DNA of 64,000 bases from an uncultured Ruminococcus sp. (GTDB lineage: Bacteria > Bacillota > Clostridia > Oscillospirales > CAG-382). This document shows positions 1 through 64,000 of this stretch, in pieces. The number at the start of each line of letters is the position of its first letter. Position 1 is the stretch's first letter. The notes beneath the pieces were generated by a model, which saw only the letters and a list, made by a program, of their open reading frames with translations, was not told the origin of the DNA and did no database searches. A program made the position numbers and the translations under genes. The stretch is from contig CAZASH010000003.1 of NCBI GenBank assembly GCA_964487775.1, positions 1,377 to 65,376 on the forward strand, in the 5' to 3' direction.

Positions 1-8556: not shown

Positions 8557-9051
8557 ATGAATCGCTTGAACATCGTTTTGCACGAGCCCGAAATACCACA
8601 GAACACAGGCAACATCTCACGGACCTGCGCCGTCACGGGTGCTTCTCTGCATTTGATAAGGCCACTCGGGTTTGAGATAACAGACCGCAACCTGAAGCGT
8701 GCAGGGCTTGACTATTGGCAATACCTCGACATACATTACTATGACAGCATACAGGAATTTTTTGATAAAAACAGCGAAGGCAAATATTTTTATTTCACCA
8801 CCAAGGCCCGCAGAAGATACACCGATGTCACATACGACGGCAAGGTATATCTCATTTTCGGCAAAGAAACAAAGGGCTTGCCTGAGCCTTTGCTGCTCGA
8901 ACACGAGGAGCGCTGTGTGAGAATACCCATGCAGGGCTCACTGCGCAGCCTCAACCTCTCAAATTCTGTCGCAATAGCGGTCTACGAAGCGTTGAGACAG
9001 GCGGATTTTGAGGGCATGAACACGGCGGGCACGCTGTTTGAGGAGGCTTGA
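8557..9051 (+). CDS. trmL: tRNA (cytidine/uridine 34-2'-O)-methyltransferase, SPOUT family
   Basis: NIVLHEPEIPQNTGNI, RAGLDYW, LIFGKETKGLP, RIPM..RSLNLSNS. Confidence 0.93.
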   Translation: MNRLNIVLHEPEIPQNTGNISRTCAVTGASLHLIRPLGFEITDRNLKRAGLDYWQYLDIHYYDSIQEFFDKNSEGKYFYFTTKARRRYTDVTYDGKVYLIFGKETKGLPEPLLLEHEERCVRIPMQGSLRSLNLSNSVAIAVYEALRQADFEGMNTAGTLFEEA

Positions 9052-9054
9052 CAA

Positions 9055-10419
9055 GTGTATTTGACTGATACGATAGCCGCGATCTCGACACCGCACGGCA
9101 AGGGCGGCGTTGCGCTCATACGCATTTCGGGTGAAAAAGCGCTCGAAATAGCAGGCAGGGTCTTTGTTCCGTTCGGCGCAAAGTCTTTAGAGAGTGCTCC
9201 ACGCACTCAGGTATACGGCGCTTTCACGGCAGACGACGGCGAATTTGATGACGGACTTGCGTGCTATTTCAAGGCTCCGGGCAGCTTCACGGGTGAGGAT
9301 GTCGTCGAGCTGTGCTGTCACGGCGGCGTTTATTGCACTCAAAAGCTGCTTAGCGCTTGCCTTGCGGCAGGCGCAAGATACGCCATGGCGGGCGAATTTA
9401 CAAAAAGAGCGTTCACAAACGGCAAGCTTACGCTGACAGAGGCAGAAGCGATAGGCAATATCATAGATGCACGCACAGATGCAGGACTCAAGGTCTCGCT
9501 TTTGCAATCTCGCGGCAGGCTGTCGCAAAGCTTAAAGAAAATATACGACGACCTGTCACTGACGGCGGCTTCGGCATATGCATACATCGATTATCCCACC
9601 GAGGATCTTACAGAATTGACCTCAGAGCAAATGCTGCAAAAGCTGCATTCCGCACGTGACACGCTTTCAAAGCTTTGCTCGACGCACAAATACGGGCTCG
9701 CCATCAGCGAGGGCATCAAGACCGCTATCGTCGGCAAGCCGAATGTCGGCAAAAGCTCGATTTTAAACAGGCTTTCGGGCGAGGACAGAGCGATAGTTAC
9801 GCCTATCGCAGGCACTACGCGCGATGTTGTCACCGCATCAGTCAGGGTCGGTGACGTCATTCTCGAGCTTTCTGACACAGCAGGCATACGCGATAGTGAC
9901 GATATTATCGAGGCTATAGGTGTCAAAAAGAGCATCGAGGCCATAAAAAACGCCGAGCTGATACTTGCGGTGTTCGATGCCGAGGCAGGCATCACAGAGC
10001 AGGACAAAGAGATAATAGACTATATCGCTTCGGCAGGCATGAATTCAAGTGTCATTGCGATCATAAACAAAAGCGACATAGCGACAGCCGATATCAAATT
10101 GCCGTTCGAGCGCATGATAAGCTATTCGGCGATCACCGGCGAGGGCGAAGCACTCCTCGAGAACGCAATATACGACTTTGTCGGTGCGCATGACATAAAC
10201 GGCGGCGATATCATTCTCGGCGCACGCCAATACGCTGCGGCAAAAAATGCACTGAGCGAGATAAACGAAGCGATCAATGCGCTTTGCGACGGCTTTACCA
10301 CCGACATCGCGCTGATGAACATCGAGAGCGCGATGCAGTATCTGGGCGAGATGGACGGTCGTGAGGTGTCGCAAAAAATAGTTGACGATATTTTCAGCCA
10401 CTTTTGTGTAGGAAAATAA
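9055..10419 (+). CDS. mnmE: tRNA U34 modification GTPase MnmE
   Basis: DTIAAIST, PGSFTGED, GKPNVGKSS, GTTRD, DTAG, NKSD, C-terminal FCVGK. Confidence 0.97.
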   Translation: MYLTDTIAAISTPHGKGGVALIRISGEKALEIAGRVFVPFGAKSLESAPRTQVYGAFTADDGEFDDGLACYFKAPGSFTGEDVVELCCHGGVYCTQKLLSACLAAGARYAMAGEFTKRAFTNGKLTLTEAEAIGNIIDARTDAGLKVSLLQSRGRLSQSLKKIYDDLSLTAASAYAYIDYPTEDLTELTSEQMLQKLHSARDTLSKLCSTHKYGLAISEGIKTAIVGKPNVGKSSILNRLSGEDRAIVTPIAGTTRDVVTASVRVGDVILELSDTAGIRDSDDIIEAIGVKKSIEAIKNAELILAVFDAEAGITEQDKEIIDYIASAGMNSSVIAIINKSDIATADIKLPFERMISYSAITGEGEALLENAIYDFVGAHDINGGDIILGARQYAAAKNALSEINEAINALCDGFTTDIALMNIESAMQYLGEMDGREVSQKIVDDIFSHFCVGK

Positions 10420-10432
10420 CAAGGGGATTTTT

Positions 10433-12310
10433 ATGCAGAAATATTATTCAGGATATTTCGATACTGCAATTATAGGTGCGGGACACGCAGGCATCGAGGC
10501 GGCTCTTGCCTCGGCAAGGCTTGGTGCGAGCACGGCGCTTTTTACACTTTCGCTCGACCTCGTCGGCAATATGCCCTGCAACCCTGCCATAGGCGGCACG
10601 GCAAAGGGGCATCTCGTGTTTGAGATCGACGCGCTGGGCGGCGAGATGGGCAAGGCGGCAGACAAGGTCATGCTGCAGAGCCGTATGCTCAATATGTCAA
10701 AGGGACCTGCCGTCAGGTCGCTAAGAATGCAATCCGACCGCAGGGCTTATTCGGCTTATATGAAGCAGGTCATCGAGAACACAGAGAATCTCACCTTGAT
10801 ACAGGCAGAAATAACCGACATAGCTGTCGAGAACGGCGCTGTTTGCACTGTCACGACCGCATTCGGTGCCGAATATAACGTAAAAAGCGTCATTATAGCG
10901 ACAGGCACGTCACTCGGCGGCAGGATAATAGTCGGCGAAGCATCATACGAATCAGGTCCCGACAACACTCGTGCCGCAAAGACGCTCGTGCAGAGCCTTA
11001 TTGCAAACGGTGTCAGCCTGCGCAGGTTCAAGACGGGCACTCCGCCCAGGATACACGCCGACAGCATAGATTATTCTGTGCTCGAAAAGCAGGAGGGCGA
11101 CGAGCTTACAACAGTTTTTTCGTCTGACGAGCACCCAAAAAACAAATGCTGCTGCTATATCACCTACACCAACGCCGAAACTCACAGGATCATACGCGAG
11201 AACCTGCACCGCAGTCCGCTTTTTTCGGGCGAGATCAAGGGCACAGGCCCGAGATACTGCCCGAGCATAGAGGACAAGGTCACAAGGTTTGCGGACAAAG
11301 AGCGACATCAGCTTTTTATTGAGCCTATGGGCGACGACACCAAAGAAATGTACATACAGGGGCTTTCGTCGTCACTGCCCGAGGAGGTGCAAAGGCAGAT
11401 AGTCCACAGCATCAAAGGGCTTGAAAACGCCGTGATAATGCGCACCGCATACGCGATCGAATACGACTGCTGCGACCCGCTGCAATTAAAGCCGACGCTT
11501 GAATTCAAAGCGATATCGGGGCTTTTCGGAGCAGGTCAGTTCAACGGCAGCTCGGGCTATGAAGAGGCGGCGGCGCAAGGACTTATCGCAGGCATAAACG
11601 CAGGTCTCAGAGCCAAAAACGGCGGCGAATTTGTTTTGAAGCGCGACGAAAGCTATATCGGCACGCTCATCGACGACCTCGTCACCAAGGGCACGAGCGA
11701 GCCATACAGAATGATGACCTCACGCAGCGAATACAGGCTTTTGCTCAGGCAGGACAACGCGCGCAAAAGGCTCACGCCAAAGGCAAGGCGCATCGGGCTG
11801 ATACGAGACGAGCAATATTATAAATACATGCTCGACGAAGCGATACTCGCTCACGAGATAAGCAGGCTTTTTGCAGAGAGCATACCGCTCTCGCAGGGCT
11901 TAAACGACCTGCTCGTTTCGCACGGCTTTGACAAGGTCGACGGCGGAATGCGCAAGTCCGAGCTACTGCGCAGACCGGGCATAAGCATATTTGAAATATA
12001 TGCGCTCGACAGCACGTTAAATATCCCCTACAGCATCGCCTGCCGTGCAGAAACCGAAATAAAATACGAGGGCTATATCAAAAAGCAGCTTGCGGCGGCA
12101 GAGAGATTCAACGAGCTCGAAAAAAAGCTGATACCGACATCTGTCGATTACACAAAAATAGGCGGTCTGCGCATCGAAGCTGTTCAAAAGCTTTCAGCGC
12201 AGAGACCTGCCAGCATAGGTGCGGCGTCGAGGATCTCGGGTGTCAGCCCTGCCGATATTTCGGTGCTTTTGGTATATCTCGCAAAGGACGGAGGCAAAAA
12301 CAATGAATAA
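10433..12310 (+). CDS. mnmG: tRNA U34 modification FAD enzyme MnmG (GidA)
   Basis: IIGAGHAGIEAA, MPCNPAIGG, GPRYCPSIEDK, GYEEAAAQG, EPYRMMTSRSEYRL. Confidence 0.98.
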   Translation: MQKYYSGYFDTAIIGAGHAGIEAALASARLGASTALFTLSLDLVGNMPCNPAIGGTAKGHLVFEIDALGGEMGKAADKVMLQSRMLNMSKGPAVRSLRMQSDRRAYSAYMKQVIENTENLTLIQAEITDIAVENGAVCTVTTAFGAEYNVKSVIIATGTSLGGRIIVGEASYESGPDNTRAAKTLVQSLIANGVSLRRFKTGTPPRIHADSIDYSVLEKQEGDELTTVFSSDEHPKNKCCCYITYTNAETHRIIRENLHRSPLFSGEIKGTGPRYCPSIEDKVTRFADKERHQLFIEPMGDDTKEMYIQGLSSSLPEEVQRQIVHSIKGLENAVIMRTAYAIEYDCCDPLQLKPTLEFKAISGLFGAGQFNGSSGYEEAAAQGLIAGINAGLRAKNGGEFVLKRDESYIGTLIDDLVTKGTSEPYRMMTSRSEYRLLLRQDNARKRLTPKARRIGLIRDEQYYKYMLDEAILAHEISRLFAESIPLSQGLNDLLVSHGFDKVDGGMRKSELLRRPGISIFEIYALDSTLNIPYSIACRAETEIKYEGYIKKQLAAAERFNELEKKLIPTSVDYTKIGGLRIEAVQKLSAQRPASIGAASRISGVSPADISVLLVYLAKDGGKNNE

Positions 12311-13004
12311 CGCTGTCAGAATATTGCAGCAGCACATGACATCACTACCGGAGAGAGACCTGTGCAGGCTCTCGGTCATATGCGACAGGCTCGACGAAAT
12401 GAACGGCGTGCTCAACCTTACTGCGCTCAAAACGCCGGAGGACATTGCAATGCTGCACCTCTATGACTCTCTGACGCTTATGACGACAGGACTGTTTCAA
12501 GAGGGCAAAAAAGTCATCGACATAGGCTGCGGTGGCGGTTTTCCCGCACTGCCCATAGCCTCGTGTACCGATTGCAACGTCACCGCCAACGATGCCACGG
12601 CAAAAAAGCTCGCTTTCGTCGCAGACACCGCAAAAGCGGCAGGCGTTTCGATAAGCACGCTTTGTGGCAGAGCCGAAGAGCTGACACAACAGACAGAATA
12701 CCGCGAGCAATTCGACATCGCGGTTTCCAGAGGCGTGGCACGGCTCAACGTGCTTTGCGAATGGTGTATGCCATTCGTCAAAAAGGGCGGCTATTTCATA
12801 GCTATGAAAGGTCCCGGCGGCATCGATGAATACGAAGAAGCCAAAAACGGCATAAAAATACTCGGCGGCACCGATGCAGAGATAATCAAATGTCCTATTC
12901 CCACGACAGAGCGAGTTCACACGCTTATAGTGATAAAAAAGGTCTGCCCCACCCCACCCCAATATCCGAGGCAGAATTCCAAGATAAAAAAGAAGCCGCT
13001 GTGA
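12303..13004 (+). CDS. rsmG: 16S rRNA m7G methyltransferase RsmG (GidB)
   Basis: NLTA, HLYDSL, DIGCGGGFPALP, GRAEE, SRGVA, AMKG, YPR..IKKKPL; follows mnmG. Confidence 0.95.
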   Translation: MNNAVRILQQHMTSLPERDLCRLSVICDRLDEMNGVLNLTALKTPEDIAMLHLYDSLTLMTTGLFQEGKKVIDIGCGGGFPALPIASCTDCNVTANDATAKKLAFVADTAKAAGVSISTLCGRAEELTQQTEYREQFDIAVSRGVARLNVLCEWCMPFVKKGGYFIAMKGPGGIDEYEEAKNGIKILGGTDAEIIKCPIPTTERVHTLIVIKKVCPTPPQYPRQNSKIKKKPL

Positions 13005-13027
13005 TGCGGCAAAAGGAGCGATTAATA

Positions 13028-13645
13028 ATGGAGCTTAGAGACAGAAACGGCTTGACAGAGGCAGAATTTCTGGCGCAATACGATGCGTCGAAGTTCGAGC
13101 GCCCGTCTGTCACGGTCGATATTATTCTTACCTACAAGGGCAAGCTTTTGCTCATCAAGCGAGGCGGACATCCTGCACTCGGCAAATATGCGATGCCCGG
13201 CGGCTTTGTTGAAATGACCGAAACGGTCGAGCACGCCGCAGTCAGAGAGCTTACCGAAGAGACAGGCATCTCGTCTGTCGCTGTCAGACAGCTCAGGGTC
13301 TGGTCGCAGCCCGACCGTGACCCCCGCACGAGGATCATTACCGTAGCGTTTGCCGCAACATTTATAGGCGACGTTCAGGCGGCACACGCAGGCGACGACG
13401 CCGACGATGCAGGCTGGTTTGAATACAGCATCACACGTCACGACGAGACCCAAACCGAGACCGAAAGACAGCAGATAATCGACATTTCGCTCAAATGCGG
13501 CGAAAAAGAGATAAATTATTCTGTGCTAAAGTCAACCCCGATAATGCCGTTCGAGTGCGACAGCACTTATAAATTCCTGACAGATTGCCAGCTCGCAGGC
13601 GACCACGGACTCATTATCGCCGATGCGCTTGACAGGCAAAAATAG
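13028..13645 (+). CDS. Nudix hydrolase (ADP-ribose pyrophosphatase/NrtR-like Nudix domain without wHTH)
   Basis: GLTEAEFL..YD...ERPSVTVD; intact Nudix box GFVEMTETVEHAAVRELTEETGI; PDRDPRTR; AGDDA; AAGGAG RBS before 13028. Confidence 0.88.
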   Translation: MELRDRNGLTEAEFLAQYDASKFERPSVTVDIILTYKGKLLLIKRGGHPALGKYAMPGGFVEMTETVEHAAVRELTEETGISSVAVRQLRVWSQPDRDPRTRIITVAFAATFIGDVQAAHAGDDADDAGWFEYSITRHDETQTETERQQIIDISLKCGEKEINYSVLKSTPIMPFECDSTYKFLTDCQLAGDHGLIIADALDRQK

Positions 13646-13648
13646 TTG

Positions 13649-13677
13649 TTGACAAAGCCGCATGTTTGTTGTATAAT
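13649..13677 (+). promoter_or_regulatory. Consensus sigmaA promoter of tRNA-Gln
   Basis: TTGACA (13649), 17 bp, TATAAT (13672), 11 nt upstream of the tRNA. Confidence 0.9.
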
Positions 13678-13688
13678 ATGCGGTACGT

Positions 13689-13761
13689 AGGGATGTAGCC
13701 AAGTGGTTAAGGCAACGGACTTTGACTCCGTCACTCGCTGGTTCAAATCCAGCTATCCCTG
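13689..13761 (+). tRNA. tRNA-Gln (anticodon UUG), CCA not encoded
   Basis: Acceptor AGGGATG/TATCCCT, D arm GCC-AAGTGGTTAA-GGC, anticodon arm ACGGA-CTTTGAC-TCCGT, T arm GCTGG-TTCAAAT-CCAGC. Confidence 0.96.
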
Positions 13762-13763
13762 TT

Positions 13764-13794
13764 AAAAAAGCGCCGACAGGATCGGCGCTTTTTT
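13764..13794 (+). terminator. tRNA terminator
   Basis: AAAAAAGCGCCGA-cagga-TCGGCGCTTTTTT. Confidence 0.85.
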
Positions 13795-14056
13795 AAGTTA
13801 AGCGTGCCTTGCGGCACGTGAAGTGCATTTTCGGTGCGTGAAGTGATGCTTTGCATCGTGAAGTGTCTGTGGGCGTGAGTGGCACGCTTTGCTTCACGTC
13901 GTGCGCAGCGCGATGCTTCACGGCGGCTTTGCCGCTGCTTCACTTGGCGAAGCCAAGCTTCACTGATCATTTGCACGCTTAGGCGTGCTTTTTTAAGTTA
14001 AGCGTGCCTTGCGGCACGTGAAGTGCACCTTCGGTGCGTGAGGTGATGCTTTGCAT
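13787..14056. repeat. Array of GTGAAG/CTTCAC-tagged mini-hairpins (REP/BIME-like); 70 bp direct repeat at 200 bp period
   Basis: 13787-13856 and 13987-14056 match at 67/70; GTGAAG at 13818, 13838, 13858, 14018; CTTCAC at 13892, 13916, 13938, 13958; short palindromes between the tags. Confidence 0.9.
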
Positions 14057-14138
14057 TTCAAGGCAATTATACGATGCAATCGTATTTTTGCCTAAGCATT
14101 ATAGTGCGCTTTTAATTTCCCGTGTCATCATTCACAGC

Positions 14139-14178
14139 AAAAAAGCTGCCCTCGGTCGCTCCGAAGGCAGCTGTTTTT
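14139..14178 (-). terminator. Terminator of the cohesin-dockerin gene (possibly bidirectional)
   Basis: AAAAAAGCTGCCctcgg-tcgct-ccgaaGGCAGCtgTTTTT. Confidence 0.75.
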
Positions 14179-14190
14179 ATTACAATGTCG

Positions 14191-15171
14191 TTATGGCAGA
14201 AGGGCTGATATACCCTGGATATATCTCTTGATGCGCGTATAGTCAGAAACACGTATGCTGTCACGCATAGAAACATGCGCCGCTTTTTCAAACGCGCCCT
14301 CGATGGTTAGGGTGTTTTGCAGGACTCGCTTGACGATGGTATAATCGGCAACGCTTATCTTGCCGTCGCCGTTGACGTCGCCATAAAGCACGACGGTATA
14401 CCTGCTGCCGAGCGCAGTGACTATCTGGTTTGTGGCTATGGCGTCAGTCTCTTTGACCGCAGCGCCTGTGCTCTTGGTGACCTCGATGTCACAGGTGAAG
14501 TATGCACGCAGGTCCTTGATCTTGGCGTTCTGCTCTTTGACATAGATATATCCGCCGTCGATAACGGCAGGCTTGCCCTCGACGACCTCGAACACCGCCT
14601 GCTCGACTGCCGCCTTGCAAGAGCCGCCCGTGCCGTACAAAACTCCGCGCATATCAAAATCATACGCCTGAATGCTGTCATTCGGAACGACGAAAGACAC
14701 ATCCTCATATTCGCCGCGCAAAAGCTTGAACTGCACGTCAATTCTTATTGAGCCGTCATCCTTGGCGGTGGCGTTGCTGTCGGTGAGTGCCGAAAGCTCA
14801 TAATATCCGTCGCACAGCTTGCCGAAGCACTCCCATTTTGTGCTGTCGGGCGAAACGGCGAGCATTGCACTAAAATTCTCATTGAGGTTGCCGTCGTTTT
14901 TTATCAAGGGCTCGGCCTTCGTCTTGTCATACCAGAGCTTGAAAGAAACAAAGCTGAGTCCCTTGGCAGGAATTATATTGCTGACGGTGACAGAAACAGT
15001 GACTGTCTGCCCTGCATAATAAGACTCCTTGTCAGTCGTGACATTCAGGCTAAAAACAGGGTCGAGTGGAGCATCGCCGACCTCGGGCAAAGCAAGAGCC
15101 GAAAGCGAAAAAGCATATATAAGCACGAGCAAGATGCATAAAATATTCTGTATCCTTGTTTTTTTAGTCAT
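14191..15171 (-). CDS. Secreted protein with N-terminal cohesin-like domain and C-terminal dockerin
   Basis: Signal peptide ending ALA; cohesin-like GQTVTVSVTV..GLSFVSFKLWYD; dockerin YGDVNGDGKISVADYTIVKR plus degenerate second repeat AAHVSMRDSIRVSDYTRIKRYI. Confidence 0.75.
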   Translation of the reverse strand: MTKKTRIQNILCILLVLIYAFSLSALALPEVGDAPLDPVFSLNVTTDKESYYAGQTVTVSVTVSNIIPAKGLSFVSFKLWYDKTKAEPLIKNDGNLNENFSAMLAVSPDSTKWECFGKLCDGYYELSALTDSNATAKDDGSIRIDVQFKLLRGEYEDVSFVVPNDSIQAYDFDMRGVLYGTGGSCKAAVEQAVFEVVEGKPAVIDGGYIYVKEQNAKIKDLRAYFTCDIEVTKSTGAAVKETDAIATNQIVTALGSRYTVVLYGDVNGDGKISVADYTIVKRVLQNTLTIEGAFEKAAHVSMRDSIRVSDYTRIKRYIQGISALLP

Positions 15172-15212
15172 ATCGATCTCCTCGGCGGATGAAAAATGTC
15201 GTCGTTTGTCTT

Positions 15213-15241
15213 ATTTTAGCATGACTGCGCCGTGCTGTCAA
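15213..15241 (-). promoter_or_regulatory. Near-consensus sigmaA promoter of the cohesin-dockerin gene
   Basis: Minus strand: TTGACA, 17 bp, TG-n-TAAAAT. Confidence 0.75.
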
Positions 15242-15364
15242 TAGACAAAAAACGGGCTTAAAGCCTTGCTGAGATAAAAAATTTGCGTCGGTTATTGTTT
15301 TTTCACGAGGTTTATAGTATAATATAATAGAGTTATTGTATAAGAGCATAAGGAGATGTTTTTG

Positions 15365-16222
15365 ATGCGCTATCTTTACGATCTTGATATGTCAAATTAT
15401 TGCACCATGCGCGTCGGTGGCAAGGCAAAGCTTGCCTGCTTTCCGACAAACAAGGGCGAGCTCGCAGAGGCGATAGATCATTGCCTCGCCGACGCTATAC
15501 CCTACACCGTCATAGGCAACGGCTCTAACATAATTGTTGCCGATTCGGGCTATGACGGCTGCATCATATTTACAACAGGCATGGCAGAATTTAAATTTGA
15601 CGGCACTACGCTGACTGCATACGCAGGCGCATCTCTGAGCGCTGTTTCGAACGAAGCAATGAAGCTTGGCTTGTCAGGGCTTGAATTTGCATACGGCATT
15701 CCCGGCACTGTCGGCGGAGCGGTATTCATGAACGCAGGCGCATACGGCGGCGAGATCTCTGACGTTTTTAAATCGTGCAGCTGCTATAACGACAAGGGCA
15801 GGCGCATAGACCTTCAAAAGGAAGATATGGGTTTTGCATACCGTTACAGCGCACTTCAAAAGAATAATTGCACGCTGATATTGGCAGAATTTGAGCTTTG
15901 TCACGGCGACAAAGATCAGATCAAAAACATCATGGATACAAATATGCAGGCACGCAAGACAAAGCAGCCGCTCGACCTGCCGTCATGCGGCAGTGCATTC
16001 AAGCGCCCGACAGGACACTATGCCGCCGCACTTATCGAAGAAGCAGGCTTAAAGGGCTTTGCGATCGGCGGAGCGCAGGTCTCGACAAAGCATTCGGGCT
16101 TTATAGTCAACACAGGCAACGCCACGGCGAGCGATGTTTTTTGGCTCACTATGGCTGTGCGTGACCATGTCTATACACACAGCGGCGTCGAGCTCGAGCC
16201 TGAGATAAGGTTTATCGGGTGA
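15365..16222 (+). CDS. murB: UDP-N-acetylmuramate dehydrogenase
   Basis: TMRVGG, GNGSNI, GLEFAYGIPGTVGGAVFMNAGAYGGE, KQPLDLPSCGSAFKRP, STKHSGFIVN, LEPEI; start at 15362 or 15365 given the AAGGAG RBS. Confidence 0.96.
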   Translation: MRYLYDLDMSNYCTMRVGGKAKLACFPTNKGELAEAIDHCLADAIPYTVIGNGSNIIVADSGYDGCIIFTTGMAEFKFDGTTLTAYAGASLSAVSNEAMKLGLSGLEFAYGIPGTVGGAVFMNAGAYGGEISDVFKSCSCYNDKGRRIDLQKEDMGFAYRYSALQKNNCTLILAEFELCHGDKDQIKNIMDTNMQARKTKQPLDLPSCGSAFKRPTGHYAAALIEEAGLKGFAIGGAQVSTKHSGFIVNTGNATASDVFWLTMAVRDHVYTHSGVELEPEIRFIG

Positions 16223-16225
16223 GAT

Positions 16226-16897
16226 ATGTCGTTTTGCAATGAATTAAAGCAGCATCTGCTTTCTGAAGCGCCGACCTCGGAGTGCTGCCTCAATGCCTTT
16301 GAGTGCGGCAGGAACGCAGTGCCGTACCAGCCTGTCTGCGACAAATGCGACAGGGCTTATCTCAGAGCGCTTTTTGCGTACCATGGATATATTTCAGAGC
16401 CTTCAAAGCGCTGTGAGCTCGTTTTGAGGGTCGACGGCGACAACGCATACTTCGTTGCGGGAATGCTCGCCGACTGCGGAGTTCCGCCCTCCTTCGGCAA
16501 GCGGAACGGCAAAACTATTTTATATTACAAAAAGCGCGAGTCGCTCGAGGATTTTGTCACACTGCTTGGTGCGGCAAAATTTGCTGTCACGCTCAAGGAA
16601 GAGGCCGTCATTCAAGAGATACGCTGCTCTGTCAACCGCACAGGCAACGCACTCACCGCCAACATCAACCGCTCATCAAAGGCGTGTGCCGAGCAGCTCA
16701 ACGCAATAAACAGGCTCATCGAAGCAAAAGAATATCAAAAATTGCCGCCAGAGCTGCGTGAGGCGGCTGACATAAGGCTCGAGCACCCTGCCGAAAGCCT
16801 CGAGCAGCTACGTGTGTATTTTTCAGCACCTATCTCAAAATCGGGCATCAAGCACAGATTCGAGCGCATAATCGATATTGCCGACAACTTAAGCTGA
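16226..16897 (+). CDS. whiA: DNA-binding protein WhiA, shortened
   Basis: MSFCNELK start, RAYLRALF..GYISEP, C-terminal HTH LPPELREAADIRLEHP..SLEQL..ISKSGIKHRF; 223 aa. Confidence 0.82.
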   Translation: MSFCNELKQHLLSEAPTSECCLNAFECGRNAVPYQPVCDKCDRAYLRALFAYHGYISEPSKRCELVLRVDGDNAYFVAGMLADCGVPPSFGKRNGKTILYYKKRESLEDFVTLLGAAKFAVTLKEEAVIQEIRCSVNRTGNALTANINRSSKACAEQLNAINRLIEAKEYQKLPPELREAADIRLEHPAESLEQLRVYFSAPISKSGIKHRFERIIDIADNLS

Positions 16898-16934
16898 GCA
16901 AGCATTTATTAACAATCGAAAGGACACAGAAAAA

Positions 16935-19900
16935 GTGGAGTTCGTTCATCTGCACCTCCACACAGAATACAGCCTGCTTGACGGTGCGTGCCGCATAAGC
17001 GAGATACCCGAGAGAGTCAAGTCCGCAGGGCAATCAGCCGTCGCCATAACCGACCACGGTGCACTTTACGGAGCGGTGGATTTTTATCGTGCCTGCATCA
17101 AGGCCGGCATAAAGCCTATCATAGGCTGCGAGGTGTATGTCGCTCCGAGGCGCATGTCAGACAAAAAGCATCCTGTCGACTCTGATTATTCGCATCTCAT
17201 TCTGCTGGTCAAAAACGAAACAGGCTATAAAAACCTGACAAAAATAGTTTCGCTTGCATTCACCGAGGGCTTTTATCAAAAGCCGAGAACAGATATAGAA
17301 ACGATAACCAAATATCACGAGGGGCTTATATGCCTTTCTGCCTGCCTTGCGGGCGAGATACCAAAAAGCATCATAAACGGCGATCTGCAAAAAGCGACCG
17401 CCGCAGCAGAAAGATTCATGGGCATATTCGGCAATGATTTTTATCTCGAGCTGCAGCGCCACGGCATCGAAGAGGAGCTGAGAGTCAACAGCGCCATCTG
17501 CAATATTTCACGTTCGCTCGGCATAGAGCTCGTCGCCACCAACGACGTGCATTATATTTCAAAGCAGGACAGCGAATTGCAAAGACTGCTGACAGCCGTT
17601 TCGACCGCTTCTACGCTGTCCGACCTCAAGCTTGCCATGCAGGGCGACGAATATTATTTAAAATCGACAGACGAGATGCAAAAGCTGTTTGCCGACATTC
17701 CGCAGGCTATAGCAAACACAAAGGTCATTGCAGACAAATGCAGGTTTGACTTTGATTTCAGCGTCATGCACCTGCCTGCCTTTTATCCGCCAGAGCATCT
17801 TACATCGGCGGAATACCTGCGCAACCTCTGCATAGAGGGCTACAACGACCGTGTCAAGAACGGACTTATCCAAAAAAGCAAGGAATATACAGACAGGCTG
17901 ACCTATGAGCTCGGCATCATAGACAGCATGGGCTTTAACGAATACTTTCTGATAGTCCACGACTTTGTGGCATATGCAAAATACAGACATATTCCTGTCG
18001 GCCCCGGACGTGGCAGTGCGGTAGGCTCGCTTGCCGCCTATTGCCTCGGGATAACCGACGTCGATCCTATAAAATACGGCTTGCTGTTTGAGAGGTTTTT
18101 GAACCCCGAACGCATTTCCATGCCGGATATAGACATAGACTTCTGCGACGAGCGCCGTGGCGAGGTCATCGACTATGTTGCCGAAAAATACGGCAGAGAT
18201 CATGTCGCTCAGATAATAACCTTTGGCACTATGGCGGCACGTCAGGCGGTTCGAGACACAGGCAGAGCACTCGGAATATCATATTCACGCACCGATGAAT
18301 GCGCAAAGCTTATTCCGCGGCACCTCACTATCAGCGAGGCGCTCGAGAGTGTGCCCGAGCTAAAGCAATTGTGCGAGTCGGACTCTGAAATAGACAAGCT
18401 TATAGCCTATGCCAAGCGGCTCGAGGGACGTCCTCGCAATACCTCGACTCACGCAACGGGCGTGGTCATTACAGACAGACCTGTCACAGACTATGTTCCG
18501 CTTGCGGTCGGCGAAAGTGCGCCCGTGACGCAGTATACGATGAACACGATAGCCGACCTCGGCTTGCTCAAGATAGATTTTTTGGGGCTCAGGTTTCTGA
18601 CAATCATAGACAACGCAATAAAGATGGCGAACGAGAACGGCGCAGGTCTCTCGGCAGAAAAGATAAATACCGACGACGAAGCGACATATGCAATGCTTGC
18701 AAAAGGCAGGTCGATAGGTCTGTTTCAGCTTGAGAGCGACGGAATGCGCTCGTTGCTTATGCGAATGAAGCCCTATTGCTTTGAGGACATCATCTCGGTC
18801 ATCAGTCTTTACAGGCCCGGCCCGATGGACAGCATAGGCAGATTTCTGGCAGGCAGAGCAGACCAAAACGCAGTCGAATACGCTCATCCCCTGCTAAAGC
18901 CTGTATTAGGCGGCACATACGGCTGCATAATCTATCAGGAGCAGGTCATGCAGATATGCCGCACGCTGGCAGGCTTCACCTATGGTCACGCCGACGTTCT
19001 GCGTCAGGCGATGAAAAAGAAAAAAGCAGAAATAATGGACGTCGAAAAAAAGGCGTTCGTCGAGGGCGCAGCCGCAAACGGCGTCAGCGAAAAGGTCGCA
19101 AACGAAATATTTGCGCAGATGCGCGAGTTTGCAAGATACGCCTTCAACAAGAGCCATGCGGCGGCATATGCGGTCGTGGCTTACAGAACAGCTTATCTCA
19201 AATGCCATTATCCTGCTGAATATATGTGCGCACTGCTTCGCTCGGTCATGGGCGACACCGCAAAGGTCAAGCAGTATATCGACGAATGCACAGACATGGG
19301 CATCAAGGTCTATCCACCCGACGTCAACAGGAGCTTTGAAAATTTTGCGCTCGAGGATGGCGGCATACGATTTGGACTTGCTTCTATCAAAAACGTCGGC
19401 ACGGCGTTCGCACGCAACCTGATAACAGAGCGCCAAAAGAGGCCTTTCGGGTCGCCTGCCGATCTCATAGAGCGAACAGCAGTTTACGGCAACGTTCGTA
19501 TGCTCGAAGCGCTCATAAGATGCGGAGCGCTCGACAGCTTCGGCATATATCGCAGCAGGCTGATGAGCGTGCTTGATGCGGCGGTCGAATCTGTTTCAAG
19601 GCGGCGCAGCAAAAGCTATGAGGGGCAGTTGTCGCTCTTTGGCGGTGACGACGTGGATGCGGAATTGCAGCTCGACTACCGTGAGATAGACGAGTTTCCG
19701 TTATCGGCAAGGCTTGCCGACGAAAAATACCTCTCGGGACTTTATCTCTCGGGACACCCTCTCGACAGATACAGAGCGTATATAGAAAGCAGCGATGCAA
19801 AAAACACGAGGCAGCTTTATGAGGGGCTTACCTCCGGTGCTATAAAAGAAAAATCTGTTGTCAACTTTGTCGGCATGATAGCAAAAAAGCGCGACATAGT

Positions 19901-20363
19901 GACAAAAGCGTCAGGCAAGCGCATGGCGATACTCACTTTGGAGGATCTCTATGGCGAAGTCGAGATGACCGTGTTCCCAAAGGATCACGAAAAGGTCAGC
20001 GCACTTTTGAATGTCGGCGGCATTTATCGCTTTGTCTGCGAGGCAAGGCTTGAGGACGCCGCAGGCGACGACGAGCAGGATACCGTCAAGCTGATATTCA
20101 GATCCGCAAAAATGCTCGGAGAGGGCGAAGCGGCACAAACGCCGCGCAAGCTGTTTTTGCGCATCACACCGCAGAACGAGCATTTATTGATGCAGGCGGT
20201 CGAAATGCTCAAAAAGCATCCGGGCGCCGATGCGATACGCATATATTATGTTTCAACAGGCAAGCTCACCGCTCCAAAAAGCGGCGGCTGCAATATATCC
20301 GACGAGCTTATCTTTAGGCTCAAGGCTCTTTTGGGTGACGACAACGTCGCCGTAAAGGACTGA
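16935..20363 (+). CDS. dnaE: DNA polymerase III alpha subunit, DnaE type
   Basis: FVHLHLHTEYSLLDG, GPGRGSAVGS, FLNPERISMPDIDIDF, KIDFLGL, YAFNKSHAA. Confidence 0.98.
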   Translation: MEFVHLHLHTEYSLLDGACRISEIPERVKSAGQSAVAITDHGALYGAVDFYRACIKAGIKPIIGCEVYVAPRRMSDKKHPVDSDYSHLILLVKNETGYKNLTKIVSLAFTEGFYQKPRTDIETITKYHEGLICLSACLAGEIPKSIINGDLQKATAAAERFMGIFGNDFYLELQRHGIEEELRVNSAICNISRSLGIELVATNDVHYISKQDSELQRLLTAVSTASTLSDLKLAMQGDEYYLKSTDEMQKLFADIPQAIANTKVIADKCRFDFDFSVMHLPAFYPPEHLTSAEYLRNLCIEGYNDRVKNGLIQKSKEYTDRLTYELGIIDSMGFNEYFLIVHDFVAYAKYRHIPVGPGRGSAVGSLAAYCLGITDVDPIKYGLLFERFLNPERISMPDIDIDFCDERRGEVIDYVAEKYGRDHVAQIITFGTMAARQAVRDTGRALGISYSRTDECAKLIPRHLTISEALESVPELKQLCESDSEIDKLIAYAKRLEGRPRNTSTHATGVVITDRPVTDYVPLAVGESAPVTQYTMNTIADLGLLKIDFLGLRFLTIIDNAIKMANENGAGLSAEKINTDDEATYAMLAKGRSIGLFQLESDGMRSLLMRMKPYCFEDIISVISLYRPGPMDSIGRFLAGRADQNAVEYAHPLLKPVLGGTYGCIIYQEQVMQICRTLAGFTYGHADVLRQAMKKKKAEIMDVEKKAFVEGAAANGVSEKVANEIFAQMREFARYAFNKSHAAAYAVVAYRTAYLKCHYPAEYMCALLRSVMGDTAKVKQYIDECTDMGIKVYPPDVNRSFENFALEDGGIRFGLASIKNVGTAFARNLITERQKRPFGSPADLIERTAVYGNVRMLEALIRCGALDSFGIYRSRLMSVLDAAVESVSRRRSKSYEGQLSLFGGDDVDAELQLDYREIDEFPLSARLADEKYLSGLYLSGHPLDRYRAYIESSDAKNTRQLYEGLTSGAIKEKSVVNFVGMIAKKRDIVTKASGKRMAILTLEDLYGEVEMTVFPKDHEKVSALLNVGGIYRFVCEARLEDAAGDDEQDTVKLIFRSAKMLGEGEAAQTPRKLFLRITPQNEHLLMQAVEMLKKHPGADAIRIYYVSTGKLTAPKSGGCNISDELIFRLKALLGDDNVAVKD

Positions 20364-20386
20364 CCCTACGCAAGGAGGCAATTATT

Positions 20387-23134
20387 TTGGCAAAGAAAAT
20401 CAAAAAGCAATCACAAAAAACAGTCGACAACGCCGCCACACGACGCCTCGACACGACCAGAATAGCAGGCAGCGCTCACGGCAGCACTACCGACAGCACT
20501 GCGGTCTTCAAGGGGCTTTGGCATCCCGAGGACGAGCAGGAGCAGGCTTCCCCCGCAGGAGGCGCAATAGCCAAAGAGACCGCCAAGGTCACGCTCGGCA
20601 TTCTGCTCACTGTCATACGCAAGGCATTGACCTATGCGCTCAACGCACTGTTTACGCTTTTACTCGTGCTGATAATAACAGGTGCGGCTGCGGTGCTTGC
20701 TTTCGTGGTCTATATCAAAAACTATATCGACCCCGAATACACAGGCCTCGACAACCTGCAGTTTGATTCTGCGCTTTCTACGTCGCTCTTTTATCTTGAC
20801 GATAACGGCAACGAGATAGAGCTCGAGGCTGACAGGCTGTATGCGAGCGAAAACCGACTTTGGGTCTCATACGGCGATATTCCGCAGACGTTGATCGACG
20901 CATATATTGCAGTCGAGGATCAGCGCTTTTTGACACACAACGGCGTTGACACCAAGCGAACGCTCTCGGCGGTCTATAACTTCTTTATGCCGACGAGCAG
21001 CTCATACGGCGGTGGCTCGACCATCACCCAGCAGTTGATAAAGAACGTTTCGGGCGAGAACCAGACGACTATACAGCGCAAGGTACAGGAGATGCTGCGT
21101 GCGCTGAATGTCGAAAAGAAATTCACCAAGACCGAGATACTCGAGATGTATCTCAACACGATATACCTTTCTCACAACTGCAACGGCGTGCGTGCCGCAG
21201 CAGAGACCTATTTCGGCAAGGAGCTCAAGGATCTGACTTTGGTCGAATGCGCCGCCATCGCGGGCATAGGCAAGTCGCCTATCAGATACGACCCGATAAT
21301 CAATCCTCAGAACAACCTGACACGCCGCAATCTCGTGCTCAAGCTGATGCTCGAGCAGGGCAAGATAACGCAGGCAGAATTTGACGAGGCTTATGATGCT
21401 CCGCTCATGCTCAAGACCGACGACGAAGAGAGCTCGACCGACTCCTCCACACGCATCAGGTCATATTATCTCGATGCGGTCATGGATGACGTCATCGATG
21501 CGCTCATGCAAAAATACGAGTGCGACACCGTCACGGCATCTCAAATGCTTTACGCAGGCGGCTTGCAGATAGTCACCTGCATGGATCCCGACATCCAGGC
21601 GATAGTCGACGAGGTCTATACAAAGGACGAATATTGGGCAACCACCACAGGCATCAAGGGTCAGGGCGCAATGTGCGTCATGGATCAATACACAGGCGAC
21701 CTTTTGGCAATCAGAGGCGGCAGAGGTGAAAAGACTGTCAACCGAGGTCTTAACCGAGCCACACAGAGCAAGCGACAGTGCGGTTCGTCGATAAAGCCGC
21801 TTTCGGTCTATTCGCTTGCGGTAGAAAAAGGCATCTATACCTACGGCAGCTCTGTCGACGACTCACCGGTCATTTATTATGAAAGCACTGATTCATACTG
21901 GCCGCCCAACTCGTCAAAGACCTATTCAGGCAAATGCAGCCTCAGCTATGCTATACAGCGCTCGCTGAATACTGTCGCTGTCAGAACCTGCATGATGCTC
22001 GGCGTTGACACGGTCTATGACCATCTGGTCAACAGCCTCGGCTTTACAACGCTCGTTGAGAATGTCACCTATGAGGACGGCAGCTCGTTCTCTGACAAGC
22101 AGCTCTCCCCTCTCGCACTCGGCTCTTTCACTTATGGCGTAACAGTGCGTGAGATGACACAGGCATATGCAACACTCGCAAACGGCGGCACGTTTTTAAA
22201 GGCCCGCACGTTCAGCGAGGTCAGAGACAGCCGCGGCAACATCATTATCGATAACAGCGACAAGGGCCGCACGGTATTCAAGGAATCGACCTGCTATATC
22301 ATGACCAAGCTGATGGAGAAGGTCATTTCGGGCAGCTACGGCACATCCCGCCGTGACGTCAAGTTCTATAAATCCTTCCCTGGACTCGAGGTCACAGGCA
22401 AGACCGGTTCGACCAACGACAACAAGGACAACTATTTCTGCGGCTACACGCCCGACTACACCATTTGCAGCTGGTATGGCTATGACAACAACAAGACGAT
22501 AGTTGCCAGCGGCAACCCCGCAACTCAGGCGTGGGACACAGTCATGCGCAAGATATACGAATACCACGAGGCAAACAACATTCCTTATACACTCAAATTC
22601 ACAGTTCCCGCAGACGTTGAAACAGGCATTGAATACTGCTCGATCTCGGGCAAAGCTCCCTGCGATGCGTGCCGTGCCGACCTCGGCGTCATGAACGGCG
22701 AGATGAAGGTCATATACGACGACGGCGTTTATACCAGAGACACTATTCCCACCGAGGAATGTGACTGCCATATCATGGTCGACTATGACAACGTGACAAA
22801 GGCGGTTTCGCTCGACGGCTGCGCCTGCCCCGAATCGAACATCATTCAGGTCAGCCTGCGCAAGGTCGACAGAACGCTTTATAAAAACATCAGAGTTTAC
22901 GATGCCGGATACCTCTGGTATCCTGTCATAGGCTATTATGTGCCGCCCGAAAGCACCTCGGTGTCATATTGGCGCTATCTCCTGCCCGAAGGCGTTTTTA
23001 TGGGCTATTCAAACTCGTCACGCGAGCTCGCCCCCAACAGAGTGTGCAAAGAGCACTGGGTGGGCATAACGCAGGACGAGAGCTCCGCCGATTCAAGCAG
23101 CAGCGACGATCAGAGCCTGCTGCCCGAATGGTAA
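20387..23134 (+). CDS. Class A penicillin-binding protein (PBP1A family) with Cys-rich C-terminal extension
   Basis: TM anchor; transglycosylase EDQRF, GSTITQQL, RKVQE; transpeptidase SSIK (SxxK), SLN, KTG. Confidence 0.93.
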   Translation: MAKKIKKQSQKTVDNAATRRLDTTRIAGSAHGSTTDSTAVFKGLWHPEDEQEQASPAGGAIAKETAKVTLGILLTVIRKALTYALNALFTLLLVLIITGAAAVLAFVVYIKNYIDPEYTGLDNLQFDSALSTSLFYLDDNGNEIELEADRLYASENRLWVSYGDIPQTLIDAYIAVEDQRFLTHNGVDTKRTLSAVYNFFMPTSSSYGGGSTITQQLIKNVSGENQTTIQRKVQEMLRALNVEKKFTKTEILEMYLNTIYLSHNCNGVRAAAETYFGKELKDLTLVECAAIAGIGKSPIRYDPIINPQNNLTRRNLVLKLMLEQGKITQAEFDEAYDAPLMLKTDDEESSTDSSTRIRSYYLDAVMDDVIDALMQKYECDTVTASQMLYAGGLQIVTCMDPDIQAIVDEVYTKDEYWATTTGIKGQGAMCVMDQYTGDLLAIRGGRGEKTVNRGLNRATQSKRQCGSSIKPLSVYSLAVEKGIYTYGSSVDDSPVIYYESTDSYWPPNSSKTYSGKCSLSYAIQRSLNTVAVRTCMMLGVDTVYDHLVNSLGFTTLVENVTYEDGSSFSDKQLSPLALGSFTYGVTVREMTQAYATLANGGTFLKARTFSEVRDSRGNIIIDNSDKGRTVFKESTCYIMTKLMEKVISGSYGTSRRDVKFYKSFPGLEVTGKTGSTNDNKDNYFCGYTPDYTICSWYGYDNNKTIVASGNPATQAWDTVMRKIYEYHEANNIPYTLKFTVPADVETGIEYCSISGKAPCDACRADLGVMNGEMKVIYDDGVYTRDTIPTEECDCHIMVDYDNVTKAVSLDGCACPESNIIQVSLRKVDRTLYKNIRVYDAGYLWYPVIGYYVPPESTSVSYWRYLLPEGVFMGYSNSSRELAPNRVCKEHWVGITQDESSADSSSSDDQSLLPEW

Positions 23135-23140
23135 ACGAAT

Positions 23141-23812
23141 ATGTTCAAGATAATGATCGCAGAGGACGACCGTGAGCTCAGGCGGCTGTTCTCGAGGGTA
23201 CTGACCAAAAACGGATACGCCGTCACCGAGGTTGGTGACGGCTCCGAAGCACTTAAGGCGCTTGAAAACGGATATTTTGATCTGATCATTTCAGACATTA
23301 TGATGCCGCACACAGACGGCTATGAGCTGGTCGAGGCGATGCGTGATGCAGGCATGATGACGCCTGTTCTGATGATAACCGCAAAGGATTCGTTTGATGA
23401 TATGCGCCGAGGCTTTCTCTCGGGCAGTGACGACTATATGGTCAAGCCTGTCAACATCAACGAGATGCTTTTGCGTGTCGGTGCTTTGCTGAGGCGTGCG
23501 CAGATGATCAACGAGCGCAGGCAGACTGTCGGCGGCACTGTGCTCGAATGCGATTCGCTCACCGTCACAACAGACGGTGTCAGCATGATATTGCCGCAAA
23601 AGGAGTTTATGCTGCTTTACAAGATGGCATCCTATCCCGGCAAGATATTTACAAGGCAGCAATTGATGGACGACATCTGGGGCTATGAAAGCAACACCGA
23701 TGCGCACACGGTCGATGTGCATATCGGCAGGCTTCGTGACAGGTTCAGAGACAGCAAGGATTTTAGAATAGTCACTATCCGAGGTGTCGGATACAAGGTC
23801 GAAAAGCTATGA
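23141..23812 (+). CDS. OmpR-family response regulator (HssR-like)
   Basis: IAEDD, SDIMMP, ITAK, DYMVKP, LPQKEF, FTRQQLMDDIWG, VDVHIGRLR. Confidence 0.93.
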   Translation: MFKIMIAEDDRELRRLFSRVLTKNGYAVTEVGDGSEALKALENGYFDLIISDIMMPHTDGYELVEAMRDAGMMTPVLMITAKDSFDDMRRGFLSGSDDYMVKPVNINEMLLRVGALLRRAQMINERRQTVGGTVLECDSLTVTTDGVSMILPQKEFMLLYKMASYPGKIFTRQQLMDDIWGYESNTDAHTVDVHIGRLRDRFRDSKDFRIVTIRGVGYKVEKL

Positions 23813-24864
23813 AAAGATCTATCAAAAACTCAAAGCATCTGCAGGAATACACCTTTAAATTCAGGCTCAAGATCAGGTTTTATTTCATCATCGTCACCGA
23901 ATTTATCACGACGGTCGGCATATCGCTGCTGATAGCGGCGGGCATCAACAGCCTGTTCGGCATCACGGTCGACTTTCCGTCATGGGCGTGGATGCTGATA
24001 ATTTCTGCGGTCATAGGTGCGACGGCGACAAACTTTGTCGTCAGAGCGCTCATCGACCCGATAGACAAATTGGGCAAGGCTATGCGCAAGGTCGCAAAAG
24101 GCGATTTTTCGGTCAAGCTCGAGCCCAAGGGCACGCTCAAAGAGATCACTGATATGAACACCAACTTCAATCTTATGGTCGACGAGCTATCAGCCAACGA
24201 AAACCTGCAATCCGATTTTATGTCGAGCGTCACGCACGAATTCAAGACACCGATAACCGCCATCGAGGGCTATGCCACGCTTTTGCAGGACAGCTCTCTG
24301 ACAGATGACGAGAGAGACGAATACATACAAAAAATACTGTCGGGCACATCGAGGCTCTCGAGCCTCGTGGGCAGTCTGCTTTTGCTTTCAAAGCTTGAGA
24401 ACGGAGCGATCCCGCAGGCAAAAACGTCGTTCAGGCTCGACGAGCAGGTGCGCTCGGCGATAGTTGCGCTCGAAACAAAATGGGGCACAAAGGGCATCGA
24501 CATCGACGCAGACCTCGCCGAAATAACCATAAACGGCTATGAATCGATTATGTACCACGCATCGCTCAACCTGATAGACAACGCCGTCAAATTTGCAAGC
24601 AGCAACAGCGTCATCACGATAAGGCTGTGGCGGTTCGGCGGCTATGTCAATTTTTCGGTCGAGGATGTCGGCGAAAAGATACCCGAAAACGATCTTGACC
24701 GCATTTTTGACAGGTTTTATCAAGCCGACAGCTCGCACTCGGGCGAGGGCAACGGTCTTGGGCTTGCGCTCGTCAGGCGCATAGTCGACGGCGTGAACGG
24801 CGATATAACAGTCAGCAACACGCATCAGGGCGTCAGATTTGTTGTAACGATACCCAATGAATAA
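23809..24864 (+). CDS. HAMP-domain sensor histidine kinase
   Basis: Two TM helices, HAMP, H-box VTHEFKTPI, N-box NLIDNAVKF, IFDRFYQ, GNGLGL; overlaps the regulator. Confidence 0.93.
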   Translation: MKRSIKNSKHLQEYTFKFRLKIRFYFIIVTEFITTVGISLLIAAGINSLFGITVDFPSWAWMLIISAVIGATATNFVVRALIDPIDKLGKAMRKVAKGDFSVKLEPKGTLKEITDMNTNFNLMVDELSANENLQSDFMSSVTHEFKTPITAIEGYATLLQDSSLTDDERDEYIQKILSGTSRLSSLVGSLLLLSKLENGAIPQAKTSFRLDEQVRSAIVALETKWGTKGIDIDADLAEITINGYESIMYHASLNLIDNAVKFASSNSVITIRLWRFGGYVNFSVEDVGEKIPENDLDRIFDRFYQADSSHSGEGNGLGLALVRRIVDGVNGDITVSNTHQGVRFVVTIPNE

Positions 24865-24865
24865 T

Positions 24866-24891
24866 AAAAAAGAGCCACGCGGCTCTTTTTT
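24866..24891. terminator. Bidirectional terminator
   Basis: AAAAAAGAGCC-acgc-GGCTCTTTTTT between convergent genes. Confidence 0.85.
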
Positions 24892-24906
24892 GTTATGCTT
24901 TTTAGA

Positions 24907-25620
24907 TCAAGTTTCTTCGATATGAGTGACATAGTCGAGGCTGCGAAGCGCTTCGATTATCTCGGTGTGCGTCTTATATTTCTTGAGCTCGGCGCTGTTT
25001 ATCGATATAGAGACCGAATAAACGCTTATGCCCGAATTGGTGTAGGCAGGGTTGGCTTCGATGTCGTCGATCTTGAGTCCAAGACGCCTGATTATTGCGA
25101 CGAAATTGCTGAGGCAGGCGCTGTTTTTGAGCTCCAATTGTATCTCAAAATAGTTTGATCTGTCCTTGAGATACCTCTCGAGCACAGGCAGGATAGACAG
25201 GCAGCACAAAAGCACCGCAAAGCAGACGAGTGTGACTGTATAATAGCCTGCGCCGGCTGTCAATCCGATGATGGCGCAAGCCCACAGAGCCGCCGACGTG
25301 GTCAATCCCTTGATCTGGCTGCGTGAGTTGACCATCAGCGAATGCACGCTTATGACGGCAGCGCCGAGGACCGATGCACCCGAAAGAATAAACAGCTCGG
25401 TCAGCCCCTCGGCAACGAGATAGGTGTCAAGCAGGATTGTTACCGTCATGGCGAGCGAGATAAGAATAAAGGTGCGCAGACCTGCCGAATGTCTTTTGCT
25501 CGAACGCTCGCAGCCGATTATGGCGGCAAGGCATATCGACAATACGATTCTCAGCAATATTGCGCCTATGGTGAGCGTCTGCGACCATTCACCCAGCATT
25601 TTTGCGATAGGATCTATCAT
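24907..25620 (-). CDS. MgtC/SapB family membrane protein
   Basis: IIGCER..HSAGLRTF, IKGLTTSAALW..IGLTAGAG, C-terminal ACT-like region. Confidence 0.9.
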   Translation of the reverse strand: MIDPIAKMLGEWSQTLTIGAILLRIVLSICLAAIIGCERSSKRHSAGLRTFILISLAMTVTILLDTYLVAEGLTELFILSGASVLGAAVISVHSLMVNSRSQIKGLTTSAALWACAIIGLTAGAGYYTVTLVCFAVLLCCLSILPVLERYLKDRSNYFEIQLELKNSACLSNFVAIIRRLGLKIDDIEANPAYTNSGISVYSVSISINSAELKKYKTHTEIIEALRSLDYVTHIEET

Positions 25621-27068
25621 TTTTTGTTACCTCCCGATACGAGATGTGCGTGTACGCCCGAGATGGCGTCGAGCTGCTCCTGTGCCGCCTCGGTAAAGGC
25701 GACCTCTTCTTCGCTGATATGCTCCTGTCGCAGCTCCTCCCGGATCTTCTGAATGCGTTCTATCAAAAGCTCGACGTCGTTCTTTTGGGGCTCTTCGCTC
25801 TGTGTTTCGAGCGGCACGATGTCCTCGAGCTTGGTTGAATAAGATTTTGAGAGATAAAGCGAAAGCTTTGCGCACGCAGGACCTATAAGCTCATACAGCA
25901 CGCTGGATGCAAGAATGACTGTTTCGAGCGCGTTGCCCGCTTCACCGCCCAGGATTCTTGCGCCCATGGCGGCAAGACCGATTGCGACGCCCGCCTGCGG
26001 TATAAGCGCAAGTCCGAGATAATTGCGTATCGCACCGGACGAGCCTGCACAGATCGCTCCGACAAAAGCACCGATATACTTGCCTGCGATACGCACCACG
26101 AAATACAGCACGCCGACCACCAGCAGCGACACACCGCCTATAGCGCCCGACGGATTGACAAGTGCGTGCAGGTCAAAGGCGAGTCCGGATCTGACAAAGA
26201 ACAAAAGCAATATCGGAGGGCTGAAATAATTGAGCTGCTTAAACAGCCTGTCATCGTCGGCGGTATTGACATACACCGTGCCCATCGACATACAGCCCAA
26301 AAGCGGAGAAACATCGACGGTGGCACATATTCCGCAAAAAGCAAACAAAAGCGCTATCGCTATGATCAGTCGGTTGTCTGTCGAGCGCTTTTTGTGAATG
26401 AGCAGCTTCATCACAAAGCCGAATGCTCCGCCGAGCACAAGCACGCCGATATTCTTTGCGACAGGCAGTGCTACGCTCGAAAAGCTGAATGCCGCACCTG
26501 TCAGCGAGGTGACTGCCACGGATATCGAAACGCTGTATGCAAGCAGAGCGACTATGTCGTCATAAGCCACCACCTGCAGCAGCGTGTCGACAAACTCGCC
26601 CTTTGCGCCTGTCTGCCTTATGGTCATCATCGTCGAGGCAGGCGCAGTCGCCGAAGCGAGCGCCGCAAGCACGATCGAGAACGACAGGTCGAGCTTTAAT
26701 ATCCAAAAGCAGAGCGCAAACACCGCAAGCGATGCCATCAGCGCTTCAAAAACAGTTATCACAAGCACCTTGCGAATGCTGTTTTTGAGCTTTGACAGCT
26801 TAAAAAATTCACCTGTGCTGAATGCGATAAACGCAAGCGCTATATCGGTCAGAAATTCTGTGCCGTCGATAATAGACTGCGGCACGAGGTCGAGACAAAA
26901 CGGGCCTATCAGTATGCCTGCCGTGATATACGCCGTCACGTTCGGCAATCTCAGCTTTTTGGTGATGCGTGTCATCAAAAAGCCGCACATCAGCATAATA
27001 GCTATTGAAATAATAATAGGCGCAACACCTGAGCGTTCCGCCAAATCTATATATAATTGATCTAACAT
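25617..27068 (-). CDS. Cation:proton antiporter (CPA2 family)
   Basis: About 12 TM helices; LPNVTAYITAGILIGP, IAFSTGEFF, SATAPAS, YDD, LIPQAGVAIGL; GGAGG RBS before 27068. Confidence 0.88.
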   Translation of the reverse strand: MLDQLYIDLAERSGVAPIIISIAIMLMCGFLMTRITKKLRLPNVTAYITAGILIGPFCLDLVPQSIIDGTEFLTDIALAFIAFSTGEFFKLSKLKNSIRKVLVITVFEALMASLAVFALCFWILKLDLSFSIVLAALASATAPASTMMTIRQTGAKGEFVDTLLQVVAYDDIVALLAYSVSISVAVTSLTGAAFSFSSVALPVAKNIGVLVLGGAFGFVMKLLIHKKRSTDNRLIIAIALLFAFCGICATVDVSPLLGCMSMGTVYVNTADDDRLFKQLNYFSPPILLLFFVRSGLAFDLHALVNPSGAIGGVSLLVVGVLYFVVRIAGKYIGAFVGAICAGSSGAIRNYLGLALIPQAGVAIGLAAMGARILGGEAGNALETVILASSVLYELIGPACAKLSLYLSKSYSTKLEDIVPLETQSEEPQKNDVELLIERIQKIREELRQEHISEEEVAFTEAAQEQLDAISGVHAHLVSGGNKK

Positions 27069-27146
27069 CAGGCAAACCTCCAAAACAGACCTTTTGTTTA
27101 TCTATATATGCAGATAAAATGCCAATAATACCTTTTTTGAAACTGT

Positions 27147-27175
27147 ATTGTAGCACACAAAAGCAGGTTTGTCAA
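27147..27175 (-). promoter_or_regulatory. sigmaA promoter of the antiporter-mgtC pair
   Basis: Minus strand: TTGACA, 17 bp, TG-n-TACAAT. Confidence 0.7.
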
Positions 27176-27228
27176 CCTTTGGCAAGGCAAGTTCATCTCT
27201 AAAATTGAAATAAATCTCATATTTTATA

Positions 27229-27257
27229 TTGACACGAGGGGCTCTTGAGAGTATTAT
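27229..27257 (+). promoter_or_regulatory. sigmaA promoter of serC-serA
   Basis: TTGACA, 17 bp, TATTAT. Confidence 0.7.
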
Positions 27258-27304
27258 GATAATAATTAATAAAACCAATCAGCCAATTTGCAGGAGAAAA
27301 CGAT

Positions 27305-28378
27305 ATGAAAAGAGTCTATAATTTTTCGGCAGGACCTTCCATGCTGCCCATCGAGGTGCTCGAGACCGCACAGCGCGAGCTGACAGACCATCATTCAAGC
27401 GGAATGTCGGTCATGGAGATGAGCCACAGATCGCCGATGTATCAGCAGATCTTCGATGAGGCGGTGCAGGATCTGCGCACGCTGATGCAGATACCCGACA
27501 ACTATGAAGTGCTGTTTTTGCAGGGCGGTGCGACGATGCAGTTTTCTGCCGTTCCTCTCAACCTGATGCGAAACGGCAAGGCAGACTATATCGTCAGCGG
27601 ACAGTTTTCCGGCAAAGCGGCAAAAGAAGCGCAGAAATTCGGCACAGTCAATATTCTCGCTGACTCAAAGGATCGCAATTATGCTTATGTTCCCGAGGTG
27701 ACGGAGTTTGACGCAGATGCCGACTATGTGCATATATGTCTCAACAACACGATATTTGGCACGCAGTATGATAAGATACCCGATACGGGTGATATTCCGC
27801 TCGTCGCCGACGTATCCTCGTGCATTCTTTCAAAGCCGATCGACGTCACAAAATTCGGTGTGCTTTATGCAGGTGCGCAAAAGAACGTCGGTCCTGCAGG
27901 ACTTACGATCGTCATAGTGCGCAAGGATCTTTTGGGTCACGCAAGACCTAAGACTCCTGTTTTGCTCGACTGGCAGATACAGGCAGAGAACGGCTCGATG
28001 TACAACACTCCGCCATGCTATTCGATCTATGTCGCAGGACTCGTCTTCAAGTGGCTGATCTCGACAGGCGGACTTGTCGAGCGCCAAAGGATCAACGAGC
28101 GCAAGGCACATATGCTGTATGATTATCTCGATTCGTCGGCACTCTTCAAGCCGACGGCAGACAAACAGTTCCGCTCGATAATGAATGTCTGCTTTGTCAC
28201 AGGCGACAAGGAGCTTGATAAAAAATTCTGTGACGAAGCGGCACAGAACGGACTGGTCAACATCAAGGGTCACCGCTCTGTCGGCGGTATGCGTGCCTCG
28301 ATATACAACGCAATGCCTGTCGAGGGAATAGAAGCGCTGATAGATTTCATGCGCAGATTTGAGAGCGAGAACATATGA
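27305..28378 (+). CDS. serC: Phosphoserine aminotransferase
   Basis: YNFSAGPSMLP, SVMEMSHRS, LQGGAT, AGAQKNVGPAG, SMYNTPP, KGHRSVGGMRASIYNA. Confidence 0.97.
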   Translation: MKRVYNFSAGPSMLPIEVLETAQRELTDHHSSGMSVMEMSHRSPMYQQIFDEAVQDLRTLMQIPDNYEVLFLQGGATMQFSAVPLNLMRNGKADYIVSGQFSGKAAKEAQKFGTVNILADSKDRNYAYVPEVTEFDADADYVHICLNNTIFGTQYDKIPDTGDIPLVADVSSCILSKPIDVTKFGVLYAGAQKNVGPAGLTIVIVRKDLLGHARPKTPVLLDWQIQAENGSMYNTPPCYSIYVAGLVFKWLISTGGLVERQRINERKAHMLYDYLDSSALFKPTADKQFRSIMNVCFVTGDKELDKKFCDEAAQNGLVNIKGHRSVGGMRASIYNAMPVEGIEALIDFMRRFESENI

Positions 28379-29550
28379 AGAATACAAACAACAAAATTGC
28401 ACTTTTAAACAAAATAGACACGCTCGGCACAGATGTGCTGGTTTCACACGGGTTTGACATTTCTGCCGAAGCAGCAGATGCCGCAGGCATAATGGTTCGC
28501 AGTGCCGATATGCATTCTATGCAGCTCGGCAAAGGCCTGCTTGCGATAGCACGTGCGGGAGCAGGCGTCAACAACATTCCCATCGACCGCTGCTCTGACG
28601 AGGGCATAGTCGTTTTTAACACCCCGGGCGCAAACGCCAACGGTGTCAAAGAGCTGACGATAGCCGCTCTGCTGCTTTCAAGCAGGCGAATAGTCGACGG
28701 CATAAACTGGGCAGCGACCTTAGCAGAGCAGCCCGATGCGGCAAAGCAGGTCGAAAAAGGCAAGTCGCAGTTCGTCGGCCCTGAGCTTTACGGCAAAACG
28801 CTCGGCGTTATCGGACTCGGCGCAATAGGCGGCATGGTCGCCAACACCGCCACAAAACTGGGCATGAACGTCATCGGCTGCGACCCTTATATGACAGTCA
28901 AGGCGGCGTGGAGCATTTCGCGCTCTGTTGTCAAGGCAGACACCTATGACGATATTTATGCCGCTTCGGACTATATAACCCTGCATGTTCCGTCCACCGA
29001 TTCAACGCGCGGTATGATAAACAGCGAAACCATCGCAAAAATGAAGGACGGCGTCAGGCTCATCAACATGGCTCGTGCCGATCTTGTCGTGGCGGCTGAT
29101 CTCAAGCAGGCACTCGAAAACGGCAAGATAGCCTCATATGTCACTGATTTTCCGACTGCCGAGCTGCTCGGTGTCAAGGGCGTTATCGCAATACCGCATC
29201 TCGGCGCATCGACCCCCGAATCAGAAGAAAACTGCGCATTTATGGCGGCTAACGAGCTTGTCGATTATCTCGAAAAAGGCATCATCGTCAACAGCGTCAA
29301 CTATCCGTCGATAACAGAGCCGCCGACGGCAAAGCACAGGATGACTGTTCTGCACGCCAATATTCCGAGTATGCTCGCTCAGATATCGCAATTGTTCTCA
29401 TCCTGCGGCATAAACATCGAGACGCTTATTTCGCAGGCGAAGGGCACAAACGCAGTCAGCGTGTTTGATACCGCCGAAACGCCAACCGACGACATTATCG
29501 CCGCAGTCAGCAGGATAGACGGTGTCAGAAGGATTCTTATAATCGATTGA
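28375..29550 (+). CDS. serA: D-3-phosphoglycerate dehydrogenase with C-terminal ACT domain
   Basis: ARAGAGVNNI, NTPGANANGV, GVIGLGAIG, TLHVP, PHLGAST; overlaps serC. Confidence 0.93.
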   Translation: MKNTNNKIALLNKIDTLGTDVLVSHGFDISAEAADAAGIMVRSADMHSMQLGKGLLAIARAGAGVNNIPIDRCSDEGIVVFNTPGANANGVKELTIAALLLSSRRIVDGINWAATLAEQPDAAKQVEKGKSQFVGPELYGKTLGVIGLGAIGGMVANTATKLGMNVIGCDPYMTVKAAWSISRSVVKADTYDDIYAASDYITLHVPSTDSTRGMINSETIAKMKDGVRLINMARADLVVAADLKQALENGKIASYVTDFPTAELLGVKGVIAIPHLGASTPESEENCAFMAANELVDYLEKGIIVNSVNYPSITEPPTAKHRMTVLHANIPSMLAQISQLFSSCGINIETLISQAKGTNAVSVFDTAETPTDDIIAAVSRIDGVRRILIID

Positions 29551-29561
29551 TCTTTGCATAC

Positions 29562-29598
29562 AAAAATTCCCCTTTGACGACCAAAGGGGAATTTTTTT
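29562..29598. terminator. Bidirectional terminator
   Basis: AAAAATTCCCCTTTG-acgac-CAAAGGGGAATTTTT. Confidence 0.88.
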
Positions 29599-29603
29599 AA
29601 ATA

Positions 29604-30539
29604 TTACTTTCTCTGAGAAGCGGCATAGAACTCTTCAAAGGCATAGCCGTCAAAGCCGCTGTCGCTCTCGCTGAGCTCGCTTATAAGCATCTCGAGACCG
29701 CCGTTTTCACGGCTCTTTTTGCCTGCAAGCATTATGCGCACAGAATCGCACATTTCGTCGGGAGTTGCAAGCCTTGCGCCTTCCTTGTCGCCGCAGAGCC
29801 ACTTGACAACACGCTTAAGCATAGCCTCGTACACCTTGTTGGTATCGATCTTATATGCATAGCTCGTCTTGGTGGTCAGAACGAGCGCCGTAGAGGGCTG
29901 CCAGCCCTTCATGCAGACGTGATAGCAGGCGGTAGCGCCGTTGTCAAACCTGACATAAAAGCTTTCGGCAGGTGTTCCGCTGACTTCGGCAGCGCCCAAA
30001 AATCTGACGGCAACAGGTCTTGCCTTGATAAAGCCCATGATAGATTCTATCGAGTGAATAGCATAGTTGAATTCGTCAACGCCGACCATGGTCGAAACAT
30101 GCACGATATCTCCTCTGTCTGCCTCTGGAACAGCAAAGAACGAGTCGTGCTCATAGGTGTATCTGAGCGCCGAAGTGCCGAGGATGACCGCACCCTTGTC
30201 GACGAGCGAAAGCAGCTTGTTTATATCCTTGACCGAGCCGACGATAGGCTTGTCGATAAACACAGGCACGCCTGCATCTATAAACGGCTGTGCAAGCTCG
30301 AGATGCCTATCCCAGTTGCAGCTTTGAATAAAAGCGATGTCGACGTTTTTTGCCATCTCTGAAAGGTCGTAATATCTCTTTTCGAGCCCCCACTTGGTTA
30401 TAAACGCGTCGACCTCGTCGTCGGTGCGAAAGCCGTCGTTGTATATGGCGGTGTATCTTGCGTCGTTGCCGCCGAGCAATATCTCGGCAAAAGCGGGCGC
30501 ATGCGAAGTGTCTATGTTGACTGTGCCTATCCTGAACAT
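29604..30539 (-). CDS. Gfo/Idh/MocA family oxidoreductase (DTSH subtype)
   Basis: RIGTVNIDTSHA, HLELAQPF..VFIDKP, TSALRY, YAIHSIE; GGAGG RBS before 30539. Confidence 0.8.
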   Translation of the reverse strand: MFRIGTVNIDTSHAPAFAEILLGGNDARYTAIYNDGFRTDDEVDAFITKWGLEKRYYDLSEMAKNVDIAFIQSCNWDRHLELAQPFIDAGVPVFIDKPIVGSVKDINKLLSLVDKGAVILGTSALRYTYEHDSFFAVPEADRGDIVHVSTMVGVDEFNYAIHSIESIMGFIKARPVAVRFLGAAEVSGTPAESFYVRFDNGATACYHVCMKGWQPSTALVLTTKTSYAYKIDTNKVYEAMLKRVVKWLCGDKEGARLATPDEMCDSVRIMLAGKKSRENGGLEMLISELSESDSGFDGYAFEEFYAASQRK

Positions 30540-30590
30540 GATAAGACCTCCTGAAATGTTATTTTCTGACCATTTGTCGATCACTGCTTA

Positions 30591-30619
30591 ATTTTACCAC
30601 CGCGTCCCCCTGTTGTCAA
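30591..30619 (-). promoter_or_regulatory. sigmaA promoter of the second oxidoreductase
   Basis: Minus strand: TTGACA, 17 bp, TG-n-TAAAAT. Confidence 0.75.
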
Positions 30620-30631
30620 GTATATTAAAAG

Positions 30632-30646
30632 CGCATTTAAAATGCG
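30632..30646. promoter_or_regulatory. Perfect palindrome CGCATTT-A-AAATGCG, candidate operator
   Basis: 7 bp inverted repeat 12 bp upstream of the oxidoreductase -35 box. Confidence 0.5.
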
Positions 30647-30692
30647 AGCACCGACACAGCGGAATTGTTAAAAACAAGTTATTTTTGTGTCA

Positions 30693-30702
30693 CCCCCCCC
30701 CC
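30693..30702. repeat. C10 homopolymer in a divergent promoter region
   Basis: ca-CCCCCCCCCC-gaaa within an AT-rich intergenic region. Confidence 0.9.
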
Positions 30703-30754
30703 GAAATTTGGTAATGTTGCACAAAATAAAATTAATAATATGTAAAATATGCCA

Positions 30755-30783
30755 ATTGCATTTTATATGCAATAGTGTATAAT
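30755..30783 (+). promoter_or_regulatory. sigmaA promoter with overlapping palindrome ATTGCAT-N5-ATGCAAT
   Basis: TTGCAT (30756), 16 bp, TATAAT (30778); 7 bp inverted repeat 30755-30773 covers the -35 box. Confidence 0.6.
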
Positions 30784-30817
30784 ATAGTTAGAATCGGATC
30801 ATCGGAGGATAAAAAAC

Positions 30818-30898
30818 ATGCTCTGTATCTTCACACCGCTCATCTTACTGAAAACCGCCCTAAGTGCAATTCCGCATTTAGGGCGCAGGTTGACATAA
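30818..30898 (+). CDS. Putative 26-aa small ORF, MLCIFTPLILLKTALSAIPHLGRRLT
   Basis: GGAGG RBS (30804-30808) 9 nt before ATG; lies between the promoter and the lipoprotein gene. Confidence 0.45.
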   Translation: MLCIFTPLILLKTALSAIPHLGRRLT

Positions 30899-30925
30899 TT
30901 TAAGACAATCGAAAGGAACACAATT

Positions 30926-32080
30926 ATGAAAAAGATCAAATTGTTATCGCTGATGCTGGCGAGTATAATGCTTTTGCTTTGCGCATGCGCGCCGAGCATA
31001 TCGCAGCCGTCGGATGACACATTGCCCGATGCGCCGAGCGAAATATCTGATGAGCCTTCGGCAGAGTCGCCCGTCGAGTCGCCGAGCGAGCCATCGGATC
31101 AAAGTGATGATACGCAGCCCACGCTGGACGATTTTTGGGCTGACGAGGCATCAATAGAAAATAAAAAAGCTGCGTTAAACCAATATCTGGCGGCAGTAAA
31201 TACCACGAATTTCAAATCATCAAGAAAGCTTGCCATATTAAGCAATCCCGCTAAAGGCGGATTTGACGAAGCGTTAAAGCTTTTCGAATACTTCAGCGAC
31301 AAAACTCACGATTATAACTGGTATGAGTTAGATCCCCTACTGCCTGAATGCGGCGACTTAACCCCAGAGGAATCATACACAAGATACGGCGATATCATTT
31401 GTGTTGATACCGACTATTTTGTTCCCGATGGAGTTGACGATCACGCGGCAATCGAGCTGCTTATGTGCAACGAGCGCCAACTGGCTTTCCATTGGGCGTT
31501 GCCTTATCTCGCACCACGTTTTTCTGAGCTTTGCGACAGCGAGGTCAACCAAGCGCCGACAGAAGAGCAGATCAAAGCCGCAGCGACTATGTTTTTTAAA
31601 ACATATTTCCCCGAGTTCTATGACGATGATCATTCTGTCAGAATAGATATCAAGCAAAGCCAAGCGGACGTTTATTTTAGCAAAAGCATCTTTAAGCTCG
31701 ACCCCGATGCCGCAGAAGAACGCACAAAGCTCGTAGCTTCTGTACGCTTCTCGTGGGATGAAACCGATTTGCTTTATGCAAACCACGGGCACGACAAGTC
31801 GGAGAAAGCAATGATATGCGATTTTATTCTCTATAATCCGTATGTTCAAGAACAGCACTGCGAGGGCTATAAAGAGGTCATTAGCGAAAAAGATGCGTTC
31901 GACAGCTATATAGCCGCACAAGGCGCTGACGCTCACGCTTTAAAGGGCAACGGATACAAGAGCTATATTGCATACAAGGTCACCCCGGAAAACAAAATTG
32001 AGCCCTATTGGTTCTTTGTTTATCTTGATGAAGAAAGTGACGAGTTTGGCACGTTTGAAGTTCAGGCACTAAAGAAATAA
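30926..32080 (+). CDS. Hypothetical lipoprotein with acidic Ser/Pro linker
   Basis: MKKIK, hydrophobic stretch, LCA-C lipobox; SDEPS-rich linker; C-terminal ISEKDAF..IAY..IEPYWFF resembles YcdB/YycH/PepSY-like tails (from recall). Confidence 0.8.
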   Translation: MKKIKLLSLMLASIMLLLCACAPSISQPSDDTLPDAPSEISDEPSAESPVESPSEPSDQSDDTQPTLDDFWADEASIENKKAALNQYLAAVNTTNFKSSRKLAILSNPAKGGFDEALKLFEYFSDKTHDYNWYELDPLLPECGDLTPEESYTRYGDIICVDTDYFVPDGVDDHAAIELLMCNERQLAFHWALPYLAPRFSELCDSEVNQAPTEEQIKAAATMFFKTYFPEFYDDDHSVRIDIKQSQADVYFSKSIFKLDPDAAEERTKLVASVRFSWDETDLLYANHGHDKSEKAMICDFILYNPYVQEQHCEGYKEVISEKDAFDSYIAAQGADAHALKGNGYKSYIAYKVTPENKIEPYWFFVYLDEESDEFGTFEVQALKK

Positions 32081-32087
32081 CGCAATA

Positions 32088-32125
32088 CAACGCAGGAGTG
32101 CATCGCTCCCGCGTTGCTTTTTTTA
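32088..32125. terminator. Terminator between the convergent lipoprotein and spoIIE genes
   Basis: CAACGCAGGAG-tgcatcg-CTCCCGCGTTG followed by CTTTTTTT. Confidence 0.75.
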
Positions 32126-34018
32126 ATAGAACCGCATGACGCAGACTGTCATATCGTCGCCGCAGGTCTTGACAGAAGAAAGATATTCGACGACCTCGCT
32201 CAGCATTTTTTCTGCCGTCAATACGCCTGCCGCCTCGATGACTGCAGGCAGTGCATCTTCGCCGCCTGTCGGATAAACGCCGTCGGAAACCATGACCAGA
32301 ACATCGTTTTTTTGCAAATTGACATTAGTCACTGCGCTCTGAACTCTCGGCAGTATGCCAAGCGGCGGAGTCGAAGCCGAGATCACTCTGCAAGTGCCGC
32401 CTCGCGAGAGATAGCAGGGAGCTGCACCGGATTTGGTGACAGATGCCATTGCGGTCATCCTGTCGCATATCAGCATATCGAGTGTGCTGAACACCTCGTC
32501 GCTGCGCTCTGCAAGAGCACGATTTATAGCAGATATAAGCGACTGTATGTCTGCGCCTGCCGAAAGCAGCTTCTCTGACATTTTTGCGGCAATATGCGAG
32601 CTTGCGGCGGCGCTGTCACCACTGCCCATTCCATCGGCGAGCACACAGCAAAAGCGCTTGTCCGGCGTTTCAAAGCATAATAGCGTATCGCCGCAGACCT
32701 TTTCTCCCCCACGTGAGAGCTGATATTTTGCATATTCTATGCGCAACTGCGGAACACTTGTCAGCCGCATAACAGCGCATCTGCCATTCATGATAAATTC
32801 GGGCTCAGAAAGCCGTACAGAGAGCACCGAGCCGAGCGACTGCGATATGTCGTCGGCAGAGTCCGGCACGCTTGACGGCAGAACGCCGTCGACCTCGATC
32901 GTCATTTCACGCTTGCCTACAATGCTTACAGGGCCGTGAACGACCTGCATTTCGTCGAGTACCGCAGAAACAGCTTTCTCAAGCTCTGCCGAGCGGACCT
33001 GCGACAGGTCGCATTCTGTGGCGGCGGATGAAAGCAAGCCTGCAATTCCGCCATATTCGGCGGCTATACTGCCGAGCGCAGGGTCACCCGACGTGTAAAA
33101 CACCCCCGACAGCGCCGAAAACGCTGCCGCAAACCGTCCGAGTGACAGACCGCCGGGCATTTTAATATATTCCTCCTGCCTGTGCTTTGCGATATATCTG
33201 CGCAGTATCAAAAACGCTGTCATAGGCATGAGCAGCATTATCGCCGCAGCGGTCAGGTGTTCGTCGCCGCCGAGGTATGCATACGACGGCAGTGCGAGCA
33301 TAAACGACAGCGCCGCTGCAAGAAACGGCGAATCGTCATCAAACATCGCATAGGTCAGCCCGATTATTCCGAGTGCGCCGAGCGATGCCGCTCCGCAGGC
33401 GATTCCGCACGCAAAGCCGTATGCAAGCCCATAAAGTCCGCCTTTTTTGTGCGCATAAAGCAGTGTCACAAACACTCCGACAGGCAAAGACAGAGGAATA
33501 TCAAAAAGCAGTATATCGACAAAAAAGCGTGATGCGACGAACATCGCCACGGCTGGCAAAAGGTTTTTGACAGAGCGTTTTTGCCTTTTCAAATTGCGCA
33601 GCTTGATAAAAACAAGACAAAAAGCCACCGCAGAAATGATGTTGCACAGGGCAAACAGCAATATTCCCTTTGTGTCACGGTCGCCTCCAAAGGCTTCGAA
33701 CGAGCTTAGCACGCCGACAGCGGCGGCAGTCAGCAGTCTTGTGGCAGTGGTCATGTTGCCTATCTTTTTGATATAGACAAAATGCATAACGCAGCACGCC
33801 GTGCAGGCTATTATGCCCACCAAAGCGCTTCTTTCGCCAAAAAAGCAGCCTATTACAGCACCTGCAAGCGCAAACGGCGACGGTGCGGCGAGCGACATCA
33901 GATAGGCGATGCCAAAAGGATAAGCGCCCCAAAGCATAGGTGCGCCTGCCGTGATCATGCCGCACAATAATTCTGTTATGATCGTTTTTATAAGTGTAGT
34001 TGGCTTTTTGAGTTTCAT
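32123..34018 (-). CDS. spoIIE: Stage II sporulation protein E (membrane PP2C phosphatase)
   Basis: About 10 N-terminal TM helices; PP2C motifs CGD, LADGMGSG, STLD, KSGAAP, PPLGI, VSDGV, DDMTV; Spo0A-type promoter upstream; 631 aa. Confidence 0.82.
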   Translation of the reverse strand: MKLKKPTTLIKTIITELLCGMITAGAPMLWGAYPFGIAYLMSLAAPSPFALAGAVIGCFFGERSALVGIIACTACCVMHFVYIKKIGNMTTATRLLTAAAVGVLSSFEAFGGDRDTKGILLFALCNIISAVAFCLVFIKLRNLKRQKRSVKNLLPAVAMFVASRFFVDILLFDIPLSLPVGVFVTLLYAHKKGGLYGLAYGFACGIACGAASLGALGIIGLTYAMFDDDSPFLAAALSFMLALPSYAYLGGDEHLTAAAIMLLMPMTAFLILRRYIAKHRQEEYIKMPGGLSLGRFAAAFSALSGVFYTSGDPALGSIAAEYGGIAGLLSSAATECDLSQVRSAELEKAVSAVLDEMQVVHGPVSIVGKREMTIEVDGVLPSSVPDSADDISQSLGSVLSVRLSEPEFIMNGRCAVMRLTSVPQLRIEYAKYQLSRGGEKVCGDTLLCFETPDKRFCCVLADGMGSGDSAAASSHIAAKMSEKLLSAGADIQSLISAINRALAERSDEVFSTLDMLICDRMTAMASVTKSGAAPCYLSRGGTCRVISASTPPLGILPRVQSAVTNVNLQKNDVLVMVSDGVYPTGGEDALPAVIEAAGVLTAEKMLSEVVEYLSSVKTCGDDMTVCVMRFY

Positions 34019-34061
34019 ATCCGCCCATCCTTTGTGATGCATATTTTGACTGGCAATGCAA

Positions 34062-34095
34062 AGTATAGCGCATGGCAAGGGCAAATACTGTCGAA
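34062..34095 (-). promoter_or_regulatory. Spo0A-activated sigmaA promoter of spoIIE
   Basis: Perfect 0A box TGTCGAA on + (34089-34095), 21 bp from a -10 TATACT on - (34062-34067). Confidence 0.75.
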
Positions 34096-34129
34096 AGCAT
34101 GATGCGATGCAGACTTTTTTGAGCAACAA

Positions 34130-34155
34130 CAAAGGACGGATCGCTCCGTCCTTTG
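34130..34155 (-). terminator. Hairpin ending the long minus-strand gene run
   Basis: CAAAGGACGGA-4 nt-TCCGTCCTTTG perfect 11 bp stem; short TTGTT tail on -. Confidence 0.65.
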
Positions 34156-34168
34156 AAACTATTTGAGA

Positions 34169-34525
34169 TCATCTGCACCAAAGGCTGACTATGATCAGCG
34201 GAATGCCCTCGAGGTCGGCAGAATATTCGGTGCGCATAAATATATTGCGGCCTGCTCTGACCGCGCGCAAAAGCACAGGCGATGTCGGCAGATAGCCGAT
34301 AGAAACGCCGCGATCACTCACTGCAAGCAGTCTATGATCGTCAGGCACGGGATAAAGCATTTCGCCGACACGTGCGGCACTGAGTATAACGCCTGCTTCG
34401 CCGCAGACAGACGTTCCGCTAAGCTCAAAAATGTCGATGAGATAGTCAAACTTGTGCTCCTTTTGCAAAAGCTTAAATACCTCGCCTCTGAAATCGCGCA
34501 GCATTTCGGGTGTAAGATCAATCAA
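34169..34525 (-). CDS. Small HIRAN-like protein
   Basis: GGAGG RBS with TTG start overlapping the addA stop; IFELSGT..VGEML..GVSIGYLP..AGRNI matches the HIRAN pattern in degenerate form. Confidence 0.55.
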   Translation of the reverse strand: MIDLTPEMLRDFRGEVFKLLQKEHKFDYLIDIFELSGTSVCGEAGVILSAARVGEMLYPVPDDHRLLAVSDRGVSIGYLPTSPVLLRAVRAGRNIFMRTEYSADLEGIPLIIVSLWCR

Positions 34526-37500
34526 TTTTGACCTCCACCTCCCTGCCGAGCGCAAACGAATAGATGACTGCGCGGCATACCTTTATGCCTGTCATGCGCT
34601 CTGCTGCCACGGCATAATATCTTATCTGCGTGCCATGGCGTTTGACGAGCTCTGCTTCGGCATTATCACCAAAAACTCGGTCTGTTTTATAGTCAACTAT
34701 CACAAGACCCCTGTCGGTCTTATAAAAGCAGTCTATTACGCCCTGAACCAGCAATTCTTCGGTGCTTGGCTTGCCGATGATAGAGCCGTTGTCAAGTATC
34801 GAAAACCTGCGCTCTCGATACACCTGCTCTGACGACTGCATTTCGGCATAAAGCCTGCCCGCAAAAAACCTGTCGAGCGCCTTGAAATCAAGCATCGAAT
34901 ATTGCTCTTTGCTGATAAAACGCTCTTGCAACAGCCTGTCTGCCTCTGCCTTTGCGCCGTTCTCTTTTGCAAAACGCATATCGCAGAACTGCATAAAGAG
35001 GTGGTTCGCTGTGCCCTTTTGACCTGCGCCCGCACCTGCAAACGACGGCACACGCAACGAACCGCCTATGCCGTGCTCAGAGCCCTGCTCGAGCTGCGAA
35101 ACGCTGATCTTTGCAGGCATATCCGACGCCTGCGAATATTGATATTCAAAGCCTATCATGCCAAGCGAAATATCATCGATGCTTTCGTCAGTCCTGCGCA
35201 GGACTGCCTTGCCATAGACCGGCTTTGTGTATGAAATATTCTCAAACTCATAGCACTTGGATTCAGAACGATGTATCGCTCCGAATATCCAGTCGTTAGC
35301 AGAGGTGGCATCCTCGGGTGCGTGTGTGTGCGAAGAAACATTTGATGTCGAAACGACATAAAGCCTGTCCTTCGCCCTCGTCAACGCGACATAAAGCTTG
35401 CGCAATTCCTCAGCACGTGACTCTTTGTCGAGCCTGCTGATCGAAAGCCGCCTCGTCGGGGTGTCACAGACACGCAATTCGTCGGGATAATTGAGCGTAA
35501 ACGAAAGTCCTGCCCGGTGTGCGATGTGTATCGAATTGTTTATATCCTCGCGGTTGAAAGTATGGTCTGCACCGATATAAAAGCACACGGGATATTCGAG
35601 GCCCTTTGAAGCGTGGATAGTCATAAGCTTGACACAATCGTCGTCGGAAGGCTGTGCGCCTGACAGGTCAGCGCCCTCCTCCAAAAGCCGCTCGGTATAC
35701 GCCCTGAACGCTGAAACGCCCTTAAAGCCCCTGCTCTCGAACGATGCCGCCTCTTGATAAAGTCGCAAAAGGTTTGCTTTTTGATGCTCTCCCTCTGCGG
35801 CGGCAGTCAAAAGTCCCGAGGTTTCATAAAACATTCTGATAAACCTGTGCGCCTGCATTCCGCCTGCCACAGTGCGATAGGCATCGAGCCGAGAAAGGAA
35901 CTTTGAGGCAAAAAGCTCGAGCGTTTTTGTCTCTTTCGAAACGCTTTTGACCCTGTAGGTCGCTTGCGGCAGTCTGATTTTTTTGCGATGCAGACCGTGC
36001 GCAAACCGCCTTATGCAGGTTATGAACGAATAAGCATCGTTGCTGCGCCTGATCTTATAGAGCATATCGGCATCAAAGCCGAACATCGGCGAGCGCATCA
36101 TCGAAAACAGTGCAATATCGTCTGTGGGATTATCTATCGCAGAAATACACGAAAGCGCAAGCGTTATCTCGGGCGTAGTCAAAAAGCCTGTCGACTTCAT
36201 GACCCTATAAGGAATGCCCGCCCGTGCCAGTGCGCTTTCATACGGTATCGACGTGCCCTTGAGCGCCGAAAAGATCAGCGCAATGTCTTTGTATGAGATG
36301 CCGTTTGCCGAGAGCTTTTTGATCTCTGCGGCGACAAAATCGGCGCAGTGCTGTATAGCCTCGGTGCGTCCGTCCTTATTTTCATTTTCGCTGCCGACCT
36401 CATAGAATGCGTGTGCGAGCACAACGGGATGATCGGGAACGTCACCTGCCCTGCTGAACACTAGCGCTTCGTTTTTATATTCATCCTCGAGGTCGCTGCC
36501 CTTTGAGGCGTATTCTGTCACGAGATTGGTGAAATCGATTATGTTTTTTGAGCATCTGAAATTCTCACGCAGATATATGACAGCGTTTTTGACGCCTGTT
36601 TCATAATCCCCATAGGCGTTTTTATAACCGATAAAAATGCTCGGGTATGCGTTGCGAAACCTGTATATGCTCTGCTTTGTATCGCCGACGGTAAACCTGT
36701 TGCCCTCCTGCGATAGCAACGAGAATATGCGATCCTGCAAGGGGTTGACATCCTGATATTCGTCGACAAACACCTGCTTGAACGATGCGCGCAGCTTGAG
36801 ACATATTTCGGTCGGCTCGCCGCCCTCTGTTTCAAGCAGCTTAAGCGTAAGCTGCTCAAGGTCGGCAAAATCGAGTCCGCCCCTCTTTTGCTTGGCAGCA
36901 AAAAATCGTTTGTCGAGGTTAGCAATAAGGTTTCTAAGCGCCCTGACGACATCGGCGCAGTCGGCAAACAGCGCTTCGAAATCGTCAGTGCCGAAGTTCA
37001 AGACCTTTTGGATAGTCTCGACATCCTTTTTAAGCTCTGCTCGAATCGTCTTGTATCTTTCGGTGATATAGTCAGAGAGCTTATTTGTATTCATTTTTGG
37101 AATGCTGTCGTAGTCGTTGAACGCACGCAAAAGCGCAGTATATGTACCTGCATCAACCGCCTCTGAAAGCATCGCACGGTACGCAAGCGGCAATTTGAGG
37201 TTGTTTTCGCTCGCATGCTCCGAGGCGAGCAATTCGCAAAGCTCTGATGCCTTGATATAAGCAGACTTTACAGCATCGTGGATATAGTCATAAAGCTCTT
37301 TGCCGCTGTCGGTTGCAAACAGGTCGACGACGGCTTTTTTTGATTCGTCACGATAAAACCGCTCGCATTGCTCAAACCAAAGGTCGTATCTGTAAAACGC
37401 ACGTATTTTTTCATATACGGTGGTTATCACCCTGATAAGCTCACGCTCCTTGCCGTGTGGGCAGAGCCTCTCGAGCACGAGTGTCACGTCCTTGTCGTCG

Positions 37501-37937
37501 GCTGAAAACAGCTCGTCGAGCATATCGTTCATCACTTCGGAAAGCAGTGACACGCTCTCTGCCTGATCGATGACACGGCATTCTGCCGAAATGCCGAGCG
37601 AGTTGAAATTATGCTTTACAAGCTCATAGCAAAACGAGTGTATCGTAGATATCCGTGCGCCCGAAAGCAAAAACAACTGGTTATAAAGATGCCTGTTTTG
37701 CACATCTGCCGCAGAAGCCTTGGAAAGCTTGTCATAAAGCTTTTCTTTTAGGTCGGCAGCAGCAGCCGTCGTATATGTCACGACGAGAAAATCATCGAGC
37801 GATGCGCCCTGCGTGATCATGCGCACAAGGCGTTCGGTGAGCACAGAGGTCTTGCCGCTGCCTGCACCTGCGGAAACAAGCAAAGAACGTCCGCGATCAT
37901 CGTTTATCGCATTGCTTTGTGAAACAGTCCATTGCAC
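34518..37937 (-). CDS. addA: ATP-dependent helicase/nuclease subunit A
   Basis: QWT..Q start, LLVSAGAGSGKT, DEYQD, VGDTKQSIYRFR, LRENFR, MTIHASKGLE, LYVALTRA, nuclease QGVID..DYKTD. Confidence 0.95.
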   Translation of the reverse strand: MQWTVSQSNAINDDRGRSLLVSAGAGSGKTSVLTERLVRMITQGASLDDFLVVTYTTAAAADLKEKLYDKLSKASAADVQNRHLYNQLFLLSGARISTIHSFCYELVKHNFNSLGISAECRVIDQAESVSLLSEVMNDMLDELFSADDKDVTLVLERLCPHGKERELIRVITTVYEKIRAFYRYDLWFEQCERFYRDESKKAVVDLFATDSGKELYDYIHDAVKSAYIKASELCELLASEHASENNLKLPLAYRAMLSEAVDAGTYTALLRAFNDYDSIPKMNTNKLSDYITERYKTIRAELKKDVETIQKVLNFGTDDFEALFADCADVVRALRNLIANLDKRFFAAKQKRGGLDFADLEQLTLKLLETEGGEPTEICLKLRASFKQVFVDEYQDVNPLQDRIFSLLSQEGNRFTVGDTKQSIYRFRNAYPSIFIGYKNAYGDYETGVKNAVIYLRENFRCSKNIIDFTNLVTEYASKGSDLEDEYKNEALVFSRAGDVPDHPVVLAHAFYEVGSENENKDGRTEAIQHCADFVAAEIKKLSANGISYKDIALIFSALKGTSIPYESALARAGIPYRVMKSTGFLTTPEITLALSCISAIDNPTDDIALFSMMRSPMFGFDADMLYKIRRSNDAYSFITCIRRFAHGLHRKKIRLPQATYRVKSVSKETKTLELFASKFLSRLDAYRTVAGGMQAHRFIRMFYETSGLLTAAAEGEHQKANLLRLYQEAASFESRGFKGVSAFRAYTERLLEEGADLSGAQPSDDDCVKLMTIHASKGLEYPVCFYIGADHTFNREDINNSIHIAHRAGLSFTLNYPDELRVCDTPTRRLSISRLDKESRAEELRKLYVALTRAKDRLYVVSTSNVSSHTHAPEDATSANDWIFGAIHRSESKCYEFENISYTKPVYGKAVLRRTDESIDDISLGMIGFEYQYSQASDMPAKISVSQLEQGSEHGIGGSLRVPSFAGAGAGQKGTANHLFMQFCDMRFAKENGAKAEADRLLQERFISKEQYSMLDFKALDRFFAGRLYAEMQSSEQVYRERRFSILDNGSIIGKPSTEELLVQGVIDCFYKTDRGLVIVDYKTDRVFGDNAEAELVKRHGTQIRYYAVAAERMTGIKVCRAVIYSFALGREVEVKID

Positions 37938-37941
37938 ACGA

Positions 37942-40900
37942 TCACCTTCCTTCATATCGGCATGCGCCGTGATATTTGCAATATCTGCACGCATCGTGCA
38001 GACTGTCTATATGCTTTGGAGCGACGTTCATATGACCCTTGAAGATCCCCTCGGCGACAGAGATCATGCGCCCTGCAAGCTTGTGCTGCAATTCATCAAA
38101 GCGGTCATCATCGAGCAGCTTGTTTTTTGCGTCTGTGGAATGCACGCCGTTTTTAGTCATGCGAACAGGCAGATATACGCCTCGGCTCGTGTCGAATTTT
38201 AAAATCACGTCGCTGTTGTCTGTAAAAACGCCACTGCGCTCAAACACCTTTTGCATACGCTTTTTAAATTCCTCTTTGGTCTCGCCCAGCTTGGGCTTTT
38301 CGTTTTGCAGCCTGATAATATAATAGGCACAGCCTGCGGGCTTTGCTTCAGCCTCATCGCAGAGCGAGAACATATACATAGGCATCTGCATATCAAGACC
38401 CTCGTCGATGAACTTCATATCAAACCTTTTGTTGCCCGTCTTATAGTCAATGACCCTGATATAATCTGTTCCGTCGACTGTGACCTTGTCGACCCTGTCG
38501 GCAACGCCGCGGACATAGACTGTGGTGCCGTCGACATCGACTGTCATAGATTGCTTTGAGCCGTCCCTGCCGTTGCCTATTTTGACCTCGAGCCCGACAG
38601 GCAAAAAGTCGCAGACGGCAAACTCACGTTCGAGGTCGTCATAGACCGCCTTAACAGTCCGCTTGATGCTCTTTGTGAGCGCATCGAACCGCTTGTCGCC
38701 CGCCGCCTGAAAGAACTCGTCTGTTATCCTGTCGATCTCTTTTAGCTTTTCGTTTTCGTCAAGAGGCACAAACACGCCGCTCGAAACGCATTTGCGCATA
38801 TATTCCTCGACCGCCTTATGTATCAGCGTGCCTGTCTGCCTTTCGGCAAAGCTCATGCGCTCTGATTTTTTGAGGCGCATTATATGTGCGGCGAAATAAG
38901 AGAACGGACAATAAACATACCTCTCGAGCGCACTCGGCGACAAGCCGAATTCACGATACTTTTGATAATCTATCTCGGCGACAGGGTCAAATATCGGTGT
39001 CTGCTCTGCCGGCAACTGGCAGCCTGCCTTTTTGAGTGCGGCGGCTATCTGCTCTTTGGCGGTGCAGTCGTCCATCAATATATAGCACTCTTTGGCAGAG
39101 CTTGCGGAATACACACGATCCGAAAGCCTCGTGCCGTAGGTATAAAGCTTTAATCCGTCAAAAAGCGACATTATATGCAAAAGTCCAAACGACGGTCGCA
39201 TCTTGTCGCCCGAAATATTGCCGGTGGGATATGTAAAAAGCAGTTTTTCTGACATCGACGTGCAGGCGACATAAAACAAAAGCCTTTCACGCCTGATATA
39301 GCTGTCTCGAGGCATACAGGCGGTGACCCCCTCGCCCTCGAGCGCTATCAATTCTTCGTCATCAAAAAAGTCGTCGCTCTTGCCGTATGACGGGAAAGAG
39401 CCGTCTGTCAAGCCGCAGATCACAGCTATCCTGCAATTGTCGGCACGCAACAGCCTGGGGTCGCCCACAGTGACCGCATCGGCAGACGACGGTATCGAGC
39501 CGACGCTGTATTCGGAGCACATTATTTCGATGAGCGAAGAAAGCTTTGAAACGGCGATGACATCGTTTTGAGCAACAAGACAAAGCTGATCGAGCAGTGC
39601 TATCATGCAGTCATAGACCTGCGTTTCACGCATTGCTGCGTCAGCATCACCCGCATTATAAAGTATCTCGGCTCGCTGCCTGACCTTTTTTGCAAGCTCC
39701 ATGTCACCTATGAACTTATATATCGCCCTTGCGATCTCGCCGACAGTCGTGCCCTTAGCGACCAACCTGTCACGCAGAGGCAAAACAGCCTCGACGAGCT
39801 TATATCTCGCCTTGTTTATAAACACCCTCAGCTTTTCGCCTGATTCTGTCATGGCGTCATATCCGTCGGGATTCATCATCCATTCGTTTTCAGAATACCA
39901 CGCCCTGCCACGTATGTTCCACATTTCGGCGTATCTGAGCAAAAAGTCGCATTGCTCCGGCGAAAGCGGCGAAAAGCCGCTCTTTAAGCATCTGCGCACC
40001 GACGACAGCGAAAAATCCTCTGCTGCGATCTGCAAAACAGAAAGTATATAGGCAAACAGCGGCTTTGACACCACCTGCTCCTTGTGCGACAAAAAGCAGG
40101 GTATGCCGCTTTTGCTGAAAACAGCCTCGAGCGTGTCGCCATAATCGGCTGCGTTGGCTGTGACGACGGTGATCTCTCTGAACCTTGCGCCGTTTTTGAC
40201 AGCGTGTAAAATATATGCGGCTATCGCCTCACATTCCTCAAACACGTTCTTTGCGGTAACGATCGAAACATCGCCGCCCGGCGCACGCTTGACAATATTC
40301 TTGCCCCAAACAGAACGCTCGATATGAATGATATCGTCGCTCTTTGAGCGCTTGAATGCGCCGACAAAAGCATCCTCATGCTCCGACGCAAACGATGCAA
40401 TACGCTTGGCGGCAGCTTTTTCATCGACAAACAGATCTCTGCCGTCGTCGAGAAACGTGATATAAATATTGCGGCACTGCCTGCACAGCCTCTCGATTAT
40501 CTGATATTCAACGCCCGTGAAGGTATAATAGCCATCGATGAATATATCTGTGCCTTTAAAAAATGCGTGCTCGTCAAGCTGCCTTGCAAGCGACGAAAGC
40601 GAGTCAAGCGGATCTCTGAGCTCATCGCAGGTGCGTGATTCATACTCACGCATTATGACTGCCATGTCGTGTATCTTGCGCCAAAGCAAGCTGTTTTCGG
40701 CAAGAGAGCTTGCCTCGCACAATTCAAAAAGCCTGCTTGAATCGATGCCCTCGGTCTTAAAGCGTGTGATCATAGAGGCACATTTGTGCACAAAATCAAC
40801 GCTCGCACAGCACGTTCTGTATTCTTTGAGTTCGTTTGCAACCTTGATGAGCACGAGCGAAAGCAAAAGGTCTCTGCCGCCCTTGTCGATATAAGACACG

Positions 40901-41136
40901 GCGAGTCCGCCGTATTTGCGTGACACAAGGTTTGGCAATCTCTCAAAGTTCATTACCTCACACTCGAGCGCTCCACGATCGCCGAGAGCGTGCGCTATCC
41001 TGCGCTCTGCGGCAACAGACTGCTGCTCGGGAACGATATAATAGCACTTTCTGCCGCGTTTGACCGATTCGGCTATGCGATCTATGATATAGCTGCTCTT
41101 GCCCGAGCCCGCAGGACCGAATATTCTGTAAAGCAT
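37942..41136 (-). CDS. addB: ATP-dependent helicase/nuclease subunit B
   Basis: GPAGSGKS, YIVPEQ, IDGYYTF, LSPSALE..CPF, RGVADRVD, IDYKTG, QMPMY, C-terminal CRYC..C Fe-S cysteines. Confidence 0.95.
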   Translation of the reverse strand: MLYRIFGPAGSGKSSYIIDRIAESVKRGRKCYYIVPEQQSVAAERRIAHALGDRGALECEVMNFERLPNLVSRKYGGLAVSYIDKGGRDLLLSLVLIKVANELKEYRTCCASVDFVHKCASMITRFKTEGIDSSRLFELCEASSLAENSLLWRKIHDMAVIMREYESRTCDELRDPLDSLSSLARQLDEHAFFKGTDIFIDGYYTFTGVEYQIIERLCRQCRNIYITFLDDGRDLFVDEKAAAKRIASFASEHEDAFVGAFKRSKSDDIIHIERSVWGKNIVKRAPGGDVSIVTAKNVFEECEAIAAYILHAVKNGARFREITVVTANAADYGDTLEAVFSKSGIPCFLSHKEQVVSKPLFAYILSVLQIAAEDFSLSSVRRCLKSGFSPLSPEQCDFLLRYAEMWNIRGRAWYSENEWMMNPDGYDAMTESGEKLRVFINKARYKLVEAVLPLRDRLVAKGTTVGEIARAIYKFIGDMELAKKVRQRAEILYNAGDADAAMRETQVYDCMIALLDQLCLVAQNDVIAVSKLSSLIEIMCSEYSVGSIPSSADAVTVGDPRLLRADNCRIAVICGLTDGSFPSYGKSDDFFDDEELIALEGEGVTACMPRDSYIRRERLLFYVACTSMSEKLLFTYPTGNISGDKMRPSFGLLHIMSLFDGLKLYTYGTRLSDRVYSASSAKECYILMDDCTAKEQIAAALKKAGCQLPAEQTPIFDPVAEIDYQKYREFGLSPSALERYVYCPFSYFAAHIMRLKKSERMSFAERQTGTLIHKAVEEYMRKCVSSGVFVPLDENEKLKEIDRITDEFFQAAGDKRFDALTKSIKRTVKAVYDDLEREFAVCDFLPVGLEVKIGNGRDGSKQSMTVDVDGTTVYVRGVADRVDKVTVDGTDYIRVIDYKTGNKRFDMKFIDEGLDMQMPMYMFSLCDEAEAKPAGCAYYIIRLQNEKPKLGETKEEFKKRMQKVFERSGVFTDNSDVILKFDTSRGVYLPVRMTKNGVHSTDAKNKLLDDDRFDELQHKLAGRMISVAEGIFKGHMNVAPKHIDSLHDACRYCKYHGACRYEGR

Positions 41137-41154
41137 CGTTAACTCCTCACAAAA

Positions 41155-41724
41155 TCAATTGAACCATTCTAAAAACTTAAATCTTATAATATATCTGCCC
41201 TTGGTATAGACCTTATAAGAATCATTGTCTATACCGACGCCGCCGAGCCCATCCTTTGCCGTTGCGGCAGAAAGACAAAGCGGCGGAAAAAGCACACACC
41301 ACCAGTTGTGTCCTTCTCCGTCGCCCAAAATTATGCGCAATGACGCATATTCGCCCGACGGAAATGCTATGCCGTCGTATTCACGAGTGGGATATCTCTC
41401 TTTGCCGAACACTGCGCGTGCGGTATATTCGACACCGTATTCAGCCAAGACCGAATTTGCAATGTCGGTCATATCGCAGGCGAGATAACGAGTGTCGCAC
41501 TCGCCCTGCATTTTGCACTGCGCTATAATGCGGTCTCTGACAGCAAGCTTGACCTGCTGATCATATTCGCTGTCGCTGCTTGCCAATATGTGCAATCTGA
41601 TTATGCTGTCATAGACAGCGCTCTCGTTCTTTGGGACAGTCATGTCGACAAATGACAAAAGCATAAGCGATGCCGCAAACAACGCAAGCAGCTTTAAAAA
41701 CAGCCTTGACGCTCTCTTGATCAT
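41155..41724 (-). CDS. spoIIR: Stage II sporulation protein R
   Basis: Signal peptide; IIRLHILASSDS..DQ.VKLAVRD, YPTREY, LRIILGDGEGHNWWCVLFPPLC. Confidence 0.95.
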   Translation of the reverse strand: MIKRASRLFLKLLALFAASLMLLSFVDMTVPKNESAVYDSIIRLHILASSDSEYDQQVKLAVRDRIIAQCKMQGECDTRYLACDMTDIANSVLAEYGVEYTARAVFGKERYPTREYDGIAFPSGEYASLRIILGDGEGHNWWCVLFPPLCLSAATAKDGLGGVGIDNDSYKVYTKGRYIIRFKFLEWFN

Positions 41725-41766
41725 TTTTAATACTCCTTTTGATCGTTTTTATGTAGCTTCAAAAAG

Positions 41767-41795
41767 AGTATAGCCCGAAATAATGCGTCTTAAAC
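41767..41795 (-). promoter_or_regulatory. sigmaF-type forespore promoter of spoIIR, overlapping the ispE stop codon
   Basis: Minus strand: GTTTA, 15 bp, GGCTATACT, matching the sigmaF/G consensus; spoIIR is a known sigmaF target. Confidence 0.75.
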
Positions 41796-42623
41796 GCTCT
41801 CACACGCCTCGGCAAAATAGCCGTCCGAGCGCAATGCCTCTGCCGCAAGCTCAGAGCTGCTTTTGTCTGCAAAGATGCCGAACACCGCACTGCCGCTGCC
41901 GCAAAGCATACTGCCGAATGCGCCAAAAGCAAGCATTTTTTGCTTTATCTCACTTATTTCGGGGCATTTTTGGCAGGCAATATCGTCAAACGAATTATAT
42001 ATTTTCTCGGCGATGCCGCTTATATCGGTGCAATGCGCAATTTGCTCGGATGCATAATCGCTTATCGCCTTGCCAAGGCTGTCGAACGCCCTGTACATCT
42101 CGGGGGTAGACAAGCCGACATTGCCCTTTGCCACGACAATATACATTGTCGGCAGTTTAAATCTCTCTGCAATTATCTCGCCTCTGCCGACACATCTGCT
42201 GCAGCCGCCGCCTATAAAGAAAGGGACGTCACTGCCTATTGTTGCCGCCATCGCAGTCATTTCGTCATATGAAAGTCCTGTATCAAAAAGCGCATCGAGC
42301 GCCTTTATGACGGCAGCGGCATCACTGCTGCCGCCACCAAGACCTGCCATGAACGGTATATGCTTTTCGAGCGATATTTTAACGCTCTGCTTTATGCCTG
42401 TTTTTGCTCTGAACACCGACAGCGCCTTGACACACAGGTTATTATTGTCGGCAGGCAGACGGCTGTCGCTGACAAAAAACATATCGCTGTCGCATCGTTC
42501 AATACTTATCCTGTCGCAAAGCGAGATCTCCTGCATAAGGGTGCTTATGCCGTGAAAGCCGTCGCTCTGCTTTTCGCCGACAAAAAGCGTCAGATTGATC
42601 TTTGAGTTAGCCAAAACGATCAT
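41790..42623 (-). CDS. ispE: 4-diphosphocytidyl-2-C-methyl-D-erythritol kinase
   Basis: ANSKINL, DGFH, NNL, KHIPFMAGLGGGSSDAA, GSDVPFF, GRGE, CGSGSAVFG. Confidence 0.95.
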   Translation of the reverse strand: MIVLANSKINLTLFVGEKQSDGFHGISTLMQEISLCDRISIERCDSDMFFVSDSRLPADNNNLCVKALSVFRAKTGIKQSVKISLEKHIPFMAGLGGGSSDAAAVIKALDALFDTGLSYDEMTAMAATIGSDVPFFIGGGCSRCVGRGEIIAERFKLPTMYIVVAKGNVGLSTPEMYRAFDSLGKAISDYASEQIAHCTDISGIAEKIYNSFDDIACQKCPEISEIKQKMLAFGAFGSMLCGSGSAVFGIFADKSSSELAAEALRSDGYFAEACESV

Positions 42624-43798
42624 TGCTCTGCCCTCAAGGTGTTTACAAACGCCTCGATCCTGTCAAGCGCCTTGACTATGTGCTGAACAGAATAGGCGTA
42701 CGAAATACGTGCATAGCCCTCTCCGCACTCGCCGAACGCATCGCCGGGAACTATCGCCACTCGCTGCTCGTCAAGCAGTCTGCGGCAGAATTCCTCAGAG
42801 GTCATTCCAAAGCCCGAGATGTCGGGGAAAACATAAAACGCACCCGTAGGTTCAAAGCACTTGAGCCCCATGGCGTTAAGCCTGTCGACTATCAGCCTGC
42901 GGCGATCGTCATAGCGCTCTTTCATATATTCTATATCGCCGTCGCCGTTGCGAAGCGCCTCGACTGCGGCGTATTGGCTGGTCGTGGGCGCACACATTAT
43001 GCCGAACTGATGCAATTTGAGCATCTGAGCGGTTATTTCCTTCGGTGCGAGAGAATAGCCCAGCCTCCAGCCTGTCATGGCATAAGCCTTAGAAAAGCCG
43101 CTGACGACTATCGTGCGCTCTCGCATACCGTCACACGAGGCTATCGAAACATGCTTTGAGCCGTATGTAAGCTCGGCGTATATCTCGTCTGATATCACTG
43201 CGATATTATGGCGCAACACGACCTCTGCGATCTTTGCAAGCGAGTCGGCATCCATCGTAGCGCCTGTCGGGTTGTTGGGGAACGCAAGTATCAGGCATTT
43301 TGTCTTTGGCGTAATAGCCCTCTCGAGCTCCTCTGCTGTGAGCTTAAAATTATTTTCTGCCGTCAGACCTATCGTAACAGGCACGCCGCCTGCCATCTTG
43401 ACAAGCGGAGTATAGCAGACAAAGCAGGGCTCGGGAATAATAAACTCGTCGCCCGGATTGCACAGCGCGCGCACAGCCATATCTATCGCTTCACTGCCGC
43501 CCACCGTGACGATTATTTCTGTTTTAGGGTCGTATTTAAGTCCAAAGCGGCGTGACTGATATGCGCTTATCTCCTCACGCATCTCAAGAAGTCCGCTGTT
43601 TGAGGTATAATATGTTCTGCCCTCCTCGAGCGAGCGTATGCCTGCCTGCCGTATATGCCACGGGGTGGCAAAATCGGGCTGTCCGACAGTGAGCGATATG
43701 ACATCCTTCATGTCGGCGAGCAGGTCAAAAAACCTGCGTATGCCCGACGGCTTAAGCTCGACAGCGCTCTGCGAAAGCAGATGACTGTAAAGCTCCAC
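42620..43798 (-). CDS. Class I/II PLP aminotransferase (YugH/AlaT-like)
   Basis: KPSGIRRFFD, VGQPDF, TVGGSEAID, FPNNPTG, DEIYAEL, SGFSKAYAMTGWRLG. Confidence 0.92.
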   Translation of the reverse strand: MELYSHLLSQSAVELKPSGIRRFFDLLADMKDVISLTVGQPDFATPWHIRQAGIRSLEEGRTYYTSNSGLLEMREEISAYQSRRFGLKYDPKTEIIVTVGGSEAIDMAVRALCNPGDEFIIPEPCFVCYTPLVKMAGGVPVTIGLTAENNFKLTAEELERAITPKTKCLILAFPNNPTGATMDADSLAKIAEVVLRHNIAVISDEIYAELTYGSKHVSIASCDGMRERTIVVSGFSKAYAMTGWRLGYSLAPKEITAQMLKLHQFGIMCAPTTSQYAAVEALRNGDGDIEYMKERYDDRRRLIVDRLNAMGLKCFEPTGAFYVFPDISGFGMTSEEFCRRLLDEQRVAIVPGDAFGECGEGYARISYAYSVQHIVKALDRIEAFVNTLRAEQ

Positions 43799-44295
43799 TA
43801 TTCGTTACCTCGCTTGTCCTCGCCTCGGCTCTCGAATACGATGCCGGAATCCTTGTATTTCTGCATGACAAAATGAGTTGCGGTCGAGGTGACACCGTCT
43901 ATCGTGGCGAGCCTCTCTGCCACAAACACTGCGACGTCACGCATAGTGCGGCATTCTGCCGTTACGCCAAGGTCAAAGCCGCCGGACATCAGCATTACGC
44001 CCTTCACCTCGGGATAGCTGCATATGCGCTGCGCTATCGCATCAAAGCCGAGGTCACGCTGCGGAATAGTCTTGAGCTCTATAAAAGCCGTGACGCTCTC
44101 TTTGCCGCACTTTTCCCAATTGATGAGTGCGCCGTATGAAAGTATCTCGCCGTTCTTCTCTGCCTCGCTGATGATCTCGTCGACAGTCTGAACGTCTGTG
44201 CCGAGCATAGATGCCAGACATTCGTGAGTATATCTGCCCTCTTCGGCAAGGTATGAAAGTATCTTGTTTTTGATCGTTTCTCTGCTGTATTGCAT
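43798..44295 (-). CDS. Lrp/AsnC family regulator (YugG/AlaR-like)
   Basis: N-terminal HTH; FDAIAQRI..YPEV...LMSGGFDL, TATHFVMQKYK; coupled to the aminotransferase. Confidence 0.9.
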   Translation of the reverse strand: MQYSRETIKNKILSYLAEEGRYTHECLASMLGTDVQTVDEIISEAEKNGEILSYGALINWEKCGKESVTAFIELKTIPQRDLGFDAIAQRICSYPEVKGVMLMSGGFDLGVTAECRTMRDVAVFVAERLATIDGVTSTATHFVMQKYKDSGIVFESRGEDKRGNE

Positions 44296-44316
44296 ATCCG
44301 AACCCCCTGTTATTAT

Positions 44317-47300
44317 TTAAAAGAGTGTGATCTGGTTTGACTCTGGCATATCGCCGAGACAGTTGTTTGAAACAAGTATCTCGAGGACCTTTTTGTTAAG
44401 CCCTGCTATAGTCTGCAGATCCATAACTGTTTCTGCTCCGCCGCCGTGGACAGCGTCATAAATATTCTGTGCGGCGGTTTCGCCAAGTCCCGCAAGCGAC
44501 GAAAACGGCAAGCGTATCATGCCGTCCTCGGGCATAAATCTGAACGCCTGCGATTTATATATATCGACAGGCAAAAACTTAAACCCTCTTGCAAAGAACT
44601 CACGCACCATCTGCAGGAACACGAGCGTATCCTTGTCCTTCGCCGAAGCGTCGGGCATATTTTCTATCTCGTTTATCTTGTCTCTGATCGCTTCTGCGCC
44701 GCCCATGGCGAGCACTCCGTCAAACGAATCTCGCTTGACTGTGAAATAGGTTGCATAAAAGGCTATGGGATGATATACCTTGAACCATCCGAGCCTCAGC
44801 GACGCTATGGTATAAGCCGCAGCGTGCGCCTTGGGGAACATATATTCTATCTTTTTGCAGGATTCTATATACCATTCGGGCACGTTCTTCTCACGCATGG
44901 CAGCCTCCTGCTCGGGCGAAAGTCCTCTGCCCTTGCGGACGCTCTCCATTATCTTGAACGCGACCGAATTCTCGAGCCCTGCGTATATCAGATAAAGCAT
45001 TATGCTGTCACGAGTACCGATGATCTCATCGATCGTGCAGGTGCCGTTTTTGATAAGCTCTGCACCGTTGCCAAGCCATATGCCTGTGCCGTGTGAAAGT
45101 CCCGAGATCTGCAACAGATCAGAGAAATTCTTTGGCTTACAGTCGACTATCATCTGTATGACATATTTAGTACCGAACTCGGGCAGACCGAGCGTGCCGA
45201 CAGGCGCACCTATCGCCTCGGGCTTTACGCCGAGCGGTGCGGGCGATGCAAACAGCTCAAACACCTTGCGGTCGTTGAGCGGTATCGTGCGCACGTCGAT
45301 GCCAGTAAACTCCTCGAGCACCTTATAGAACGTGGGAACATCGTGTCCCAGAATATCCAGCTTCAAAAGCGTGTCGTGCAGATATTCAAACGCAAAGTGA
45401 GTGGTTATGACACCGCTCGACTCTTTGTCGGCGGGATGCTGAACAGGCGTGAAGTCATATATCTCGTATTGCTTTGGAATAACGACTATTCCGCCCGGGT
45501 GCTGACCTGTCGTGCGCTTGACACCTGCGATGCCGTAGGCAAGCCTGTCAAGCTCTGCACGGGTGAACGAGAGATTTTTCTCTTCGCACAGCTTTTTTAC
45601 ATAGCCTATACAGCTCTTGGGCTGAAGCGCCGAAACAGTGCCTGCTCTGAATATATTTTCTTTGCCGAAAAGCACCTCGGTGAATTTGTGCGCTGCCGAC
45701 TGCACGTCGCCCGAAAAGTTCAGGTCGATGTCGGGTGCTTTGTCACCGTGGAAGCCGAGGAATGTCTCAAACGGTATGTCGTGGCCGTCGCAGATCATTC
45801 TTTCGCCGCATTCGCATATGCGGTCGGGCAGGTCAAAGCCCGAGCCGACAGAGCCGTCGGTGATGAATATGCTCTTTTTGCATTTCGGACATCTCCAATG
45901 CGGAGGCAAAGGGTTGACCTCAGAAACTCCGCAGAACGTGGCTATTACCGACGAGCCGACAGAGCCTCTCGAGCCGACGAGATAGCCGTGCTCCTCGCTG
46001 TTCTTGACCAGCAGCCTTGCGATTATATAAAGCACCGCATAGCCGTGCTTGATGACAGAGTCAAGCTCTTTGTCAAGTCTTGCCTTGACGAGCTCGGGCA
46101 ACGGGTCGCCGTACATATCCTTTGCGGTCTCATAGCAGATATTGCGCAGGTCGTCCTCTGCGCCGTCTATGCCCGGGGTGAATGTTCCGTCGGGGATAGG
46201 CTTGATAAATTCTATCTCGTCTGCGATGGCGACGGTGTTGTCGATGACTATCTCCTCTGCCTTTTCTTTGCCGAGGAATATAAACTCGTCGATCATTTCG
46301 TCTGTGGTTCTGAAATAAAGCTTTGCGCCGTCGAGTGCGTCGCTAAAGCCCTTGGCAAACAGCATTATGCGCCTGTATACATCGTCGTCCGGCTCCAAAT
46401 AATGCGAGTCTCCTGTTGCGACGACAGGTCTGTTGACACGCTCGCCTATGCTGATGATGCGCCTGATGTTATCCTGCAGCATCTTTACAGTCTCTTGCTC
46501 GGGCTTTTTGTTTTCTCCCCTGCCGCCTAAATACATATCGTTGCAGACAGGCATTACCTCGAGGTAATCATAATATTCTGCGATCTTTGCGAGCTCGCCA
46601 TCGCTCTTGCCCTCGGTGATCGCTGCATAAAGCTCGCCCTCTGAGCAGGCAGAGCCTATGATAAGTCCCTCACGATAGTCGTTAAGGACAGTCTTTGGAA
46701 TGCGCGGAATGCGCGCATAATAGTCGAGGTACGACATCGAAACGAGCTTATAGAGGTTGCGCAGTCCTGTCTGATTTTTGACAAGTATCGAGACGTGGTG
46801 CGATCTCAGTTTGCGAGGGTCGGCATTGCTTGCCATAGCGTCGTTCATTTCTGCGACGTTGGTTATGCCCTGCCTTGCAAGCTTATCTATCATGCAGCCG
46901 AATATCTGCGCCAGCATTTCGGTGTCGGCATCGGCACGGTGATGGTCGAACTCGCCGAGCTTGAAATAATGTGCAAGCGTATCAAGCTTGTGGTTTGAAG
47001 CATCGGGATTGAGGTAGCGTGACAGACTGACAGTGTCGAGGTATGCATTTTCGAACTTGATGCGGTTTTCTGATGCGACACGCCTGATAAAGCTGACATC
47101 GAACGAAGCGTTGTGCGCAACGAGCATATCACTGCCCGCAAAATCCAAAAAGCTCTTGACAGCCTCTGCCTGCGCAGGGGCATTTTTGACCATATCGTCG
47201 GTTATGCCTGTTAATTCGGTTATTTTTGCGGGGATAGGCATCCCGGGATTGACGAGCGTATCAAAGGTGTCTATCGACTCGCCGCCCTTGTATTTAATCG

Positions 47301-48684
47301 CGCCTATCTGTGTTATGCCGCAATTAAGCGGTGAAAGTCCTGTGGTCTCTATATCAAATATGATAAATTCGCCGTCTTCAAAGCTTATGCTGTCGTCCGC
47401 CCTGTCGGCAAATACCGCACGTGCGGTGTCGTCGACGAGATAGCCCTCCATGCCGTATATAGGCTTTGTGTCGGGGCATTTTTTTGCCGCCTTCATATAC
47501 ATCGGATAAGCCTGCAGGTTGCCGTGGTCTGTGACAGCGACGGCAGGCATTCCCCATGCAGCCGCCTGCTTGAATACGTCGCCCGGCTCTGACAGCGCAT
47601 CGAGCTGGCTCATATTGGTGTGTATATGCAATTCGACACGCTTGCGAGGATAGGTATCCTGCCTGCCTATCTTTTTTACAAACGCCATCGCCGTCGGTCT
47701 GACGACGACCTCTTTGTCATATTTATTCCATTCTGCCCTGCCTGTGATAAGCATATACGAAGGCGCATCGGGGATCTCCGCACGTCTTTCACGTGGAATA
47801 GAGGTTCTGACGAGCACCGAGGCGTCGTTGTCTGTAAACTCCATCTTGCAGGTTATCTTGCCTGTGTCGTAATTGGGCTTTTTGTCTATGCTGAACATCT
47901 TGCCGACGAACGTGACCGTCTCGCCGTCGGTTATATTGCGTATCGGGATTAGCCTTTTGAGCTTTGGAATATCCTTGCCTGTGAATATTTTGGGGTCTGA
48001 AACATCAAAAAGCAGTCTGCCTGCCTTGCATTTTGTCATTTCGTCGTCGAGCCAGTGTATTTTGTCGCCGTCATCGACAGGCAGGTATGAGTTGGTTTTG
48101 TTTGCGTCGCGCTCCTCTGCCTCAAACGCCCTGTCAAGCTGCTCTCGTGTGAGCCTGTCAAGCTCGGCATTCTTTGGCGAAACATAAAAATCGGGTATCT
48201 CGCCGCCCTCGAGCTCGACCTTGAGATCTATGTCGAACTGCGCCCTTATGCACTCTGAAATATACTTGTCAACGCCGTCGCTCACCAATATATCTGCCGT
48301 GCAGCAGTCGCGCAGTGTGATGCGAAGGATATTATTCTCTCTGTCATACTCTGCTTTTGAGCGCTCGAAAAAGCCCTTGCCTATCGTGTCGCCGAATTCG
48401 ACGCAGATATAAGGGTGTATCTTATTCCAGACATTCTCGGAAAAGCAATTCGACGGATAACGCGGCATTATGCGCACATCGGTAGCGTTGTATGTATTCT
48501 TGATGCGCCTTGCGATGTCAAACAGCTTTTGCGGAGCGACGACAGAATCAAAGCACGGCACGAGCCTTATGGCTCTTTTTTCGGTGCTGACCATGATGCT
48601 GCAATCGGTCATTTCAGATATAGTCTGCATTTCCTGCGGTGAAAACTCGCAGCGCGCAAACTTTTTCTTAAACAAATCGGTCAT
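44317..48684 (-). CDS. polC: DNA polymerase III PolC
   Basis: RVELHIHTNMS, exonuclease FDIETTG..VAHNA, GSRGSVGSS, CPKC zinc finger, PDIDLNFSG, KLDILGHD, YMFPKAHAAAY. Confidence 0.98.
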   Translation of the reverse strand: MTDLFKKKFARCEFSPQEMQTISEMTDCSIMVSTEKRAIRLVPCFDSVVAPQKLFDIARRIKNTYNATDVRIMPRYPSNCFSENVWNKIHPYICVEFGDTIGKGFFERSKAEYDRENNILRITLRDCCTADILVSDGVDKYISECIRAQFDIDLKVELEGGEIPDFYVSPKNAELDRLTREQLDRAFEAEERDANKTNSYLPVDDGDKIHWLDDEMTKCKAGRLLFDVSDPKIFTGKDIPKLKRLIPIRNITDGETVTFVGKMFSIDKKPNYDTGKITCKMEFTDNDASVLVRTSIPRERRAEIPDAPSYMLITGRAEWNKYDKEVVVRPTAMAFVKKIGRQDTYPRKRVELHIHTNMSQLDALSEPGDVFKQAAAWGMPAVAVTDHGNLQAYPMYMKAAKKCPDTKPIYGMEGYLVDDTARAVFADRADDSISFEDGEFIIFDIETTGLSPLNCGITQIGAIKYKGGESIDTFDTLVNPGMPIPAKITELTGITDDMVKNAPAQAEAVKSFLDFAGSDMLVAHNASFDVSFIRRVASENRIKFENAYLDTVSLSRYLNPDASNHKLDTLAHYFKLGEFDHHRADADTEMLAQIFGCMIDKLARQGITNVAEMNDAMASNADPRKLRSHHVSILVKNQTGLRNLYKLVSMSYLDYYARIPRIPKTVLNDYREGLIIGSACSEGELYAAITEGKSDGELAKIAEYYDYLEVMPVCNDMYLGGRGENKKPEQETVKMLQDNIRRIISIGERVNRPVVATGDSHYLEPDDDVYRRIMLFAKGFSDALDGAKLYFRTTDEMIDEFIFLGKEKAEEIVIDNTVAIADEIEFIKPIPDGTFTPGIDGAEDDLRNICYETAKDMYGDPLPELVKARLDKELDSVIKHGYAVLYIIARLLVKNSEEHGYLVGSRGSVGSSVIATFCGVSEVNPLPPHWRCPKCKKSIFITDGSVGSGFDLPDRICECGERMICDGHDIPFETFLGFHGDKAPDIDLNFSGDVQSAAHKFTEVLFGKENIFRAGTVSALQPKSCIGYVKKLCEEKNLSFTRAELDRLAYGIAGVKRTTGQHPGGIVVIPKQYEIYDFTPVQHPADKESSGVITTHFAFEYLHDTLLKLDILGHDVPTFYKVLEEFTGIDVRTIPLNDRKVFELFASPAPLGVKPEAIGAPVGTLGLPEFGTKYVIQMIVDCKPKNFSDLLQISGLSHGTGIWLGNGAELIKNGTCTIDEIIGTRDSIMLYLIYAGLENSVAFKIMESVRKGRGLSPEQEAAMREKNVPEWYIESCKKIEYMFPKAHAAAYTIASLRLGWFKVYHPIAFYATYFTVKRDSFDGVLAMGGAEAIRDKINEIENMPDASAKDKDTLVFLQMVREFFARGFKFLPVDIYKSQAFRFMPEDGMIRLPFSSLAGLGETAAQNIYDAVHGGGAETVMDLQTIAGLNKKVLEILVSNNCLGDMPESNQITLF

Positions 48685-49748
48685 TTTAAAAGTTCCTTTA
48701 TTTCACTGACGAGCGCAGTGACTATCTCGTTTTCGGCTATCCTGCCGACTATCACGCCATGCTTAAAGAGCACCGCCTCACCGTTGCCGCCTGCAACTCC
48801 GACATCGGCGCCATGTGCCTCGCCCGGTCCGTTGACCACGCAGCCCATGAGAGCGACGGTTATGTCACGGTCGGTATCTATATCCTTTATAGCGTTCTTA
48901 AGCTCGGCATACAGGCGTTTTAAGTCTATCTGTGTTCTGCCGCAGGTCGGGCACGAAACTATGTTGATGCCTTTTCTGAGCCCTATCGATTTTAATATTT
49001 CTATGCCTGCTCTGACCTCGTCGACAGGCGGATCTGTGAGCGAAACTCTGATGGTGTCGCCTATGCCGTCCAAAAGCAGCGAGCCTATGCCGATAGAATT
49101 TTTGACGAGTCCCTCGGGTATCGCACCTGCCTCGGTGACACCGAGGTGCAGGGGATGATCGGTCACCTCGGCGATGAGCCTGTTGGCTTCGACACATATT
49201 CTTACATCGCTCGACTTGACAGAAAGCACTATGTCGTTGAAATCGTATTTTTCAAGCAGTGCGGCGTGCTCGAGTGCCGAATCTCTGAGCGCTTCGGGAC
49301 ACACCCTGCCGTATTTCGCCATTATCTGCTTTGAAAGCGAGCCGCCGTTGACGCCTATTCTGATAGGAATATTCCTCTGCCTGCAAGCATCGGCAACAGC
49401 CTTAACTCTATCCTCGCCGCCGATGTTGCCGGGATTTAAGCGTATTTTGTCGGCGCCTGCCTCTATCGCCGCAAGCGCAAGGCGATAGTCAAAATGGATA
49501 TCCGCAACGATAGGCATATCTGTCCTGCTGCGCAAGGCCTTGAGTCCCTCTGCCGCCTCGGGCGTATTGACAGTGACACGCACGATGTCGCAGCCTGCCT
49601 TCTCGAGCTCTTGTATCTGCGCAAGCACCGCCTCATGATCGTGTGTCGGAATATCGCACATCGACTGCACGGCAATGCTGTTGCCGCCGCCTATATTTAC
49701 TCTGCCGACCTTGACCGAATGTGATATTCTCTTTGCCAAAGCAAGCAC
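48681..49748 (-). CDS. ispG: HMBPP synthase (flavodoxin-dependent)
   Basis: VQSM, VADIHF, RLNPGN, HLGVTEAG, GDTIRVSLT, CPTCGRT, MGCVVNGPGE. Confidence 0.97.
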   Translation of the reverse strand: MLALAKRISHSVKVGRVNIGGGNSIAVQSMCDIPTHDHEAVLAQIQELEKAGCDIVRVTVNTPEAAEGLKALRSRTDMPIVADIHFDYRLALAAIEAGADKIRLNPGNIGGEDRVKAVADACRQRNIPIRIGVNGGSLSKQIMAKYGRVCPEALRDSALEHAALLEKYDFNDIVLSVKSSDVRICVEANRLIAEVTDHPLHLGVTEAGAIPEGLVKNSIGIGSLLLDGIGDTIRVSLTDPPVDEVRAGIEILKSIGLRKGINIVSCPTCGRTQIDLKRLYAELKNAIKDIDTDRDITVALMGCVVNGPGEAHGADVGVAGGNGEAVLFKHGVIVGRIAENEIVTALVSEIKELLK

Positions 49749-49764
49749 CTCCGTAATTATTTGA

Positions 49765-50841
49765 TCAAAACAGTCCGATAACGTCCTTTATGCAGACCAG
49801 CACCATAAGCAATATGAGCAGCATTGCAAAAATATTGGTGATGACGTTTTGGACCTCTTTTTTTATAGGTCTGCCGATTATCATTTCTATGATGCAGAAT
49901 AATATCATTCCGCCGTCAAGCACAGGGATAGGCAAAAGGTTGCAAACTCCGAGCGAGACCGAGATAAACACAGTCAGCACGGCAAGGCTTGATACGGTTT
50001 CTGCAAAGCTGTCGCTGTCTGCGATAGTGTCGCCGACCGCTCCGCCGATGGCGATAGGTCCGCCGACAGACTCGCCTATGTCATATCTGCCTGTGAAGGT
50101 GTCTATCAGTGAATCGACGGTGACATAGACAATCGATATGGGCTGATAGAATGCATCGTTTAAGACATTTGCAAAATTCTTTTGCTTGAGATAGATCTTA
50201 AAATCCACGCAGCCGAACTCACTGCCCTGCTGCTCCTGCACGGGAAATCTGACGCCCTCGAGCTTTATCCTCTCGCCGTTTCTGATGACCTCGAGGTCGA
50301 TGGGCTGATTGCCGTGAGCAGATATTTCATAGCTGAGGTCATAATATACGTGGATGTTCCTGCCGCCGACCTTGACTATCTCGTCGCCCGGCATAAGACC
50401 ATAGGCAAACGAAACATTCTGCATATCGTCTGTCTCATATTTGTCGGCGACGACTGTCGATGCGAGGCTGGGGCTGCACACAACATAAACTATCATAATG
50501 ATGAACGCAAAAATGATATTCATCAAAGGGCCCGCAACGCCGATTATCAGCCTCTTCCACGCCTTGAAGGAATCGAGCGGGCGCTTATCTCTGTGGCGCT
50601 CCTCGAGCTCCTCGCTATACTCGCCGACCATATTGACAAAGCCGCCGATGGGCAGAGCCCTTATCGAAAAATCGTTGTGCTTGCCCTGCTTTGTAAAGAT
50701 TTTTGGGCCCATGCCTATCGAGAACTCGACTATGCCGACGCCGAAAATGCGTGCAGCGACATAATGTCCGAGCTCGTGTATGCCTATAAGCACGCCGAAT
50801 ATCAAAACCGTCAGAATTATTGAGATAAGAGAATTAACCAT
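49765..50841 (-). CDS. rseP: Site-2 intramembrane metalloprotease RseP/RasP
   Basis: IHELGH, LPIGGFV, VAGPLMN, PDZ domain, NLLPIPVLDGG. Confidence 0.94.
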   Translation of the reverse strand: MVNSLISIILTVLIFGVLIGIHELGHYVAARIFGVGIVEFSIGMGPKIFTKQGKHNDFSIRALPIGGFVNMVGEYSEELEERHRDKRPLDSFKAWKRLIIGVAGPLMNIIFAFIIMIVYVVCSPSLASTVVADKYETDDMQNVSFAYGLMPGDEIVKVGGRNIHVYYDLSYEISAHGNQPIDLEVIRNGERIKLEGVRFPVQEQQGSEFGCVDFKIYLKQKNFANVLNDAFYQPISIVYVTVDSLIDTFTGRYDIGESVGGPIAIGGAVGDTIADSDSFAETVSSLAVLTVFISVSLGVCNLLPIPVLDGGMILFCIIEMIIGRPIKKEVQNVITNIFAMLLILLMVLVCIKDVIGLF

Positions 50842-50852
50842 TATACCAAACC

Positions 50853-51986
50853 TTATATAAAGCCTTTCACCGCTTCACGAGCGGCAATGTCAGTGTCAAA
50901 TATCTGCTCGAGTGTCGGAGCAGGTATGTATTTCGTTGTATCGCAGGCGTGCCTTACCAGCCTCTCGATGTCGCAAAAGCCTATTTTGCCGTTCAAAAAC
51001 AGCTCGACGGCAGCCTCATCCGCACCGTTCATAGCGGCAGGAATATTGCCGCCCTTTTTGATCGCCTCACGCGCAAATTGCAAGAGTCCGAAGGCTTCTG
51101 TGTCGGGCTCTGCGAACGTGAAGGACATATAGTTTTTAAAGTCGAGCGCTCGTTTGTCGGGGCTTTCGAGACGCTTTGGATAAGAAAGTGCAAACGAGAT
51201 CGGCAATCTCATATCGGGAGTGCCGAGCTGTGCGATAACTGCGCCGTCGACGAACCTCACCATAGAATGTATGACGCTCTCACGATGTATTATTACCTCG
51301 ACCCTGTCTGAAGGCAGGTCAAAAAGATACATTGCCTCGATTATTTCAAAGCCCTTGTTCATCATAGTAGCGCAGTCGACTGTTATCTTTTTGCCCATGC
51401 TCCAATTGGGGTGCTTTAAAGCATCGGCAACGGTGACATTAACCAATTCGTCTCTCTTTTTGCCAAAAAATGCACCGCCCGAGGCTGTCAGAATGACCGA
51501 CTCGACCTCACTGCGCCTGTCCGCAATGCACTGAAATATGGCAGAATGCTCGCTGTCGATGGGCAAAAGCTCTGTTCCTGTCTCTCTTATGCGCTTCATA
51601 ACTATTTCGCCGCCTGCAACGAGCGTCTCTTTGTTGGCAAGCGCAATGCGCTTTTTGCCGTCGATAGCAGCGAGCGTGGGTGCAAGACCGCTTATGCCGA
51701 GCAATGCGTTGACGAGCACGTCACAGTCTGATTCTGCCGCCATGCGGCAAAGCTCGTCCCTGCCTGTTAGCACCACGGTATCAGTATCCGCCAGCCGAGT
51801 GCGAAGCGAAGCATAATGCTCTTCGCCTATCCAGCAATATTTAGGTACAAATTCACGGCATTGCTTTTCGAGTAATATTTCATTTGTATTTGCCGACAGG
51901 CAGTCCACCTCATAACCGTATCTGCGGCAAACATCGAGTGTCTGCGTACCTATCGAGCCTGTCGAGCCGAGCAAAGCGATCTTCAT
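50853..51986 (-). CDS. dxr: 1-deoxy-D-xylulose 5-phosphate reductoisomerase
   Basis: LGSTGSIGTQ, LANKETLV, PIDSEH, LTASGG, HPNWSMGKKITVD, NKGFE. Confidence 0.97.
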   Translation of the reverse strand: MKIALLGSTGSIGTQTLDVCRRYGYEVDCLSANTNEILLEKQCREFVPKYCWIGEEHYASLRTRLADTDTVVLTGRDELCRMAAESDCDVLVNALLGISGLAPTLAAIDGKKRIALANKETLVAGGEIVMKRIRETGTELLPIDSEHSAIFQCIADRRSEVESVILTASGGAFFGKKRDELVNVTVADALKHPNWSMGKKITVDCATMMNKGFEIIEAMYLFDLPSDRVEVIIHRESVIHSMVRFVDGAVIAQLGTPDMRLPISFALSYPKRLESPDKRALDFKNYMSFTFAEPDTEAFGLLQFAREAIKKGGNIPAAMNGADEAAVELFLNGKIGFCDIERLVRHACDTTKYIPAPTLEQIFDTDIAAREAVKGFI

Positions 51987-52013
51987 TTTAATAATTCACC
52001 ACCTGTGTATTAT

Positions 52014-52805
52014 TCAGGCAAACAGCACGGTAAGTATGCCCGCAAGTATCATAACAGGCAGTGTGCTGTCAAATCTGTCGAGCACGCCGCCGTGCCCCGG
52101 GAATATCTTGCCATAATCCTTGACGCCGTATTTGCGCTTGACTGCGCTCGCAAACAGGTCGCCGAACTGCGAGAGCGCCGCAACAGGCACTGCCAAAAGG
52201 CAATATAAAAAGTTGAATTCACCGCCGCACAGCACTACGACCGCACCGAATATTGCAGTGAAAAGCATTGCGCCAAAAAGTCCGCCGCAAGCGCCCTCGA
52301 CAGTCTTTTTGGGCGAAAGGTGTGGGCAAAGCTTGTGCTTGCCGAGCTTGCTGCCAACGAAGTATGCGCATATGTCGCAGCCGACAGGCGCAAGTATCAG
52401 CAAAAGATAATCTCTCGGGAATGCGTCACGCACCACTATCAGCATTGAAAATCCGAGAACGACATACAAAACACCTGTGCTCATAATGAGCTCGCCATCG
52501 ACGGCACGCTTTTCTGCGCTTATGACAGAGCATATCATAAGATAAAGAAACGCAAGGCACAGCAAAAGCAATACCGAGGTCACGCCGAGCGACGTATATC
52601 TCACGGCAAACGGCGCTGCCGCAGCGATCAGCATAAGAGGAATATAAGCGTGCTTGGCCTTTAAGCCTATGCATGCTGCAAACTCGTATATCGCGGTTGC
52701 CGCAAGCACACAAGCAAGTATCGGCAATGCGACAGTGTGTGCAAAGCACAAAACAGGCACGAATACTGCGGTCATGACCGCACCTGTGATTATTCTCGTT
52801 TTCAA
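52014..52805 (-). CDS. cdsA: Phosphatidate cytidylyltransferase
   Basis: TRIITG, DICAYFVG, SPKKTVEG, GDLFASAVKR..KDYG..PGHGGVLDRFDS. Confidence 0.95.
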   Translation of the reverse strand: MKTRIITGAVMTAVFVPVLCFAHTVALPILACVLAATAIYEFAACIGLKAKHAYIPLMLIAAAAPFAVRYTSLGVTSVLLLLCLAFLYLMICSVISAEKRAVDGELIMSTGVLYVVLGFSMLIVVRDAFPRDYLLLILAPVGCDICAYFVGSKLGKHKLCPHLSPKKTVEGACGGLFGAMLFTAIFGAVVVLCGGEFNFLYCLLAVPVAALSQFGDLFASAVKRKYGVKDYGKIFPGHGGVLDRFDSTLPVMILAGILTVLFA

Positions 52806-52829
52806 GACAATATATCCCCCTTACGGCTG

Positions 52830-53522
52830 TTATTTGCCATAGCGCCTTGAGCGCCCGGCATAATCGTCAAAAGCCTTTATCAACTCGTTTCTGTCAAAAT
52901 CGGGCCAATAAAGATCACTGAAATAATACTCTGAATACGCCGACTGCCACAGCAAAAAGTTTGATATGCGCTTTTCGCCGCTCGTGCGTATGATAAGATC
53001 CGGGTCGGGCATCCCTGCAGTATAAAGCTGCGAGGCGATGTCATCCTCGGTGACACAGGTCCTGCCCTCTGCCAAAAGTTTGTTGACGGCGTTTGTTATC
53101 TCTGCTCTGCCTCCGTACGAAAGGCAAATGCCGATTGTGATGCCGCTGTTGCCGTCGAGCGTCTTGACGCTCTCGGACAGCATATCCTGTGTCTTTTGGT
53201 CGAACCTGCCGATATCGCCATATATGCGCAGTCTCGCATTGCGCTTCATAAGCTTTGGCACATAGACGGGTATCGCGGTATTCATGATCTTGATTATGCC
53301 CGAGACCTCTTCGGCAGAGCGATTCCAGTTTTCGGTCGAAAAAGCATAGACTGTCAAAAATCTGACGCCCAATTCGTCGCACGCCTCGACGGTTTTGACG
53401 AACGTGTCAAAGCCTGCCTTATGACCCATGGTGCGCGGCAAGCCACGCTCTTTTGCCCAACGGCCGTTGCCGTCCATAATGACGGCAACGCTGCTGGGAT
53501 ATGACTTTGTAATGTCGGTCAT
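52830..53522 (-). CDS. uppS: Undecaprenyl/polyprenyl diphosphate synthase
   Basis: VIMDGNGRWA, YAFSTENWNR, SYGGRAEI, PDLIIRTSGEKRISNFLLWQ. Confidence 0.96.
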   Translation of the reverse strand: MTDITKSYPSSVAVIMDGNGRWAKERGLPRTMGHKAGFDTFVKTVEACDELGVRFLTVYAFSTENWNRSAEEVSGIIKIMNTAIPVYVPKLMKRNARLRIYGDIGRFDQKTQDMLSESVKTLDGNSGITIGICLSYGGRAEITNAVNKLLAEGRTCVTEDDIASQLYTAGMPDPDLIIRTSGEKRISNFLLWQSAYSEYYFSDLYWPDFDRNELIKAFDDYAGRSRRYGK

Positions 53523-54073
53523 ATTTCGAGTATCTCTTTGTCCTTTTTGGCTATGCAAGCCTCGACCTCTTTGATATAGCGATCTGTGAGATCCTGAACC
53601 TGCTTTTCAGCCTTCTTTTGATCGTCCTCGGTGAGAACGCCGTCTTTTTTGAGCTTTTTGATCTCTTCGTTTGCGTCACGGCGGATGTTGCGCATTGCAA
53701 CCTTAGCCTCTTCGCCAAGCTTAGCGGTCTTTTTGGTGAGCTCGATACGGCGCTCCTCGGTGAGCGGCGGGAAGGTGAGTCTGAGCTGCTTGCCATCGTT
53801 TACAGGGTTGATGCCGAGGTCGGATGCCTGGATAGCCTTTTCGATCTCTCTGAGCATCTTGGTCTCCCAGGGAGCGATGACCAGCGTGCGTGCATCCTGC
53901 GTTTTGATCTGCGCCACACTTTCGATCGGCGACGGTGTGCCGTAATAGTCGACGCGAATGCGCTCGAGCAATTTTGCGCTTGCTCTGCCGACTCTGATGG
54001 CATCAAACTCGTTGATCAGCACCGAGATGGTCTTTTTCATTCTCTCTTCATAGGGTTTAAGGTCAAAATTCAT
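53519..54073 (-). CDS. frr: Ribosome recycling factor
   Basis: IRVGRA, VDYYG, INPVNDG, PPLTEERR, RNIRRDA. Confidence 0.97.
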   Translation of the reverse strand: MNFDLKPYEERMKKTISVLINEFDAIRVGRASAKLLERIRVDYYGTPSPIESVAQIKTQDARTLVIAPWETKMLREIEKAIQASDLGINPVNDGKQLRLTFPPLTEERRIELTKKTAKLGEEAKVAMRNIRRDANEEIKKLKKDGVLTEDDQKKAEKQVQDLTDRYIKEVEACIAKKDKEILEI

Positions 54074-54118
54074 GGTATTGCCTCCTGCTTTTTATGCTTT
54101 AAATTTTATTTTTATTTT

Positions 54119-54829
54119 TTATTTTGTAATGACTGTGCCCTTGGCTTTGCCGCAGACTGCGTCTCTGATGCTGTCTGCCGAATCGAGCGCGAACAGGACG
54201 GTATAAAGCCCTGTGTCACGTGCGATAGCCGCTGCGGACATATCTATTGCCGCCAGGTTGTCGGCGATGATGCGTGAATATGTGAGAGTGTCGTATTTTT
54301 TTGCATCGGGATTGGTTCTGGGGTCTTTGTCATAAACACCGTCGATGTTCTTTGCCGAAAGCACCGCATCACATTTGAGCTCTGCGGCACGCAGCATCAT
54401 GCCCGAATCGGTCGAGAAGAAAGGATATCCGACACCGCCCGAAACTATGACGACATTGCCTTTTTCAAGCAGATCGATAGCGTCATACTGCGAATAGGGC
54501 TTGCATACCTGCGAAATGTTGAACGCCGACATGACGGTGCAGCCGACGCCTGCCGCCAAAAGATAATCCTGCATGGCGAGCGAATTGATGACTGTCGAAA
54601 GCATACCCATCTGGTCGGCTCTGACTCTGTCTATCTGCAAGCCGCCCTGACGTGCTCCGCGCCAGATATTGCCGCCGCCGATGACCATTGCGATCTGAAC
54701 GCCGCTCTTAACGCATTCTGCGATAACGCCTGCAATCTCCTCTAAAAATTTGCCGTTTAATATGCCGTTTTCACCTGCGAGTGCCTCGCCCGAAAGCTTG
54801 AGCAGCACTCTTTTGTAGCACGGTTCCAT
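54119..54829 (-). CDS. pyrH: Uridylate kinase
   Basis: RVLLKLSGEAL, GGGNIWRG, DQMGMLST, PFFSTD, DGVYDKDP. Confidence 0.96.
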   Translation of the reverse strand: MEPCYKRVLLKLSGEALAGENGILNGKFLEEIAGVIAECVKSGVQIAMVIGGGNIWRGARQGGLQIDRVRADQMGMLSTVINSLAMQDYLLAAGVGCTVMSAFNISQVCKPYSQYDAIDLLEKGNVVIVSGGVGYPFFSTDSGMMLRAAELKCDAVLSAKNIDGVYDKDPRTNPDAKKYDTLTYSRIIADNLAAIDMSAAAIARDTGLYTVLFALDSADSIRDAVCGKAKGTVITK

Positions 54830-54861
54830 AGTTGTTGACCTCTCTTTGTTTGAATTGTTTT

Positions 54862-64000: not shown

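What the first reader, a model, noticed from the sequence alone, without database searches (positions are those of the whole stretch)
13787..14093. Bidirectional array of GTGAAG-tagged mini-hairpins behind tRNA-Gln, with a 200 bp periodic duplication
Seen: the left arm has modules of GTGAAGT plus a short hairpin at exact 20 bp spacing (13818, 13838, 13858; degenerate GTGAGT at 13875). The right arm has the same module inverted, hairpin plus GCTTCAC (CTTCAC at 13892, 13916, 13938, 13958). Hairpin sequences differ but pairing is kept: GTGCC-ttgc-GGCAC, GCACC-ttc-GGTGC, GATGC-ttt-GCATC, GCGGC-ttt-GCCGC, TTGGC-gaa-GCCAA, GTCGTGC-gca-GCGCGAT. The unit ends in GCACGC-ttag-GCGTGC plus T6, then its first 70 bp recur 200 bp later (67/70). 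A further hairpin (ATACGAT-gca-ATCGTAT inside AGGCAA/TTGCCT) follows at 14061-14093. Established: C-GNA-G triloops form very stable ssDNA hairpins, and REP/BIME elements combine a fixed tag with a palindrome and are spread by RAYT/HUH enzymes. Inference: an undescribed REP/BIME-like or non-autonomous mobile element family with a GTGAAG tag. The two-turn spacing suggests repeated protein binding on one DNA face, and the four tags can pair with the four inverted tags to form a branched cruciform. A multi-hairpin sponge RNA made by tRNA read-through is an alternative.
Basis: partly seen in the sequence, partly recalled or inferred. Interest (0 to 1): 0.75.

Follow-up and report, generated by a model that had tools for sequence, protein, structure and literature searches.

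The report
Inverted Gut-1 hairpin cassette behind tRNA-Gln
The hairpin array behind tRNA-Gln is real: it is a gene-less copy of a dispensable, cassette-like DNA element of gut Clostridia whose left half is the orphan Rfam "Gut-1 RNA" motif, so it is not a new family, but it shows that this motif is half of a larger, tRNA-associated unit that is gained and lost.

Summary

**Identity.** The left arm (13795-13869) matches Rfam Gut-1 (RF01706) over its full length at 48.9 bits, just under the cut-off of 50. Relatives score 52-90 bits. The right arm is the same motif inverted.

**Family.** Hundreds of such arrays occur in gut and rumen Clostridia. The two-arm form is polar. In 39 of 86 cases a same-strand tRNA gene lies within 130 nt upstream of the left arm, covering 22 anticodon types. 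None faces the right arm.

**Dispensable.** Strains with 98%-identical flanking genes lack the ~319 bp (13795-14113). The junctions lie in the repeated GYGCTTTT(TT)AAGTT behind terminator T-runs.

**Cassette behaviour.** Elsewhere, identical terminator+array units follow different tRNAs. About a third carry a four-helix-bundle gene (TIGR02436).

**Structure.** The hairpins are almost perfect palindromes. A long-range helix (13800-13808 with 13881-13889) covaries across the family and competes with hairpin 1. Heptamer-antiheptamer pairing between the arms is possible but not proven.

**Not supported or unresolved.** I found no HUH/RAYT gene and no REP-like copy density. Whether the element works as RNA or as single-stranded DNA is unresolved.

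**Verdict.** A new variant of a known kind.

The parts
13688..13762 (+). tRNA-Gln (UUG). Its promoter is TTGACA-17-TATAAT at 13649-13677.
13764..13794 (+). Bidirectional terminator-like hairpin H0a (A6-GCGCCGA-CAGGA-TCGGCGC-T6). It is also present, with compensatory changes, in strains that lack the array.
   Evidence: (I1)
13795..13994 (+). Unit 1, 200 bp: the complete two-arm element plus its own terminator.
13795..13869 (+). Left arm, a full-length Gut-1 (RF01706) match. It comprises the leader AAGTTAAGC, hairpin H1 (13804-13817), tags at 13818, 13838 and 13858, H2 (13825-13837) and H3 (13845-13857).
   Evidence: (48.9 bits, E 6.6e-9)
13800..13808 (+). 5' strand of the long-range helix P1 (AAGCGTGCC). 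It overlaps the 5' arm of H1, so P1 and H1 exclude each other.
   Evidence: (I5)
13865..13890 (+). Centre: degenerate tag GTGAGT (13875-13880) and the 3' strand of P1, GGCACGCTT (13881-13889).
13891..13963 (+). Right arm: four antitags GCTTCAC (13891, 13915, 13937, 13957) separated by hairpins 13898-13914, 13922-13936 and 13944-13956 with GCA, TTT and GAA loops. Read on the - strand it is a weak Gut-1 match.
   Evidence: (22.1 bits, - strand)
13973..13994 (+). Terminator hairpin H0b (GCACGC-TTAG-GCGTGC plus T6). It ends unit 1 and recreates the junction sequence GTGCTTTTTTAAGTT.
13995..14113 (+). Unit 2, a truncated second copy: leader, H1, tag, H2 (here the perfect GCACC/GGTGC), degenerate tag GTGAGGT, H3, then the unrelated hairpin 14061-14093, ending in GTGCGCTTTT (an H0-like 3' half).
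   Evidence: D1, D2, I3; 29.3 bits
13795..14113 (.). About 319 bp that are absent from close relatives with the same synteny. The break points are ambiguous within the repeats 13785-13799, 13985-13999 and 14104-14118.
   Evidence: D2
14066..14094 (-). Promoter-like site TAGGCA-17-TATAAT inside the 14061-14093 hairpin. It could drive - strand transcription through the array. Unverified.

Best explanation
Positions 13795-14113 hold 1.6 tandem, gene-less copies of a modular extragenic element found in gut and rumen Clostridia. Its 5' arm is the Rfam Gut-1 motif and its 3' arm is the same motif inverted.

These elements sit in one fixed polarity directly behind terminator-like hairpins. Most often they follow a tRNA gene; otherwise they follow a protein gene or another unit. 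They are gained and lost as discrete cassettes, and many carry a small four-helix-bundle gene. The copy in this window carries none.

**Shown**
- Family identity.
- Polarity relative to tRNA genes.
- Dispensability.
- Cassette behaviour.
- Strictly maintained 5-bp hairpins with 3-nt loops.
- A lineage-specific heptamer.
- A covarying long-range helix that competes with hairpin 1.

**Inferred**
- The working form is a fold of the tRNA-sense strand as single-stranded nucleic acid.
- It acts in cis as the structured 'head' of the cassette. Its role could be a recognition or recombination site, or an insulating or processing site for the unit it heads.
- The repeated heptamer is read by a lineage-specific trans-acting factor.
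- It is not a free-standing sRNA gene and not a REP/RAYT system.
For: **Family identity**
- Gut-1 match at 48.9 bits, full length, in the window. Left arms of relatives score 52-90 bits, and a right arm hits Gut-1 on the - strand at 51.8 bits.

**Recurrence**
- About 60 true arrays among 120 genome hits, nearly all from Clostridia MAGs.
- About 100 two-arm elements in metagenome contigs.
- Only 2 of 45 viral hits are true arrays, and there is nothing in plasmids or phages.

**Polarity**
- 39 of 86 two-arm elements lie within 130 nt downstream of a same-strand tRNA, covering 22 anticodon types. None of 54 has a tRNA facing the right arm.
- For one-arm arrays the upstream ORF is co-oriented 30 times and opposed 8 times.

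**Dispensability**
- Strains with 98%-identical NUDIX and the same synteny have a 226-bp intergenic region instead of 545 bp. The break lies in the repeated terminator-T-run-leader sequence.
- A 90% relative carries a different hairpin array at the same site. A 75% relative carries none.

**Cassette behaviour**
- An identical terminator+array follows tRNA-Pro, tRNA-Arg and tRNA-Trp in different MAGs.
- An identical ~1.15-kb unit (terminator, array, promoter, 4HB gene, MazG-like gene) follows tRNA-Pro, follows tRNA-Arg, and lies next to a serine-recombinase gene. The left junction is always CCA|GAAAAG.
- At the tRNA-Pro locus the allelic difference starts exactly after CCA.
- A 79% homologue of the window element heads a 4HB cassette.
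- 26 of 82 two-arm elements have 4HB-like coding sequence within 600 nt downstream.

**Structure**
- 400 distinct hairpins: 2194 Watson-Crick pairs, 20 GU, 23 AC.
- P1: 14 pairs, 90.9% paired, 9 pairs with changes on both sides; slid controls about 40%.
- H1: 97.7% paired.
- The tag type is constant within a MAG.
- Read on the tRNA-sense strand, GU outnumbers AC about 2:1 in both arms. The window copy has 8 G.T and 0 A.C.
Against: - No recombinase or transposase is consistently linked. Serine recombinases near some arrays may reflect only that tRNA 3' ends are integration hot spots.
- The filled/empty difference in this species could equally be a deletion between 13-15-bp direct repeats rather than an insertion.
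- The insertion point looks different here (after the T-run) and in the 4HB cassettes (before the terminator, at CCA|).
- The copy number in this genome is unknown; there is one locus in 64 kb.
- Nothing shows whether the fold forms in RNA or in DNA, or what it binds.
- A terminator follows the array here and in the GTGATAT subfamily, where the array lies in a 3' UTR. That suggests the array is transcribed, which favours the RNA rival.
Confidence: 0.5

Rival explanations
1. Transcription from the tRNA or the upstream gene reads through the leaky first hairpin. The ~200-nt trailer then folds into hairpins and heptamer rungs, with a P1/H1 switch. It acts as a stability or processing element, or as a sponge for an RNA-binding protein that recognises GUGAAGU.
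For: - Rfam classes Gut-1 as an sRNA with covariation.
- The polarity is fixed in the sense direction.
- The unit ends in a + strand terminator.
- The GTGATAT subfamily lies between a stop codon and a terminator, with a first hairpin that lacks a U-run.
- GU outnumbers AC 2:1 on the sense strand. In the window copy all three rungs have U.G where relatives have U-A.
- One SNP between strains converts G.U to A-U.
- Alternative helices P1 and H1 resemble a riboswitch-like switch.
- One-arm forms are followed by the same number of contiguous antitags, with G.U matches (L004, L010, L079).
Against: - In most cases the array sits directly after a strong terminator-like hairpin with a U-run.
- In the 4HB cassettes it lies upstream of the cassette promoter, so it is not part of that mRNA.
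- Only about 1% of stem pairs are GU, and the loops are 3-nt (C-UNC-G or C-GNA-G) rather than the tetraloops typical of RNA.
- Identical tags make the pairing register ambiguous.
- It is dispensable between near-identical strains.
- No promoter is conserved across 22 different tRNA contexts.
Confidence: 0.3
2. It is a REP/BIME-like element moved by a Y1/HUH enzyme (RAYT or IS200/IS605 TnpA) acting on hairpins in the lagging-strand template. The heptamer would serve as the guide or cleavage motif.
For: - The modules are a tag plus a palindrome, present in both orientations.
- The palindromes are perfect, with no wobble bias when pooled.
- GNA loops, which are very stable in DNA (established knowledge of d(C-GNA-G) minihairpins), lie on one strand.
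- The orientation bias matches the gene and replication direction.
- The site is polymorphic between close strains.
Against: - No Y1 transposase, or any other recurrent enzyme, lies within about 4 kb of 91 arrays.
- Stem sequences differ in every module and evolve by compensatory change between paralogues in the same genome (L014 against L023). REPs, by contrast, share one sequence.
- The density is low: one locus in 64 kb.
- The architecture is fixed (3-4 modules, a centre, P1) rather than free-standing REPs.
Confidence: 0.1
3. It is a double-stranded DNA array of heptamer binding sites, comparable to iterons, ParR centromeres or omega-type operators. Direct and inverted repeats phased at 20 bp are bound cooperatively by a small DNA-binding protein, which regulates the adjacent cassette promoter or organises the local DNA.
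For: - The 20-bp phase is strict: 110 of 193 spacers are exactly 13 nt.
- The heptamers occur directly and inverted, and the type is constant within a genome.
- In the cassettes the right arm abuts a near-consensus promoter (TTCACA-17-TATAAT).
- Some relatives have contiguous heptads without hairpins.
Against: - This does not explain why every spacer is a different perfect palindrome kept by compensatory change, nor the covarying P1 helix.
- No DNA-binding gene is linked in the window.
Confidence: 0.07

Closest known systems
Gut-1 RNA motif (Rfam RF01706; Weinberg et al. 2010, PMC2864571)
   Same: - Three short hairpins separated by GUGAAAU-type linkers.
- Full-length alignment of 13795-13869 to the model.
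- Found in gut bacteria.
- The published alignment's flanking sequence already shows tRNA plus terminator upstream, and AUAUCAC repeats downstream.
   Different: - The window copy scores 48.9 bits, below the gathering score of 50, because its tag is GUGAAGU.
- The Rfam model covers only 77 nt. It does not include the inverted arm, the P1 helix, the terminator-like first hairpin, the tRNA polarity or the cassette behaviour.
- Function was unknown in 2010, and I found no later paper.
REP/BIME elements of Proteobacteria and their RAYT transposases
   Same: - A short conserved tag next to a palindrome.
- Copies in inverted pairs.
- Extragenic location at gene 3' ends.
   Different: - The palindromes here are all different.
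- The modules are in strict 20-nt phase within a fixed multi-module architecture.
- Copy density is low.
- No RAYT gene was found nearby.
Integron gene cassettes and attC sites
   Same: - Small units carrying a gene or none, stacked in tandem at a fixed site.
- Each unit is marked by a structurally conserved but sequence-variable imperfect palindrome with 7-nt conserved boxes in inverted orientation.
   Different: - The stacking site is a tRNA 3' end, not attI.
- No intI gene.
- No RYYYAAC/GTTRRRY box pair.
- The structured site heads the unit instead of trailing it.
- Recombination has not been shown.
Tandem accretion of elements lacking a recombinase at an integrase target (SCC composite islands at rlmH; CIMEs next to ICEs)
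   Same: - Units without their own recombinase pile up next to a conserved gene's 3' end.
- Serine-recombinase genes and remnants lie beside some arrays.
   Different: - No recombinase is tied to the arrays.
- In the window there is no direct repeat of the tRNA end, and none downstream in 38 other loci.

Membership tests
Rfam Gut-1 (RF01706) | Covariance-model score at or above the curated gathering score of 50 bits | tested here: not met
   Window 13795-13869 scores 48.9 bits (E 6.6e-9, model positions 1-77 of 77). The second copy scores 29.3 bits. Homologous elements score 52-90 bits. The window copy is therefore a divergent family member just under the cut-off.
Rfam Gut-1 (RF01706) | Three consecutive hairpins joined by conserved GUGAAAU-like linkers | tested here: met
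   H1, H2 and H3 with GUGAAGU at 13818, 13838 and 13858.
Rfam Gut-1 (RF01706) | Functions as an RNA | not testable with these tools
   No expression data are available. Indirect signs conflict.
REP/BIME | Many dispersed copies per genome sharing one palindrome sequence | tested here: not met
   One locus in 64 kb. Every module has a different stem. The whole genome was not available.
REP/BIME | A cognate RAYT (Y1/HUH) gene | tested here: inconclusive
   No recurrent transposase-like family within about 4 kb of 91 arrays. The rest of the genomes was not searched.
MITE | Terminal inverted repeats plus a target-site duplication | tested here: inconclusive
   The arms are inverted only at the heptamers. 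The 13-15-nt junction repeats (13785, 13985, 14104) are part of the terminator-leader sequence and need not be a duplication made on insertion.
Integron attC / cassette | An R''/R' core pair (RYYYAAC ... GTTRRRY) and a linked intI/attI | tested here: not met
   GTTAAGC at the start of each unit fits GTTRRRY, but there is no inverse core. No integrase turned up among the neighbours of 91 arrays. The ORFs listed for 9000-20000 of the window are housekeeping genes.
Iteron / centromere-like protein-binding array | Phased direct repeats next to a rep, par or regulator gene | tested here: inconclusive
   The 20-bp phase is met. No such gene is adjacent in the window.
Integrated island bounded by tRNA 3'-end direct repeats | A second copy of the tRNA 3' end downstream | tested here: not met
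   None in the window. None within up to 13 kb in 38 other loci.

The most novel reading that the evidence does not exclude
Two-arm Gut-1 elements could be the folded single-strand recombination sites (functionally like attC) of an unrecognised gene-cassette system in Clostridia. In this reading the system stacks small cassettes at tRNA 3' ends, with four-helix-bundle (Avd-like, TIGR02436) genes as the commonest cargo. The window copy would then be an empty cassette pair.
Probability: 0.17. Interest if true: 0.88.

Novelty: new variant of a known kind. Interest (0 to 1): 0.6.

Why it matters
Gut-1 has sat in Rfam since 2010 as an orphan "human gut only" RNA with no known organism, context or function. 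The analysis starting from this locus shows four things:

1. The motif is half of a larger polar element.
2. The element is tied to tRNA gene ends and terminators.
3. It is gained or lost between near-identical strains.
4. It often heads small cassettes that encode a four-helix-bundle protein.

That turns an unexplained motif into a testable system. The open questions are now concrete: is it RNA or single-stranded DNA, what reads the heptamer, and what moves the cassettes? It also warns that covariation in short perfect palindromes does not by itself prove an RNA.

Tried and rejected
- **Island bounded by tRNA repeats.** No second copy of the tRNA-Gln 3' end in the window, and none downstream in 38 other loci.
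- **Linked transposase or integrase.** All-against-all clustering of 1594 neighbouring ORFs gave no recurrent enzyme. Serine-recombinase similarity turned up in only a handful of other array loci, and not in the window.
- **Four-helix-bundle gene in the window.** No significant tblastn hit.
- **Phage or plasmid origin.** 2 of 45 viral pattern hits are real arrays. No BLAST match in PLSDB or INPHARED.
- **Proof of tag-antitag pairing from flanking positions.** Pairing at positions 0 and 8 is no better in the true register than in shifted registers. Mixed tags are not mirrored rung by rung.
- **Pooled GU against AC test.** Balanced at 20:23 when each arm is read on its own tag strand. A 2:1 excess of GU appears only when both arms are read on the tRNA-sense strand. 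This is suggestive, not decisive.
- **Type III antitoxin repeats, CRISPR-like arrays, Tn7-like ends and integron attC.** I considered these from memory and dropped them. The periods, boxes or linked genes do not fit.
- **Later literature on Gut-1.** None found.

Full report
**Context**

The window is a chromosomal stretch of a Clostridia-type bacterium. The gene order is mnmE, mnmG, rsmG, a NUDIX gene, tRNA-Gln(UUG) at 13688-13762, a 326-aa dockerin-domain gene on the - strand, then murB, whiA and dnaE. The finding lies in the 545-bp gap between the NUDIX gene and the dockerin-domain gene.

**Observation**

- Unit 1 (13795-13994) reads: leader AAGTTAAGC, hairpin H1, then three GTGAAGT tags exactly 20 nt apart, each followed by a 13-nt hairpin.
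- Next comes a centre containing a degenerate tag.
- Four GCTTCAC antitags follow, separated by three hairpins, and then a terminator.
- Its first 70 bp recur at 13987-14056 (67 of 70 identical).
- Two independent assemblies reproduce the whole region with one SNP, and k-mer assemblies break inside the repeat. The duplication is therefore real.
- The unit folds significantly better than shuffled sequence as RNA and as DNA, on both strands.

**What it is**

With relaxed thresholds, Rfam matches 13795-13869 to Gut-1 (RF01706) over the whole model at 48.9 bits. The cut-off is 50 and the E-value is 6.6e-9. The second copy scores 29.3 bits, and the right arm on the - strand scores 22.1.

Gut-1 was described in 2010 as three hairpins with GUGAAAU linkers, found only in human gut metagenomes, with no function assigned. 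The flanks printed in that paper's alignment already show tRNA plus terminator upstream and AUAUCAC repeats downstream.

**Distribution**

About 60 of the hits are true arrays, nearly all in gut or rumen Clostridia MAGs, with several per genome.
- A metagenome scan for the two-arm form also reached its limit and gave about 100 elements.
- Their left arms score 52-90 bits against Gut-1. One right arm passes the cut-off on the opposite strand.
- The element is essentially absent from viral contigs, plasmids and phages.
- The tag differs between lineages (GTGAAAT, GTGATAT, GTGATGT, GTGAAGT) and is constant within a genome. The antitag follows the tag type.

**Anatomy shared by the family**

- A terminator-like first hairpin comes first.
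- A leader follows, which is a degenerate tag.
- H1 comes next.
- Three, or sometimes four, modules of tag plus hairpin follow. The spacer is exactly 13 nt in 110 of 193 cases.
- The centre repeats the 3' arm of H1 plus the complement of the leader.
- Four antitags with hairpins close the element.

On 22 diverse elements the long-range helix P1 (leader plus the H1 5' arm, pairing with the centre) has 14 pairs. It is 90.9% paired, and 9 pairs change on both sides. Slid controls give about 40%. H1 uses the same 5' strand and is 97.7% paired, so the two helices are alternatives. In the window, P1 is 13800-13808 pairing with 13881-13889.

The tag-antitag rungs are 90-99% complementary and appear in the predicted folds. 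However, the heptamers are nearly invariant. Flanking positions show no register-specific covariation, and elements with mixed tags are not mirrored rung by rung. Pairing between the arms is therefore possible but unproven.

**Strand and molecule**

- Stems are almost perfect palindromes: 2194 Watson-Crick pairs, 20 GU and 23 AC in 400 distinct hairpins.
- Loops are strongly asymmetric. They are TNC on the tag strand, which is GNA on the other strand, so the right arm carries GAA and GCA loops on the + strand.
- Read on the tRNA-sense strand, GU exceeds AC about 2:1 in both arms.
- The window copy has eight G.T pairs and no A.C. These include the seventh position of all three rungs, where its relatives have U-A.
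- This points to the sense strand folding as one molecule.
- The rarity of wobble pairs and the 3-nt loops suit DNA at least as well as RNA.
- Template-switch correction of quasi-palindromes, a known mutational process, could also mimic covariation. This last point is my inference.

**Context and polarity**

- 39 of 86 two-arm elements lie within 130 nt downstream of a complete same-strand tRNA, covering 22 anticodon types.
- None has an opposite-strand tRNA upstream.
- None of 54 has a tRNA facing the right arm.
- Others follow tRNA 3' fragments, protein genes or another unit.
- One-arm arrays follow co-oriented ORFs 30 times and opposed ORFs 8 times.

**Dispensability and cassette behaviour**

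- Strains whose NUDIX protein is 98% identical, with the same gene order, have only 226 bp here: tRNA-Gln, a homologous terminator, then the flank. The missing ~319 bp are bounded by the repeated GYGCTTTT(TT)A(A)GTT.
- A 90% relative has a different hairpin array at the site. A 75% relative has none.
- In other species the same terminator+array follows tRNA-Pro, tRNA-Arg and tRNA-Trp.
- A unit of terminator, array, near-consensus promoter, four-helix-bundle gene and MazG-like gene is identical behind tRNA-Pro and behind tRNA-Arg. It also occurs next to an intact large serine recombinase. The junction is CCA|GAAAAG each time.
- Alleles of the tRNA-Pro locus diverge exactly after CCA.
- A 79% homologue of the window element, with compensatory changes in P1 and in the right-arm stems, heads such a cassette and follows the conserved 3' end of another one.
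- 26 of 82 two-arm elements have four-helix-bundle (TIGR02436, PF05635) coding sequence within 600 nt downstream. The window has none.

**Interpretation**

The best-supported reading is a gene-less 1.6-copy cassette 'head' of the Gut-1 family lodged behind the tRNA-Gln terminator.

Identity, polarity and dispensability are shown. Three things remain inferred:
- that the fold is the functional part;
- that it acts in cis for the cassette;
- that the heptamer is read by a lineage-specific factor.

The main rival is a sense-strand RNA trailer. It is favoured by the terminator at the end of the unit, by the 3' UTR position of one subfamily, and by the GU excess. A REP/RAYT mechanism and a double-stranded binding array are less likely, for the reasons given under the rival explanations. 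No enzyme that moves the units was identified.

**Novelty**

The family is catalogued, so the claim of an undescribed family fails. To my knowledge, and in the searchable literature, five features are not described:
- the two-arm architecture;
- the P1/H1 alternative;
- the tRNA polarity;
- the presence/absence polymorphism;
- the link to four-helix-bundle cassettes.

Noticed in passing
L176, L180, L183, L212, L226, L273, L308-L317 and others (downstream of two-arm arrays): A 115-130-aa four-helix-bundle protein gene (TIGR02436 / PF05635, the family of DGR Avd and 23S rRNA intervening-sequence proteins) lies 30-75 nt after the right arm in about a third of elements. It sits behind a TTCACA-17-TATAAT promoter. 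One variant, 100% identical at the protein level, is indexed in 644 blocks of the collection.
   Followed up: partly
L026 2237-2600, L082 5340-5850, L094 5690-5990, L001 1730-2072: A complete tRNA is followed by an insert of about 190-230 bp and then a direct repeat of the tRNA 3' end (19-50 nt), which precedes the terminator+array. In L082 the insert is itself tandemly duplicated. This looks like a separate small element that targets tRNA 3' ends.
   Followed up: partly
L308 1-1049, L226 4742-8224, L177, L224, L240; remnants in L309-L317 about 2371-2454 and in L318/L319 2401-2703: Large serine recombinase genes, or C-terminal remnants of them (DUF4368), lie just upstream or downstream of several arrays. 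In L308 and L226 an intact gene ends 250-450 bp before ...CCA|terminator+array.
   Followed up: partly
L305/L306 about 2235-2358: The 90% relative carries a different array directly behind the tRNA-Gln terminator. Its hairpins have GCA, GAA and GTA loops and are joined by linkers AACATCG, CACCG and TTCG. The contigs end inside it.
   Followed up: no
L004, L010, L079 (downstream of one-arm arrays): One-arm Gut-1 arrays are followed, after an apical domain closed by GTTGAGGA/TCCTCAAC-type pairing, by 4-5 contiguous heptads (TATTCAC, TATTAC or TATTCAT) with no hairpins between them. The number of heptads equals the number of tags, and some complement the tags through G.U.
   Followed up: partly
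L176 about 1556-1620, L227 (two copies), L273, L308-L317 about 2180-2240: A conserved cassette 3'-end motif, TTTTTACCTC...GCACCGTTTGG...CTCTTT(C/A/G)GCA, lies directly before the next unit's GAAAAG-terminator.
   Followed up: partly
window 14066-14094 (- strand): A promoter-like TAGGCA-17-TATAAT lies inside the 14061-14093 hairpin and points towards the array and the bidirectional tRNA terminator.
   Followed up: no
L110 and L119 (array ends about 15-20 nt before the RBS): In two loci a one-arm array runs straight into the ribosome-binding site and start codon of an ORF I took from its N-terminal sequence to be HD-domain-like (not checked against Pfam). There it would be a 5' UTR.
   Followed up: no
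window 8527-13004: mnmE, mnmG and rsmG are usually near the replication origin. I did not look for oriC or dnaA in the window.
   Followed up: no
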